Source of the DNA: Cirrosporium novae-zelandiae
Lineage: Eukaryota
Direction of reading: 5' to 3'
Length of the DNA stretch: 64,000 nucleotides
Assembly (NCBI GenBank): GCA_026023565.1
Contig: JAPETS010000034.1
Coordinates: 62,001 to 126,000, forward strand
The notes beneath the pieces are model-generated. The model was not told where the DNA came from, ran no database searches, and saw only the letters and a list, made by a program, of their open reading frames with translations. This document shows, in pieces, positions 1-64,000 of the stretch. Every line of letters starts with the position of its first letter. The first letter of the stretch is position 1. The translations under genes and the position numbers were made by a program.

Positions 1-2816
1 TTTTTTGCGGGTATGGATGTGGATACGTTGACTGCGGTTTGGGTGTACCAGTCGTACCAGGGGTCTGGACCCGGGAAGACACCCGAGACCGAGGTGGCGC
101 CCTGGGTTAGGACGGGAGTGACGAGGATGCTGGGACCGAGGAGGAACTGTCTATCTGCAGCGGCGAGGGAAGGGTCATTTGGAAATTCCCAGGCGAGGGC
201 GCGCAGGACCGTGGAGCCGGATGTGTGGGCCAGGTGGAAAAGTGTGTACATGTATGGTAGGAGGTGGAAGCGGATTCGCATTGCGGTTTTTGTGGCGGAG
301 ATGACCGAGGACCAGATGTAGGCTTCCTGGGGGATGGCGCCGAGGGTATTGTGGTTGCGGTAAAAGGGGAAGAAGGCGCTGAGTTGCATCCAGCGGGAGC
401 ATAATTCAGCGTCGGTGTTGTCGTTGAAGCCGCAGGCGTCCGGGCCGAACATGGGGATGCCGAAGAGGGAGAAGGAGAGCGCTTGCGGGATCGAGAAGTA
501 CATGTAGATCCATTTTGAGAAGTTGTCGCCGCCCCAGTGGCCCGCTTGTTTGCCGGTGCCCGCGAAGGTGGAGCGGCCAATTATGAAGGGACGTTTTGTG
601 GGAGAGATTTTTAGGAGGGCTTGGTAGGTTGCATTTAAGATTTGGTGGCCAAAGAGATTGTGGATATCGTATTCAACGGTGCCGTCGGCGTGCGTAGCGT
701 TGGGGGAGACGGCATGCACCGCGAGATCGCCTTTGACGTGGTTTAGGGTGTAGGGTGGGTAGTTTATATTTCTTACGCCGGGGGTGGGCGTTGTGCGGAG
801 GTACGAAGTTGATGTCAATGGCGCCGGGCTCGCTGTTCGTTGATATGAAGATGCTTGGGATGATGCTCCAGCTACGGCAGAAGCAGCCTCTGTAGAATTT
901 GTAATATTGAAGCCTTCGGGATAGTCGTAAACCATGTTTCCCTTTTCTCCTGGCAACGGACCTGGCTGGTGAACGGGATTCAATGATAGATTGTTGGACC
1001 CACAGCTGCCCACGCAGAATGAACTGACTTCACTCATGTCGATCCATGCTCCGTCAAATGAAATTTTGCTATACCAGTTGCTCATCTCAGAAATCCACCA
1101 GTCGACAGCGTGGGTGGCAGACCAGTCCGGAAAGACTGTGTATCCGGGCCAGACTTCTCCTATGTATAGGCTTCCATCAGGGTTGGTCATGAAGACCGAG
1201 GAGGCGTTGCCGCGATCAAAGGTACTATAATTATCGCTAGAGTTCGTGGGATTGGGTATATAGATCGCAGAGTCGATTATAGGGATATAATGACGACCGC
1301 TGGCGTGGAGGCGAGATAGAAATGCCTCCCCGGCGGTATAGTTGAAAGTGTTTGGGTCGTTATCGAAATCGCGATATTCCTTCATGTAGTCGATATCGGT
1401 CCTGCGGAGTAGGTTAGCTATTCGTCCCTTTCAGGTAAAGTATATTGGATATTATGTGGCACCAAATATTCTCGAGAGGAATGCCGAATTTCTCATAGTT
1501 ATCAACGACATCTTCCACCACAGACCAATTTTGATATCCCCATCTGCATTGGTGGAAACCAAACGTGAAATACTGCTGCATTGCAGGCAATCCAACAACA
1601 CCTGACTGGTATGCTTTCGTGACCTCATGCTGCGATGGGCCAGGGAAGAAGTACAGGTCGATACCACCACCCAGAGTTCTCCAGGTAATATTTTGTTGGC
1701 TAAGTAATATCTCTTGTCCATGTGCATTCCGAAGGAAAACACCATGAGAATGGGAGATATATTTATTAGAAGGGTTAATCTCATTGCTAGTAACGAGGGT
1801 CATGTTTCCGGTAGCATTGTCGACTTCATAATACCTGGTGTCAAGATAGAATGGGTGGCTGCCATAAATGTTGCTAGGAATTTTAGCAAAACATAGACGC
1901 AAGTGATAAAGATCTCAGTAACTTACTTGTCTATCCCATCCGCATCATCCGCAGCATACATTGTCCGAATAAAGTCATTACCCAGTCTCAATTCATGGAT
2001 AACTTCACCCAGTCCATAAATGTTATAATTTTCTGGCAGCTCGCTCACAAATTCAATGAACTGGTTCTCATATACCAATTTCGTCCCTTGAGTAGAAAAG
2101 AGGATATCTCCAGACGATGGGCGGATAATTGAGAAAGAAAAGGTTGGTGAATTTTTCCACCTAAAGTCAAGGTCTAGGCCAAGGCTAGTGACATTTGCAT
2201 CCGAGTCCACGGTAGGCTTATATACTAAGTTGGTTGGGAGTATATACTGTGAGGAGTTTGATCCATTGATATATGTAGGAACAATTTCCACGTGCAGCCG
2301 ATCCGCAGATTGATATTCAACAGTCAAATTCAGGTTCTCGATATCAGTTCCGTAGACATTGCACGGTTTTCCTGCTAAAGTGAGTGATGCCGTCAATCCG
2401 ACATGCGATTTTGTTATATTGGAAACAGCATAACCGGGGCAGACTGTTTGAGCATCAATAGCTTCAGGGTCATAGATGTTAGGTATGACTGGTTGGCCAA
2501 TGTCAGCACTTGTTGGAACTGTATATATCGGTCTGTAGCTTGTTGTTATAGAAGTAGAATTTTGGGCGGTTGTTGTGGAGAGCAGCGGAATCCAGATGAA
2601 GAACCCCAGAGGAAGAAGGTTTAGCCAAGGCATTGTTGGTGACCATAGATAGTCACCAATGTTGGAGTTTAAGTAGATTGGCAGGGATGATGATTGTCTC
2701 AGTTGAAATGATAGCCAACCAGCGCAAGCCAGAAAAGACGAAAGAATTAGGACGAGAGAAAGGAAAATAGCACAGGGGAGAAGTAAAGGACCCTTAGGAA
2801 GCAGAAGCGTAGCCAT
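1..2816 (-). CDS. Secreted GH31 alpha-glucosidase (AgdA-like), 3' end outside the window; introns at about 1926-1874 and 1462-1402
   Basis: GH31 motifs NIYGSHPFY, GFHQCRWGY, NIW|TDIDYM (across a splice), nucleophile motif WIDMSE (~1030-1047) and acid/base motif GHWGGDN (~520-542). Two candidate in-frame starts: 2816 and 2633 (the latter followed by a signal peptide). Confidence 0.93.
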
Positions 2817-4274
2817 AGCAGTACATGAACAATATAAGATAGCGGGGTAACGTTACTCATACAAACATCAAGGAAACAAGAAACCAAGGTGGATCGGTTG
2901 GAAAGGAAGCTCTCGAGACCCAAGAAATGTAGGTTGTGGGTGACGTTAATGTCACTCGTCCAAAGTACGTTTTATAAGGATTCAAGTAAACACAATTGAG
3001 GGTACTTCTGCAGTCGGACCGAATGATGATCAGCAAATGCAGAATGAGGTTGAAATGGAACTTGATCAATACATGCAATGAGTGAGATGGAGAGAGGCTC
3101 TAGCAAGGATGTAGGCACTAATTACATACTTAATTTATGAAATGAGATGGAAGCTTGAAGATGCAAGGAACAATTAAAGTATAATTAAAAGGACTTGGTA
3201 TCAAATGTGTCACTATTTTGCGGGGTAGGCAGGTAGGTTATTGATGATAAAAGCGATGGTGGTGGGTCACCGACGGCAAAGACGGGAATAGTCAAAGGAA
3301 TTGGTGCCGCGGCGATGTAAATGTACCTAGGTATTTACACTTTCACCTCTAACAGAACTGCAGTGTAACCTTGGACTCAAGTCATTTCTAACGAAACGAA
3401 ACATATCCCCTAGACAACCCCTAGCTAAGAAGTGCGATGTGGGGGGGTTTTCGGTGAGATTCTCTACAACTTTATCACGAGGGTCTTAATATAAGCCGGA
3501 CTCACATCTTTTTTTTTTTTACTATCATTTTTCCTGTAGAGGCTTTCAAATAAAATTAACTTTTATCTTCTAGGTTTATATCACCATTTTGATCCCCAAT
3601 ACAAATAGTGAAGATCCGAGTTTGTGGGCCCTGCTTATTTTGGGACCAGCGTGCCTATCTGTTGGGGATGGAATGATGTACCACGCACATCTGTACAAAG
3701 CGATTTCTGACGCGGCAATTTTCATTTCGATTCATTAATCACAGTGATTTCAAGACTCAACTAATCTATCCATCGTCCCTCCTCACAATGCCTATGTCTT
3801 CCCCTCACTCACCATACCCCTTCTCCCCCTACACCGCCAATAACTTCGCCGTATACACTATACCCATGAATCTTTTTCGGCTAACTATTACAGAAAGAAA
3901 AAGAAAAAAAAAGAAAAAAGAAAAGAAAAGGTATAAACACATGAAGGAGATGAATATACTCCAAATGACGCCTCCAACACCCCAATGCGTCGGTCACCAG
4001 GTCCAATGTTGCATGCCTGGTGCCTAGTAATGCTGGTGATAGAACCAAATGTCTCGCGCGGATGCGATAGAACACCCCCACAGAGATATCATGAACCCGA
4101 GTTCAAGGTCGAGGTCCAAGCAAAGCAACTAGCCAGAAGTCTCTGAAGAGTACAGATGTCATATCATCTTCTTAATGCTGCTATTGTTGCTGTATAATAG
4201 ACCGATCGATAGCGATAGTAGGGCTATGCCGGGTGAAGAAAAATATCGCACCTGGAAACGCGGACCTTGTATTA

Positions 4275-7200
4275 TTACTCGTCACTTGCTCGAGCCTTTC
4301 TCCGTCGAGAGAAGAAATCCATAACTCTCCTAGCAGCTCCAGAAGATCCCGAATGGTGACCGTGATGTTCATTTTCATATGCATCGGCAAATTTCCTGTT
4401 ATTTTTCTGAAGTACTCTTGAACTTCTATCTCCAGGACGATTTTGGGGTACTGGTAGGCGCGAGTGGTCTTCATAGCTGTTGAATCCATCTTCATGTATG
4501 GGGTTGAAAGATGAAGGGTTGGTGGCAGCCGTGCGTGACTTTGTTAAAGGTGGAGTCTCGCTTTGCAGATAGGAATGATCTGCGTAGCCAGTGGCATGGT
4601 CCATGGAATGATCATCATGTGGTTCACCATGATTAGGAACACCAAGCTGTCCTGACACAGGCTGCTCACTCCTATCGTGAGGATCTACTTCATGATTTTG
4701 TTGGATCTGACCGTCATAATGACCATCATATCCACGGCCAAGGCTGTCTTCGGAGCTGACACTAGGAGATTCACCTCTACCAAAAGCCATCTGCATTTTT
4801 TGGGGACCCCTACTTCCAGGAGGTTGTGGGAAATCTTTAGGATCAGCCATATCTTCGGACATATCTGTTTGTGACTCCTTAGAACCGCTAGCAAAACTTT
4901 TGAAAGAAAAGGAAGCAGGTAATATTGAGAATCGTCGAGGCCTTGATCCATCCTCCGCTTCACTTCTTTTCCTATGAATGCTAAACGACGGACGGCGGGA
5001 TTCTGACGATGGTCTTGGAGTAACACCAACGGGTAAAGGTTCTTTCATACTTGTTGGAGGATAACTCTTGCCAGGCTTTTGACGAGAGCCAGACCCTTGA
5101 GACTTCCCTCCGAACATGGATCCTGAGCGTCCAAATATCTTTTCGCCGATTCCCCCAATTGTATTTGACCGTTTGTGTCCACGCTTTTGGTCTTGTCCAG
5201 GAGGAGCTTGCACTGGTGCCTGTGCTGGTTCACTTGGAACTTGTCGGCTTCCTCTCCTACCGCTAGGGGGTTGTGGAAACATATGTTCATTTGGTGGAGA
5301 TTGGTTTTGTACGATGTATTGCTTGCTCGTTTTTGGCTGGGCGAGCCTTCCTTGTGCGTGTGCATTAGTCGCTTGAACGGTAGGAGCGACTGGCTGGCTG
5401 TACGATCCGCGCGATGGTAATCTAACATCTGCCACGGTAGTACCCCTGGTCACAGAACCTTGAGTGGTCGGTCTTGCACTAGGAAGTGGCGCTGTCTGGT
5501 TGAATCCAAATGCGTTTTGGGAGTCAGAAACCGATCTAGGAACTTCTCGAGCAGATCGAGTTGGTGGTGGCATATTTGGTTGTGGATGAGATTGTTTCTG
5601 CTGGTGAGGTAAGGGAATTCCACTAGATACTGGACGAGTCTGTTGCTTAGGAACCGGAGCTGGCTTGGGTTCTGGGGGTAATGGCTTCGAGTCAAGGGTA
5701 CCTTGACGCACAGCATTATGAGCTCCTCTAGACCTTGTTTTGGGTTGTGCTGAAGACGATGCCACTGGTGGTTGTGACGGCGTGCCACCGACATGTTCCC
5801 GCGCTGTTTGCGATTGAGGTGCGACATATTCAACTTGTACGGTCCTCCGCTTTGGATCTCTCTTGCTTTGTTTGTCGGATGGTTCCTCGTCCGCGACTTT
5901 ACCTTGTTGATGATTTAGTCCACCAACAGATGGTCTATTCGAAGGATGGGCGCGGGACGGTTCTCGGACAGAGGCGCTACGGTTAAGCAGGGGTGCTTCC
6001 TGTTGATCTTCTGTAGACTGTGTTAGACCCATCGAACTCTGATTCTCTAGACTTGCTAAATCATGATTTTTTTCATGCTTTTTGACAAGTCCCGAAGTCA
6101 GCATAGTATAGGAGGGTGTCATACCAGCTGTGACGGTCGTGTTTGCAATTTCCCCGACAGTAGTGGTGCTGCTTGTGATATGCGATACAACATGGGCATA
6201 ATCGCTCAGCCAACTATGTCTCGCTACCTCGAAAAGGTCGGCTCGTTTCCTTGGATCGGGGACCAAGATGCGCCGCAACAGATCCCTCGCATGGGGTGTC
6301 ACATATTCCGGGAATGTCAGAGGAGTCGAAACAATATACTTGTACAGAAGATTGATATTATCTCCCTCCGGGTTTGCGGGGTCGTCGTCAAAAGGAAGAT
6401 AGCCTGCAAGCATTGCATACTGCGGAATCGATCAGCCGAGGTCGTTGACGGAAAGACTAGGTAAGAATAGTAAAAAAGAGGGAGAAGCATACCAAAATTA
6501 CACCGCAACTCCAAACATCTACTTTTCTTCCAGTATACAACGAATCGCTTACAACCAGTTCTGGGGCTGCATAGCATGGACTTCCACAACTCGTCTGCAT
6601 TAAGTCCCCTCTGCGATGTCCATCCGGTTTTGGTCGCTCAAGGTCCATCTTCTTTACAAATTCTTTGTTGGTCAAGTTGTATTCGATCTCCTCACCAAGT
6701 TCATCATTGGGTTCAAAGGTATTCGCAAAACCAAAGTCAGTAATGATGATATTGCGGTTTCGATCGAGCAAAAGATTCTCTAATTTCAGGTCCCGGTGAA
6801 CGATTCCTTTTTTGTGGAGATATCCTACTCCTGAGACAAGTTGGGCAAAAAGACGACGGGCAGGGCCATCCTTCAAATATCGATGGTTTAGAATATAGTC
6901 GAATAACTCGCCACCAGATGCATACTCCAGTATGATACCAATATGTCTATCCGTCTCAACCATTTCATGTAGTCGCACAATGTTGGGATGAGATAGCGTT
7001 CGCAAAATCGAGATTTCCCTGTAAATCTTTGGTAAACGTCCGGGATTAGTACCCAAAGTATCCCGACGAATCAACTTGATAGCAACTTGTACGCTGCCAT
7101 CTAGTTTCCAGCCCAGCCGGACTTTGCCAAATTCACCTTCTCCCAATGTCTGACCAAGAATGTAATCGCCGAATTTAGTTTCCTTTCGCTTTGAATGTGA

Positions 7201-8025
7201 ATGATCTTGTCGACTCCTGCCACTTCCACGTGTACTATCGACAGTTATGGTGCCTGGAGGCGTTTCTGGGTCCTCTGCCGCACCTGCTTTGGCTTCGGCA
7301 AGTCTTTCCTTCTCACGATCTAAATCAACCTGTGGATCTGTGACAATCATGCGATTTATGACACTACTAGGTTCTCTTGACACCGGATTCGAACTAGCGG
7401 GGCTGAAATTTGTAGCAGACCTTGTGTTAGCATTTGAACCTTTGCGTCCATTTCCTTCTCTCGTGCTAGCTGATCTTTGAGGCTTATCGGGCGACGAGGT
7501 TGCTCCACGACGAGATCTTGCTGCGACGGCAGCTCGCGCGGCATCATCTTTTGACCTGTTCCAGGAATTTCCGCTGGCATAATCCGTTGTTGTCGGTCTT
7601 TGTGTCCGTTCTCTTCCATTGCTATGATGATTTGAAGATGTACGAGGAGGTGGTATCGGAGGACCAACAGGCTCTTGTCGGTTCGAGCGGGATCGGAAGG
7701 AGGGAGAAGCTGTTGCTGGATTCAAGGATGCCGGTGAGGCATGGGCGGACGGCGGTAACGGCACAGCACGTGGAGTACTCATTGAGTCCGACTCTATATC
7801 AGGTGGAGGGCCAAGTTGGCTTTGTGGTGTTCGGACCGTTGCCGAACCACCTCTTGTGTTTTGCCTTTGAGGTGTATGCTGATTCGATTGAACTTCTACA
7901 CCCGGTTCTCCAGCCTGAGATGAATTTGTATTGTAATGCCGGGGTGAGGACTGAGAGGCTTGATAAATTGCCGTGGCAGGATGTACGCGAGCGTGCTGTG
8001 GGACTGTTTGCATCGCAGCAGACAT
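4275..8025 (-). CDS. KIN4: Ser/Thr protein kinase, Kin4/Frk1-like (CAMK group); introns about 6492-6420 and 6124-6011
   Basis: [35 protein letters not shown], then [29 protein letters not shown], typical of fungal Kin4-like kinases. C-terminus [11 protein letters not shown]. Confidence 0.88.
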
Positions 8026-10590
8026 GTTGGGATTAATTGACGATATTGTTGTAAAGATTAAAGCTTGCTTGTGGGATTCATGCGCCTTGAATTATGCTCA
8101 CCGACAAAGATCCAAATGGACACAAAGATAGGCTAACAGGTGTTTGTAGGGATTGAAAACAAGTTCGGTGACGAATGAATCAAGCCAATGGGGGTATCTT
8201 GGAAGTCACGGAGCTCTCAAATATATCTTCAGCTCCTTCCTATTCAAAGGAGAGTTGCAACAAAGCTCTCCTAGAAGTTAATCGAAAAAGAAACACAAAG
8301 CTCGGCTATGTGAGATGGCCGAAAAGTTCGACGCGTTAGATATATGTTCGTTTCGAGTAAGGCGTTTCGAACGAGTAAAAAGTTGCAAGCAAGGTAAGCT
8401 CTTTGTATTCCGTTTGTAGAACGCGGTCGCAATTGAACAGCCGTTACTACTGAGGCAGCGTCTCCAAAGTGGCTCAATGGGTTTTCGAAAGAAGCGTCGC
8501 ATCAACCACAAAGCGAGTAAATTCTATGCGCAACATCCGAATGTTAGAAAATAATAACAGTTGAAGGGCCAAAAGAGTAATTGAAGAGTTGAGATACCTG
8601 TCAGTCTCCCTTCAACAACGGCTACAACGATCGGAGACCAGAAGAGCCGGCTGTCATCCTTTAGGGGGGACGTCGATGGAAGACGTCAAAATGCTGGGGG
8701 GGGGGGGGCAAAGGAGCTCAGGCGGTGGGGATAAGAAACAAAGCTGGAATGATTTGGGGGCGGGGAGGAGGTCGGACAGGAGGCAGGGTGGAAGGTGGGA
8801 AAGAATATGTCGGTGGAGGGTGACGCGCCTTGTCAAGATCAAGGCTTGGTTCAAGTTATTCGAGTTGAAGTTGTTCTAATTAACTTCTACTCTATGAAGT
8901 TGCTTCCTTTCGGTGCTTTCGGGCAAGTCTTGGGGCCAGAACCATAACACCAAAACAGAGTCCGTCAGCTTTAGCTGCCAGGAGGTCCAGTAAGTCAAGT
9001 TAGTGCCAGTAAGTTGCTTGGCAAATAAGCGAGAGTCTTTTCGGGTCAGGGATGGGAAGGGAACGGAAGGTATTGGACAGGGATCGGACAGGGATCAGGC
9101 CAGGATAACCTCTCAAGCCAACCCAAATTGACCCCCAAACTCTCCCAGTGACACCCAGCAACCAACCAAAGTTGGGCTTGCTTAAACAAAAAAAAAATCT
9201 AAATGAAAATAGGGGTGATGCCAGGTGAATCCAGTTGAAGCCAATGATGAGCAAACGAAATTGCCCTTGATGCGAATCTGATGATAACAATCTTTGAACC
9301 TGCTGATGATGCAAATGATGCAAATGATCAACCAAACAAATAAGAATAATATATATGCCCTACGCTACACACTACACCACATCACACTATTTACACTACA
9401 TGTGAACGCCTAAGGCCAGCTGACAGTCAGGTATCATTGGATAGGTACCACCTCGGTAGGTCATTAATTATCATATCTATATTTTCCCGTTATAACTTTG
9501 TATTTTCAACTCCCAAAAGCCTCGGCCTTTGGAACTGGATAAGCTGTGTCCACGTCTCTGCCTGTCTTTCTTCTTCATCTGCCATATTTCTAACAATATG
9601 AGCTTCGCTTGCTTCGACTAATCCACCCGCCAATAGTGACAACAAACAGTGTGCTGAGGGTTTCCCATGGAAGATCATCTCTAAACGCACATATCTCCAG
9701 ACCAATCTCTGCAATCATATTTGTCCGTTCAATCTTCTCCGCTGTTTAGCTAGACAGGGGTTACAATCGTACATTGCAGACCGACGTATCCTGGGGGGCG
9801 GGCCTGCTGCGTTGGCACCACCATGCTGGCTATTCAAACAAGGCTTTTTATCTTTTCAGCCCTGCTTGATGTCAGAATCTCCCAAACCGTTGACAGGTGA
9901 ACAGGTTGATTATCATGTTATAGTGCACTCACTAGTTAAACAATTGAGTTGTTGGTTGTTCGGCTCGATTGACTGAACTGTACCAAATTCAGGTTCGAGT
10001 TCCGATCATGTCCTACCAGTCAGGCACAGTTTAATAAGAAAGAAGCCAAAGTCTTGTAAGGGAAATTCTGTGTATTTGAAACCATGTTTCACCTTTGCCC
10101 GCCATGTTTCGGTGCAACGTTACCCAACTCTGTACCTGAAGATCCTGCCCCAAAAAAATACGACACACGAGCTTAACCTGTACCTTTTAACAATCAACAA
10201 TGCTCCTCGCTAATTAACTATTATTACAGCCTCTATCAACATCAAGATTCAAAATTAATATCTATTCTTGTTTGGTTCTAACTTTGCGCATGACTGTTTG
10301 GTGGTGCACTGATCGTACAGCAATCCACTTGTTTCCCCATCTTAACCACTTAATCTTGTATCTCGTTTAATTTTCTCATCCTCATCTCATCGCATTTTTT
10401 AGAATAGGAACGGGAAATCTCATTGGGTAATCCTAGCTACAAGACAATATCTATCTTTGATATGCAGATCCGCCCATCAAAAACAAACATATGCATACCA
10501 GACTCATAATTTCGTCAATTAACCCGCCTCTTAACCCGCCACTTAACCCTTGGCCCCCTCAACATGTTTAAGACACGACCAAAATGCTCC

Positions 10591-12220
10591 TCATGGCTTC
10601 CCCTTTCCATTATGTCCACGACCGTAAACAGGTTGTCCTTCCATAGATTCTCCCACCCCAGATCGGTAGGCAGGAGGTGGCGCCGCGTTGCCATATCCCA
10701 CTATGTCATCCCCTGATGGATTGGCTCCCGGAAGATAGTCATTGCTAACTGAGCCCTTGGCATCTTTCACTTTATGGGACGGATTCGAAGGTACTACGCC
10801 ACCATCGCCAGCCCCGACAACCAGTTCCTGACCATTAGGCATCTTGCCGACAACCATACCCTTTGCAACGGATTTGATAATCGCTTTCCGAGAAACCCCA
10901 GCGGCGTCGACGTACACCAGTCCAACATTTGTAACGCCACTAGTCAGATCGAAGGTTACCCGTCCTGCTTCTTCGCCGTAGCGATGTCCGACAACAGTGG
11001 TTGCTGCTGCAGACCCAGAAGAAAGTAGTTGCCGTGCGCTATGTTCGAGTCCATCAGTGATTGTAGAGAATGCCATCATTGACTTATTGAGAAGTCCTGG
11101 CTTGTACTTGGTTTCGATTGGTTTGCCGTCCTTGTCATACGCAACCTTCTTCTTTCTTTCTCCCCTTCCGACCATCGAGGCACCAAAGTTCTGGGCATAC
11201 TTCCCAATTTGTCCTACTGTCTTTGAGGATATCCCAGCTGCAGATTGAGTCATGGTACTTATTCTCCTAACTCGCGCATGTGTTGTCGGAGCGAACGTCA
11301 TAGGCTTTGGGTTTGGTTTAGTTTTGCGCGTAAAGGAATCTGCACCGCTTGTTAAAGCATTAGAGATGAATGTCGAACCAGTGACAATCAATCGGGAAGC
11401 TACTGCGGCGTTCTGTACAATGGTTGAATTTTTATAGGCTGGGTGACGAGCCATTTGAAGATATTCCTCGTCGGCATTCTGTACAGTGATTTGATTCCCT
11501 TGGCCTTCTTGGGGTAGTTGGATCTGAACGGGGTCTGCAGCTAGAATATTAGTACGTTGCCGCGAGATGGGAGTTGGAAGTTAGTTACATACTCTTAGAT
11601 CCTGGATGCACATTTTCTGTTTCTACGACATTGAACCCTTCGCTCAATTCTCCAACAACACTACCATCCTCTTCATTGATGAGGACTATCTGTCCCGCAT
11701 GTTCTTTTCCAAGACCAGTTCCTATATAGGCTTCTCCTGGCTGGAACTCCGCTGGATTGTAAGAAGGTGCACTTCCCTTTGCTGGAGGAGGCTGCGCGCG
11801 TTCCAGGAATGCGGTGCATTGGGCGAGGATAGTCTCAAATGTATCAACGTCTTCCTGTGTAACTTCCGTACCAAGAGATGGGAATTCAATCCGCGTAAAG
11901 GCACCACTTTCAGGACCCAAATCCCATCGGGGGATGAGGTAACTTCGTGGCGGTTGATGATAAATCTGAGTGGTCGCCGGTAAGGGCAAATCGAGTTCAG
12001 GGGGGAGATGGAGGTGGAGATAAAAATCTTCTTCAGGGGCATCGCTTTGTGGTTGAGTCGATGAGAGGTCGGCGAATGGAGAGGAAGTTGGGACCATCAA
12101 AAGTGAAAGCGTCTGTGGTCCAGATGGAGTGAGGGATGATTCTTCGCCATTCTGAATATGGTAAGCTTCAATTCCCTTGATACTGTAGAGGAGTCGCGGA
12201 TCATTATGTCCTGCAGACAT
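10591..12220 (-). CDS. Spartin/senescence-domain protein; intron about 11592-11535
   Basis: The two ORFs join via GTATG...CAG. The C-terminal amphipathic region (AFSTITDGLEHSARQLL...VVGHRYGEEAG) resembles the senescence domain. A PPAY motif lies near the C-terminus. Confidence 0.8.
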
Positions 12221-13132
12221 ATTTAAAGAGATGGCCGAAGCTTATCAAAATACTCAAGATAGAAGAAGTGGATATTAATTATGAGGAAGACTGAAGTTGA
12301 AATTGGTATCTTTCGGTTTTTAGAATAAGAAGAGGTAGTAGACACGTAACCATTGATATGTATAAATACAGTGAATAAAAGAAAAGAGATTGTACGCAAG
12401 CTGGGTTAATTCATTAACAGCTTAAGCGCGAAGCCAAGTCTCATCAACATCTTCAAGTTCCAACACAACAAGTTTCGTCTTGGCCGACTAATTAAAGAGC
12501 CCCTCACCTCTCTCACGTCATTATCTGTGGCGATGTATTGTGGCGGTGCAAGAAGGGTGTGCCACAAACTACTGGAGTTAGATGCCACAGTAAATGTGGC
12601 TGAATTGGCAGCAATGCAATTAAAATCCAGAACTTTCACATGTCAGGAACTTAAACAATTAAATAATACTCTTCCACGTCTCCTTATCAAAGGGATAATT
12701 ATACTTTGTAGGGCATTTATATTTTTCAAGGTATCTCATCTCCAGCATGAAACTAAAAATCGAACTCACCATAACCCCGTAATTTTACCCACTTTGGTGC
12801 AAGAACCTGTAGAGGCTCAAGGATCTTTCACATTCAGTTACTGCATTCGGACGAGTTTGGTATTTACAAATTATGTAATTACTATGCTGACTGTGGGGGA
12901 TAAGTGGATAAGGTTTACCGAGGTCTGGGGAAGGAGTTCGGTTGAGCGAATGCCTGTCGTAGGACAAGATTATCCTTCTACTCTTCTCAGCTTCTCATCC
13001 TCTTGGCCTTTTCTTCTTCTCTCTAAAGCATTTCTTTCTCCTTAACACTCATTACAATTTATAGACATTTCAGCCAAGAGCAATCTCTTAATCAATATTC
13101 CAAAACAATCATCAAACTAAACAGTCCCCGCA

Positions 13133-14590
13133 ATGGCCTCCATTGCACGTTCAGCTCGACCATTGGCGAAAGCCGCTTCCTCCCGTTCATCTATATGTAG
13201 GAAATCATTTGCAAGGCCTGAACAGTGGTAAACTAGCACTTTACTCCAAAATATTGTCATAAGATAGACCATCAGCTTATTCCTTGCCTTGCCCTCTAGC
13301 CTACGTTCCTTCTCCATCACCGCTCGCCGACGCCATGCTTCTGACTATGACATCACATCCATGCCTCCCACACCAATCACGCACTTTTCTGAACTGGAAA
13401 CTGATATGGCCGAAGCAGTTTCAAAATTCGCACAAGGTTCAATATTGCCTAAAGTCCGGGAGATGGATGAAGCAGAACACATGGATCCAGAGTTAGTTCA
13501 GCAGTTGTTCGAGCAGGGCCTGATGGGTATAGAAATTCCAGAAGAATACGGTGGTGCTGGTATGAACTTCACTGCTGGAATCGTGGCCATAGAGGAGCTG
13601 GCAAGAGTGGATCCAAGCGTCAGTGTGCTGGTGGACGTACACAATACCTTGGTAAACACCGCTATCCTGAAATATGGAACTGAAGAATCCAAGCAGAAGT
13701 GGTTACCTCAGTTGGCAACAAAAACCGTTGGTTCTTTCTGTTTATCCGAACCCGCTTCTGGCTCTGATGCTTTTGCTCTTAAGACAAAGGCGGAAAAGAC
13801 GGCGGATGGTTACAGGATCAATGGCTCCAAGATGTGGATTACCAATTCAATGGAGGCTGATTTTTTCATTGTATTCGCTAACCTAGACCCGAGCAAGGGA
13901 TATAAGGGTATAACCGCTTTTGTCGTAGATAAAAACACTAAAGGATTCTCAATTGCAAAGAAGGAAAAGAAGCTTGGAATCAAAGCAAGTAGCACTTGTG
14001 TGATTAACTTTGATGATGTTGAGATTCCAAAGGACCAATTGCTAGGAGAAGAAGGTCAAGGATATAAGTATGCCATTGGTCTTCTCAACGAAGGAAGAAT
14101 TGGTATCGCTGCTCAAATGACCGGCTTGGCTCTAGGAGCTTGGGAGAATGCTGCTGGGTAAGTGTCATATTCCTGCTTTTTGATTTCTGATGCTAAATGA
14201 TCAAACCTACTGATACTAATTAGATATGTATGGAACGACCGTAAACAATTTGGACAGTTAATAGGTGAATTTCAAGGGATGCAACATCAACTCGCTCAAG
14301 CCTATACCGAAATAGTTGCTGCCCGAGCTCTGGTCTATAATGCTTCTCGGAAGAAGGAAGCAGGTCAGAATTTTGTGATGGATGCAGCAATGGCCAAGTT
14401 GTACGCATCCCAAGTCGCTGGTCGAGTGAGCGGATCAGCGGTGGAGTGGATGGGTGGAATGGGATTTGTCCGAGAGGGTCTTGCAGAAAAGTATTTCAGG
14501 GATAGCAAAATCGGGGCTATTTATGAGGGAACGAGCAATATTCAGCTTCAAACGATAGCCAAATTACTTCAAAAGGAGTATACTAGATAG
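13133..14590 (+). CDS. Mitochondrial short/branched-chain acyl-CoA dehydrogenase (ACADSB-like); introns 13228-13299 and about 14158-14223
   Basis: Arg/Ser-rich presequence MASIARSARPLAK. Motifs FCLSEPASGSDA, INGSKMWITN, GRIGIAAQ, KIGAIYEGTSNIQ. Confidence 0.93.
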
Positions 14591-15234
14591 GCCTATCTTG
14601 ATAACTTGATCTGTTCAACTGAGTAACTAATATACGCATCATCACCACAGCTTGAAGGAATTTGGACAAAATTTAAGAAGAGGATAGTAGCTGGATTCAT
14701 TTAAAGGCCTTGGGTAATAATAATAATAATAATAATTAATATAAGATGGTATTTAAGAAAAGAGATAAAAGTAAAGTATTGATAAATGGCGAGAAAGTCG
14801 TCAAAAGGTACCCGACACTACGGCCATCCTAGAAATTAAGCGAATATATATTCAAATAAGCGACTCACCCTCAGGTTTTCAAATAAAATCGGTTTTCATC
14901 CCTCAACCTTTTTAAAGCTTAAAGGATAAAAGTTGTTTAAAACCCTTTTTAGAAAAAATAATAGTAAAAAAAAAAAATTAAGAGTCCTGCTTGTTTTGGG
15001 ACCCGCGTGGCACGGTACTCTTGTGATTAGGCCCAAAATAGGTTTAGAGCAGCTTGATTTCCCTTGCCCCTCGCGGGGCAAATTCACAGCTACGATTCCA
15101 ATACTAAAATGTCCATACACTTTCTAATAAGATACTTATTTATTCATTCTCTCGCGCCTTTTTCTTTTAGACTGCTTCTACAACCTAGTTATCTTTACTT
15201 ACAGCTATAGATCTAGAGCACATACGTTGTGACC

Positions 15235-16471
15235 ATGCGACTCCTCAAACACAACATAGATAAAAATAACGCTGGGAGCGTTACTCTTCAGCCAGAAGAG
15301 CCAGAAGATATGGTAATTTTCTCCATCTCCCTCCCTGTAGTTAGGCTCTCTGTTGACTCTCCTTTAGTGGCACGCCTACAATCTTATCCGCCCAACAGAT
15401 CTTCTCCGCGCCCAAGTAATGCGTCGTGTGAAAATCGAAAGTAGTGACACCGGTAGCGCGAAATCCACTCGTGTACTCGCCACCGTCACTATTCGCGTCA
15501 AATCCGTCGATTTCGATTCACAGGCTTCTGCCTTACATGTTGCCGGCCAGATTGTGAGTGAAACAATAGTGGCCAAAATGGGGCAATATCAAACCGTAGA
15601 CCTAGAACTCAACCGACAATTTGAGCTCAGCAAGGTCGGGGAAGATGGAGAAGGATGGGATAGCATGAGTCTAGAAGCGCTGAATGAAGCCATAAAACCA
15701 GAAAAAGGAAGCGAAGGTATCGCCGTGGTAATGACCGAAGGCCTTGCGAACATCTGCGCCATCACGCCGTACCGTACCGTTCTCCTCCAAAGAGTTGAAC
15801 AAAACATCCCACAGAAGAGTGCCACATCCACCTTACATGATACGGCCCTGAACAAATTTTTCGCGGTCATCCTATCAACTGTCGAAAGACATCTCCCCAA
15901 CCCTCTGGTCCCTATCCTCCTTTGCTCCCCCGGCTTCACCGCACAAGCATTTCAAAAATACATCTACGAACGGATGGATACAAAAAAGTCCCTTGCTCCC
16001 CTAAAACCGTTCCTTGTCATCTCACATGTCTCATCTCCCCATATCTATTCGCTGAAGGAGGCCCTCTCATCCCCCGCTCTCCGAAGTCGCCTCGCAGACA
16101 CCCGGTTTGCCAAAGAATCAGCCATAATGGACAAATTCTTCAAATATCTACGGACATGTGAATCCAGGGCCTGGTATGGCCCCAAAGAAGTAGACAAGGC
16201 CGTGGACGCTGGTGCAGTAGGGCCAGGTGGAGGGGCACTGTTAATCAGCAATAGACTTTTCAGGGCAACTAGTGTACCGGAGAGAAAGCGGTGGGTGACA
16301 TTGGTAGAAAAGGTTAAGGAGGGTGGAGGTGAGGTGAGGGTATTTAGTAGTGACCATGAGAGCGGCAAGCGATTAGAGGGACTAGGTGGTATAGCCGCTA
16401 TTCTCACGTATCCGCTTGAGGATTTGGATGAGGATGAAGAATCGATAGATGGTGGGACGACAATTTCATAA
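15235..16471 (+). CDS. DOM34: Dom34/pelota ribosome rescue factor; intron about 15312-15367
   Basis: MRLLKHNI...PEEPEDM|WHAYNLI, SPGF motif, RAWYGPKEV, HESGKRLEGLGGIAAILTYP. Confidence 0.95.
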
Positions 16472-17116
16472 AAAAAAAATACAGAAAAAGCAAAAGCGAA
16501 AAAAAAAGAATCAATGAATTAATGATGTTAATTAAATTACGATATCTGATGCACTCTGCACGGATTAATTAGGCTATGAAACTATACTTGTCAGATACTC
16601 CAAGAACCATCAGACTATAGACATTACTCATCCACTAAAAACCAAAAATCAGAAAGAAGGAAAAGGCCTAAGATGAGGCACCAAATTCTCTTGTGTGGTC
16701 GTGATTGACATATTACATCCCTGTTGGAGTTTGGCAAGGAACTCTGCTCAAACAACAACAGATTTCTTTTGCCAGCACATATTCGTCAGCTATCGTTGTC
16801 TAGGACGTGAGGATAGGTGCAATAAGGTCAGGACACGAAATATATCCCCAACATGATGCAACCTCTCAAGGAAAAGGAACTCCATGAATCGCACTATCAG
16901 CCCCTACCCCCCTATACTTTACTCCCTTTTGTCCATCAATGCTTGATTATTGTAACTTGTTTTTGAAGCACGAAGCTGGCCACAAAATATTGGAGAATAC
17001 TGTAGTACTTTTTATTCCCCTTCTTTTAAAACTTATTGCGCATCGCTATCTAAATAAAACACAAAATTGTCTTCTATAGTGCTCACAAGTCATTTCCAAT
17101 TGAAAAACACCCAAGC

Positions 17117-17518
17117 ATGCATTCTGCTTCTGATACTCCTCCAACTTCTCAACCCCCTTCACCATTCCTTGCACTTCCTGGAGAAGTACGGAATCATATC
17201 TACTCCTACATCGCTAGAAACCGTCGCAAGTTCACTCCTAGCTGTGGCGTTACCAGCAATAGCCCCTATTGTCGAGCCTCCTTAAATCAACAATACCGCG
17301 CAGATGTTAAAAATTTTCTCCTTACATGCCATCAAATCCACAATGAGCTTGGAGCCATGATTCCGCTCCTCAAATGTCCCATTCATTTGAAATTCAGGCA
17401 TTTGTACTGTCTTGATATGTTCTTAGAATCTACACCTCAAGTGCAGAGAGATCGTGTCCAGACGGTGATACTCAAGGGCGAGCTTACTCCTCGCTGGGCA
17501 ACTTTAGTTTCTGACTGA
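17117..17518 (+). CDS. Hypothetical protein with an F-box-like N-terminal motif (possibly truncated)
   Basis: FLALPGEVRNHIYSY followed by LLTCHQIHNE is the common fungal F-box-like signature (FLxLPxEIRxxIY ... LLxxCRQIxxE). The ORF is short. Confidence 0.55.
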   Translation: MHSASDTPPTSQPPSPFLALPGEVRNHIYSYIARNRRKFTPSCGVTSNSPYCRASLNQQYRADVKNFLLTCHQIHNELGAMIPLLKCPIHLKFRHLYCLDMFLESTPQVQRDRVQTVILKGELTPRWATLVSD

Positions 17519-18167
17519 GAGATGAGGTGGGGGGTTTATTCCTAGCAGTCTGGGCTTTCACCTCTGTGTTGATAAGGAGGGGGGCAAGGGAAACCAAACG
17601 TCAGAGACTTAAAATGCTCCGTCTCCTTGCACATCCGCTCGAGATACAGGTCGAGTTCGCACATGTCAATAGAAGAACAGCTGCTTGACCTTTGCTCGTT
17701 CCTCAATTGCAAGGTATATCCGAGTACAAGTATCCGTAGCAAGAATCAAGGCTGATTGTGGCATAATATCAGCTAGAAAATTTTAAAGATAGTAATGAAA
17801 ATTTCAACGACAATCTGCTCCTGGAAAGCTTACTCACTTCTTCTTTCGTCTAGGTTTACCCTTTTTCTGTTCCTACTCTCAAAATTCACTTTCACCTTTC
17901 ATCTCAACGGCTTCAAGAGAAAAGCATTTAAACTCGAGGACACTCTCTTCCTCTATTTACACCTCATACCAAAGCTCTCCCTACCTGGTTATAAGCTTAT
18001 CCCTCCTTCCCCAGTCCAAGTTTTCTCAAGCTTAAACGCCTTCAAAATCTTGTCAATCGTCAAATCAGGGATTTAATCAGGTCAACCCCTCACATTTTTC
18101 TATGTGATGCAAAGAACCGCGAAGTCCATGTTACTAACAACACATCCAAATACTCAGCTACCTCATC

Positions 18168-19238
18168 ATGTCTGTTACTAACAACATCGACACCACAATG
18201 GCTGAGCTTCAGCTCAAAACCAAGCTTGACAAGGCTGATCCTTCTATCGACGACTCTATAGCCAATTTGTCTAATGCTCCGTTCGAAAACAGGGTATCTA
18301 ATTGCAATGAACCCACAAACGAATCAACCAGAACAAACAGCAATGATCCCAAGACGAAACAAGCCGAGGACAGCAAGGCAAAGAGTGAGGAGACCACTAT
18401 CCCCGAGGAATCTCATTATGATAATGCCAACAACCTCATCAAATATCTTCCCACCTCCCCACCTCAATGGCTCCCAAAGACCGCCCCCCTCAACCACCCT
18501 CACCTCGTCGACCTCGCCAACTTTCCCCACCCCAGCACCTTCACCAGCACCATTACACCTAATCTCCTTCTCCCCGACGCCGTCGCCACCATGCTCTATA
18601 CCTGGAACCCCGAATGCCTCCGCGCATTCCTCCAACTCCAACCCGACAGCAACTTCGAATTCGTACGTCTCGAGAAGGAGAGACGAGAACAGGAGCAGAA
18701 ACGTAGCTACGTCGTTGCTCGCAGAGGTCGGAAAGATGTACTTGTAAGTTAAATGATACCACTCCTGAGTGTGTTAACTTATTTCCCTCCTTTTTTTCCC
18801 CTTTAGGTCGGCACCTTCTCCACGGACGGATACAATGGCCTCGACATAATCCCAAACATGGAATGGCATCTCCTGATTAAATGCACGATCGAAGACGACG
18901 GCGTCTGGGTCCCAGAAACCAGTCTTGATTTTGATCTTGGAGGAGAAGGAGCTGCCGTGGATAATGCCAACGCCAATGCAAATACCACATCCGTACACTC
19001 AGTTAACGTACACAATCTCAACTGGTGGTCCTGGTTCCGCAAGTACAACAACACCAACAACAACGCCGACAACGCCAACACCAATAGCGAAAACATTAAC
19101 AAAGCCAAAATCCCTGAATCCCCTAGAATGGTACAGGATCGTGCAAATTGGCTCGCTAGGGATCTTTTAATCGGTATGAAATGGAGTAATACTGCTGCTG
19201 CTGTTGATGATGCTACGATTACCTACACCGTTCGTTGA
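18168..19238 (+). CDS. Hypothetical protein; intron 18744-18806
   Basis: Long ORF joined through GTAAGT...TTAG in frame to VGTFSTDGYNGLDIIPNMEWHLL. C-rich codon usage and an Asn-rich insertion. Confidence 0.65.
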
Positions 19239-21304
19239 ATCATGGACCTTGGGGAAACAACTCTGAGCTGGGACGGTCTGGTTTTCTTCTAGGAGGCAAG
19301 AAGAAGATAGATGGTATAAGGACAAGGACAAGGGGAGATTGGAACAAAAGATTCTTTTCACTTAGGATAAAAACGGGAAGGGAGGAGTTACCTCAAGCCA
19401 GTCATGAATGTTGAATTTTGCGAATTTTCAAGGCTCTGGATAATAGAAATGAAATGGAAGAATTTACTTACTTACTCACTTACTTACTCACTCACTTGTT
19501 AATTCATGATGACATATAAAACACGTAATAAGGGAGGGGGGGGTTCCCTGGACTAAATATATACATAAATACATGCACAGTAGATAGAGTAAATAACATA
19601 CATGTATACACCAACAACCCCCATTCCCCTCCCCCTGCCCCATAAACCCATCTCGAAAGCACTTAGCAATAGCACTAATTAATCAGAGGCTCGAACAACC
19701 CCTCTATCCTCTATCCTCTATAAAGAATATAATATACATATACATACAGTAAATCCCCAAACACCACACCCTGCTGTATCTCCTTTTTCTTCACTGATGA
19801 AAATTTGTATTTTTGTATTTTTGTATATAGAATCTTAGTTAGTAGCTTCTGAGGAAAAGGAAAGGAAAGGGAAGAGAAGGAAAGGAATCCGGAGGGGGGG
19901 GGGGTGAATGATTATCATGGAATAGGTATATCTATAGTAATTTATGCCCCCTAAGAAAAAGAGAAAGGGGGAGAGAGGAAGAGAAAGAAAAGGTCAGGTC
20001 AGGTCAATCTGTCAGTCTCTCAGTCTTAGTCTAAAGAACAAGAAAAAGAAAAAAAAAAGGAAAAAAAAACCCCCCCCGAAAAAGAAAATCTCATTTCTCT
20101 ATCTCTTAAGAGTATGCGCAATCTAACATCTAACTATTTTCTAGAAAGTACTGTACTGTACCCTAGGTATTATTATCCATATCCATCCATTCATACATCC
20201 ATATTCTAGAAAGCAAATAGAAAAAAAAAAGCAAAAAAATAAGAATAAAATAATGGTTACACATTACTCACCTCACCTATTAGCTGCATCACTTTTAATC
20301 TTCTAATTTAAAAAAAAAAATCCAAAAAAAAAGAGAGAAGAAAGCCCGAACTGAGCCAAACCTACCTACCTGTCATCTGTCATGCTCATCCTCATTCCAT
20401 CTCATCTCATCTCGTCTCATATGCATGCATACACCTCTTCCCTTTCCCCTATTTCCCTATGTTCCTATGTTCCTATTTCCCTATTTTCCACACCTCGGCA
20501 TTGTGTACATGTACATGTACGACAGTGACACAGTAACATAGTAACACAAGGTCCGACGCAACACACGGGCATACGGGACGGGACGGGTATGTGCAGGTGG
20601 ATAATGCAGGATGGATATGTTGTGTAATACGGGTCGGATCTGATCTGATTAGATAGATGGGGTTGAGCAAGGAAGGAAGGATGTATTGGATTGATATTAA
20701 TTATTTACTTACCTACAAAAAAATGTAGATAGAAGGGGTTAGGGTTAGGTGATGGAAGAAAAGATAAGAAGAAAAGGGAGTGAGCTTCTCTTTCTTCCAA
20801 TTTAGACAATTCAATTTGGATCATTTAGATATATATTTGTATGATTTTAGTATTGATAACTATTAGTAAGTTATGTAGGGAGGCCATAAGTTAGGATATG
20901 ATTAGTAATTAGTAGGCCCTGCCATATAAGTCAAGGCAAAAGCCAATGCTAATTAAAGTGGTTAAGGTAGTAAAAAGGCCATGATTTGGAAATATGCATA
21001 TGATGACAATCATGTTTTGGTGATGATGATGGTGAGAGCGACCGACTTGAAAAAAATATGTGCCAGTTTGGAGTATCGACATGGTTCGTCGCAAAATAAA
21101 AAACAAAAACAAATGGAGAATCACAAAACGCAGCCCAGCGATGAGGATTACCACACATTCCCATACTACAATCAATCAATGCCGCAAAAAAATGCCAAAA
21201 GACCACAAGCCCACTCCGTTAGAATCATCCAAAACCATCCCAATGTTAGCTGTCACATAAATATATTTTTCCCCTTTTCAGTTTTTTTTGTTTTTCCTTG
21301 ACAT

Positions 21305-22710
21305 TTACAGGGCAATCATTCCCATCAGAGCTATCAGTATCGCAAAGAGTGAACTTTGCATCACTTTCTCTGTCTTCGCTGGTGCGCTGTTCGTGTCTCC
21401 CGTGCCTTGCGAGAATCCGCTCGACGATGAGCCGCTGCTGCTGCTGCTGCTGGATCCAGAACTTGCGGCAGCAGTTGCGCTGTTTGCTGCAGCACCAGCT
21501 CCTGCATTGGATACACCTGGTACATTGGCAACATTGGAGGATGACGAGCTCTCGCCTACAGACATGTTCAGGCCTGTAGCTTCGAGGGATGCTAGGACGT
21601 GTTTGTCGTCGGTGATGGCGACAGAAGTATTGAGACCGCTGTCGTCAGTGTAAATGTAGGAGTTGTCACCGGTCTTGTTGGCATTAGAGGGAGCATCGTA
21701 GCAGGTGATGTTAACTTCGGCAAAGGTGGCATAATAATAACCGTAATTCTGGATGTCTTCGCTGTCCCAGTCAATTTCACCGCCGGCCCAAGAAATTGTT
21801 CCTGCAGCATTGGTGGAGAGACCGGCAGGCCAGAGCGAGAGTTCAACGAGAGCGGGTGTTTGGGGATATTCATAACGGTTGCTAGTGGAGTTCCAGGTAT
21901 CACTTTTCTTGAGGGTGCGACCTACTTCGCCGTCAACGGACCAAGTGATCTCATCGGGTTGCCAGTCGATTTCATAAGTGTGGAAATTCTTGTAGGTGTT
22001 GGAATCAGTGGTAATATTCTTGCCATTGTCATCTAGCCCACAGTTAGTATAACAAGAAGCTCCCTTTATCAAGAAAGCCTACAGTTTTCGATGCCCTGGA
22101 AGTAGTAGTTGGTTTGGGCAGTCTCCAGCTCCACACCAACAAACTCGTAATCAATTTCGTCTTTGACATTGGACAGGAAAATAAAGGCAGTGACTACACC
22201 AGCTCCACGACTGGTCTTTAATTTTGCGGATATTTTCCCATACCAGACATATGATGTACTAGTCAACAAGGTACCAGTTGAGTTTTGAGGCATAGTCAAA
22301 AGTAGGTTGCCGTTGTATACCAATGGGGTACCGCTCGAGACCCAGTCTGTTTCTGAACTGGCGCCAAGATATTTAGTGTTGGCCATAATATTGTCGGTAT
22401 TCTTAAATTTGGTGAAGGTCTTGTCGACGCAGACAGGCTCTGGTACGCAGGCATCGAGGGAGTATGACGAAAGAGGATCACAGCCACCTAGGCAATATGC
22501 TCCAACACCGCACTCGCCATATTCTATTGAGAGACTCCTATTAGTTCTTCATCTTCTTCCAGAGAATTCAGGTAAAAAATATATCAATAACGTACGTGAG
22601 CAACAAGGAGCAGATTCAGGGCACTGGTTGTCTGTGTCGCAGTCGGTTGCCAACACAGCACGAGCAGACAGAGCTACCAAGGCGGCAGAAGCTAGAAAAT
22701 GCATCATCAT
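21305..22710 (-). CDS. UTR2: GPI-anchored GH16 chitin-glucan transglycosylase, Utr2/Crh2 type, with an N-terminal chitin-binding module; 2 introns
   Basis: Signal peptide, CPESAPCCS|YGECGVGAYCLGGCDP (CBM18-like), catalytic DEIDYE, FHTYEIDW, Ser-rich tail and hydrophobic GPI signal. Confidence 0.92.
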
Positions 22711-23696
22711 GTTTGATATCAATAGTCCACCTCCGAATCAATGAAGATATTAAGGGTAGCAAGGCAACGTATATACAGGACTGGGGGAAATGGTTGCGGA
22801 TGGCTAGTAAGGAGATTGGATTAGATCAACGAAAGTCGGGATTGCTGTAGTTGATCCGTGTCTCAGGGCTCTCAGCGTAGTTGGACCCTTCCCTAAAACG
22901 AATGCGGTATCACTATCGATATTAAATCAGATATCGGCACAAGCGAAGGAAACCGATACCTAGTAGAGCTTGGAATGGGAAATGAAGGAGAATGTTTCTG
23001 GGGGGAGGTGCACAGAGGGGGGATATGATAGAAGTAAAAGGTCCGACAGCACAGGGCACGGTTTAGTAAGAAGGATTGACATTCCAGGGCCTTAACTGAG
23101 TAGCATTTTTGTTCCAAGGGTTTCTTTTCAAGGGGGACAAATAAGATATCATGATTTCAATGTTTTGACCATTTATTAGTCATGGAATTTCCTGAAGGAG
23201 AATTAATGCCAACTACTAAATATTAGCTAGGTGGCTAATAAGTGGCTAACAAAAAAGGTCCCGCATTGGGTGTGGTGTGGTGGCGGTGGGGGGTATGTAA
23301 TGTTTTTGTTTCAACTGTCCGGGTACTTGCATTGGTTACATTGGTTACATTGCATAATTGCACAGTGGAAAGGCATAGAAGCATAGAAGGAATAGAAGGA
23401 ATTCATACTGAGTACATAACTCAGCCTTATGTTACCAGACACCCCCCGACCACCCTTCTAAAAAAAGAAATAGAATCATCTTCTTGTTCTCTACACCCTT
23501 TTTTGCTTTGCTGAGCCTCGTATCTCTTGATTTATATTTAATTTTATTGGACAAGTATCGGATAATATTTGAATACCTACAGTAGTTTGAAGAGTCTCCT
23601 GATATGATCCATTTTCCTTGCTGTTCTGCTGGGGGTAACGCTTCAAAGGGTTTCAGTTCTGAAAAGAAATCCCTCCGCCCGTACGGCCGCCCCGCA

Positions 23697-23746
23697 CTGA
23701 CACTGGCACTGGCACTGGCGCTGGCACTGGCGCTGGCACTGGCGCT
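23697..23746. repeat. Hexanucleotide microsatellite (CTGGCA/CTGGCG)n
   Basis: ctgacactggcactggcactggcgctggcactggcgctggcactggcgct read directly. Confidence 0.85.
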
Positions 23747-25120
23747 ACCAATTTCCGCCCAGATGCAAGCTTCTTCCTTTTAAGATTTTCTTTCGGTCAA
23801 TGTTAATTATCTCCATCTTATTTCAAACCTTCTACTCGCTGATCTCCTTCTTTACTCTCTGTCTTATTAAACTCATTTCTCAAAGCTAGAGAGAGCTATG
23901 GCTTATTTATATATAGTTCTCCCCCTAGATATAACCACCCTACCTTGGTAGATATAAACAATTATTGCGATCCAGTGTTTAATTCATGCTATTTCTAGCT
24001 CGCTTTTGCAATGTCAAGAAACACCATTTTGAAATGTATCATTATGCCATTTTCTATATCTGTTCTCGTTTAGTGGAATTTTGACCAATTGATTTCAACC
24101 TAGTGTGGGCGCCTCTGCAACAGGACACAAACACCTGATCTCGTGCAAGCTTGTTCGTATCTTTGTATTGTATCTCCTTATATGATGAATACATCGTATT
24201 CTATTGTATAATATCAGTTTGCTACACAAAAGTCAGATATCGTTGGCCGTTATGTGCCTCGTGTGTTACACATCTTCCTAATACTAGGTTTTTCCCTCTT
24301 CAGTCTCTGCGCCGCAACGTTTTAGGCAATATGACTTAACATTTAGGATCTTGTCGTCACCACGTCAGTAATGGCTGGTGTTTATTATTTCATACCCAAA
24401 CGGAGCTCAATCCATCTAGCCTAGGCCCATTTTGAGCCAATCCTCTGATGGCCGTGTGACTGCGAATCTATCCACCGACGGCAATCTCGCCGTCATAAAC
24501 CTGTTCAGATTCACTTTCAGGACAAAGCGCCTAATCAGAACTGGCTTACTACCTGCCGAAATTTTATGCTTATTTACAAACGGACCGAGGAGGTCACATC
24601 TTGATAATACAATAGATGCCCTAGGTTCTATCAGTCGCCATTGCCCTCTTAGACATTCGGAGGTCCTGGTAGAAATGGCGAAACCGTCCGTCATATTCAC
24701 ATCTACCATGCGTTTTGGCTAGAATACGCATTGAAAACACTCAAGCAACAATGACTGTGCAAAACTGACAAACGTTGTCTCTGGGGTGACTATTTTACAT
24801 CTTCTAAAGAGGGTGTGAGGCAAATAAAGGGGCTGATCCTAGTTCTAGTTATCCACGTATTGCTCTTTGAACAAACGCCGAGATGACCGCAAGAATTATA
24901 GATTGTTATTTAAAAGCTTTCACGATCCCGACCCTTCTTGTCTTGTCCTCTCAACCCTAGTAATCGAACCCTTGGAGACCATAGTTGGGAAATCCTGTGA
25001 ATCTTGGACTACCTTCTTCGAGCGATTGCATACCAGTCTCCTCTATCGCCTTCCACCTACGATATATACTAAGGCGACGAACTCCAACCCCAATTACCAT
25101 TATTCCTGTGGTTACTCAAA

Positions 25121-25393
25121 ATGCCGTATCATTCTCGATGCTCATGCCTCTTTAATAGAAATATGTATCAATGTGGTCACTTTAGCCAGTTGACGATGCT
25201 AAGAATGTGCGACCTAAATGAAGCCGAACTTATGCGCATATTCGATCCCCAAGAAAGGGAAGACACTATCCCTTTTACCAACCATCCTTGCTGCGAACCC
25301 CAAAATGAACGAAATATAGTTTTGAATTTTGTTCCCGCCCTGTGTCCATATTGCTGGCAAGAATATTGCAATTGCCTATATCGGAGCTCCTAG
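25121..25393 (+). CDS. Small Cys-rich hypothetical protein (CxxxxxxxxCGH ... CPxC), possibly zinc-binding
   Basis: 90-aa ORF with YQCGH and LCPYC spacing, as seen in many small unannotated fungal proteins. Confidence 0.5.
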   Translation: MPYHSRCSCLFNRNMYQCGHFSQLTMLRMCDLNEAELMRIFDPQEREDTIPFTNHPCCEPQNERNIVLNFVPALCPYCWQEYCNCLYRSS

Positions 25394-25807
25394 ACTACGC
25401 AACTGGGGATGAAATCACTAGGCTAATGGTGATGACAACTGGTCGACTATTTCTAGCCAAGGAAGGCTATTTCTATTCGGCAGTCACGTGACTAAGACCA
25501 ATCAACTCCCCGGAACATAGGAGTCGATGGTGCGTCATTATTTCGCAAGTCCCGCAGGTTCATATCTGGACGCATTGGATCTAGGACGGAGTTTGGATCA
25601 GGTTGTCATTCTTCAATTCAAGAATGGAGCTTTTAGTTTTGTGATATGGATAGGTAAAGTCACGTTTCAGCGCTGGGGATATGATAGTTTTTGATACCAC
25701 TTAGAATAAAAATGTTACAACACCTAGGATAGAGGTATAATTGGCATGGATATTGATCACTGAAGTCCAGAATCTAAGGTAGAAAGCTCAAGTTATAAAA
25801 GTAGTAC

Positions 25808-25851
25808 TACACACCGCCCGTCGCTACTACCGATTGAATGGCTCGGTGAGG
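25808..25851 (+). rRNA. 44-nt fragment of 18S rRNA (3' region); a captured fragment, not an rDNA unit
   Basis: TACACACCGCCCGTCGCTACTACCGATTGAATGGCTCGGTGAGG includes the universal SSU GTACACACCGCCCGTC motif (first G missing) and its fungal continuation. Confidence 0.92.
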
Positions 25852-26872
25852 GACAAGCAGTTGTGCAGGTAATATACAGGCACACCAAATACCTAGCAGA
25901 CCAAGGGGCTGAAGTCACTATTCGGTGGGTCCCTGGGCACCATGGAGTCCCCGGTAATGAGGCTGCGGACCAAGCAGCGAAAGCAGGCGTAACGCAGGGG
26001 AGCAGCAGGGAGGCCCCATGGACCTCTTTAGCTTACATAGCCCGCAGCATAACCGAAAAACGGGGTATAAAAATTTACGAGCAGCTGTAGCAATGGGAAC
26101 GACAAAATCACCCGAGAGGCTTTATATATTGCAACCAAAATATAAAGCGGATCGGGTGCTGGATTACGCATCAAGGGGGCTTGTCGATAGGCTCCATCAA
26201 TTAAGAACGGGGCACGCCGCTACCGGGGAGTATATGCACCGCACAAAGGCCATAACTACCCCGGAATGCTAGTGGTGCGGGGCCTCATGTCAAGATATCC
26301 CCAATTTGGTGCTAATATGCTTACGTTGGCGGACAGCTAGGGTCCGTATAAAAGGAGCTATAGAAAAGCAGGGGGGTCAGTAGCCCTGTATAGCCGATCG
26401 AGATGGGCTAGCGGTCTTGTTAGGGGACCGCAGGTTCTCTAAAGACTGGTTAAGATTTTTTAAATAATATGGGGGTGGGTAAGCCCCAATTTTGGACTAG
26501 GCATGAAAGGGAAACCCGCGAAGCTTACCTGGAGTGGGGGTGTGTAGAACGCGGGTATGGGGGGAAAGAGGACCCAGAAGAGGTGGGAATTGGGTAAGAG
26601 CTCGGCTCGCAGTAGTAACGCGAGGTGAGCGCATGCATAAAGCAGGAGCCGAATGGCTAAGAAAGAGGTACCCGGTGAGGTAGTTAAGCGATTCTAGGAA
26701 ATCTAAATCGGGGGGGGGGAGGCTTTTAAAGCCGAACCAGGGGCTTAACCCCCACCACCTTAGTTAAAAGCACGCCCGCAAGGGGACACGAAGGGGCCTA
26801 AGCCTAGGCGATAAGCCCCCGAGTCTTGTCCATCATAGCCGTCAAGCGACATATGGACATAAAACAATGAAT

Positions 26873-26910
<38 letters not shown>
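25851..26910 (+). mobile_element. 5'-truncated, decayed non-LTR retrotransposon (Tad1-like) with RNase H, C-terminal zinc-binding region, 3' UTR and (ATC)12 tail
   Basis: RNase H C-half VTIRWVPGHHGVPGNEAADQAAK, then LHQLRTGH and C*WCG...C, with stops and a frameshift. (ATC)12 at 26874-26909. Confidence 0.88.
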
Positions 26911-27077
26911 ATAAACCCAAAATCAGGGGGGTTTAACGCCCACCACCTTTAGTTAAAAGCATACCCGTGTGGGGGGGGCGGAAGGGCTCAAAGCTTAGGC
27001 TGCAAGCCCTGAAGCCTTGTCTGCCATAGGTCTTAAGCGACATGCAGACATAAAACAATGAATTATCATCATCATCA
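26911..27077 (+). mobile_element. Second, diverged copy of the same retroelement 3' tail, with (ATC)4
   Basis: Aligns by eye to about 26729-26880 (shared caccacct(t)tagttaaaagca, aagcgacat, gacataaaacaatgaa). Ends in (ATC)4 at 27065-27076. Confidence 0.85.
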
Positions 27078-29945
27078 CGAACCAGCGGACCATCGGTCAT
27101 CTCATACTAAAAAGTCTGCTCGAACAATTTTGATTGAGGAACAGTTCACACCAAAAGGGACATGCCTGAACCCTGTGAACAAAACCAAATACTTCCTTTA
27201 CGCCTATGCCCGCATATGCATAGGATGCATCGGTATAGAACTAGTACTCGAACCCGAGCCGCATTACAAATTCGATATGGAGCTAAGCGGGGCTCCTAGG
27301 GATGGGAGGCCAGGCACGCCAGTAGATGTTCTAGTAGTAGACTGCTGAGTCCCATGAGTAAGATGTTTAAAAGTCTGAAGGGGCGCTAAATAAAGGCCGA
27401 CCTAGAAAATGCAAGCCCTGAGACGTTCGCTTTGGGATCCTGCTTTAACTACGCGCCGAGTATTCGCGCTATCGAGGTCCGGCAGGATCGTAACCAAAGG
27501 GAGTCGTTGCATTAATCGAATTATTATGGCACCCAAAAAATTATTAAAAAAGGTGGAGAATGGTTTTGAGGAGAACATGGACGTTGATACCCCGACAGAT
27601 GAGGCCTGGGCCTCATCCGCTGATGGTGTCAAGCTCTCCAAAGAAAAATTTTCGTTTGACAACCCAAAGGGCGCGCCGATCCACCCCGTCATACGGGGTA
27701 GGAAACGCAAGTCCGATCTTTCGGAGAGGGAAAAGAACAAATCCCCTTCCATCCGTAACCCGATCCCTAAACCCATCAAGAGTCGTACCGCCACGCCTTC
27801 CGAGGCGGATACGCTCGAAAGTAGGGAGGAGGAGAAAGCTAAAGCGACCCCCTTGGAGGAAACTCCGGAGGAAAAACACCGAGGAAAAAATGCGGAGAAG
27901 AAAGCGGCGCGGAAATCGAAAACGACGGCTACCAAGGCCACGGAAAAAATGTCGGTCGAGGACAAACCAGTCTCGAAGGAGTCGGAGAAAAAGTCCAAGA
28001 TCAAAGAACCGGAAAAGCCCCGCATAGTTACTGCCTTTAGACGAGCTATGAGGAGCGGTTACTACATGTTGGCAACCAAATGCCACGCTGGAGACCCCGA
28101 GATTGGCCGGGAGGGGTTCATTCGAAAATGGACCGACGTCCGTGCCAAACAAGGGGGTGGTAGGCTTCCGGAGATAAAGGCGGTTCTTGTCTTCGGAAAA
28201 GAAATTGCCATCGAATTCAACTCTGCTGAGGATGCCAACGCTGTGGAAGGGGAAAAGTTTGAGAATGGTTCAGGTCACTGGATCCACCTCAAGCGAAATA
28301 TGGTTGCCACCGCAATTATTTTTTCTATCCGGAAAGCATCCCTTAGCAGTGCTGACGATGTAATGAGTGCGTTTAAGAAGAAGTTTCTGGTGGATAACTT
28401 CCGGCTGTACCAGGGATTGATCTCAGGAATTGGGACCCACGACTGGGCAGCTGAATTCTTGGAGCTACCATATACGACAATAAGGACGGTGGAGATCCCA
28501 GAGACAGAAGTGGAGGGAAAGGGTGCATGGAGCTGCTAAGTCGTCGCAGAAAGCTCTCCATGCCATTTTTGTAACCAACATGAACACGAGCAATGTGCCG
28601 CCGCGTGCGGTAGTCTGAAGTTCATGGGGGCTACAAATCATGTACCTATACACCCCCCCCCCCCTCTCCTAAAAAATGAATAGTACAAATAATAGAATAA
28701 TAATTGCATCCGTGAATATAAATGGAGCATTTGACCGCGACCGGATGCGAAGAGTGTATATATGGATGTTGGCTAACGATGTAGCCGTAATGGTGTTGCA
28801 GGATACCAGAGTAACAAATGAAAGAGCTGATGAATTTAGAGACGATTTCCTTAAAGCCGAGATAATATCCTCTATAGGGACAGATATTTGGTCAAGTATA
28901 ATAATAATGATTAATAAAGAGAGCGAGTTTGGGGCAAAGAAACGTGAAAACGATGAACAACTGGGGTGACACCCAGGGACGAGTCCTGATTGCTCCGGTA
29001 AAAACCCAGAGGGAGCAGTTTGTGGTTGAGTGTGTATACGCTCCACCGAACGAGAGATCAAGGAGGGAGTGGAGGTCGACCTTTCGAAAGGCTGCGGAGA
29101 GAAACTCGATTGATAGGCCTAAATGTGATTTTCTCTGCGGGGATTGGAATATGGCGATCAATCGGGATGACAGTAACTCGAGGCGGACCACCTCTTAAGA
29201 AGATATGGAGGTTCATACCGAAATTTTAGAGATGCTAGGCGACGGGGGGACGGATTTCACAGATGGGTGGCGAATATACCACCCTGATAAGAAAATCTTT
29301 ATCCACGATAACACAGCACTCCGAAATAGGGAAGGCGTTGGCAAAAGCTGAATAGATAGAATATATGTTTGAAGGGATTGGTACCTTAGTGCAAAACATT
29401 GGGATATTATCCCCACGATATTATCTGATCACAGCATAGTAAAGACTGAATATTGTCTCCGAAACCCCCTTTTCGGAAGGGGTAGATGAGGCTGTAAGGA
29501 AGATTTTTGGAGGTTCCAAGCGCTATTCAGGAATACTGGCGGTGCTTCAAAAGGCTGTTTGGACCCATGATTGAAAGAGCCCCAGATGACCGGGAGATGA
29601 CCCAAGAAGATAGCCAAAAAGTCCTCAAAATGTGGAAAAAGGCCAAAGACGACCTACAGGAGGCGATAACGACGAGACAACAAATGGATTGGCGACGGTT
29701 AAGATCTCAAAAGCATACCCTCAGGATGAAGGCCCAGTCAAGCTAGAGACCTGAGGAGGAAGCCATGATGTACAGGATAGAACTTGAGGAAGAAGACCAT
29801 AAGGATTATTGCTATACGGAATTTGTTTAGGAACATTTTTACGAAAAAGTCAAAATATCACAAGGTAATTAGTGCTAGGGCATAGACTAATGTCCTAACC
29901 CAATCGGGAATATGGTAGGGAACCGTATAACAGAGAGGCCATGAT
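27078..29945 (+). mobile_element. Decayed L1/Tx1-like non-LTR retrotransposon: 5' leader, ORF1 (27526-28683, zinc knuckle), ORF2 APE endonuclease (from 28676); truncated before the RT
   Basis: ORF1 is Lys/Glu-rich with in-frame CHFCNQHEHEQC after a premature TAA. ORF2 motifs: IASVNING, VLQDT, VYAP, GDWN, DGWRIYHP, S*IDRIYV, LSDH, GRGR* (G.G.W linker). Many stops and frameshifts. Boundaries approximate. Confidence 0.8.
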
Positions 29946-30559
29946 ATTTATTTTGACCAGATCGCTTTTAACCATCCATATACTATATAGGTCCGAACTG
30001 GTAGTAAATAATCTAATAAATGTATGATGTCCATCGGACGAGGTTGAATTTCACCCTCAAAGTAGGACTTGGATTCGGAGATACGAGTGGTCAAAGCGCG
30101 ATGTTTATGGGCTTTGCCGCAGACCCTTTCCTGCAGTATCGTCACCAATCCTATCAAGCTATCCACACAACCCTTCTATCTTTTGGCTAGCTACTATTAA
30201 TGCTATCAACGCACTGTCTACATGCAAAGAATTTGGTAATAGAAGATCCACGACCTAGAGAGCCACAATCTACCCTACATGTCAACCCCGCCACAGGATA
30301 ATAAGAAATCTTTACTCTTATCGTCAAGGACAGATTATCTGTAGGCAAGATAGCACCGTCATATAGATAAGACTGATAGCAATCATGTATTCAATTTCAG
30401 AATGCTGGCCATTCTCCGTATATCTATTTAACCTTTTCAGGCTCTTCTTTTGTTACTCCTTGCTTGCTGCCTACTTGGTTTTGCTCTTGAGGCATAAGAG
30501 CTAGAATTTCTGATTGGTTGCTTTTATTGAATTGAAATTTGCCGACACTGTGTTATACA

Positions 30560-32708
30560 ATGGAGAAAGAAGATATTGATGTTGAGAGCAAGCGGGTGGA
30601 CGATTCCGCTCAAGTCGATGATGCGCTCCGATACCTCAATCATGAAGATACTACTATAATGTCTGAGATTGATGAAAAAAAGCTTGTTCGAAAGATAGAC
30701 TGGATGATTGTTCCTCTTATGTGGTATGCTTGAGCTTGCTATTGCAACTTGGAACAAAAGGCGAGTGGCATGCTCACAGGTTTCAAGGTGCTGCTACAAT
30801 CTACAATATCTTGATAAGACATTAAGTATATATCTATATTAAATATGCTTACTCACAATTACATACTAATCTCCTTCTAGTCAATTATGCCGCCGTGATG
30901 GGGTAGGCCCCCTGACGACGTCTTTAATTTCAGATACTTATTCTTCAAGGCTGAAATCTGATACCAATATCGACACGGCAAGTTTTCAATAAGAAAAGAA
31001 GGCGGGTGACAAATCACTTGGGCGGAATTTATTCCTATATCCTTTGAAAGTCTCTTTAAGATGTCAAAGATAACATCGATTAATGGATGACTTCTTAGAA
31101 TTGGATGTCCATCCAAGCCAAGGATTTTGTCGCTCGTCTTTTATTTTTGAACTTTATGGATTTCTAATTCCAACCCAGGACCAATTTTCGCTGCTAGCCC
31201 TCGTCTTTTATGTCACTTACCTCGCCTTCGAACTACCAACGGGATATCTCATGCAACGACTTCCCACTGCAAAGTATTTAGGGGTCAATGGTATAGATCC
31301 ACAGACATTGTTGATGCGGCCTGGCTGACACAGAGCAGTTATCCTTTGGGGCCTTATAGTCGCTTGCAATGCGGCTGCAGACAATTTTGGTGGTCTCATC
31401 GCCCTGAGGGTAATGCTGGGTTGCTTTGAGTCCTCTGTCGCACCTGCGTAGGTGTTGGGAGAATTTCTTCCTTGTTGGTACTTCTGATAACTTTCTAGAC
31501 TGAATTTGATCACGACTATGTGGTATAAGAAGAATGAACAACCTCTCCGAGTAGGATTTTGGTATGTAGGTAAGTGTAGCTGATCGATAAATTTTAGATT
31601 AAACGCATGCTAAGTTGTCAATAAGGAACTGGAACTGGGACCATCATAGGAAGTTTGCTTTCATTTGGCTTTCAACATTATAGGGGAAGTTCGTTTCATT
31701 CTTGGCAAATCATGTTCCTGGTGGTGGGTTTGGTGACCATAACTGTTGGGATAGTGGTGGTTTTCTTATTGCCCGATAATCCTATGAAGTCTCGATTATC
31801 ACATGATGAAAAGATATGGGCCATTGAAAGGTTGAGGGAAAACCAAACGGGTATTGAGAATAAGCGTTTCAAGCCTAAACAAGCATTAGAATGCTTCCAA
31901 GATGTGAAGACATGGCTCTTGGTGGTCATCACAATTGCATCAACTGTTCCAAATGGGGCTGTGAGCAGCTTTCAGGCAACAGTTATTAAGAGGTATGTGA
32001 CTAATACTTGCTTGTGTGACCCTAGCTTTGAGGCTCTTCCTTGGCCTAGTTGAACTTGCTCATTTCGTTTGCAGTCTAGGCTTCAGTTCAGAGCAAACGG
32101 CCTTACTTTCAATCCCAAGCGGCACAATTGGTTGTATCTCCGTTATGGGGGCCTGCTATTGTGCCAGTCGATTCAACCAACGTGCGATTTTTATTGTCCT
32201 TGTTCTATTACCCGGAGGAATTCTTGGGGGCGGCCTACTAGCGTTTCTACCTAGCGACTATAAAATCGGAAGACTGATGGGAAACTACTTGACTAATTGC
32301 ATCGGCGCTTCTCTCCCTCTCCTATACTCCTGGGTTGGTTGCAATTATGCTGGACACACCAAGAAAGTCACTATGAATGCTGTTCTCTTGATGGCCTTTT
32401 GTCTCGGGAATATCATTGGACCTGAAACATTCCGGGATAAGGATAAACCCGAGTACACTCCGGCTAAGATTGCTATAGTCGCTACTTGTGCTATTGCGAT
32501 TGTATTCACAATCATTCTGAGATTTGTATTGGCCGCAGAGAATAAGAGGAGGGATCAGAAGCATATGGGAGATCAGCATAAGGAGAACCAGGAATTTTTG
32601 GATATGACAGACAAGGAGAATCCGGAATTTAGGGTGAGTCCCTAAACTTGAAGATTAAGACAGGTTGAACTCGACTAACAAGGCTTCGGTGCTTAGTACA
32701 GGTTGTGA
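30560..32708 (+). CDS. MFS anion:cation symporter, Dal5/allantoate permease family; multi-exon, including a GC-AG intron
   Basis: KLVRKIDWMIVPLM, QYLDKT, INYAAVMG, WYKKNEQPLR, LPDNP, NYAGHTKK, GNIIGP, DMTDKENPEFR|YRL*. Confidence 0.9.
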
Positions 32709-33107
32709 GTAGGATGATAGGCTTGGAAAAGGTTTATATAGCATCTCCCTTCATTGTGGTAAGACTGATGACGTTAGTTATTCGTATTGATAAATAAATG
32801 GACGATATAAGAGAAAAGAGATTGATGATACCATAATAATGGACAGTAATGACCCTGCTAGAAATAATTATCTCTACTTAAAAAAATGATGCCTCAGGCA
32901 GAAAGATATAACTACGGGAAAAACAGGCTGACTAAGATCAGAAATCGGATCAATCATACCACCCATAATTCCGACTACAAGGCTCAAAGACCCCAACTTG
33001 CAAAGCTTCTACAGCTCCAACATTCAACTCAGGAAACAACTGGGTTCTTTGATCACCACTCCATAAAACTCCCCTCTCCCTCAATTGTAATTCAAATTAC
33101 TGAAATA

Positions 33108-34196
33108 ATGTTTCTATCACGCACTGCCGGTACTCTCGCTCGTCGCGCCGCTCCTCAGGCCCGCGCAGCAGTCGCTCGACGTGCCTTTACTATCTCTGTT
33201 GTCCGCAGTATGTTGTACCTGCTTTTTGTCTATGATCGGAAACCGCCGGTTGGACTTGAATTGGGATGGAGGAATTGAACAAAGATTTTTTTTATAATTG
33301 ACCATGATGCTGATGGATAACTGTGAGTACAGGAGATGCAAAGCACGACGTAGCTGCCACCCCGGCTGGTGAGGGAAAGATTAAGGTCTTCCACGGTACA
33401 TGATCCTAATTCCCGTCGTTCCTTTTATCCTTCCTCAAATCCCCCCTCCTCCGTCTCCCAACGACATGGAAAAATCTCGACAACCAAACCGCAATCAATT
33501 CATTCCCGCATAGAATACCTTGACTGATGCAAACACGTCTGCTAACAATATGATTGTCCTGTTCTCATAGAGGTTAAGACCGAAACCGATCTCCTTGCCC
33601 CCGGTGCCAAACCCGGCACCGTCCCCACCGATCTTGAACAGAGCACCGGTCTTGAACGATTGGAAATTTTGGGAAAGATGGAGGGCGTTGATATCTTTGA
33701 TATGAAACCCTTGGACTCCAGCCGTCTAGGTACGTAACATAGAATTTTACTATTTAAACAAGGAACAAAATAAGTCCATGATGGAGCATGTGAATCGTTA
33801 CTGGCTGCTGGAAGGAAGGCATCAGCTCCCACCCACTACCATTAACATTTCCCATTCCACATATTTACCACCAGCTCACCCTTCAAACCCCCAACTAACC
33901 CCCCGCCCCCCCTAGGCACCCTCGAAAACCCAATCATGGTCAAATCCATGGGCGACGAGCAATACGCTGGCTGCACCGGCGTCCCCGCCGACTCCCACCC
34001 CGTGAAATGGCTCACCATGACCCGCTCGGATCCTATTGAGCGCTGCCCCGAGTGCGGCAACGTCCTCAAGATGGAGTATGTTGGACCCGCCGACGACCCA
34101 CACGGTCATCATGTCGAACACTCCAATGGGAGATACAACCATAGCGAGCCGAAGATTATGGCGGATTTTATCCCCAAGGAATATCGGTGGACCTAG
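33108..34196 (+). CDS. COX4: Cytochrome c oxidase subunit 4 (fungal Cox4/COX5B-type, Zn-binding); 3 introns
   Basis: Presequence MFLSRTAG, PGAKPGTVPTDLEQSTGLERLEILGK, GCTGVPADSH, RCPECG. Confidence 0.95.
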
Positions 34197-34618
34197 GTGG
34201 TTGATGGATGGCTTGTGGGATACCCGTAGATGTGAGGAAGAATGAGAAGAAGAAGGGGAAGGGGTTTTTGTGTAGATATTTGATTAGTGAAGTCGAGGAA
34301 TAAATATCAGTCAGTCCATCAGTCAGTTAAATCAAGAAGTTGCTTTGTAGATTGTACTTGATTTTATCATCTGCTACTACACATGCACACCACCCCTTCC
34401 ATCTACTCTATCTATTATGGAGAGGGAATGAGACAGGATTTTTTCATACTCCCACATTTCACATTTCACCAGCTATAGCAACTAACTACTAGCTCGTTGG
34501 CCTACCAACTACCTAAGCTTCACAACACACTCCCACCTATTTTTATTTTAATTTCCATTTCGCCTCTCCGGCTACATATTCCATGGATCAATATTTCCAT
34601 GCCCTCCCTAAACTCGTC

Positions 34619-36747
34619 CTAAAACAAATCTGTCATAGCCCCATGACTCGCATCCCCAACCAACCTCGCATACTTCGCCAACACGCCCCTCGTCACATTC
34701 TTAACCGGTGGCTTCCACTCCCTGAGCCTCTTCTCCAACTCCTCTTCACCCACATCCACCATCTCAATCACGTTCCTCTCCGCATCAATGGTAACCAAAT
34801 CGCCATCTCTAACTAGCGCAATGGGGCCCCCGACCGCAGCTTCTGGACACACATGTCCGACAATGAACCCGTGACTAGCGCCAGAGTAGCGGCCATCGGT
34901 TACGAGTGCGATGTTAGTTAGCTTGGCGCCCATAATAGCAGCGCTCGCTTTTAGCTGTTCGGGCATACCGGGCCCGCCTTTGGGGCCTTCGTAGCGGACG
35001 ATGAGGACGAGGTTCGGGGAATGGGGGATCTGGCCTGCATTCAGCGCAGCGTCGAGGGCGGATTCCTTATCGAAGACTTTGGCGTGACCTGTGAAGACAC
35101 GGCCTTCCTTTCCGGTTATTTTTGCGACGGCGCCGTGGGGTGCGAGGTTGCCGTAGAGGATTTGGATGTGGCCGGTTGATTTTATGGGGTCAGTAAGGGG
35201 CCGGATGATGGGTTGGTCTGGTGGCAGGGACGGGAAGGAGGAGACGTTTTCGGAGAGGGTCTTTCCGGTGACGGTGGGGATGGTACCGTTGAGAAGACCG
35301 GCCGCGATGAGGAGTTTTTGAACTGAGGGAACGCCGCCGATTTCGTAGAGGTCCGCCATGTAGTATTTTCCTGAGGGAGCGAGGTCGGCGATGAAGGGAA
35401 TTTTGTCCGAGACCCGCTGGACGTCAGCGAGGGTAAGGGGGACGCCAGCTGTAGTTGCCATGGCAAGGAAGTGCAGAACGCCGTTTGTGGAGCCGCCGAG
35501 GGCCATGGTCATGACGAGGGCGTTTTCGAACGCTTCTTTTGTGAGGAGTTTTCTGGGCGTGATGTTTTTCTCCATGCAGATCTTTATGGCTGCTGCTACT
35601 TTGATGCATTCGCGCATCTTGGCTGGCGATGTTGCTGGTGTGGATGAGGAGCCTGGGAGCGTAAGTCCCATAGACTCGATGGCTGTAGCCATCGTGTTGG
35701 CGGTATACATTCCACCACAGGCACCTGCCCCTGGGCACGCATGACGCTCGATATCTGTCATAATTTCGTCCCTGGTAGCATCTGTGGGACCGCCGTCAGC
35801 GGTTGGTTGACAGAGAGTGTTGTAGTTATATGCTCCCTGGGCTTCATATGCGGTGGAAACATTGATGGGTTTACGAAGGAGCTTGGAATAGCCAGGCTGG
35901 ATGGTGCCGCCATAAATCATGATGGAGGGACGCTTTTGTAGTGGTTAGTCTTTAGTATATTCGGAAAGCCCATCTGGCAAATACATTATGGCGAGCCATC
36001 CCCATAACACTTCCCGGCATGTTTTTGTCGCAGCCAGGGATTGCGATACAGGCATCGTGGAATTGGGCGCAGGTTACGGTTTCAATGCTGTCAGCGATTA
36101 TTTCCCGGGTTTGGAGGGAGAAACGCATTCCTAGTGCCATAAATTTACAATCATTCTCAAGATGTAGTCTTCGGGAAAATACCTTCTCCGCCCATGGTAA
36201 TAGCATCAGATACGCCAATGGTATTATACTGCCAACCAAGCATTCCCTGCTTTATGACTGCATCTTTGACTGTTTTCCCCAAATCCAGCACTATTATACT
36301 AAGTCAATTGAGATCTTTAACTTTCAATAGCAATCAGGGGCATGAAAGCTCATCGATTTTCATGATTTTGTCAAGCGTACAGTGCATGCTAAATCAATTA
36401 TATCAGTGTTTCAATCGCCAATTAAGAAACACCGAGACCCCGTACTTGCAAGGATTTCCCTCCCACCATACACTTGCGATCCCAATATGAGGATTGGTCT
36501 TCATTGATTCTTCGTCTGGGACGCCTGCAGCATATAGCATTGCCTGAATGCTTCAGCAACCGAGATAGAAGCTAAGGTAGATAACTAGTCATACCTGGGC
36601 CCCGGGGTACTCATGGCCCTTGGTAATTGTGTGAGAATACTTATTTAGCACCGGTTTTCCATCTCGAGTTGCATCTTCGGGGAGATGAGGAAATTCGATG
36701 TATTTAGGCTCTTCCAAGCCCTTAAACTCGGTGGCTAAAGCACCCAT
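34619..36747 (-). CDS. Dihydroxy-acid dehydratase (IlvD/Ilv3 family) paralogue; multi-exon, with an 8-nt microexon
   Basis: [73 protein letters not shown]. Confidence 0.92.
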
Positions 36748-37596
36748 CTTGCATTAAGAGGTCTACAAAAGGTTCCTTGTTAAGAAACTAGGAAGGTCAA
36801 TGGGAAAAGAGGACGTTGAGGAATTGATAAATTAACAAATGAGGAAGAAATTCTGAGGGAGATGTTCAAGATAAGGCTATCAGATGATTCTGGATCGGTC
36901 CAAGGTAGCACGGTTCTTCAGTTTGTGCAATAGTCGAACAAGAGGGTCAATTGGAGAATTGACTTCAAAGTTAGGAAAATAAGAAAGGAAGACAGCAATG
37001 GGAAGGGTTCGGTATATAACAAGGAGAAATGCAGAAGACTTGATGGCAATCATGTAGCCCCACTTTGGCTGCAATCAACTCCATGTACCCCGCTGTCGGC
37101 GTATGACTTCGTGGGATACTTGACCGAGTTGCCTTGGAAGTATTGTGAAGCCTCGTTGCAGCATCCTCTTCTTTGTTAAAGGGAAGGATAGCGGTTAAGG
37201 TCTATGATGAGTTTCGCAGATAGGCATATAGATTAGAATATCAAATCAGATCAAATACCCACATAGTCAAGCAACGAATAAAGCAGTCATCAGTGTTGTC
37301 GATGGTTTCTTGCAATGACGTCTGATTTGATGTTGGGGAAGTTCGGGAATTGAATTGAGGTTGAAGATGAGGAGGTATATCTAATCAGATTGTGGCCTGA
37401 GGCATAAGCAACTATAGCCTAATATACATGAACTTCCTAGCCAAGGCTCGTAAAAGTAAAATGTAGATCGATAGATATCTAGATGATAGTAATATAATAT
37501 TAATGTTATAACTTATTATTCATAATTCGTGTTTAGACATATATAATAGAGTCTGTCGTCAAAACATCTTCAGATCCCAACGCTTCCTCAAACCCC

Positions 37597-40292
37597 TCAA
37601 GCCAAGGGAATAACAAGTTCAGAGACCCCACTCCCAAGCTGCAACGTATCGTTTCCATCTCTTTGTATCGCCTTATCCCTCCTTATAACTGTATATTTTT
37701 TTATCACCGTCCCCTTTGGCATTTCTAGGGTCCCTTTAGTCCCATTAGGGGCATTAACACTAACAACCAAAGATCCGTTCGTCAATTTCCATCCCACACT
37801 CAGCAACCCCATGGGGGTCGGAACCCTCGCCGTCGCCCAGTCGACCCCGAAGCCTTGATACCCGGGTTTGAAAACCCATTCACTCCACCCACCGTCTAAT
37901 GCATTCGGGCGGAGCCCGGTGATGATTTCTGGCATAATGTAGGTGGGGACGCAACCCCAAGGGTGCGCGAGAGACGTGAACATGGAGAGACCTGGAGTGA
38001 GGTTTGTATTCATGTATTCCCAACCCCCACCGGTATAATACTCAGTTTGGTTGATCATGGCTGTGAATAGGTTGTCAAGGAGGTATTTGATGGGTTCAGT
38101 GGCATTGATCTCGGATAATGCCATCATGAGGTAGCCGTTGGTGTTGGGGCTAATGTGGGTGGAGGAAGCTGAGGCGTTGACGGTCGAGTCCATTTTGAAG
38201 CCAGGTCCGAGTTTTAAGGATGAGAGCTGCGAAAGGCAGGATTCGGCGCGGGTGGAGTTGGCGACGCCGGAGATAATGGAAAAGGCGATGCTAGTTATGG
38301 AGAAGTCGTCTGGGTTTTGTAGGTCCATAGAATAAACACCGAGGTCGGAGTTCCAGAGATGGGTGTTGATACCCTCTGTGAGGTTCGATTAGAGTGGGAG
38401 TTAGAAATATTATGAGAAAAGATTTGGTACCTTTAACTAGCTCGGCGGTGGCACGATATTCGTCAGCGACTTTAGTATCATTTAGAGCGTCCCCAATAGT
38501 TGCGACACCATTCAAAGCTTTAACGAGAGCTGCAGAAATTGCACTGCTATTTGCATTTCCAAGAAATCCTGAGAAGGTTACAAGGTGAGTTGAATCGTCA
38601 ACGTTACTCAATATCCAAGCGATCATTTTCTTGGTAGCTGGCCAGAGACTTCTTGTCGATTCTATGTCACCTGAAAGACGGTAGAAGTCATAATAGCCAA
38701 TCAAGGCGAATATCTGATAGTCTTTAAGGCCATAGCTCCCTGTAGATAAGGCTTCTGTATACTTCGGATCGTAGCCTAGGGAGGGACGGTAACCAAACTG
38801 ACCGTTGCGAATCTGGAAGTCTTTCTGCCACTCATAAGTTCCCCTGATGAAATCCCACCTACCATTGGTAGCTCCTATCACTCTTCCGTTGTGCATGGAA
38901 CTGTCCCCAAGCCAGACGAGTCGGTCTCGTTTCGGACCATCCAGACATACACTTTCAGTATTAGACCGTACACCGTATTCCCCCAAAACCTCCATTGAGG
39001 TCATGCTGTTCTGATAAAATTGAGTGCCGTTTTCGTTGCTTGTAACTAGGACATCCTTGACATAGGCTATCTGATCTTGCCAAGGCCCAAAACCGAAGCT
39101 GCCCGCACCATACACTTTAGATGAGATTGGAGCAGCGTCATCCGCTGTGGCCCAGCAGTAATAATCATCTAGAGACACGTTGAAGGCCTGCACATCATCA
39201 ATCCACACGGATATGTACGGGCTGGAAACAGTGGTACGGATATTGTACCATGTATCTTCCTTGATGAAGAAAGGAGTGTCGAAGGTATCAAGATAAGAAA
39301 CGGGTAAAGTCGATTGATTTACGAAGCTGTAGCCATAGGCCAATAGTATCGAATTCGGAGGAGTCATGGTTTTATTCGTATTCACGAAAGTAGTTTCTTC
39401 AGGAAGTTCACCCACGAGTAATAACTGAATTCCAAAGGCGTTGTAACTTCCCAAAGTCCAACCTGTACCACCTCGAACTATTTTAGTGGTGAAAGTTAAG
39501 GTGTAGTCAGATAGATTAGTCCCTAGTGCAGAAATAGCTGCTCGCTGTCCTCGGATTAGAGCGCCGTCGTCGGTTATTTCGAAAGTAGATGACTGAGTAC
39601 CGGCCTCAACACAGGCCCAATTGACTGAGCGAGCCCCCAATCTCCAGATTTCGTTATAGTCCTCGTTAGAGCATTCGAAATGACCCGGCAGGCTGTCAAC
39701 ATCAATCTGCGATACAATAGATTTGAAGCCAACTTCGCTGAATGCAATACTACCTTCAGTAAGGAGCCTCACCGACTCCCACCTTTGACCTCCCTGAATA
39801 AAATAGGAATCAAAATATCCTGTATTGGTGACGTTGAAAGTCTCCACGCGCCAGGTGTTGGCAAGACCACTGTTGTATGTCCATGGCCCATCTCCCCATG
39901 GATGATTTAAGCCTTCAAACGGTTCGGTATATTTGACTTCTATTTGCACAGGACCTGATCCAAGGGAAGATACCACAAAGTAAGGGTAACCAGCCACATC
40001 TTCTCCATAGTCGAAGGTTGCCAAAGGATGAGAAGCGTTAAGTAATATCTCTCCTGTTGGCTTGGATGTGTCTAGTGATGGGTCTGTACTGATGAAGGCC
40101 CCAACAGGCGTAATGTTTCCAAATCTATTTGCCTGTTTTTGGTGGCTGAACGTTCTGGAGTTAGCATGTTATAACAGGAGAAAGAGAGAGAAACAGAAAA
40201 GCGTACAACTCAGTGATTGGAACCTCTAAAGAAGTCCTAACAAATAAGAGAACCAAGGGCAAAATAGCCTTAGCCAACAGAAGAATAGCCAT
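37597..40292 (-). CDS. Secreted GH78 alpha-L-rhamnosidase-like protein; 2 introns
   Basis: Signal peptide, FDYG...GYP, LDGPKRDRLVWLGD, WEY...SLAHPW, VPTPMG. Confidence 0.87.
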
Positions 40293-41191
40293 GATAGTCG
40301 ACCGTAGGGAAGAAATCTATGCGGCACAGGTTTGTTATATATCCGATCCTTTGGTATGTGCGTCGAGTAACTCATATTCATTGTCCTCGGCTTCTACACC
40401 TACATTATCTGGCGTAGGACCGGGCATTTGCTAAAAAGGATAGATGCCTCATGCGATCAAAGCACCGGAAGGTCGGTAGTATCATGAAGGACCGTAGCAC
40501 CGTTTAATAGCACTGCTGACTCCATAATGACCCAAATAGATAAAATCAACACCGAAATATTAATAGTGTGGAGGATCTTCAATCTATGTTGTCACGTTAT
40601 ATTGTATCTGGCAATCGCTACTCCATAGAATCGGGGTTTCTTCGGAAATCATAGGATTTCAGGTATTTTGTGGAGAGGATGGTTGAGATCTTGGGAAACT
40701 GGCCGTGCGGGGTTGCATGAGCGGAGTATTGTGGGGAAGGAGATATCCTGATTAATCTGATGAGAATTGCCAGCTTGACCTGTTGTGGTGTTGTGGAGTA
40801 TGTACTATCCTGTGGTAGCACGTGGATAGGTACCTACCGCCTATCTGAGGCCCTTAGTCTCGGGACATCTTTGAATCGAACATCCGTACCACAAAACTCT
40901 TTCGAACGTCCACACAAAATACTACACGTACAAATATAAAAACAAACGCACTGCCAAAAATTGAACATCAAAGTACATATCTTGTTATTTTGTGAAAATC
41001 TACTTGTGAATACGTATGCCTTAAAGAGCAACAAGGCATGTACTATCACTCTTAGAAAATAATGAATTTGTAGCATCTACTTCCTCCCACCATAGTCAAT
41101 CCGCATACCTTCATTTAAAAGTCATACGCACCGTTGTGTACAATGTGCTTTTAGTTCCCTTAGGATACTTGTCATTAAAGCTTGCATAGCT

Positions 41192-43250
41192 CTAATGTTC
41201 CAGCATCCGGAAGGAACCTTGGCACACAACATTTTCAAGGACAGACCCTAAACTTAGTGTTAGCAATTCATTATTCATCATCCAAGTAGAGCGGATCTTA
41301 CCAGGTGGAATATCAATGGTGCTGCCTTCCGTTGCGACAATAATGACGGTTCCTTTCAACTGTACACCCCTGCCAAGATTGACGGCGCCGGTAATGGTAA
41401 GATGATCCAATTCAAGGATCTTTGGAATACTAGGAACACGCTTTTGGAAGTCGCTGACTTTCTTGAAATCGGTTCCAAGCTTGATCAAAGGTGCGGGTCC
41501 AAATCGGCTAGGGTCTATTACTAGTTGTCCATGCTTCAAAGTATACAGATCCGACTTGACAAGCATAAGGTCAGAGGTAGTTTTAACAGGCAAGAAACGG
41601 CGTCGAGGAACGTTGACACCATGTGCATTCCTGAAATGCCGAATGGCAGCACCAACAGCAGTTTCGAGTTGAATGATAGAGAGATCGGATTCACCCTTTT
41701 TATCACCAGGGATATTCTTGTTGTTGGGGATAATCTCCATCTCCAATTCGCTATTCTCCACAACACGTTTAATTGCCTTGAGGTTCAGCCAAATGTTGTT
41801 GGTGTTGAAGTACTTGAACTTCTTGATGGACTTGAATTCATTGACATGCTCCTTTGGCACTTGAGCAATTTCGAGCAAGCGTACCTTGCCTTCATAGTCG
41901 ATGATAGTACCACCCTTGACATCCGCCTTGGTCTTGTCTGTCAATTCCATGATATATTCGGCGTTTGACTCAACCATGTGCTGCAAGATACGGAGATCCA
42001 CAACAGCTCCAAGGTTGTCCGCGTTGGACAAAAAGATGTTTTCAATACCTCGCTTCATGAGCTCATCCAAGATACCAGAGTTGTAGAGGGATTCGAAGAC
42101 GTCACCGTGACCTGGAGGGTACCAGTCGGAGATTTGAGAGTCGTAGGTCTTGGGAGCTGGCAGAAGGGAATCTTTCAATACACGGGGATATCGCGATTGG
42201 TTGAAGGTAAGAATATCAATATTGTGGCCCTCGTACTTCTTAATGATACTCTGGGTATCATCATCGGTATTAAATGAGTTCATGAGGACGAAGGGAACGT
42301 TGACACCATATGTTCGGTTGAGATATTCGATCTGACGGACTGAAAGGTCGAGGAAGGACATGCCATCACGGACTTCGATGACAGACTTGGGTCCAACACA
42401 ACCCATAGAGGTACCAAGACCACCATTGAGCTTGATCACTGCCAGCTTGTTCAAATATTCAACCGACTCGCTGTTTGGTAAGCTGTTGTAATCAACGACC
42501 TGCTCTGGCTCAGGTGGGTTGATCTTGTCCCAGTTGACCATATTACCCTTGGCCTTGTCATTGAGGTATCTCCGGAAAAGGGCAAAAAAGTTGTCCATTT
42601 CAGCCTCGAACCGCTTCTTCGTGGCGGCGTCCTTGACAGTATCCGCAAGGGTGTTCAAGGCATTTCGCATTTGGCTAGCAGCTACAGAGGTAGAGGTGTT
42701 TTCAAACGCCTGAGTAGAATCAAGAGGTTCACCCATTAGCTCATCAATACTAGGAATATCTGATTCGGGATACAAAACCATGGAAAGACTAAAAGGGGAC
42801 ATGATTGCCTTGAGAGCTTTAGGGATAGACATGATGGGATATGTGTAAAATCCCGAGGTTTGATATGCTAAGGGTTGAGCAATTGGAGACAGTAATGTCC
42901 GAAAAGAACACTACATATCCTTGCTATTGCTATAGTTTCACAAGGCAGGAACATATGAGCTCATTTTAAGCATGCACTTTGATGGAAACTTGATGATGGA
43001 TAGTGATTTCCAGTCAGGAAGGGAAGTCATAGCGTCTCAGAATTGTCTCAGCCGGAGGGTTTTTGCCTAAGAGCCAGGCAATCTCTCCGGAGGTATCAAA
43101 TTAAACCACATTTTAGATAATTCTCAGTTCACTTACCACATGAGATTGTGTTTTTCCATGATGCTTTCTTGCAAACTCCTGTTCTTCCCCACTTTGAAAG
43201 CTACCAGGCTTCAGGTGTGAAGGTAGGGCACTACTAAGCTTCGAAGCCAT
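41192..43250 (-). CDS. UGP1: UTP-glucose-1-phosphate uridylyltransferase; exon 1 43250-43137, intron 43136-42710, last intron 41301-41248
   Basis: [33 protein letters not shown]. Upstream exon MASKLSS...[15 protein letters not shown] splices in frame to AFENTSTS. Confidence 0.96.
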
Positions 43251-46200
43251 TATGAAGGATGTTTTCGATTCAATATGCTAGAAAGATGAGGCGTAGGCTT
43301 CCTAATGTAGATACAATGTTAGCAATTGTTTGTCAATAGTGAGTGAAAAACAGGACTTGAAACTCTGGCTATGCAATGCCATCCAATAGTCGTTGGAGGG
43401 GTCGATTGTCTTGGCATGCAATTGCACACCAAGCATTGGACAATGCTCCGCGATTAAATGCTCCTCCAAAGCGCCAAAAGCTACGGGAGATGCCTGAATG
43501 ACATTGGAACAACCAATTTGATATATCAAGGCGATAGGGCATGGACTCAAGAGGGGAAGCTGAGAGTTTGTTCACTTACAAGGAATCCTAGTCCCGTCTC
43601 TGATGGATACGGTCGTTGACAAGTCGGAACGATCCAAGTCAAGTCTCGGGAGAAAGGGAGGAATGATGGAGAAAGAGGTGCTTTTGAGGGAAAGGAGAAT
43701 TGAGGAAGAAAGGAAATAAAATTGTCGTCAAGGAAGCAGATAGTTGAGGACAGCAGCTGTCTTTCTATTTGAGAGCTTTGGAACTTGGGATGATGCCAAG
43801 AAATACTAAGACCGGTCAGACATAGGAGATCTTACTTAGAGAGTAGCTAGACTCTGAAAGATTACACTTGATCCGTATGGGGGCCCGATACACGTTATGG
43901 CAGCAAAGAAGTTTAACGCACACTTTTCCTCATCAGATTTCAGGATTGGGCTTCAGGAGGCCCGAGAATTCTGAAAGGCTGGTTCAAGCTCTTTGCCCGC
44001 TGTCCATCTCCCGTGTTGGCATGTCTTTGCATCTCAACTATCATTGGTTAAGTCTCTTAATATTCAATAATTACCAGTATGCAAGATACCGTATTTGTGT
44101 ATCAGAACTAGCGATAAGGTAATAAGGTAGTAAATTATACTTTTCAAAAAAAGACTACAGTTCAATAATACCGTCCTTCCATGGCGACCTTGTTTGCTAA
44201 CTATATGCATATTCCTCCCTTTTCTATTTCTTTCTTTCTTTTCCACCAAGCCACCATCATCTTTAAGGAAACCACATGGCTAGAAGCTGACTGTCTGACC
44301 CTCCTGTGTAAGATCAAGCCCATCGTCAAAGGATAACCCATGGTATTCAAGATTCTCAGCTCGTGGGTAAAGTTAAGCTGAACCTGTATTGAATCCGCAC
44401 ATCTGTATGTGTGGGGTCCACATTTCTATTTCTAGTGTGAAATGAGTTTGTGGCGGTGATGATAGAACAACCCCCTATTTCCCAGCTGAGTTGTGGACAC
44501 CTAAACAACACGATTGGGAAACCAATCGTCTTCCAGAAAACACGTAAATACTACCAATTTGTTGTACAGCCTAACTTACACCATCTAGAACAGCATGACA
44601 ATATTCCATACTGCCATGTGGAAAACGGCAAGAGTATTTGTCTCAACATTGACACTTGGCCTAAGACATAAAATCCGCAGATGGGGAGAAATATATAGGT
44701 AAATCACTCTACCTGATCAAACTAAATGACCCAAGTATTGACTTATTTCTCTCTCCGAACTTGGAGGCACTAGGAAATTGATTTTCTCGGCCGTTACTCG
44801 CACAATCCAACTTATAGCCACACCCCGAATTCACAACCAATAGTCTAGCCAACCACGCCAACGTGCCATCTAAGCACACACCTACATGCTAGCTATTAAA
44901 TCGACACCATATTTCTCTATTTATTGACCGACAATGAGGTCGCCTTGCAGTAATTATGTCAACAATATGCTTCAAAATATTCACCCAAGAGAGTAGAAGG
45001 TGAACGTGTTGGGTGGAAGACTTGGGAAATTTTTCTTCAAAACCATTGTCATTCCCCTCCCTTGAGTTTTTTCTTTCCATATTCTTATCAATTTTCCACG
45101 AGGCACGAAACCCAAGTGCAACACCCCTCGAGAGTGGTATATAGTAAGTGTGTGCTTTCTTCTATCTTCTATTATAACAACTAGTCCTTTCTTCTTTGTG
45201 CTATCTCAAAAGCTTGCCATTTTCTCTATCTGTCATCTTGTTCTTATCCTGTAAGCATGCCTTTAGCGATGGTTGTATATTCTATGAGCTACTATGGATT
45301 GTCTACTTGCTTTACTATTATGGAAGTTTTCTACGCTATAGACATTGTTTACTCTACCGTTGTGCTAGTCCTGCTGTTTCTTTGAAGCAGAACCTACCTT
45401 ATTCGCATGCTCTCGCCTTGCTAGACCATACGTTTCTACTTTTGTTGCTCATATATAACCTTGATTCTAACCCAAATGGCTATGGCTGTATCCAAAGTGA
45501 CAGTCTTAGCCATAGACTCCTTGCACGCATGAAGGAAATTAAAGTATGTGATATATTCCTTTTGATCTATTGTTAAGCATGATTACTTGATACTTGATTT
45601 GAATTTAAAAACGATCTCACTGCCCCAAGTATATTCCTGGGCCTCTATGTCGCATTCAGGCTTTATGATCCATGTGGCATCTCATATGACTACTTATGTA
45701 TGCACAACAACCACCCTCAGATAGGGAAGAGAGACGCCAAGGTTTTTTTGTGGAAGAATCAGTACTACCGTTTATCCCTTACTATCATGGTCCTCGGCCT
45801 CCCCTCTAACCCGCAAAGTCCATGGCTGTCTTAATATGTTTTTATCCAATCATTCCCTATTTGATATACTTATATATAAATAGCTCGCGGAAACGCACAA
45901 GAAAATTTCTGATAAAAAGCTAGAGATCATTCATCCTAAAGAGAAATTATCACGCCTCCAAACGCAGGTAGATGTGTAGTCTTTATTTATATTTGCTGAA
46001 GCCACGCGTGTCTCATTGTTCTACCTTCTTGTGATTCGAAAGTCATCGCCTCAAATAAATAGTTGGTCAATGACCATCTGAACTACTAACTGAAACCCCG
46101 AAACGTAATACGGTATCCACCATCCGCCGAGGCCCTTAGATGGGATCTCTAAAATGAGTCCCTTTCTAAGTCAAATAATTATATCACTTTCATCCATAAA

Positions 46201-48556
46201 GAATTATCATTATCATTATAATTACACTATTCGGCTTTTATAAATAATTCAATGACGCGGCTGCCACCGAAGGATGCTATCTCAGGCGATAGGGCTATGG
46301 TCCCGGTGGTCTTCGCCTTGATGTCAGCAACTCAAAAATCTCATTAACCATCATTTTTCGATGAAAGTGAACATATTTACATATTTACAGTCTTCCACTT
46401 CAGATCTTGCCCGCTTGCCCAATGGACTTGCATTTCTTGGGCTGTTATATGATTGGTGAGCTTACCATATGCAAACTAATCAACCACCAGGGACACTACC
46501 CAAGGGGCCAAGGAGGAAGATAGATACTCAATGATATTAACCCCACCAGCTTCATGACATATGTCCACAATCATTTGGGCTTGATCGCGTTTTACTCGCC
46601 CAGTCTTCCTCATAGCAGGCTCCTGACATATACCACCAACCTAGACATTCCTGTCTTAACCAATTTCTTGACCAATTCCTCCGTCTTCTCTGGGCGATCT
46701 ATAATCCATGAACAACAAATGAACCTCCCAAGAAGAAAAGAGGATACTCATAAAGTGGGAAATCCCCTAAATAATACTTCCGACATTTATAACTTCTCAT
46801 CTACCATTTTTAGGAATTTACCTCCTCACTTATCTACTCATCTTACCAATATAATATATTTATACTTTCTCCGAGCCATCATCTCCAACCAAATAATCTT
46901 GTCCGTCAAATCATCCCAGCTACCAATACCATTTCTACTGCCTACAAGTCCCAATGCATTTGAAAAACAAGTCAGAGGATAGCTCAACTAATCATATCTC
47001 TACCCATTCCTTCCTCCTTAGCTTCTTTATTCAATCTCGAGAAATCCGAAATAATTCATTCTCACTGCTATACAAATACTCTTCTCTGTTTCTCACCGAT
47101 GGTCCGTCCGATCACAAATATACACAGATATTTAACATAATAATTATAGTCCGCCTAAACAAGGAAGCATAACCAGCTACTCAACCAGAAGAGGATGACA
47201 ATAAAATGAAGTGGTCGTAGCTACAATGCGACTAGGGTTCGATGATGAAAAACGTCTCCCTCGTTAAAATTGAATTCGAAGAAACGCATCAAAAAGAGGG
47301 TATAAACTAATAGGACGTTCGAAGATCCAAATGACATCTCGATCAAACACGACAAAAAGGATACAAAACACACAATCTCATTGAAGCCCTTTCCTTAATA
47401 GCTTCCAGTTTTGCAGATATTCGCAGTCATGTAGAACTCCTTGAAATTTTTTTCCTCTCGACAATCAACACGAGAAAATGGCATCTCAAAAAAATGCCAC
47501 TCTCGCAAGGTTGGTTGGTTAGACAAAAAGCGAAAAGCACAAACAGGGTATCTGTTCTCTTCATGGAAAACTCCTTTCAGAAAGGGAATGGCTGGTTGAT
47601 TCGGTTTGAGTTTAATTATCGGTTTTGCAAACAAGTTCGCGAAAGTGAATGGTAAAAGTGAATTTTTTGACCCCCGGGAGGAGAGCATATAGGTCTCGTA
47701 AGAATCCGCAGAATTCTCCATGTTCGCTTCTCTGTGGCACACACGGGGGTCGTGAGTTACGTGAGTATACCCTTCCTTTCCCCCTCTCTTTACGAACAAG
47801 TTAGTGTGTGGTTTACAGACAAATTCAAAATGGCAGCTAAACATGTAATGGCGTCACCTTTATTATTCTTATTCTACCTTAGTTTACTTACTACATTATT
47901 TCCTTGTAAGTATATATGGGTTTGCGAATATATGTGTCTCTGCAAAAGCTAATCTAGTGAATAGAATATAAACATGAACCAACAAATTCTCTACAACACA
48001 CAACCCCCTTTTGGCGAGCCTGCTGCTGCTCACCAGCTGCTCCCAACCCAACAACCGCGTCCATAAAAACCCTCGGTACTAGTACCAGCAACAGTAGCAA
48101 CAACTCTACTAACCATCGTTCTAGTTCCTGGGGCCTTCTCCTGAAGAGCGAGCGCTGTGGCCCAGCTATGAGAGAGAAATACCAAATAGAGTTGATGTGA
48201 ACCATCCACAACTCATCCTCTATCATCCCCTAAAATCCTTACCATCATGTTCTGTTTATTAACTATTAGAACATACTCGATAACTAGGGTTTTAACAGAT
48301 TATTCATGTCATCCAAACGAGACGAACCGAGATCCTTCTTCTACATTCTATATATGCATGCATGCTAGTACATACGAGTAAAGTGTATGACCTTAGGGGA
48401 GTCCTAACAGCTTTTGGCTTGGTTTGTGTTACCGTGTACAGATCCTTCCACTAGATATATCACAGGAGGAATATTTAACTTTCTTATATCTATGCACACA
48501 TCCACATATCCTTTATTGCATGGATTTTCTAAACGAAGGGGGCGGGGGGCGGTAAA

Positions 48557-49164
48557 ATGATCGACGATGGGAGCATCTATGGGGTCCGTCCGTCTGTCCG
48601 TCCAGTAGTAAGCTTTTATTATTATTATTATTATTATCGATTTCAAATATTGAATATCACTACCTATTCTATATGATATATCTTCGACAATTTGGGGTTT
48701 TCCCAGAATCAGGATAATGAGCAGCTCTCTTGTTTTCCCTTACTGTCACCACGCTACTACCACTACCAGTACTACTACAGTGCTACAGTACACACAAAAC
48801 TAAAGCATTTAAAAGAAAGAGAAGTGTTACCTAGATACCTAAAATATTGTCTTTTTATTTTTTTTTAAAATTCTTAGCAAACTTATATATGGTTGACGAT
48901 GGGAGCATCTATGGGGTCCCGGGTCCGTTCGTCCGCCCAGTAATAAGCTTTTATTTATTATTATTATTATTATCGATTTTAAAAATATCAAATATCATCC
49001 TTTCTACTACATATGTTACAATGGTCTCTCTGCCAATTCGAGTTTTTTTTTAGGATCAGAATCAGGATATGAGGAGCTCTTCTTGTTTCTCTTATCACTA
49101 CACAACCACTACAGGTCAGTACACACAAAACCAAGCATTCAGGGAAAATACGTTGCCTAGATAT
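48557..49164. repeat. Diverged tandem duplication, unit about 280 bp, period about 332 bp
   Basis: gacgatgggagcatctatggggtcc, aagcttttatt(att)n, cagaatcaggata, cagtacacacaaaac and cctagata each occur twice in the same order. Confidence 0.88.
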
Positions 49165-50343
49165 CATATCATTTTCCTTTAAGTTTTCTATACTTCCCTT
49201 CCCTACTCGTTACAACTTAATCAATCAGCAATCAACAACTAACAACTTATCTATTAAGAACGGAGCCTCCTGTTTTAGGGGCTGGCTCCTGGGCTCCTGG
49301 GACTGGGATTGGGACTGCTCACAACCTCCGCCACTAAGCAACGGGCAAGTGGGATTAAGTTGTTTTTTTGTTTAGAAGTTTTATTCTTCATTTTCTTCGT
49401 CTGTTGGGTTTGGATTTGGATTTGAATTATATACATACATCTAGATATCCATAAAAACCATGCGTCTATTTTGATCGTGCCCGTGGGGAATGCGCATGTT
49501 CTGACTCCTGAGCTTTGGGAATGACCTATCTAATGCACGTTAAGATAACTCGAGAAGCTAGTGACAGTTTCAAGGTACCAGTACTACAATGCATTCTTTT
49601 ATATTAATTAACACCCGGATCAAGAACCAGAGAACCAACTTGGTGGAAAGAAAATGAATGGAGATTCCCTGCCGAACAGGCTGCTTGCGGTATCATCCAT
49701 CATCATCGCAGTCACTACTATAATTAATAGTAAATCAATTATAGCCCATCCTATATCTCAAAATACCCCCCCCCCCCCCTCCTCCTCCTAATATCTTCCT
49801 CTCTTCATCTAGTTCTTCAGCGCAAGAAAGCAAAACCCTATACTTTTTCCTTGTGGGGGAGTGCTGGAGAAAGATTTGTCGATCAAGCATTTTTATTAAG
49901 AAAAAAACCCCCCCTTTGAAGCTTTCGAAATTTGTTTCTGATATATGCTGTTTGTTTGTGTTTGGTATTTGGTTTATTTTTAGCGGGTCTGGTGTTTTAT
50001 ATGATTGATATGTGATGGTTGATTTGTGATTTGAGATACATACATACATACAGGGGAAAGGAATACGTAAAAGTGGGCGTGGAGCTCCAGATAGGTGTCT
50101 AGCGTGGAAAAGGAAGTGTGATTGTGGTGCTGGTATTGGTTCTTGGTTGCGTGGTGCTAGTAGTATTGGACTCGCGTGAGACAAGACAAGAGAGACTATA
50201 GCTATGTTTATGTTTATATTTTCTATGTTTTGTTTCTCTGTTTTTGTCGTGGATATTGGTAGGGGCAATGATGGTGATGCTGCTTCCCTTATTCTTGTCG
50301 TCGCCACGACGAACGGTCACAAGAAGTTACATATGAAATACTG

Positions 50344-50553
50344 GTGACGAATGACTGGCTCAAGTTGAGGATTGGGGGCCGGGAGCTGCAACGGTCGATT
50401 CATGATGTGCACCAGTTAGGAGTGAAACATGAGGATCTACGCAGGCTGAATATGTTATGGAATCCGGAGCTGGGTGATTGGATTGGGAGTAAGATTCTCT
50501 TGCTTAAATGTGTGATCTGTGTTATGTGGACGAGAAGAGGGGTATTGAATTGA
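50344..50553 (+). pseudogene. Remnant of a protein-kinase-like catalytic loop
   Basis: IHDVHQLGVKHEDLRRLNMLWN fits the H-x-x-G-V-x-H-x-D-L-x-x-x-N catalytic-loop pattern; no DFG or N-lobe visible. Confidence 0.55.
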
Positions 50554-51026
50554 AGTAGAGCATTGCTATTTTTATTTTCTTTTCCTTGTGCGGTTTATAG
50601 GATAGTTAGATAGTGCTTTGGTGGTAGAAGGATTTCTATACGGAATAATATAACATGAATATTTCTTCTAGGAGGCTAGGTAGTGGATATATAGACAGTT
50701 GTATAAATACACATCATGACTTACGCTCCAGTAATTTCGTTCCGTGCATACATGCATACATACGGTATTTGTTTATTTGTTTATTTATTTTGTTTGTTGT
50801 TGTTGATGGGGCGAACATTTCCTTCTTTCTTTTTTCCTTATCGTGTTCGTGTTCGCTTTCGTCTTCGTTTTTTGGCTTTGACATACCCTTGATTAAATTT
50901 GACTTCGCATCCTTATTCATAGCTCCTCCCTCCTTCTTTCCTATCTTCTTTTGCAATCTATAACCAACAAACCTCAGCGGATATCGTACGGTGTTCCTTC
51001 ATGTGCGGTATGTTCGTTCCCCTTAA

Positions 51027-52053
51027 TTAAGCACTTGCGCAATGCCCACCATCAACTCTCAAATCTGCGCCTGTCATCCAAGCGCTCCCATCACCGAGTA
51101 GGAAAACGGTTGGACCTTTGAAATCTTCAGGGGCACCGAGTCTACCCAGGAGAGCGCCCGCCATCCATGTTTTCTCCACCTCGGGTTTTTCTTCTAGGAG
51201 TTGGTCCGTCATTGCCGTGCGAATGTACTAGATGCGAATCTGAAGGTTAGTAAGGTTTTTGTAATATTAGAGGAGAGATGATGGTAGATGCTTACCCCGG
51301 GTGAGAGAGTGTTTACTCTAATACCATATTGACCCCATTCCTGCGCGACGGAGCGGCACATTTGTTGGACAGCGGCTTTGGAGGAGTTGTAAGCGGTGCA
51401 AGTAAGACCGCGGTTTGCGATTTGACCAGACATGGAAGCAATAAAGACGATGCTACCGGGGAGTTTTTGTTCCACAAAAACGCGGGCGGAGTGTTTGGCC
51501 GTTAGGAAGGCCCCACCGACGCTGAATGAGAAGGGAGAGTGGTCAGCCAGGTCCAAAGAATTTACCCAAGGGACTGCATCACGTACTTTACTTCTAAGAT
51601 CTTTCTGAAGCCATCGATGGGGTATTCTAAAGCTGGAATCATTTGCTGAATGCCTGCGCAAGCTACCAACCCCTGGAAAGGCTTGCTCCGCTCCTTTGCG
51701 CTATCAGCAACCTCAGCTATAACCTTGGCTAACGCCTCCTCGTCTGTAATATCACATCTGTAGTATTTGATGCGCAAGTCCTCATCGGCGGCAGTCTTGT
51801 TCAGGGCCTTCCATTCGGTAGCGGAAGGTTCGGGAAGAATGTCAATGCATGCGACATCGGCACCAGCTTCGAGGCAAGCTTGAGCAAGAGTGATACCGAG
51901 ACCACGACCACTGCCAGTGACGATAACGGTTCGTTGGGCGAGGGAGAAAAGGTTTTTGGTAGAGGTGGCAGCTGGGGTTTGCTTAGATTCAAGGATAGGG
52001 TGGGATGGAAGGGTGTGGTCGAGAGTTATGCTCCCGTTCTTTATGGAACCCAT
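51027..52053 (-). CDS. Short-chain dehydrogenase/reductase (sorbose reductase / polyol dehydrogenase-like); 2 introns
   Basis: TGSGRGLG, ASMSG, catalytic YNSSK, IRVNTLSPG, VDGG. Confidence 0.9.
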
Positions 52054-53748
52054 AGTGGCTTATAGGAAGAGGGGCTGCCGGAGAAGCTGAAATAAAAATG
52101 GCTTTTCACGGGAGACAGGAATGCGAAGAAGACGAGAAACAGGAGAAAGGCAAAGCAAAACAGAGGGCCATAGCGTCTTAAAAATGATCAAAATGTTGAT
52201 AGAGGAGAGTTGAAGATTGAAGATGTGGGGGGGGTATTTTTATGAGGATTTCCTAAAGAGGAGTTTGTAAGCTCTGGAAGTTCTATGCCACCAGATGGCA
52301 GACTTAGGAAACCCTTGCCGCTCGACACCTTAAGAAGGTATCCCGAAACTTGGAGAATAGGATTCAGAGGCTTAGTAATTAATTGTCTTATAATACGTAG
52401 GTTTGATGTGCTTATACCTGCTTTTGACTTGGGATTCTTGAAATTCTTCAGATACTTCGTTATTACTCCCAGCCCTAATGATTCTTAAACCTCTCTAGAC
52501 TAACCATCATGATGGACATGTTTCTACCCTCCACCCCGTTTCTTATAAGGTCGGCCAATTGACAAAGTTCACCCCGATTTTGTCCGATCCTGGGATAAAA
52601 GTCTACTTAGGACGGCGACTACCGAAAAACTCATGTCTGTTTGCGTACGTAAGATTTTGGATATGAAAGTGAGAAGACTGGATAGGGTATTGACCATCCA
52701 TGATTGATAAATATCTGATGGTTGTGTTGTGAAGATGTTCAATTGATAACTTGATGCCAAGCGGAGAAAAAGCGGGGACTCCACGTCTCACCCAGTTTTT
52801 AAAAGCACGCTAAGTGTTGCGATATCTACAATTTAACGACTCAGCATACTAGAAGATGCCTTCACCAGATAAAGTGGCGGATGTTTTATTTATCCAGTGC
52901 AACTACTGATTCATTCCTGTGGTAGAAGGCGGCATTATAACGGCGAATATTCATCACCTCGTTTTCCACCTCGAATATGATTTGAACACTGTCCCATGGT
53001 TCCCTCAAGGGGGATGGGCCAACACTCTGGGAATCTTCAAACTTCAAGGGAGAAGCTGTATCCGAACTCACCTGGATATGAACCTCATTTGATGAACTTA
53101 TCTGAGAAGTTTGGACAATTTAACAATTTGGCAACGTCAGTCAGCATCTTATTAGGTTCTAATTATCCCGAAATTTAATGCAAGCTTTGTCTCGACAGCT
53201 TCTTATTACTATGTATGAATTATTCCGAGGGGCTCTACTGTATATAAAGTTTTAGCTACTCTAAGGCCCACGAGGATACGAACCTAGTATGATCCCTTAT
53301 AAACCTTCAGACCTTAAACCTCTCAATCCGTTTGGCACTTTGCTGACACTTTAAACCGGACCATTATCTATCCCCCCACACTCAACCCCAACCTCGCTTC
53401 TCCGTATCGAACTTGGCATTGCTGAATATTCCTATAAGAGGCAAGCCCAAGAGCAAAATGCCACTGTCAAAACTCGAACGCCCTGGGGGTAACATTGCCT
53501 CATCAAAATATTCCCTTGTTAGGAAGCTCTACACGGCCAACCCTGTATACCTAGGAAGGCGAGTCTGGGGACCCCATCTCTTTATGTAAGAAAACCTGGA
53601 GATGAGTATCTGTGAGATTATCTATAAAGATGGTCGGTCCCCTGCTTCAGATGTCCCTCACCAGCTCGCTCAATCATCAGCCCGTGCACAATAGCAGCAT
53701 CACTCCGGCTAATATCCAGGGATAAATCTTCAATTGCTTCCTTACACC

Positions 53749-55563
53749 ATGGCTTTCCTCGTCGGCAAGCCCTTGCAAATGGCTATAACGCTATGCGCAG
53801 GAATGGGCTTTTTGTTGTAAGTTGATTGGATTATATTTGTTTAGATATCGAGGAATCTGTGTGCTGACTGTGGTGGAGATTCGGCTATGATCAAGGCGTT
53901 ATGTCAGGCTTGTTGACGGGCGAAGCTTTCACCAAGGAGTTCCCGGAAATTGATACTACCGATGATGGGAATGGAAGCTCATCTCTCCAAGGAACCGTTG
54001 TCGCCATCTACGAAATTGTATGTTTCCCCTGATAGCCACTCTGGTATTATGAATTTGTACTTGTGACCTATTTATTGATGCTTACTATTATAGGGGTGCT
54101 TCTTTGGTTCTATCTTTGCTTTCATTGCCGGCGAACGCCTTGGAAGACGTAAGACTATTATGCTTGGGTGCATTGTCCTCAGTATTGGCGCTGCTCTCCA
54201 GGCATCTGCACATGGAATCCCGCAAATGATTGTGGGCAGAATTGTTGCTGGTCTTGGTAACGGCTTGAACACCAGTACCATTCGTAAGTCACTTGCCATA
54301 GAAACACACTTGGGGTTTATCAGCCTAATTGACTTTTAGCGGTATGGCATTCGGAGCTATGCAAGGCCGAACAACGTGGAAAGGGATTGGCCATTGAATT
54401 GGCCATCAATATTTTTGGTGTTATGACCGCATATTGGGTTGATTATGGCTTCAGTTTCGTCAAGAACGAATCCCAGTTCCGGTTCCCTCTAGCGTTCCAA
54501 ATTTTCTTCGCTGTTGTTACGTTCATAATCATAATCTTCCTACCTGAGTCTCCTCGTTGGGTAAGCAAGAACCGATATCCTACCTTTATTCTTTGAAACT
54601 TTGACGCTGACCACAGTCTCTTAATAGCTCATTGCTCATGAAAAACATGCCGAAGCCAAACACGTTATTTGGGCCGTTCAGAAGAATGCTCATGCTATGT
54701 CCGAGGACGATACATTAATTCAAGCAGAAATCGCAGAAATCAATAATGCGCTTGTTGAAGAAAGAGAGGCCGCTTCAAGCAGCAGCTTTAGGGCTCTGCT
54801 CAAGAATGGCGAGCAAAAGTTCTTCAACCGAACCATGCTCGGTATCGGAGGCCAATTTATGCAACAATTGTCTGGTATCAACCTCATTACCTACTATGCC
54901 CCTGTTATCTTCCAACAATCCGTCGGCCTTTCCCACAGTCTGTCGATGCTGCTTGCTGGATTTAACGGTGTCGCATACTTTTTCTCCTCGCTCGTCCCAA
55001 TCTGGTGCATTGATAGCCTTGGCCGAAGGAAGCTCATGCTGTTTGCTTGTGCTGGACAATGCGCTTGCATGGCTATTCTTGCGGGCACTGTTTCCAATGG
55101 TAGTTCTGCCTGCGGTATTATCGCAACAGTGATGCTCTTCCTCTTCAACTTCTTCTTCGCCGTTGGCCTCCTCGCCATCCCATGGCTTCTTCCTGCTGAG
55201 TATGCTCCATTGGCTATCCGACATCGTGCGGCATCATTGGCCTCTGCCTCTAATTGGATCTTCACCTTTTTGGTTGTGGAAATCACTCCAGTAAGTATCG
55301 GAAATATTCAATGGCGTACTTATATCTATTTCTCTATTTTTAATGCCTGCTTTATCCCACTCATCTACTTTTTCTACCCCGAGACAAAGAACCTTTCTCT
55401 GGAACAGGTGGACAAGCTCTTCACTGGCGAAAGGATGGCACTTCACTGGCACCCGTCTATGGGTCATGTTGGTTCGATCGACGGTCTCGAGACAGGAGAA
55501 GTGGCGGGATCAGTTGAGAAAGGGATGATGGAAAAGACCAGCCATCATGTTGAATCTCTGTAG
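53749..55563 (+). CDS. MFS sugar porter (Stl1-like sugar/polyol:H+ symporter); 4 introns
   Basis: FGYDQG, GERLGRRK, GRIVAG, PESPRW, QQLSGIN, GRRKL, PETK. Confidence 0.92.
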
Positions 55564-57074
55564 GGTATGACGGATAAGGAAACTAGTACATAAGACAGGA
55601 GGAACATGGACTGTGCTTATACTTGTGCCATATGTGGCTATGGTGGGAGGATATTGTACTAGATTTGGTGGGCCAATAAAGTTATGTTTATGATTAGGGA
55701 GAGTTTTTAATACTGTATGGTGGACAGGGGTTGGTTGGGGATGGCGGGTCGGCTGCATTTATGTAACACAAAAGCAATTTGACACCTACACAACGTTTGA
55801 AATGTCTTGAATGTCTTGAATGGTCTTGTGTACATGCAAGTTATAACCATGGGACCACCTGTGAAGGCTGTCCTGGCAGGTTCCGTGTTGCATATTGAGG
55901 GGAGTGACCTCACGGTGCATGGCAGGAGTTTTAGGGTCAGGAAAAGTTCAAGGAAAAGTAAGGCAATAAATGGGCACACTATCGGCGCTTCCAAGTTTCT
56001 GTCAAAATGCAAGCGGTATGATAAGACCCTAAGGGCTCAAGCCAAGGCCTCCATAAGGCCTAGGGGTCTCGGAAAGACTCCCGAACTCTACTTAACTGAT
56101 GATTAGCACCACCACTCCTAGCTGAAAGAACTAGAAAAATCATAATTAATTCCCAAATCCCGTAATTGTCCTCCGTTGCCCACATTTTTCTCCCGTTTTC
56201 CCATCGAAATCAATTTACATTGTTCTTTAAACATCTCTAGTTAGTTGATTGGGTTCAATTTGCAGGTATTTTCTAGAAGTAGGACTAAGAAAACAATATT
56301 GGTTCGTTTGGTACAGTGTAATTTTAGCAATTATAAGTAAAAGGCGGTAATTAAAGACGATAAATTGTCACCAACGTCATTTCCCTGGTTTCCCCCATTT
56401 CCCCCATTTCCCGCACTAAAGTTGTCCCAGCTACCCTGGTAGGCTGGTCGGCCGGTACTCTGGCACCCCGGTCGGCGATCTGGGCGATACCAACCATCTT
56501 ACGACAGCTTAGCGACGAGCAACAGGGAGCTTTACCACCTTACCACCTTACCACCTTACCTTGAAATCATTCTCCTCCTCAAACCGGGCAGCCACAATCA
56601 ACCCATTATTCATTCCGCTATTAGTCCGCCAGTGCCTTTCCTACAGCCTCAAATCAACTTACACCAAAAAGAATAATTCCAACATTTCTCCTTCCCTTCC
56701 CTTCCCTTCCCCTCTTCTCTTCTTGTTCAACTTGAACACATCACCCACCATCTTAACACACCTCCATTCACCCTAGGCTTCCATCTCCATCTCTCTCTCA
56801 TCCATCATCCATCATTTACCTTAACTATTCTACACCAAATACCGAATACCGAATACCGAATACAAAGCTCAATTGAATACAGACAAATTAATTCCCTGCC
56901 TGTGTAAAGAATAAAGTCCGTTGCTTAGAAGTGAGGCACGGCCATCGTGTAAGCTGCTTACGCTACCTAACCTGGCACAACCTCGGCTGAAGGTTTTATT
57001 GTACATCACCTTTATATCATGTCCACCAACTGACAGATTGATTGATGACATTCAGGCCTCTTCAGCGCTCCGCC

Positions 57075-60000
57075 ATGGAGAAGGAAGTGAATGAGCTCAA
57101 GCAGCAGGGCGTTGAAGAATCCGCCCGCGACCCTAATACCAACACAACAGCTGAAGATGCCGAACATGCCATCGTTCAAGAAACGAAGAAGGCTGGCGGG
57201 GCTGCATTTCAATTTGATCCAGCTGCCTCACCAGAGGAAAAAGCAGCACAAGCTCGAGCGGTATGATATCAACCTTTTCTATATATATACTCTAAATGCA
57301 TTTGCACGTGAAAGTGAACGAAGAGGGGAACCATTGAAGGCTTCCCTGAGATTGCAATTTTCGTACGACTCGCTCGGGGTTGATGATGGTTTGCTACTGT
57401 TTGAAATATAATCTGCAATTGCCTGCTGTTGCTGACGGGGTTTCCTTACTAGAATGTTCCTGCTGGCTTCCACAGAGATAAGAAACCCAAGGGAATGGGA
57501 ATTGTAACAGATATCGACAATGGATCTGGTGCCAAATATGACCTTCCTCTACCAACCAGTAACAGTGCTTTAGTGGCAACTTCGCCGTCTGCCAATGGCT
57601 CTATCAGTGGGAGCAAGTCACCACGGTCCCCAATGCCAGATGAATTAAAATTCGCGTCCGACCGAACTGGCTGGGCCCCTCGGTTTGGAAATGGCCCTAA
57701 ACCAGAAGAAATGGAGGATGAAACACTCCTGGACCATCAAACCCTCCTTGAGCAGTCGCTAGATGATAAGTTTTATGGTGGTGAGTCTCCTACTGCGAGA
57801 ATTCTTTGTGACTTAAACTGACATAAATCCTAAGATTGGTTCCACAACACTGGTGTTATTATATTTGCCTGCCTCTCATCCTGGATTGTTGCTTTGTTTG
57901 GAGGGGGTTTGGGATGGATAATTATGGTCATGGTCTGCTGTGGCACTTACTACAGGACATCCATACGCCGTGTACGCCGGAATTTCCGAGACGACATAAC
58001 CCGGGAAATGGCTAAGGCTAGACTTGACACTGACACGGAATCCCTGGAATGGATCAACAGCTTTTTGGTGAAGTTTTGGCCCATATATGCCCCGGTCCTC
58101 TGTGATACCATTATCAACTCTGTTGACCAGGTCCTGAGTGCCTCAACACCCGCTTTCTTGGACAGCTTACGTATGAAGATGTTCACACTCGGTACCAAAC
58201 CCCCAAGGATGGAACATGTCAAAACATACCCGAGGATGGATGATGATGTCGTGGTAATGGATTGGGCCTTTAGCTTCACTCCAAATGATGTGGAAGATTT
58301 GACCGCAAAACAATTGAAGTATAGGGTGCAGCCTAAAGTGGTTCTGGAAGTTCGAGTTGGCAAAGCCATGATCAGTAAGGGGCTTGATGTGATCGTGGAA
58401 GACTTCGCCTTTTCAGGATTAATGCGAGTAAAGGTTAAGCTCCAACTCGCATTCCCTCACATTGAAAAGGTCGATATTTGCTTCTTGGGCCGTCCAGTGA
58501 TTGACTATGTTTGTAAACCCCTCGGAGGTGATACCTTGGGCTTCGACATCAATTTTATTCCGGGCTTGGAATCGTTCATCAAGGAGATGATTCATGGCAC
58601 CCTGGAACCAATGATGTATGAGCCTAATGTCTTCCCTATCGAAATCGCCAAGATGCTTGCTGGAAGTCCCGTGGACCAGGCAGTTGGAGTTGTAGCCGTT
58701 ACGATTCATGGAGCCCAAGGGCTCAAGAATCCAGATAAATTTTCTGGCGAACCCGATCCCTATGTTGTGGCATCTATCAATAACAGGTCTGCCGTGGGCA
58801 GAACGAAAACCGTTTTTGAAACTGCAAACCCCCGTTTTAATGAAACGATATATGTCATTGTCAACTCCCTTGCAGATTCTCTTACCTTACAGGTGTTTGA
58901 TTACAACGAATATCGAAAGGATAAAGAGTTGGGTACAGCAACTTTCCCACTTGACCAACTGGAACAAAACGTCGAGCATGAGAATCTACAGCTTGAAGTG
59001 AAAGTCAGCGGCAAGGCTCGAGGTATTGTTCAAGCTGATGTCCGGTATTTCCCTGTTCTCGAAGGCATAAAATTGGAAGATGGGACACAGGAACCCCCGC
59101 CGGAATCGAATACGGGTATTGCAAGATTTACTATAGAACAAGCAAAAGAGCTGGATGGCTCGAAGAGCTTGGTTGGGCAGCTCAACCCTTATGCTGTGCT
59201 TCTTCTCAACGGAAAAGAGATTCATGTTACTCGCAAACTAAAGCGCACCAACAATCCTATCTGGGATAATGGCTCCAAGGAAATCCTGATCACCGACCGA
59301 AAGAAAGCGAAGCTGGGTTTGATTATCAAGGATGATCGAGATCTTGCCGCAGACCCGATTCTTGGATCATACCTGATAAAGGCCGATGATATGTTGACTA
59401 TGATGGAAAAAGGTCAAGGATGGTTCAACCTTCATGGGGCAAAGAAAGGACGTGCCAAGATGTCGTTTCAATGGAGGCCAGTTGCTCTAACCGGAGCCGC
59501 CGGAGGTTCTGGTGGTTATATCACACCAATCGGTGTTATGCGCCTTCATTTTCAGAGTGCAAAGGACCTTAGAAATTTCGAAACCCTTGGAAAATCCGAC
59601 CCTTACGTCCGTGTCCTATTATCCGGAATTGAGAAAGGCAAGACTGTGACTTTTCAAAATAATTTAAATCCAGATTGGGACGAGGTCATATACGTGCCAG
59701 TGCACTCAGAAAGGGAGAAGCTTACTTTGGAAGTTATGGATTCCGAGTCTATTGGCAAAGATCGTTCTCTCGGGTACGTGGAGCTTTCAGCCAGTGACTA
59801 CGTCTCGAAAGGTCCTACTGGAGAATACCTAGTGCATGAAGAAAAGCGACAAATGTCTGAACCCCTTCGACTTATGGGGAAGGGAACTCCAAAGGGAGTT
59901 CTTAATTTCACTGCCTCCTTTTACCCAACTCTGAATGTCATCGACCCTGAAGAAGAAGAGGCTGAAAAGGAAGCCGAAAAAACAAATGGAAATCTTACCC

Positions 60001-61904
60001 CCGATATGGCAAGAAAGAGCATTGAATCGAGCACGTCAAAAACCAGCTCCGAAAATAGCTCAGGACGCAAATTGATGGAGAAGGATGGCGAAGCCGTTAA
60101 AATTAATACAAATATGGCAAAGGAACTTGAAGCCGCAGAGAAAGAACAAGAAGTTCCCGAGGAACAAAAGCCCCCTAAAATTCGCATTGGCCCTGAAGAC
60201 CTTGGCAAATATGAATCTGGTCTTATTATCTTCAAGTTAATATCAGCAACCTTGTCTGAGAAGGATGTCTTTATTGAAGTCTTGATGGACGATATGGTCT
60301 TTCCTTCTTACGTCTCATCAAAGGCAAAGTCAAAGGAGGTAGAATTTGGAGAGGTTGGTAATGCATTCGTTCGTGAGCTTGAATTCTCGAAAATCACCCT
60401 CCGAATCCGAGAGAAGCTCGACAAGAAGGGAGAAGATGACAACGAAGAACACACAATTGCAAAGTTGACAGGCCCAACACTTCAGACCCTACAAAATGCC
60501 CTTGTAAGTTCATCTCCTTTACTTAACTTGTCCAGTCTAACCGCCCCACAGTATAAGCCAACCGAGCTAGTCCTGCCAGGGGGTCAAAACAAGGTCGTTG
60601 TTAGTTTGCGATATATTCCGGTGAATATGCGACTTGACCCTAGCGAAAGTATCAACAACATGGGCAACCTTAGAGTCGATGTTTTGGATGCAGCGGATTT
60701 GCCTTCAGCGGACAGAAACGGCTTCAGCGACCCCTACTGCAAATTTGAACTTAATGGCAAGGAGATCTATAAAACGAAAGTACAAAAGAAGACTTTACAT
60801 CCATCTTGGAACGAATTCTTTGAGGTCCCGGTTAAGTCCAGGACTGCCGCTGATTTTACGGTCCGCGTCATGGACTGGGATTTTGGTGACAAAGCAGATC
60901 TACTTGGAACATCACCGATCAATCTGGAGCTTCTTGACCCTTTCAGGCCTCAAGAGATGAAATTAGCTCTCGATGGAAAATCAGGGGTGCTTCGTTTGAG
61001 ATTATTGTTCAAACCCGATTATGTCACTCGCTCACGACAAGGATCCAGCACATTCTCGGGAACTTTTGCTACCCCAGGAAAGGTTGTTGGTGGCCCTGTC
61101 AAGGGTGTTGCTAAAGTTGGCACTACCATAATTGGGGGTGGTGTAAAAGGAGCATCTTTCCTCAGACATGGATTTAGCTCCAAAAAACTCAGTAAAGACG
61201 AGGCTCCAGTATCATCGGATGAACCCCCCAAAACAGCAAACGGATCCATCAACGGAAGCATAAACCCTGGCATTGAAACTCCAGATGGTACACCCAAGAG
61301 GTCAATTCCTACCATTGAACGTACTCCAGTCAGTCCAGAAAATGCTTCAAACCCTCAAAGTCCCCCACAGACACCTCAGAACCAAGCCCACAACCGGTCT
61401 AAGAGTGTCGGATCGACTATGAGTGGATTTGGTGGTACTCCAGGCGGTGCTGAAAGAGGCACTGCTTCCTTTACCATCCTTTCCGCTTATGGGTATCCTG
61501 CTTCAACGAATGTACGTGTTCACATAAAGGCCATCTCGACTAAGGGCACTTCGAAGGATATACACAAGACCAAAACCATCAAAGCGCCCACTGGTCAGGT
61601 GAGCTGGGATAAAGAGTCTTTCACATTCCACTGCGCAGCAGACACACAATTTCAAATCCAGGTTAAAGACCATGCTACATTTGGTTCGGATGATGAGCTC
61701 GGTGAAACTCTGTTTTTTGTGGATGATACTTCCGGTGGTAGTGAAAAGACTCTCAAGGTTGGTAACGGTAACGTCACTCTAAGAACTGGCTTCACACCTT
61801 CAGACAGTGGTAGTGAGAGTCCGGCTTCTACGAGAGGTGGGCTAAGGCCGAGGAGCTTGCTCAATAAGAGAGAGGTGAGCGGCTCAAGATTTTCGATGTC
61901 TTAG
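57075..61904 (+). CDS. Tricalbin (ER-plasma membrane tether; TM hairpin, SMP and multiple C2 domains); introns about 57261-57452, 57782-57833 and 60504-60551
   Basis: ESLEWINSFL, FTLGTKPPR (SMP), repeated C2 motifs (PDPYV, KSDPYV, FSDPYC). ATG in GCCATGG context. Confidence 0.93.
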
Positions 61905-63178
61905 GAAGCGATTTAAATTACGGATACGATCAGGCCAGTGAAATGGCAACACACCGGCACTAGGTAAAGGACCTGGGGTAGCTTGGGGTTGGATGGTGGG
62001 GAAATGGCTAGGTGACACTAAATGCTAGTTACCTATTTGTTTTGTTGAAATCCTAATGAGCTTTTCACGATACCATAGTAAGGGCCTTGGGTGTACCTTT
62101 GGCCCTCTTTATATTGTTTTCCTTCTTTCTTGGCTGTCTTTCAATTGGTACTACTAATAATACCTTTCTTTCCTTTTCACTCTACTCTCCTGGTATTGAC
62201 GTGAAGGACTTGTGATGGATGGGAATACAGTCTTCGTCGAACATTTTGGCTTTTTACTATGTCCTTTTTTAACACAAAAGTATGAAACCAGAACCATCGA
62301 TTATCTGTTTAGCTGCGAAGCTTTGGGTGTTTTTTCTAGATTCTGTTGCGTGAATTTTGTACCTAGGAATCTAAATAATAAGTAATGAGTTTTCTATCCG
62401 TATTTTAAGCAGGAGTACTATTCTATAATCTATGTCTCTAAATAATTCTATATATATTGGGAGTAGAATGCCTCTGCATTACAAGCAACATTAAATGCAA
62501 ACTACAGCCTCCAGATCTAGATTATATCGATAGCAGGAAGCTTCCAAAGGTGGCCTACAAGTCAACTTAATTATAACATCTTCATCTATAATTTTTAATG
62601 TAGAAGCGCAAGGAGTCGCAACCATGTAGGCATCTCTCAGCGAGAGGGCACAAGTCGCGAACTATGAAGGTCCTTTAAGGTATTATTTAATATTGCAACG
62701 ATCTTTTAACCCAGCTAGCACAATACATGATCAAAAGACATGAAAATGTAAAGCGTTCTCCCTAGGGAGAGCTTGTAGTGATGGTTCCGTTCCAAAGGGA
62801 AGGGAGCAAAGCAGCTGGCGGAAAAGGTTGCATCTAGATGTGTACAGGTTTATGATGATAGTTGTGGGAGGTTATTATGTTCACACGTGGAGGAGATTAA
62901 TTATTAGTGAACTTCATTCATAGAGGCATTCCCAAGTAATTTGGGATGGGGGATGGAAATGAAAAAGAAATTTTAAGGCTGGTGACTAAAGTAGAGTGAC
63001 CTCGCTTATATAATCCAACCATCCCAAATTGAACCTCGATGCCCCAGTATCACAACTGTCTTCACTATAGCTGCTAACTTCTCCCGTCAACATATTTCAT
63101 CGCTTTACCATCTTTCTTGAGTTTTGTTTCCTTAAGCCTAACCTTCTAATCGATTCTTGATACTGTTTCTATCGTAAA

Positions 63179-64000
63179 ATGGGTAACAACAAAAAGAAGC
63201 GCGGTCACCCCGATGTTGAGGAGATTTTGGCGCGACCATGGTGCTACTATTGCGAACGCGATTTTGATGACCTCAAGATCTTAATATCACATCAGAAGGC
63301 TCGGCATTTCAAGTGTGAGCGATGTGGCCGGAGATTAAATACTGCTGGAGGTAAGATGATTCCAAGTTCCCCCTATCAAGATGTTAGTCTCAATCAGGTC
63401 TAATACGTGCAGGTCTTTCCGTTCACATGAGTCAGGTGCATAAAGAATCCCTTTCCAGCGTAGAGAATTCTCTTCCGAATAGAGCGAATCTTGATGTGGA
63501 AATATTTGGCATGGAAGGAATACCTGAAGATATTGTTCAAGCCCATAACCAGCGTATCTTGACACAGTTTCATCAAGCTGCAGCTGAACGTCAGGCCCTC
63601 ACAGGAAATCCTGCACCGGGAACTCCCAATGGTCCAGCCCATAAGAAACCGAAACACGAATCAGCTGCAGATTTGAAGAAAAGGTTGGCTGAGCACAAAG
63701 CAAAGAAAGCTGCGGAAGCGGCAGCTGGTATTAGTAGTGGTGATAACACACCCATTGGGTCTGCACAGGGAGGTCAAAGCCCGGCTGTCAGCCAAAGTCC
63801 CATTGCATATGTAAGTTTATTCTCTTTTCGGGTATCAGTTTCAGTGCTAACATTTATACAGGCTGGGTCGCCTCAATTCCCACCACAGTCCATTAGCCAC
63901 CCTCCTACTACCAATAGTCCCTCCGTAACAGCATATCCTACCCCATACGGACAACCTGCTGTCCATACTCCTTTTAATGGATATGCGCAAAATGGGCAGC
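63179..64000 (+). CDS. ZNF207/BuGZ-like C2H2 zinc-finger protein; 3' end outside the window
   Basis: [50 protein letters not shown]...EIFGMEGIP, followed by a Pro-rich region. Confidence 0.9.

What the first reader, a model, noticed from the sequence alone, without database searches (positions are those of the whole stretch)
25808..26910. 18S rRNA fragment fused seamlessly to the 5' end of a truncated LINE (rRNA-LINE chimeric retrocopy)
Seen: 44 nt of sense-strand 18S rRNA (the decoding-region segment at the start of helix 44) run directly into the middle of a LINE RNase H coding region, with no spacer. The last G of the rRNA match doubles as the first base of the GGA-CAA (GQ) codons. No other rDNA is nearby. 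Established: template switching during target-primed reverse transcription makes 5' cellular RNA / 3' LINE chimeras (U6-L1 in mammals, MGL chimeras in Magnaporthe), and rRNA-headed SINEs are known in animals. Inference: this is either a one-off switch onto a cleaved 18S RNA, or a member of an 18S-headed non-autonomous family in a fungus.
Basis: partly seen in the sequence, partly recalled or inferred. Interest (0 to 1): 0.75.

Follow-up and report, generated by a model that had tools for sequence, protein, structure and literature searches.

The report
One-off 18S rRNA–LINE chimeric retrocopy
A dead, front-truncated jumping gene (LINE) in a fungal-type genome carries 44 bases of the cell's own 18S ribosomal RNA fused to its front end, most likely a single copying accident of a known kind rather than a new mobile family.

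Summary
Window 25808-25851 is an exact 44-nt sense copy of eukaryotic 18S rRNA. All 4 metagenome contigs that carry the same 44-mer are genuine rDNA, and 0 of 100 shuffles of the window give a match. The fragment runs without a spacer into the last third of the RNase H domain of a decayed, 5'-truncated LINE. That LINE's relatives encode an AP-endonuclease, a reverse transcriptase and RNase H. It has one frameshift, one in-frame stop, a roughly 500-nt 3' UTR and a (TCA)12 tail. The G at 25851 fits both the end of the 18S match and a conserved LINE Gly codon.

In contigs of a run that holds 96% of the locus's words, the 18S/LINE joint lies in one 1056-nt contig at depth 313. Single-copy flanks have depth 342-380. 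So there is one copy, not a family, and no sign of copies inside rDNA units. No other rDNA lies in the 64 kb. No target-site duplication was found, and the left (flank/18S) joint is not bridged by any of the 8 X1 pieces listed (152 pieces were not shown).

The best reading is one target-primed reverse transcription event that joined an 18S fragment to LINE RNA, by template switch or by prior RNA ligation. This is a new member of a known kind, of modest interest.

The parts
25808..25851 (+). 44-nt sense fragment of 18S rRNA, ending 127 nt before the 18S 3' end. It is identical to 4 of 4 genuine rDNA contigs.
   Evidence: In one search, very deep contigs of X1, X2 and X3 cover just this stretch, and X2/X3 run on with 18S sequence after 25851.
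25851..25852 (+). 18S/LINE joint. G 25851 fits both templates (1-nt overlap); 25852 is the first base that only the LINE explains.
   Evidence: X1 contig record 2 covers 25823-26860 with 0 differences at depth 313.
25851..26087 (+). C-terminal third of the LINE RNase H domain plus linker (frame 0). It ends at TAG 26088-26090, after which the homology continues in another frame.
   Evidence: Pfam PF00075 positions 101-140/141. It aligns to P0011 residues 1107-1176 of 1352.
26090..26368 (+). ORF2 C-terminal Cys/His-motif region in a second frame, so one frameshift lies near 26088. There is an in-frame TAG at 26270-26272 inside the C-x-x-C.
   Evidence: BLASTP to P0011 residues 1188-1280, E 9e-14; ORF list.
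26369..26874 (+). LINE 3' untranslated region. It is G-rich, with a G run near 26707-26720. The stretch 26706-26779 matches many other contigs of X1.
   Evidence: table 2. The ORF end is inferred from the end of homology and from stops.
26875..26910 (+). (TCA)12 microsatellite tail of copy A.
   Evidence: The tool skipped 26861-26918 as a repeat.
26912..27077 (+). Second, much shorter 5'-truncated 3' end of a related LINE (copy B). It is 76% identical to 26740-26886 and has its own (TCA)4 tail at 27066-27077. It starts 1 nt after A's tail.
   Evidence: In one search, a unique contig starts at 27048, and loose ends at 27075/27077 show other copies with different flanks.

Best explanation
A single retrotransposition event of a fungal-type LINE (endonuclease + RT + RNase H type) made a two-part retrocopy.

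Reverse transcription was primed at the target from the (UCA)n tail of the LINE RNA. It copied about 1.06 kb, as far as the RNase H coding region. It then continued on 18S rRNA from ...GGUGAGG backwards for 44 nt before the cDNA end was joined to the chromosome.

The change of template happened in one of two ways. Either the RT jumped from a broken or abandoned LINE RNA onto an 18S fragment, helped by at least 1 nt of shared G. Or an 18S fragment had already been ligated to a cleaved LINE RNA.

The copy was dead on arrival, because it lacks the endonuclease, the RT and two thirds of RNase H. It has since picked up a frameshift and a stop. A second short LINE 3' end later landed in or beside its (TCA)n tail.

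Shown: the two parts, their orientation, the seamless joint, single-copy status and the decay. Inferred: the RNA-level mechanism, the order of events and the single-event origin.
For: - The 18S part is exact, in sense orientation, 44 nt long, and has none of its rDNA neighbours.
- The LINE part starts inside RNase H, at a conserved G-Q-A seen in 6 of 9 aligned relatives, with no spacer.
- The LINE part ends in a (TCA)12 tail.
- Both parts have the same orientation and are joined directly. These are features iv, and ii (a 5'-truncated LINE), of the LINE chimeras listed in PMC2104539 (passages).
- Sense-oriented rRNA fragments of 50-482 nt fused to 5'-truncated L1 are described for 28S rRNA in mammals (n=18, 83% sense; bioRxiv 10.1101/2025.02.02.635956, passages).
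- The joint is carried by a contig built from reads, at single-copy depth (313 against 342/380).
- The locus is euchromatic and gene-rich, with no rDNA.
- No differing letter is listed in 25808-25851 for X1, where summed depth is about 50,000. The fragment therefore matches the host's own abundant 18S as far as that table can show.
Against: - No target-site duplication of 7 nt or more was found, nor a 10-14-mer with 1-2 mismatches. I compared the 5' flank with the DNA after copy A and after copy B. This hallmark of a single TPRT event (feature v in PMC2104539) is missing or hidden.
- The 5' part is an internal fragment, not a full-length RNA, so feature i is not met.
- No listed X1 piece covers 25783-25822, so the flank/18S joint rests on the assembly alone (152 pieces not shown).
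- X1 may be the sample the window was assembled from, so it is not independent.
- One copy cannot tell template switch from ligation or from filler capture.
Confidence: 0.65

Rival explanations
1. Filler capture at the 5' joint, or two independent events. A short piece of rDNA, or of 18S cDNA, was patched in by end-joining when the 5' end of an ordinary truncated LINE insertion was sealed, or it was already at the site. On this reading the RT never used 18S as a continuation template.
For: No target-site duplication was found. The fragment is very short (44 nt) and internal to 18S. Overlap at the joint is only 1 nt.
Against: The 18S piece is in the same orientation, with no spacer and no untemplated bases at the joint. 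Exact adjacency of two independent events is improbable. Sense-biased rRNA/LINE fusions are described as single events elsewhere.
Confidence: 0.12
2. The LINE, or one truncated copy of it, once sat at this position inside an 18S gene. It was transcribed with the rRNA, and the co-transcript was retrotransposed and truncated 44 nt into the upstream 18S (5' transduction from an rDNA insertion).
For: It would explain a seamless sense 18S head. rDNA-specific LINEs that use 18S exist in animals (R8 of hydra; PMC5035012, passages).
Against: The joint is at single-copy depth in X1. All 4 rDNA contigs with the 44-mer are uninterrupted. The flanks of other 3' ends shown (loose ends at 27075/27077) differ from each other and from the 18S continuation. 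This rival needs two events and the mobilisation of a copy that lacks RT. The junction pattern has 0 hits in metagenome contigs.
Confidence: 0.07
3. Assembly artefact. The 44-nt rDNA-identical stretch wrongly links a unique contig to a LINE-bearing contig that really lies elsewhere, for example in one rDNA unit.
For: The listed X1 contigs break at 25782 and resume at 25823, and the (TCA)12 tail is not bridged either. The window itself is the only evidence for the left joint.
Against: The 18S/LINE joint is in a read-derived contig with 0 differences at single-copy depth. X1's contigs are very fragmented (157,048 records in 35.7 Mb), so a break carries little weight. A 44-nt repeat is shorter than the read and k-mer lengths of most assemblers (inference).
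Confidence: 0.05
4. It is a member of an 18S-headed non-autonomous (SINE-like) family that LINEs mobilise through the shared 3' end.
For: The LINE 3' end is present in many contigs of X1: summed depth is 9,443 at 26706-26779 and 22,008 at 27002-27075. rRNA-headed SINEs exist in animals (cited).
Against: The joint, and the 220 nt after it, are single-copy in X1. The junction pattern has 0 hits in metagenome contigs. Protein searches with the chimeric frame found nothing. The body is a decayed coding region, not a SINE body.
Confidence: 0.03

Closest known systems
Bipartite LINE chimeric retrocopies: U6/L1, 5S/L1 and 28S rRNA/L1 in mammals
   Same: A sense-oriented cellular non-coding RNA piece is fused directly to a 5'-truncated LINE with the LINE's own tail. 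For 28S the head is an internal fragment of 50-482 nt and 83% are in sense (bioRxiv 10.1101/2025.02.02.635956, passages).
   Different: The head here is 18S; that preprint's main text has 0 occurrences of '18S'. It is 44 nt, just under their range. The LINE is of an endonuclease + RT + RNase H type with a (TCA)n tail, not a poly-A L1. The host looks fungal. No target-site duplication was found.
MINE (WEIRD-MGL) and tripartite chimeras of Magnaporthe grisea
   Same: A fungal LINE, a 5'-truncated LINE as the 3' part, a direct same-sense joint, and a proposed template switch during reverse transcription (PMC2104539, abstract start and passages).
   Different: MINE heads are full-length copies of one 1.1-kb non-coding RNA. 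They recur (31 MINE among 33 chimeras) with 10-20 bp direct repeats. Here there is a single copy with an rRNA fragment as head and no direct repeats.
rDNA-specific LINEs (R-elements; R8 in hydra 18S)
   Same: A LINE abutting 18S sequence in sense orientation (PMC5035012, passages).
   Different: Those elements sit inside rDNA units, with rDNA on both sides and in many units. Here only 44 nt of 18S lies on one side, in a gene-rich non-rDNA locus, at single copy.
rRNA-headed SINEs (5S-derived and 28S-derived; cited)
   Same: An rRNA-derived 5' part joined to a LINE-derived 3' part.
   Different: SINEs are multi-copy and transcribed from their own promoter. This is one decayed copy whose body is LINE coding sequence.

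Membership tests
LINE-mediated chimeric retrocopy (features as listed in PMC2104539) | The 3' part is a 5'-truncated LINE with the LINE's own 3' end and tail. | tested here: met
   RNase H positions 101-140/141. ORF2 C-terminal region aligns to P0011 residues 1188-1280. (TCA)12 tail.
LINE-mediated chimeric retrocopy (features as listed in PMC2104539) | Both parts are joined directly in the same transcriptional orientation. | tested here: met
   18S sense 25808-25851 abuts the LINE sense strand from 25851/25852 with no spacer.
LINE-mediated chimeric retrocopy (features as listed in PMC2104539) | The 5' part is a full-length copy of a cellular RNA. | tested here: not met
   It is a 44-nt internal fragment, ending 127 nt before the 18S 3' end. 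Fragmentary heads are, however, described for 28S/L1 chimeras.
LINE-mediated chimeric retrocopy (features as listed in PMC2104539) | [quoted passage not shown] | tested here: not met
   No shared 7-mer or longer within reach of the ends, and no 10-14-mer with 1-2 mismatches. Copy B next to the tail, and decay, may hide it. No empty site is available.
rDNA-site-specific LINE (R-element-like) | Copies sit at one fixed rDNA position, in rDNA units, with rDNA on both sides. | tested here: not met
   No rDNA elsewhere in the window. Downstream of the tails there is no 18S continuation. The joint is at single-copy depth. All 4 rDNA contigs are uninterrupted.
rRNA-headed SINE / non-autonomous family | Many dispersed copies share the same head-body joint. 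| tested here: not met
   The joint contig has depth 313 against flanks of 342/380, and no other contig lies on 25892-26113 at 80% likeness or more. 0 metagenome hits. Only one genome was examined.
Endonuclease + RT + RNase H LINEs of fungi (Tad1-like; clade name recalled) | ORF2 has an AP-type endonuclease, RT, RNase H and a C-terminal Cys/His motif. | tested here: inconclusive
   The copy keeps only the RNase H end and the Cys/His region. Relatives at 30-46% identity have the full architecture. No phylogeny with named clade references was made.

The most novel reading that the evidence does not exclude
The choice of 18S segment may not be random. The fragment starts in the strand of the small-subunit decoding centre that lies against the mRNA (recalled). 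The donor breakpoint lies inside the LINE's own coding region. If the LINE RT engaged its RNA while that RNA was still on a ribosome, physical proximity could have steered the switch, or a ligation after cleavage, from the mRNA to exactly this rRNA strand. On that reading, such chimeras would be fossils of co-translational capture of LINE RNA (cis-preference) in a fungus. A population of new insertions should then show recurrent joints to this 18S region.
Probability: 0.04. Interest if true: 0.7.

Novelty: new member of a known kind. Interest (0 to 1): 0.3.

Why it matters
It is a clean natural example showing that an endonuclease + RT + RNase H LINE in a fungal-type genome can fuse host 18S rRNA to its own cDNA.

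This extends the short list of fungal LINE chimeras, which so far is WEIRD-MGL in Magnaporthe. It also extends the list of rRNA heads, which so far is 5S and 28S with mammalian L1.

In three full-text searches, and in the passages I read, I found no 18S/LINE chimera reported. That is a statement about those searches only.

As a single dead copy it has no evident function. Its value is as a marker of how the RT behaves, and as a dated character if the locus can be compared among related species.

Tried and rejected
- Whole-genome search: no genome is held for this window. Copy counts therefore rest on contigs of one run.
- Rfam scan with a relaxed threshold on 25600-26100: the 44-nt fragment was not reported; only a chance-level lncRNA hit at E 3.5 appeared. 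I used rDNA contigs instead.
- Earlier findings of this scan: nothing by place, by sequence or by words.
- Word-indexed protein search with the LINE frame, 'longer' and 'near': nothing at E<=1e-3. The index-free HMMER search did find relatives.
- Cluster look-up of 6 relatives: only generic names ('ribonuclease HI') and no taxonomy.
- No RNA holder was listed among the sequencing runs, so nothing can be said about expression.
- X2 and X3, other organisms of the same study, cover only the 18S stretch. They give no orthologous or empty site.
- The X1 contig break at 25782 was considered as a possible true insertion boundary or an empty-site allele. I rejected it as uninformative because X1's contigs are very fragmented (157,048 records in 35.7 Mb).
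- RIP indices of the LINE part: TpA/ApT 1.23, (CpA+TpG)/(ApC+GpT) 1.14, GC 0.52. This shows no strong RIP signature, although differences among family copies are mostly transitions.
- Structure prediction, complex prediction and atlas searches were not used, because they do not bear on the question.

Full report
**What is there**

The sequence at 25808-25851 is a 44-nt string that occurs once in the window. It never occurs, even with 3 mismatches, in 100 dinucleotide-preserving shuffles.

I scanned metagenome contigs for the exact 44-mer and got 4 contigs.
- All 4 carry Rfam SSU_rRNA_eukarya (240-1374 bits), followed by 5.8S and LSU in rDNA order.
- In each, the 44-mer is preceded by ...ccctttg and followed by ccttcggac....
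- In L002 the 44-mer is at 1201-1244 and the SSU match ends at 1371. The fragment therefore lies 127-170 nt before the 3' end of 18S.
- That this is the start of helix 44 / the decoding region is my recall, not a tool result.

blastn of the four rDNA loci against the whole window finds exactly 25808-25851 at 100% identity and nothing else below E = 1. A gathering-level Rfam scan of the 64 kb finds no RNA gene at all. So the fragment is real, in sense orientation, exactly 44 nt long and isolated from any rDNA.

**The element behind it**

- The frame through the joint (25764-26087) hits Pfam RNase_H at profile positions 101-140 of 141 (E 3.6e-7).
- An index-free HMMER search of 1.84 billion representatives with 25851-26087 found 587 proteins at E<=1e-3, and 7 at E<=1e-10.
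- Three of the four long hits scanned (P0011, P0062, P0108; 1211-1352 aa) have Exo_endo_phos_2, RVT_1 and RNase_H in that order. P0072 has the endonuclease and RNase_H but no RVT_1 hit. This is the ORF2 of an AP-endonuclease LINE with RNase H. In fungi that architecture is what I recall as Tad1-like. I made no clade phylogeny.
- In alignment A1 the window's G-Q-A lines up with (P/A)-G-Q-A in 6 of 9 relatives. The other three have different residues there.
- The window aligns to P0011 residues 1107-1176.
- After TAG at 26088-26090 the homology goes on in another frame. Window 26090-26368 aligns to P0011 1188-1280 at E 9e-14, with an in-frame TAG (26270-26272) inside a C-x-x-C motif.
- A roughly 500-nt G-rich 3' UTR follows, then (TCA)12 at 26875-26910.

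Copy A is therefore the last 1.06 kb of a LINE. It is truncated in RNase H and carries one frameshift and one internal stop.

**The joint**

True 18S continues ...GGTGAGG|CC. The window reads ...GGTGAGG|GACAAG. The LINE's conserved Gly codon is GGA at 25851-25853, so G 25851 fits both templates. There is a 1-nt overlap, no spacer and no untemplated bases.

**How many copies, and is the joint in the reads?**

No genome is held for the window. One run, X1, holds 0.96 of the sampled words of 25000-27600. It is kept as 157,048 contigs totalling 35.7 Mb, and it may be the very sample the window was assembled from. I laid it on 25300-27500 at 80% likeness or more, with these results.
- A 1056-nt contig covers 25823-26860 with 0 differences at depth 313.
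- The unique flanks are covered by contigs at depth 342 (25300-25782) and 380 (27048-27500).
- The joint is therefore present in read-derived sequence at single-copy depth.
- Bins 25892-26113 show no depth beyond the 313.1 of that one contig, so no second copy of the RNase H part at 80% or more exists in that data set.
- Further along, other family members appear. Short contigs with 14-22 differences lie on 26186-26318. Summed depth is 9,443 on 26706-26779 and 22,008 on 27002-27075. Their differences are mostly transitions (G>A 11, C>T 7, A>G 4, T>C 4 of 30 listed).
- The bins holding the 18S stretch have summed depth up to about 50,000 in X1, with no differing letter listed. As far as that table shows, the fragment equals the host's own abundant 18S.
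- X2 and X3, other organisms of the same study, cover only 25808-25851, with 0-4 differences per listed piece. They run on after 25851 with CCTTGGGAC / CCTTCGGAC, which is the true 18S continuation.

There are limits to this evidence.
- No listed X1 piece covers 25783-25822.
- The (TCA)12 tail is not bridged.
- The flank/18S joint and the tail/copy-B joint therefore rest on the assembly.

A 28-nt junction pattern, with the two variable 18S positions left free, has 0 hits in metagenome contigs. Two word-indexed protein searches with the chimeric frame found nothing. This is weak negative evidence.

**Surroundings**

The locus is gene-rich and looks fungal. Nearby genes include GH31, a protein kinase, an eRF1-domain protein, a Senescence-domain protein, acyl-CoA dehydrogenase, dihydroxy-acid dehydratase, UDP-glucose pyrophosphorylase, a sugar transporter and a tricalbin.

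One nucleotide after A's tail, a second 5'-truncated LINE 3' end begins. This is copy B, at 26912-27077. It is 76% identical to 26740-26886 and has its own (TCA)4 tail. The simplest order of events is that B was primed in or beside A's (TCA)n tail.

Elsewhere in X1 a contig joins a 3' end (to 27075) through 13 other letters to another 3' fragment (from 27017) (table 5c). Head-to-tail pairs of 3' ends therefore recur for this family.

I found no target-site duplication. No 7-mer or longer is shared between 25650-25812 and the DNA after A or after B, apart from one distant TTTTGAT. No 10-14-mer with 1-2 mismatches lies near the ends.

**Explanation**

The most economical account is one target-primed reverse transcription event. 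cDNA synthesis was primed from the (UCA)n tail, ran about 1.06 kb up the LINE RNA, and continued on 18S rRNA for 44 nt. The cDNA end was then sealed to the chromosome.

How the two templates came to be read in series is not decidable from one copy. There are two routes.
- A template jump from the end of a broken LINE RNA to the 3' end of an 18S fragment. Such jumps are documented for LINE-type RTs, by my recall.
- Ligation of a cleaved 18S fragment to a cleaved LINE RNA before reverse transcription. This has been proposed for U6/L1, again by my recall.

I put 0.65 on this single RNA-level event. The rivals are filler capture or two events (0.12), 5' transduction from a copy once inserted in an 18S gene (0.07), assembly artefact (0.05) and an 18S-headed family (0.03).

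**Comparison with what is known**

PMC2104539 (abstract start and passages) lists the common features of LINE chimeras in mammals and fungi.
- Features it lists: a full-length cellular RNA as the 5' part, a 5'-truncated LINE as the 3' part, random truncation points, a direct same-sense joint and flanking direct repeats.
- It describes 33 chimeras in Magnaporthe, 31 of them WEIRD-MGL.
- Our copy meets the LINE-part and joint features.
- It fails the full-length head and the direct repeats.

The preprint 10.1101/2025.02.02.635956 (passages) reports 28S rRNA/L1 chimeras.
- There are 18 of them, with fragments of 50-482 nt, and 83% are in sense orientation.
- This shows that fragmentary rRNA heads are part of the known spectrum.
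- '18S' does not occur in its main text.

rDNA-specific LINEs that use 18S exist in hydra (R8; PMC5035012, passages). The defining context, rDNA on both sides and many units occupied, is not met here.

Searches for 18S/LINE chimeras or 18S retro-pseudogenes in fungi returned nothing relevant. Supplements were not consulted.

**Verdict**

The interpretation as a one-off rRNA/LINE chimera is the best-supported reading. The family reading and the rDNA-target reading are not supported in the one genome I could examine.

It is a new member of a known kind. It is a tidy specimen but single, dead and without evident function, so I score interest at 0.3. The main open points are read-level proof of the left joint and an empty orthologous site.

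Noticed in passing
window 26875-27077; also X1 contig joint 27075->27017 (table 5c): Two LINE 3' ends lie head to tail. Copy B starts 1 nt after copy A's (TCA)12 tail and ends in (TCA)4. A similar pair, a 3' end followed by 13 nt and then another 3' fragment, exists elsewhere in X1. This suggests the family primes on, or prefers, its own (TCA)n tails.
   Followed up: partly
window 27002-27075 versus 26780-26853 (table 2): The last ~75 nt of copy B match contigs with a summed depth of 22,008. The corresponding part of copy A reaches only 795. The B-type 3' end is therefore far more abundant in X1 than the A-type, which could reflect a short non-autonomous element or a younger subfamily sharing that tail.
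   Followed up: no
window 26186-26318: Only this stretch of the coding remnant, the conserved ...LRTGH...C-x-x-C region, attracts other contigs. There are up to 8 at one site, about 80-85% alike, and the differences are mostly G>A and C>T. These may be other LINE families sharing a conserved motif, or RIP-like decay of old copies.
   Followed up: no
window 27406-28539 (+): A 377-aa open frame, rich in Lys and Glu, starts about 330 nt downstream of copy B and has no Pfam hit at E<=0.1. The LINE pair lies in what would be its upstream region.
   Followed up: no
window 4275-6431 (-) and 1923-2852 (-): Two long open frames of 718 aa and 309 aa have no Pfam family at E<=1e-3.
   Followed up: no
window 25783-25822 (table 8): The listed X1 contigs stop at 25782 and resume at 25823, 25 nt before the 18S fragment begins. 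The cause is unknown.
   Followed up: partly

Follow-up and report, generated by a model that had tools for sequence, protein, structure and literature searches.

A covarying terminal stem-loop at the 3' ends of Tad1-like fungal LINEs

The two diverged retroelement tails in the 64,000-nt stretch of DNA analyzed here (the window) each end in a bulged stem-loop of 33 nt that covaries among the families of related elements, and this hairpin is probably a stringent-type 3'-tail signal for the reverse transcriptase (RT) of the LINE. As had been proposed from the sequence, both tails belong to a LINE: they are the 3' ends of 5'-truncated Tad1-like elements from two subfamilies, and their anatomy shows that they are dead ends left by target-primed reverse transcription. 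The original prediction had placed an entire multi-hairpin module of ~150 nt under selection, whereas only the terminal 33 nt covary and recur in relatives. Selection upon the hairpin is best explained as having acted in active lineages, with the genomic copies decaying afterwards. The features are listed in Table 1.

Table 1. Coordinates of the tail features within the window
Feature	Position	Strand	Basis
18S rRNA piece, 44 nt, sense, at the 5' end of the copy 1 LINE fragment	25808..25851	+	
Copy 1 element, 5'-truncated degenerate Tad1-like LINE	25850..26909	+	RNase_H match, 3'-end alignment
CAGGA-short stem-TAAG, possible first half of the second motif, copy 1	26643..26661	+	by eye
Putative upstream hairpins of copy 1 (G-run/C-run; CCC-GNRA-GGG 26775-84; middle stem 26793-97/26815-19)	26740..26819	+	
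Terminal bulged stem-loop, copy 1	26827..26859	+	model R1 39.9 bits (training row); covariation
A-rich linker ending GAAT, then (ATC)12 tail (26874-26909), copy 1	26860..26909	+	sequence
Copy 2, 167-nt 5'-truncated 3' end, second subfamily (B), (ATC)4 tail 27065-76	26910..27076	+	
Terminal bulged stem-loop, copy 2, bulged C at 27025	27018..27050	+	model R1 45.3 bits (training row)

The genome that we searched comprises 31.4 Mb and has a fungal-type gene content. It contains a full-length relative of the window elements (L091, contig C1), which is ~6.5 kb long, is flanked by a 15-bp target-site duplication, and encodes endonuclease (PF14529, E 6.2e-07), RT (PF00078, E 9.5e-17), and RNase H domains in addition to an upstream frame. 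This frame gave no Pfam match, and a Cys/His motif was recognized by eye upstream of ORF2. The family lacks LTRs and exhibits a 3' short tandem repeat, target-site duplications, and frequent 5' truncation. Its protein relatives are fungal, including an Aspergillus cristatus protein with the identical domain set and 35% identity over 740 aa, and RNase H follows the RT, as it does in many members of the Tad1 clade. By its domain anatomy, the element is a Tad1-like LINE. RtPc5 of Paracoccidioides, a LINE of the Tad/CgT group, is likewise ~6 kb in length with two ORFs and an endonuclease-RT-RNase H order (PMC4427930). Copies in the genome are numerous, as a 17-mer 3' anchor yielded 100 matches at ≤1 mismatch and its control yielded 0; all of our copy counts derive from DNA, pattern, and protein searches and are lower bounds. 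No RNA sequencing run was listed as containing the sequence. Most copies belong to a single family (family C), and when 55 of these were compared with one reference copy, 613 of the 678 differences were C>T or G>A. An excess of such changes is the mark of RIP. Within the 130-nt tail of this family (e.g. L002-L030), the RIP-like changes fell about equally upon CpA and CpT (0.32 each), with CpG at 0.15 and CpC at 0.09.

Copy 1 is a 1.06-kb fragment retaining the end of RNase H (PF00075, E 2.7e-07), the C-terminal Cys/His region, the 3' UTR, and the tail, and it is 74% identical to G000:C1:126922-127709, part of the L091 element. At its 5' end, positions 25808-25851 are 100% identical over 44 nt to G000:C122:3372-3415, which Rfam assigns to SSU rRNA, and the junction is likely a template-jump (template-switch) chimera. 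The chimeric retrogenes of Magnaporthe (WEIRD/Mg-SINE/MGL) similarly join the copy of a cellular RNA in sense to a 5'-truncated LINE (PMC2104539). However, those chimeras carry a full-length RNA, whereas the 5' part here is a 44-nt internal piece of 18S, and, unlike in Magnaporthe, we found no duplication flanking the composite of 18S, copy 1, and copy 2 besides the ATC repeats. Copy 2 adjoins the (ATC)12 tail of copy 1; it was either inserted into this tail or joined to it by a template jump, as both fit, and double jumps do occur among the Magnaporthe retrogenes (PMC2104539). Tail stubs were repeatedly found directly behind the ATC tail of another copy (L057:1513-1633, L080, and window position 26910), which suggests that they prefer existing tails as insertion sites.

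The two copies can be aligned over ~140 nt; of 131 sites compared, 32 are different, and transitions account for 26 of these. The terminal stem is exactly as originally described, with TGTCCAT (26827-33) opposite ATGGACA (26853-59) in copy 1 and TGTCTGC (27018-24) opposite GCAGACA (27044-50) in copy 2, and the further motifs quoted with it (GGGGC/GCCCC versus AGGGC/GCCCT, CCC-GCAA-GGG versus CCC-GTGT-GGG, TTAAC, and GTTAA) are all present. In copy 1, the stem-loop consists of a 7-bp outer stem, a bulged C at 26834, two A-U pairs, a short inner helix, and a 4-nt loop. A double transition in a Watson-Crick pair always leaves a Watson-Crick pair. Even so, under the observed transition bias a particular 7-bp stem would show three compensated pairs beside four unchanged ones with a probability of ~2.5e-4, a value that applies to a single stem selected post hoc. 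It should be noted that in genomes subject to RIP, compensations between dead copies that consist of transitions only are weak evidence. Folding of the single copies was only modestly better than that of shuffled sequences (z -1.43 and -1.32). A likeness to the twister, pistol, hammerhead, and HDV cores was dropped after Rfam searches of the region and of relatives gave chance hits at most.

Evidence for pairing came from relatives in other organisms, which were identified by alignment of the RNase H region and are 25-38% identical to it. The set consists of 80 metagenome loci, the best-scoring among 259 that were confirmed, plus 3 others. Pattern and protein scans of viral contigs found nothing. 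The 3' ends share a recurring shape, in which an outer stem is followed by a bulged C, AU, an inner helix, a free loop, the inner 3' arm, two bulged bases, AU, the outer 3' arm, GAWT, and a short repeat. What is conserved is the final 33 nt, with the single bulged C, two A-U pairs, a 3' bulge of 2-3 nt, and an inner helix of 3-5 bp; a short A-rich linker lies between this hairpin and the GAWT that precedes the tandem repeat, the unit of which varies among relatives (AAT, AAAT, AAC, CAC, CA, or AATC). We aligned 44 hand-picked rows: 13 little-mutated copies from the host genome and 31 non-redundant relatives, the latter selected from the 83 relative loci with an anchor that holds columns 8-13 constant. 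Across eight tested pairs, 90.5% of cells pair versus 80.2% after shuffling, double changes occur in six of the eight, and the covariation score of 0.463 (0.257 when shuffled) was reached by 0 of 500 shuffles. Sliding the partners out of register reduced pairing to 17-39%. Among the 31 relatives, pairs 15-30, 16-29, 10-36, 7-39, 6-40, and 5-41 all rank within the top 12 of 601 column pairs, and the swaps include transversions (G-C to C-G, A-U), which are beyond what RIP can make. Coincident pair changes were also counted on a protein tree of 32 tips. Pair 10-36 changed coincidently in four of five possible instances (reached by 0 of 58 matched background pairs), pair 16-29 in five of six (0 of 25), and pair 15-30 in three of three (2 of 59); pairs 7-39, 14-31, and 17-28 were unremarkable on this tree, and the summed tree statistic could not tell the true structure (0.70) from one slid by 3 columns (0.68). 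The bulged C and its U neighbor (columns 11 and 13) are invariant in 44/44 rows, an invariance that the row anchor favors.

A covariance model built from the alignment (R1) gave sense-strand matches in 61 of the 83 relative loci, at distances of 142-467 nt downstream of the ORF2 match, although 31 of these matches belong to training rows and one large family supplies 26 of the remaining 30. When at least 500 nt were available downstream, 50 of 55 loci were matched, and the misses were L129, L152, L154, L174, and L179, with L154 carrying a one-base-shorter variant that was seen by eye. The large family L120-L176 has a conserved G/C-rich nested hairpin (CTCCGCC...GGCGGAG) just 5' of its terminal stem-loop. 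Pairing selection upon the terminal stem, as the original prediction had it, is borne out by covariation across the families of the relatives and not within the host genome, as no pair covaries significantly in the 13 own-genome rows alone. RNAalifold recovered only the inner helix from the raw alignment. For three sequences of the window family, the model fold is less stable than the minimum-energy fold by 1.7-5.1 kcal/mol, and in 13/13 own-genome rows the first inner A-U pair has given way to an unpaired A-G or similar; the inner part of the hairpin may therefore be looser in the host lineage.

The three compensated pairs that first drew attention to the stem proved to be of unequal value. 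For the pair beside the bulge, which is U-A in copy 1 and C-G in copy 2, the compensation is genuine and recurs across relatives. The middle pair is G-C or G-U in 41/44 rows and A-U in copy 1 only, so this A-U may have arisen late through a CpG change. At the third pair, 30 of 31 relatives have U-A or U-G, but 8 of 13 own-genome rows are unpaired. An inner GTC/GAC hairpin had also been described as kept between the copies, but the GTC triplets lie in different registers and occur in only these two of 13 own-genome copies. The inner helix is instead of the type AGY/RCT.

The ~100 nt upstream of the terminal stem-loop behaved differently. Five upstream helices plus the proposed pseudoknot were 79.1% paired versus 78.9% after shuffling (291/500) among eight own-genome rows from few intact lineages, although these pairing counts are a lower bound, with the middle stem offset by one column between the subfamilies. 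A profile of this part found nothing among the 83 relative loci (best E 0.68). The TTAAC/GTTAA pseudoknot is not supported: its helix pairs in 61% of cells among the eight rows, and 13 of 56 family C copies read TGAC/GCTA, which breaks the pairing. For the middle stem, the letters GGGGC/GCCCC and AGGGC/GCCCT are correct, but the change from G-C to A-U exists in copy 2 alone, and by eye five of the eight rows have no Watson-Crick pair at this position (A-C in L032, L052, L055, and L059; G-U in L054). There are nevertheless hints of structure: three subfamilies carry GCAA, GAAA, or GUAA in the CCC/GGG loop, and what family C has lost from the middle stem is precisely its small inner hairpin. As modeled, the upstream hairpins would be lineage-specific features with a plausible structure.

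These results bear directly upon the possibility that the compensations are a mutational artefact, in which RIP or CpG decay turned C-G into T-A on both arms after insertion. Such decay would fit the overwhelming C>T and G>A bias of family C, the fact that all six changes in the three originally described pairs are transitions, and the lack of covariation in own-genome rows, and it can explain both the copy 1 change from G-C to A-U and the upstream stems. However, it accounts neither for the transversion swaps among relatives nor for the coincident changes that recur on their tree, and the terminal stems of the two window copies differ in both directions at adjacent pairs. The artefact is refuted for the terminal stem across families and stands for the upstream hairpins; as an explanation of the compensations, we regard it as very improbable. 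The G/C-rich hairpins with their possible pseudoknot, and several short copies that begin near the hairpin base, might suggest that the element RNA is trimmed by a self-cleaving twister-, pistol-, or HDV-like ribozyme, but the pseudoknot is unsupported, 5' truncation points are spread throughout the hairpin, Rfam (15) had no match in the tail region at E up to 10, and 12 relative loci gave only chance hits (E up to 1), which leaves this explanation with an almost negligible likelihood.

The same scrutiny can be applied to the role of the hairpin and to the nature of copy 2. If the hairpin is the RT signal that we favor, the ORF2 protein would bind the terminal hairpin of its own RNA, the terminal repeat would anneal at the nicked target, and cDNA synthesis would begin at the annealed repeat, as in stringent-type LINEs. 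Hairpin binding by ORF2p and priming by the repeat at the nick have been shown for zebrafish and eel L2 elements (PMC4176376), and the stem of eel UnaL2 requires a single unpaired C (PMC5135761). Alternatively, the hairpin could help to form the 3' end of the LINE RNA, to stabilize this RNA, or to package it with the ORF1 protein. Its location at the very end of an RNA whose 3' terminus is a microsatellite and not a long poly(A) would suit such a role, and covariation reveals a structure and not its partner, yet its position, size, and bulge match the ORF2-binding stem-loops of L2 and R1 elements (PMC4176376, PMC5135761), and we therefore consider the alternative unlikely. It had also been suggested that the tail is shared with a SINE, and copy 2 might accordingly be a SINE or SINE tail, given that many insertions of its type are <200 nt and that Tad1/SINE pairs are known in Magnaporthe and Blumeria (PMC3747384). 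However, subfamily B exists in the genome mostly as stubs of ~25-170 nt that share one 3' end point and vary at their 5' ends, with no common tRNA-, 5S-, or 7SL-derived head of fixed 5' end. Of 18 short copies parsed (19 supplied), 15 proved to be flanked by a repeat of 9-15 bp, although a few of these matches sit in low-complexity flanks. No tRNA gene was found in any of the 14 short-copy loci scanned, five element loci gave no Rfam match at gathering score, and the B-type tail of L059 follows ~400 nt of LINE-like 3' UTR, in what is a weak alignment (best local match E 0.02-0.08). From the varying 5' ends, the lack of a tRNA gene, and L059, we conclude that the copy-2-type stubs are truncated LINE ends; no partner SINE emerged, and a SINE origin has only a very slim chance of being correct.

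The tails of UnaL2, ZfL2-1/-2, and SART1 likewise have a terminal stem-loop whose asymmetric bulge is separated from the loop by a few pairs and which is followed by a short tandem repeat (PMC5135761, PMC4176376), and UnaL2 shares the single unpaired C with the hairpin described here (PMC5135761). The clade and the sequence are different, however, and UnaL2 uses a GGAUA loop, whereas the apical loop is free here and the conserved letters flank the bulge. Tad1 is counted among the stringent clades (PMC4176376), and its SINE partners and a 3' stem-loop are already in print (PMC3747384, PMC4176376, PMC5135761). The Tad1-clade LINE/SINE tails comprise MgL/MGR583 with Mg-SINE, Tad1-24_BG and HaTad1 with SINE2-1_BG, and I-1_AF with AfuSINE2-1a; these are also fungal and end in short repeats, whereas we found no SINE partner for the tail in the window. 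The printed Blumeria and Aspergillus tails (PMC3472496 Fig. S1, PMC5063351 Table 1) resemble the motif by eye, with CTG-CAT followed by an inner helix, then a CAG arm and TGAA/TGAG at the end; the MGR583 tail looks unrelated by eye. In the sections of those publications that treat them, the Tad1/SINE tails are given as alignments and not as a covariation model, and transposons are absent from the main text of a study of fungal structured RNAs (PMC8216456). We found no covariation model of a Tad1 tail in the literature searched, although Repbase, Dfam, or older papers may already describe the hairpin. Because stringent tails are an established concept for the LINEs of fish, insects, and plants and have been assumed for Tad1, the gain is a concrete structure rather than a new mechanism. 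If the hairpin is the RT signal, it would provide a short and testable cis element for template choice by fungal LINEs, and the model would mark the exact 3' ends of Tad1-like elements together with stubs of a few dozen bases in the genomes of fungi.

A second covarying motif of two helices was present in the 3' UTR of 13 relatives from one branch of the tree (L097, L098, L100-L104, L106-L110, and L136; e.g. L102:3608-3677). YAGGA or AAGGA comes first, then one helix, the four-base joint NAAD, and another helix whose opening letters are GCY, before RAG and a stretch of purines. Covariation was seen at four positions in the first of these helices and at one position in the other (1-80 of 5000 shuffles). 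A descriptor derived from the carrier rows found 12 of 31 UTRs versus 0.3% of shuffles, with the register of L110 parsed differently by the descriptor than by eye. Rfam had no match to the motif in nine carriers (one of them partial) among the 12 loci searched. The full motif was not found when the window family was scanned with the descriptor; copy 1 contains a possible first half, after which (beyond position 26661) it has a ~50-nt deletion relative to L032. It is conceivable, though we hold it to be doubtful, that the terminal hairpin is an undescribed RNA family across Tad1-like LINEs with 25-38% protein identity to the element studied here and forms a bipartite RNP signal with this second motif, which if true would give a fungal RT a defined structural code by which to choose its template.

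Several further observations concern the relatives and the surroundings of the tails. A short purine-rich 3'-UTR block (CAGGTGGAAAAG or GTGGAGGAAAGA) is common to the AT-rich loci L114, L117-L119, L126, L145, L155, L165, L177, and L178, and is perhaps a reduced second motif or a splice acceptor. L177 and L178 are LINE 3' ends of fungal type on 2-kb contigs of a bacterial genome bin, where they are probably contamination. Right after copy 2, at ~27400-30400 of the window on the + strand, lies a second, unrelated, degenerate non-LTR-like element with a 377-aa open frame that has no Pfam match and then a broken endonuclease frame (PF03372); no RT motif was recognized in it, and it has only two partial matches elsewhere in the genome. 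The window also contains a diverged direct repeat pair (48557-48650 and 48889-48995), ~335 nt apart, both members of which end in ATT runs.
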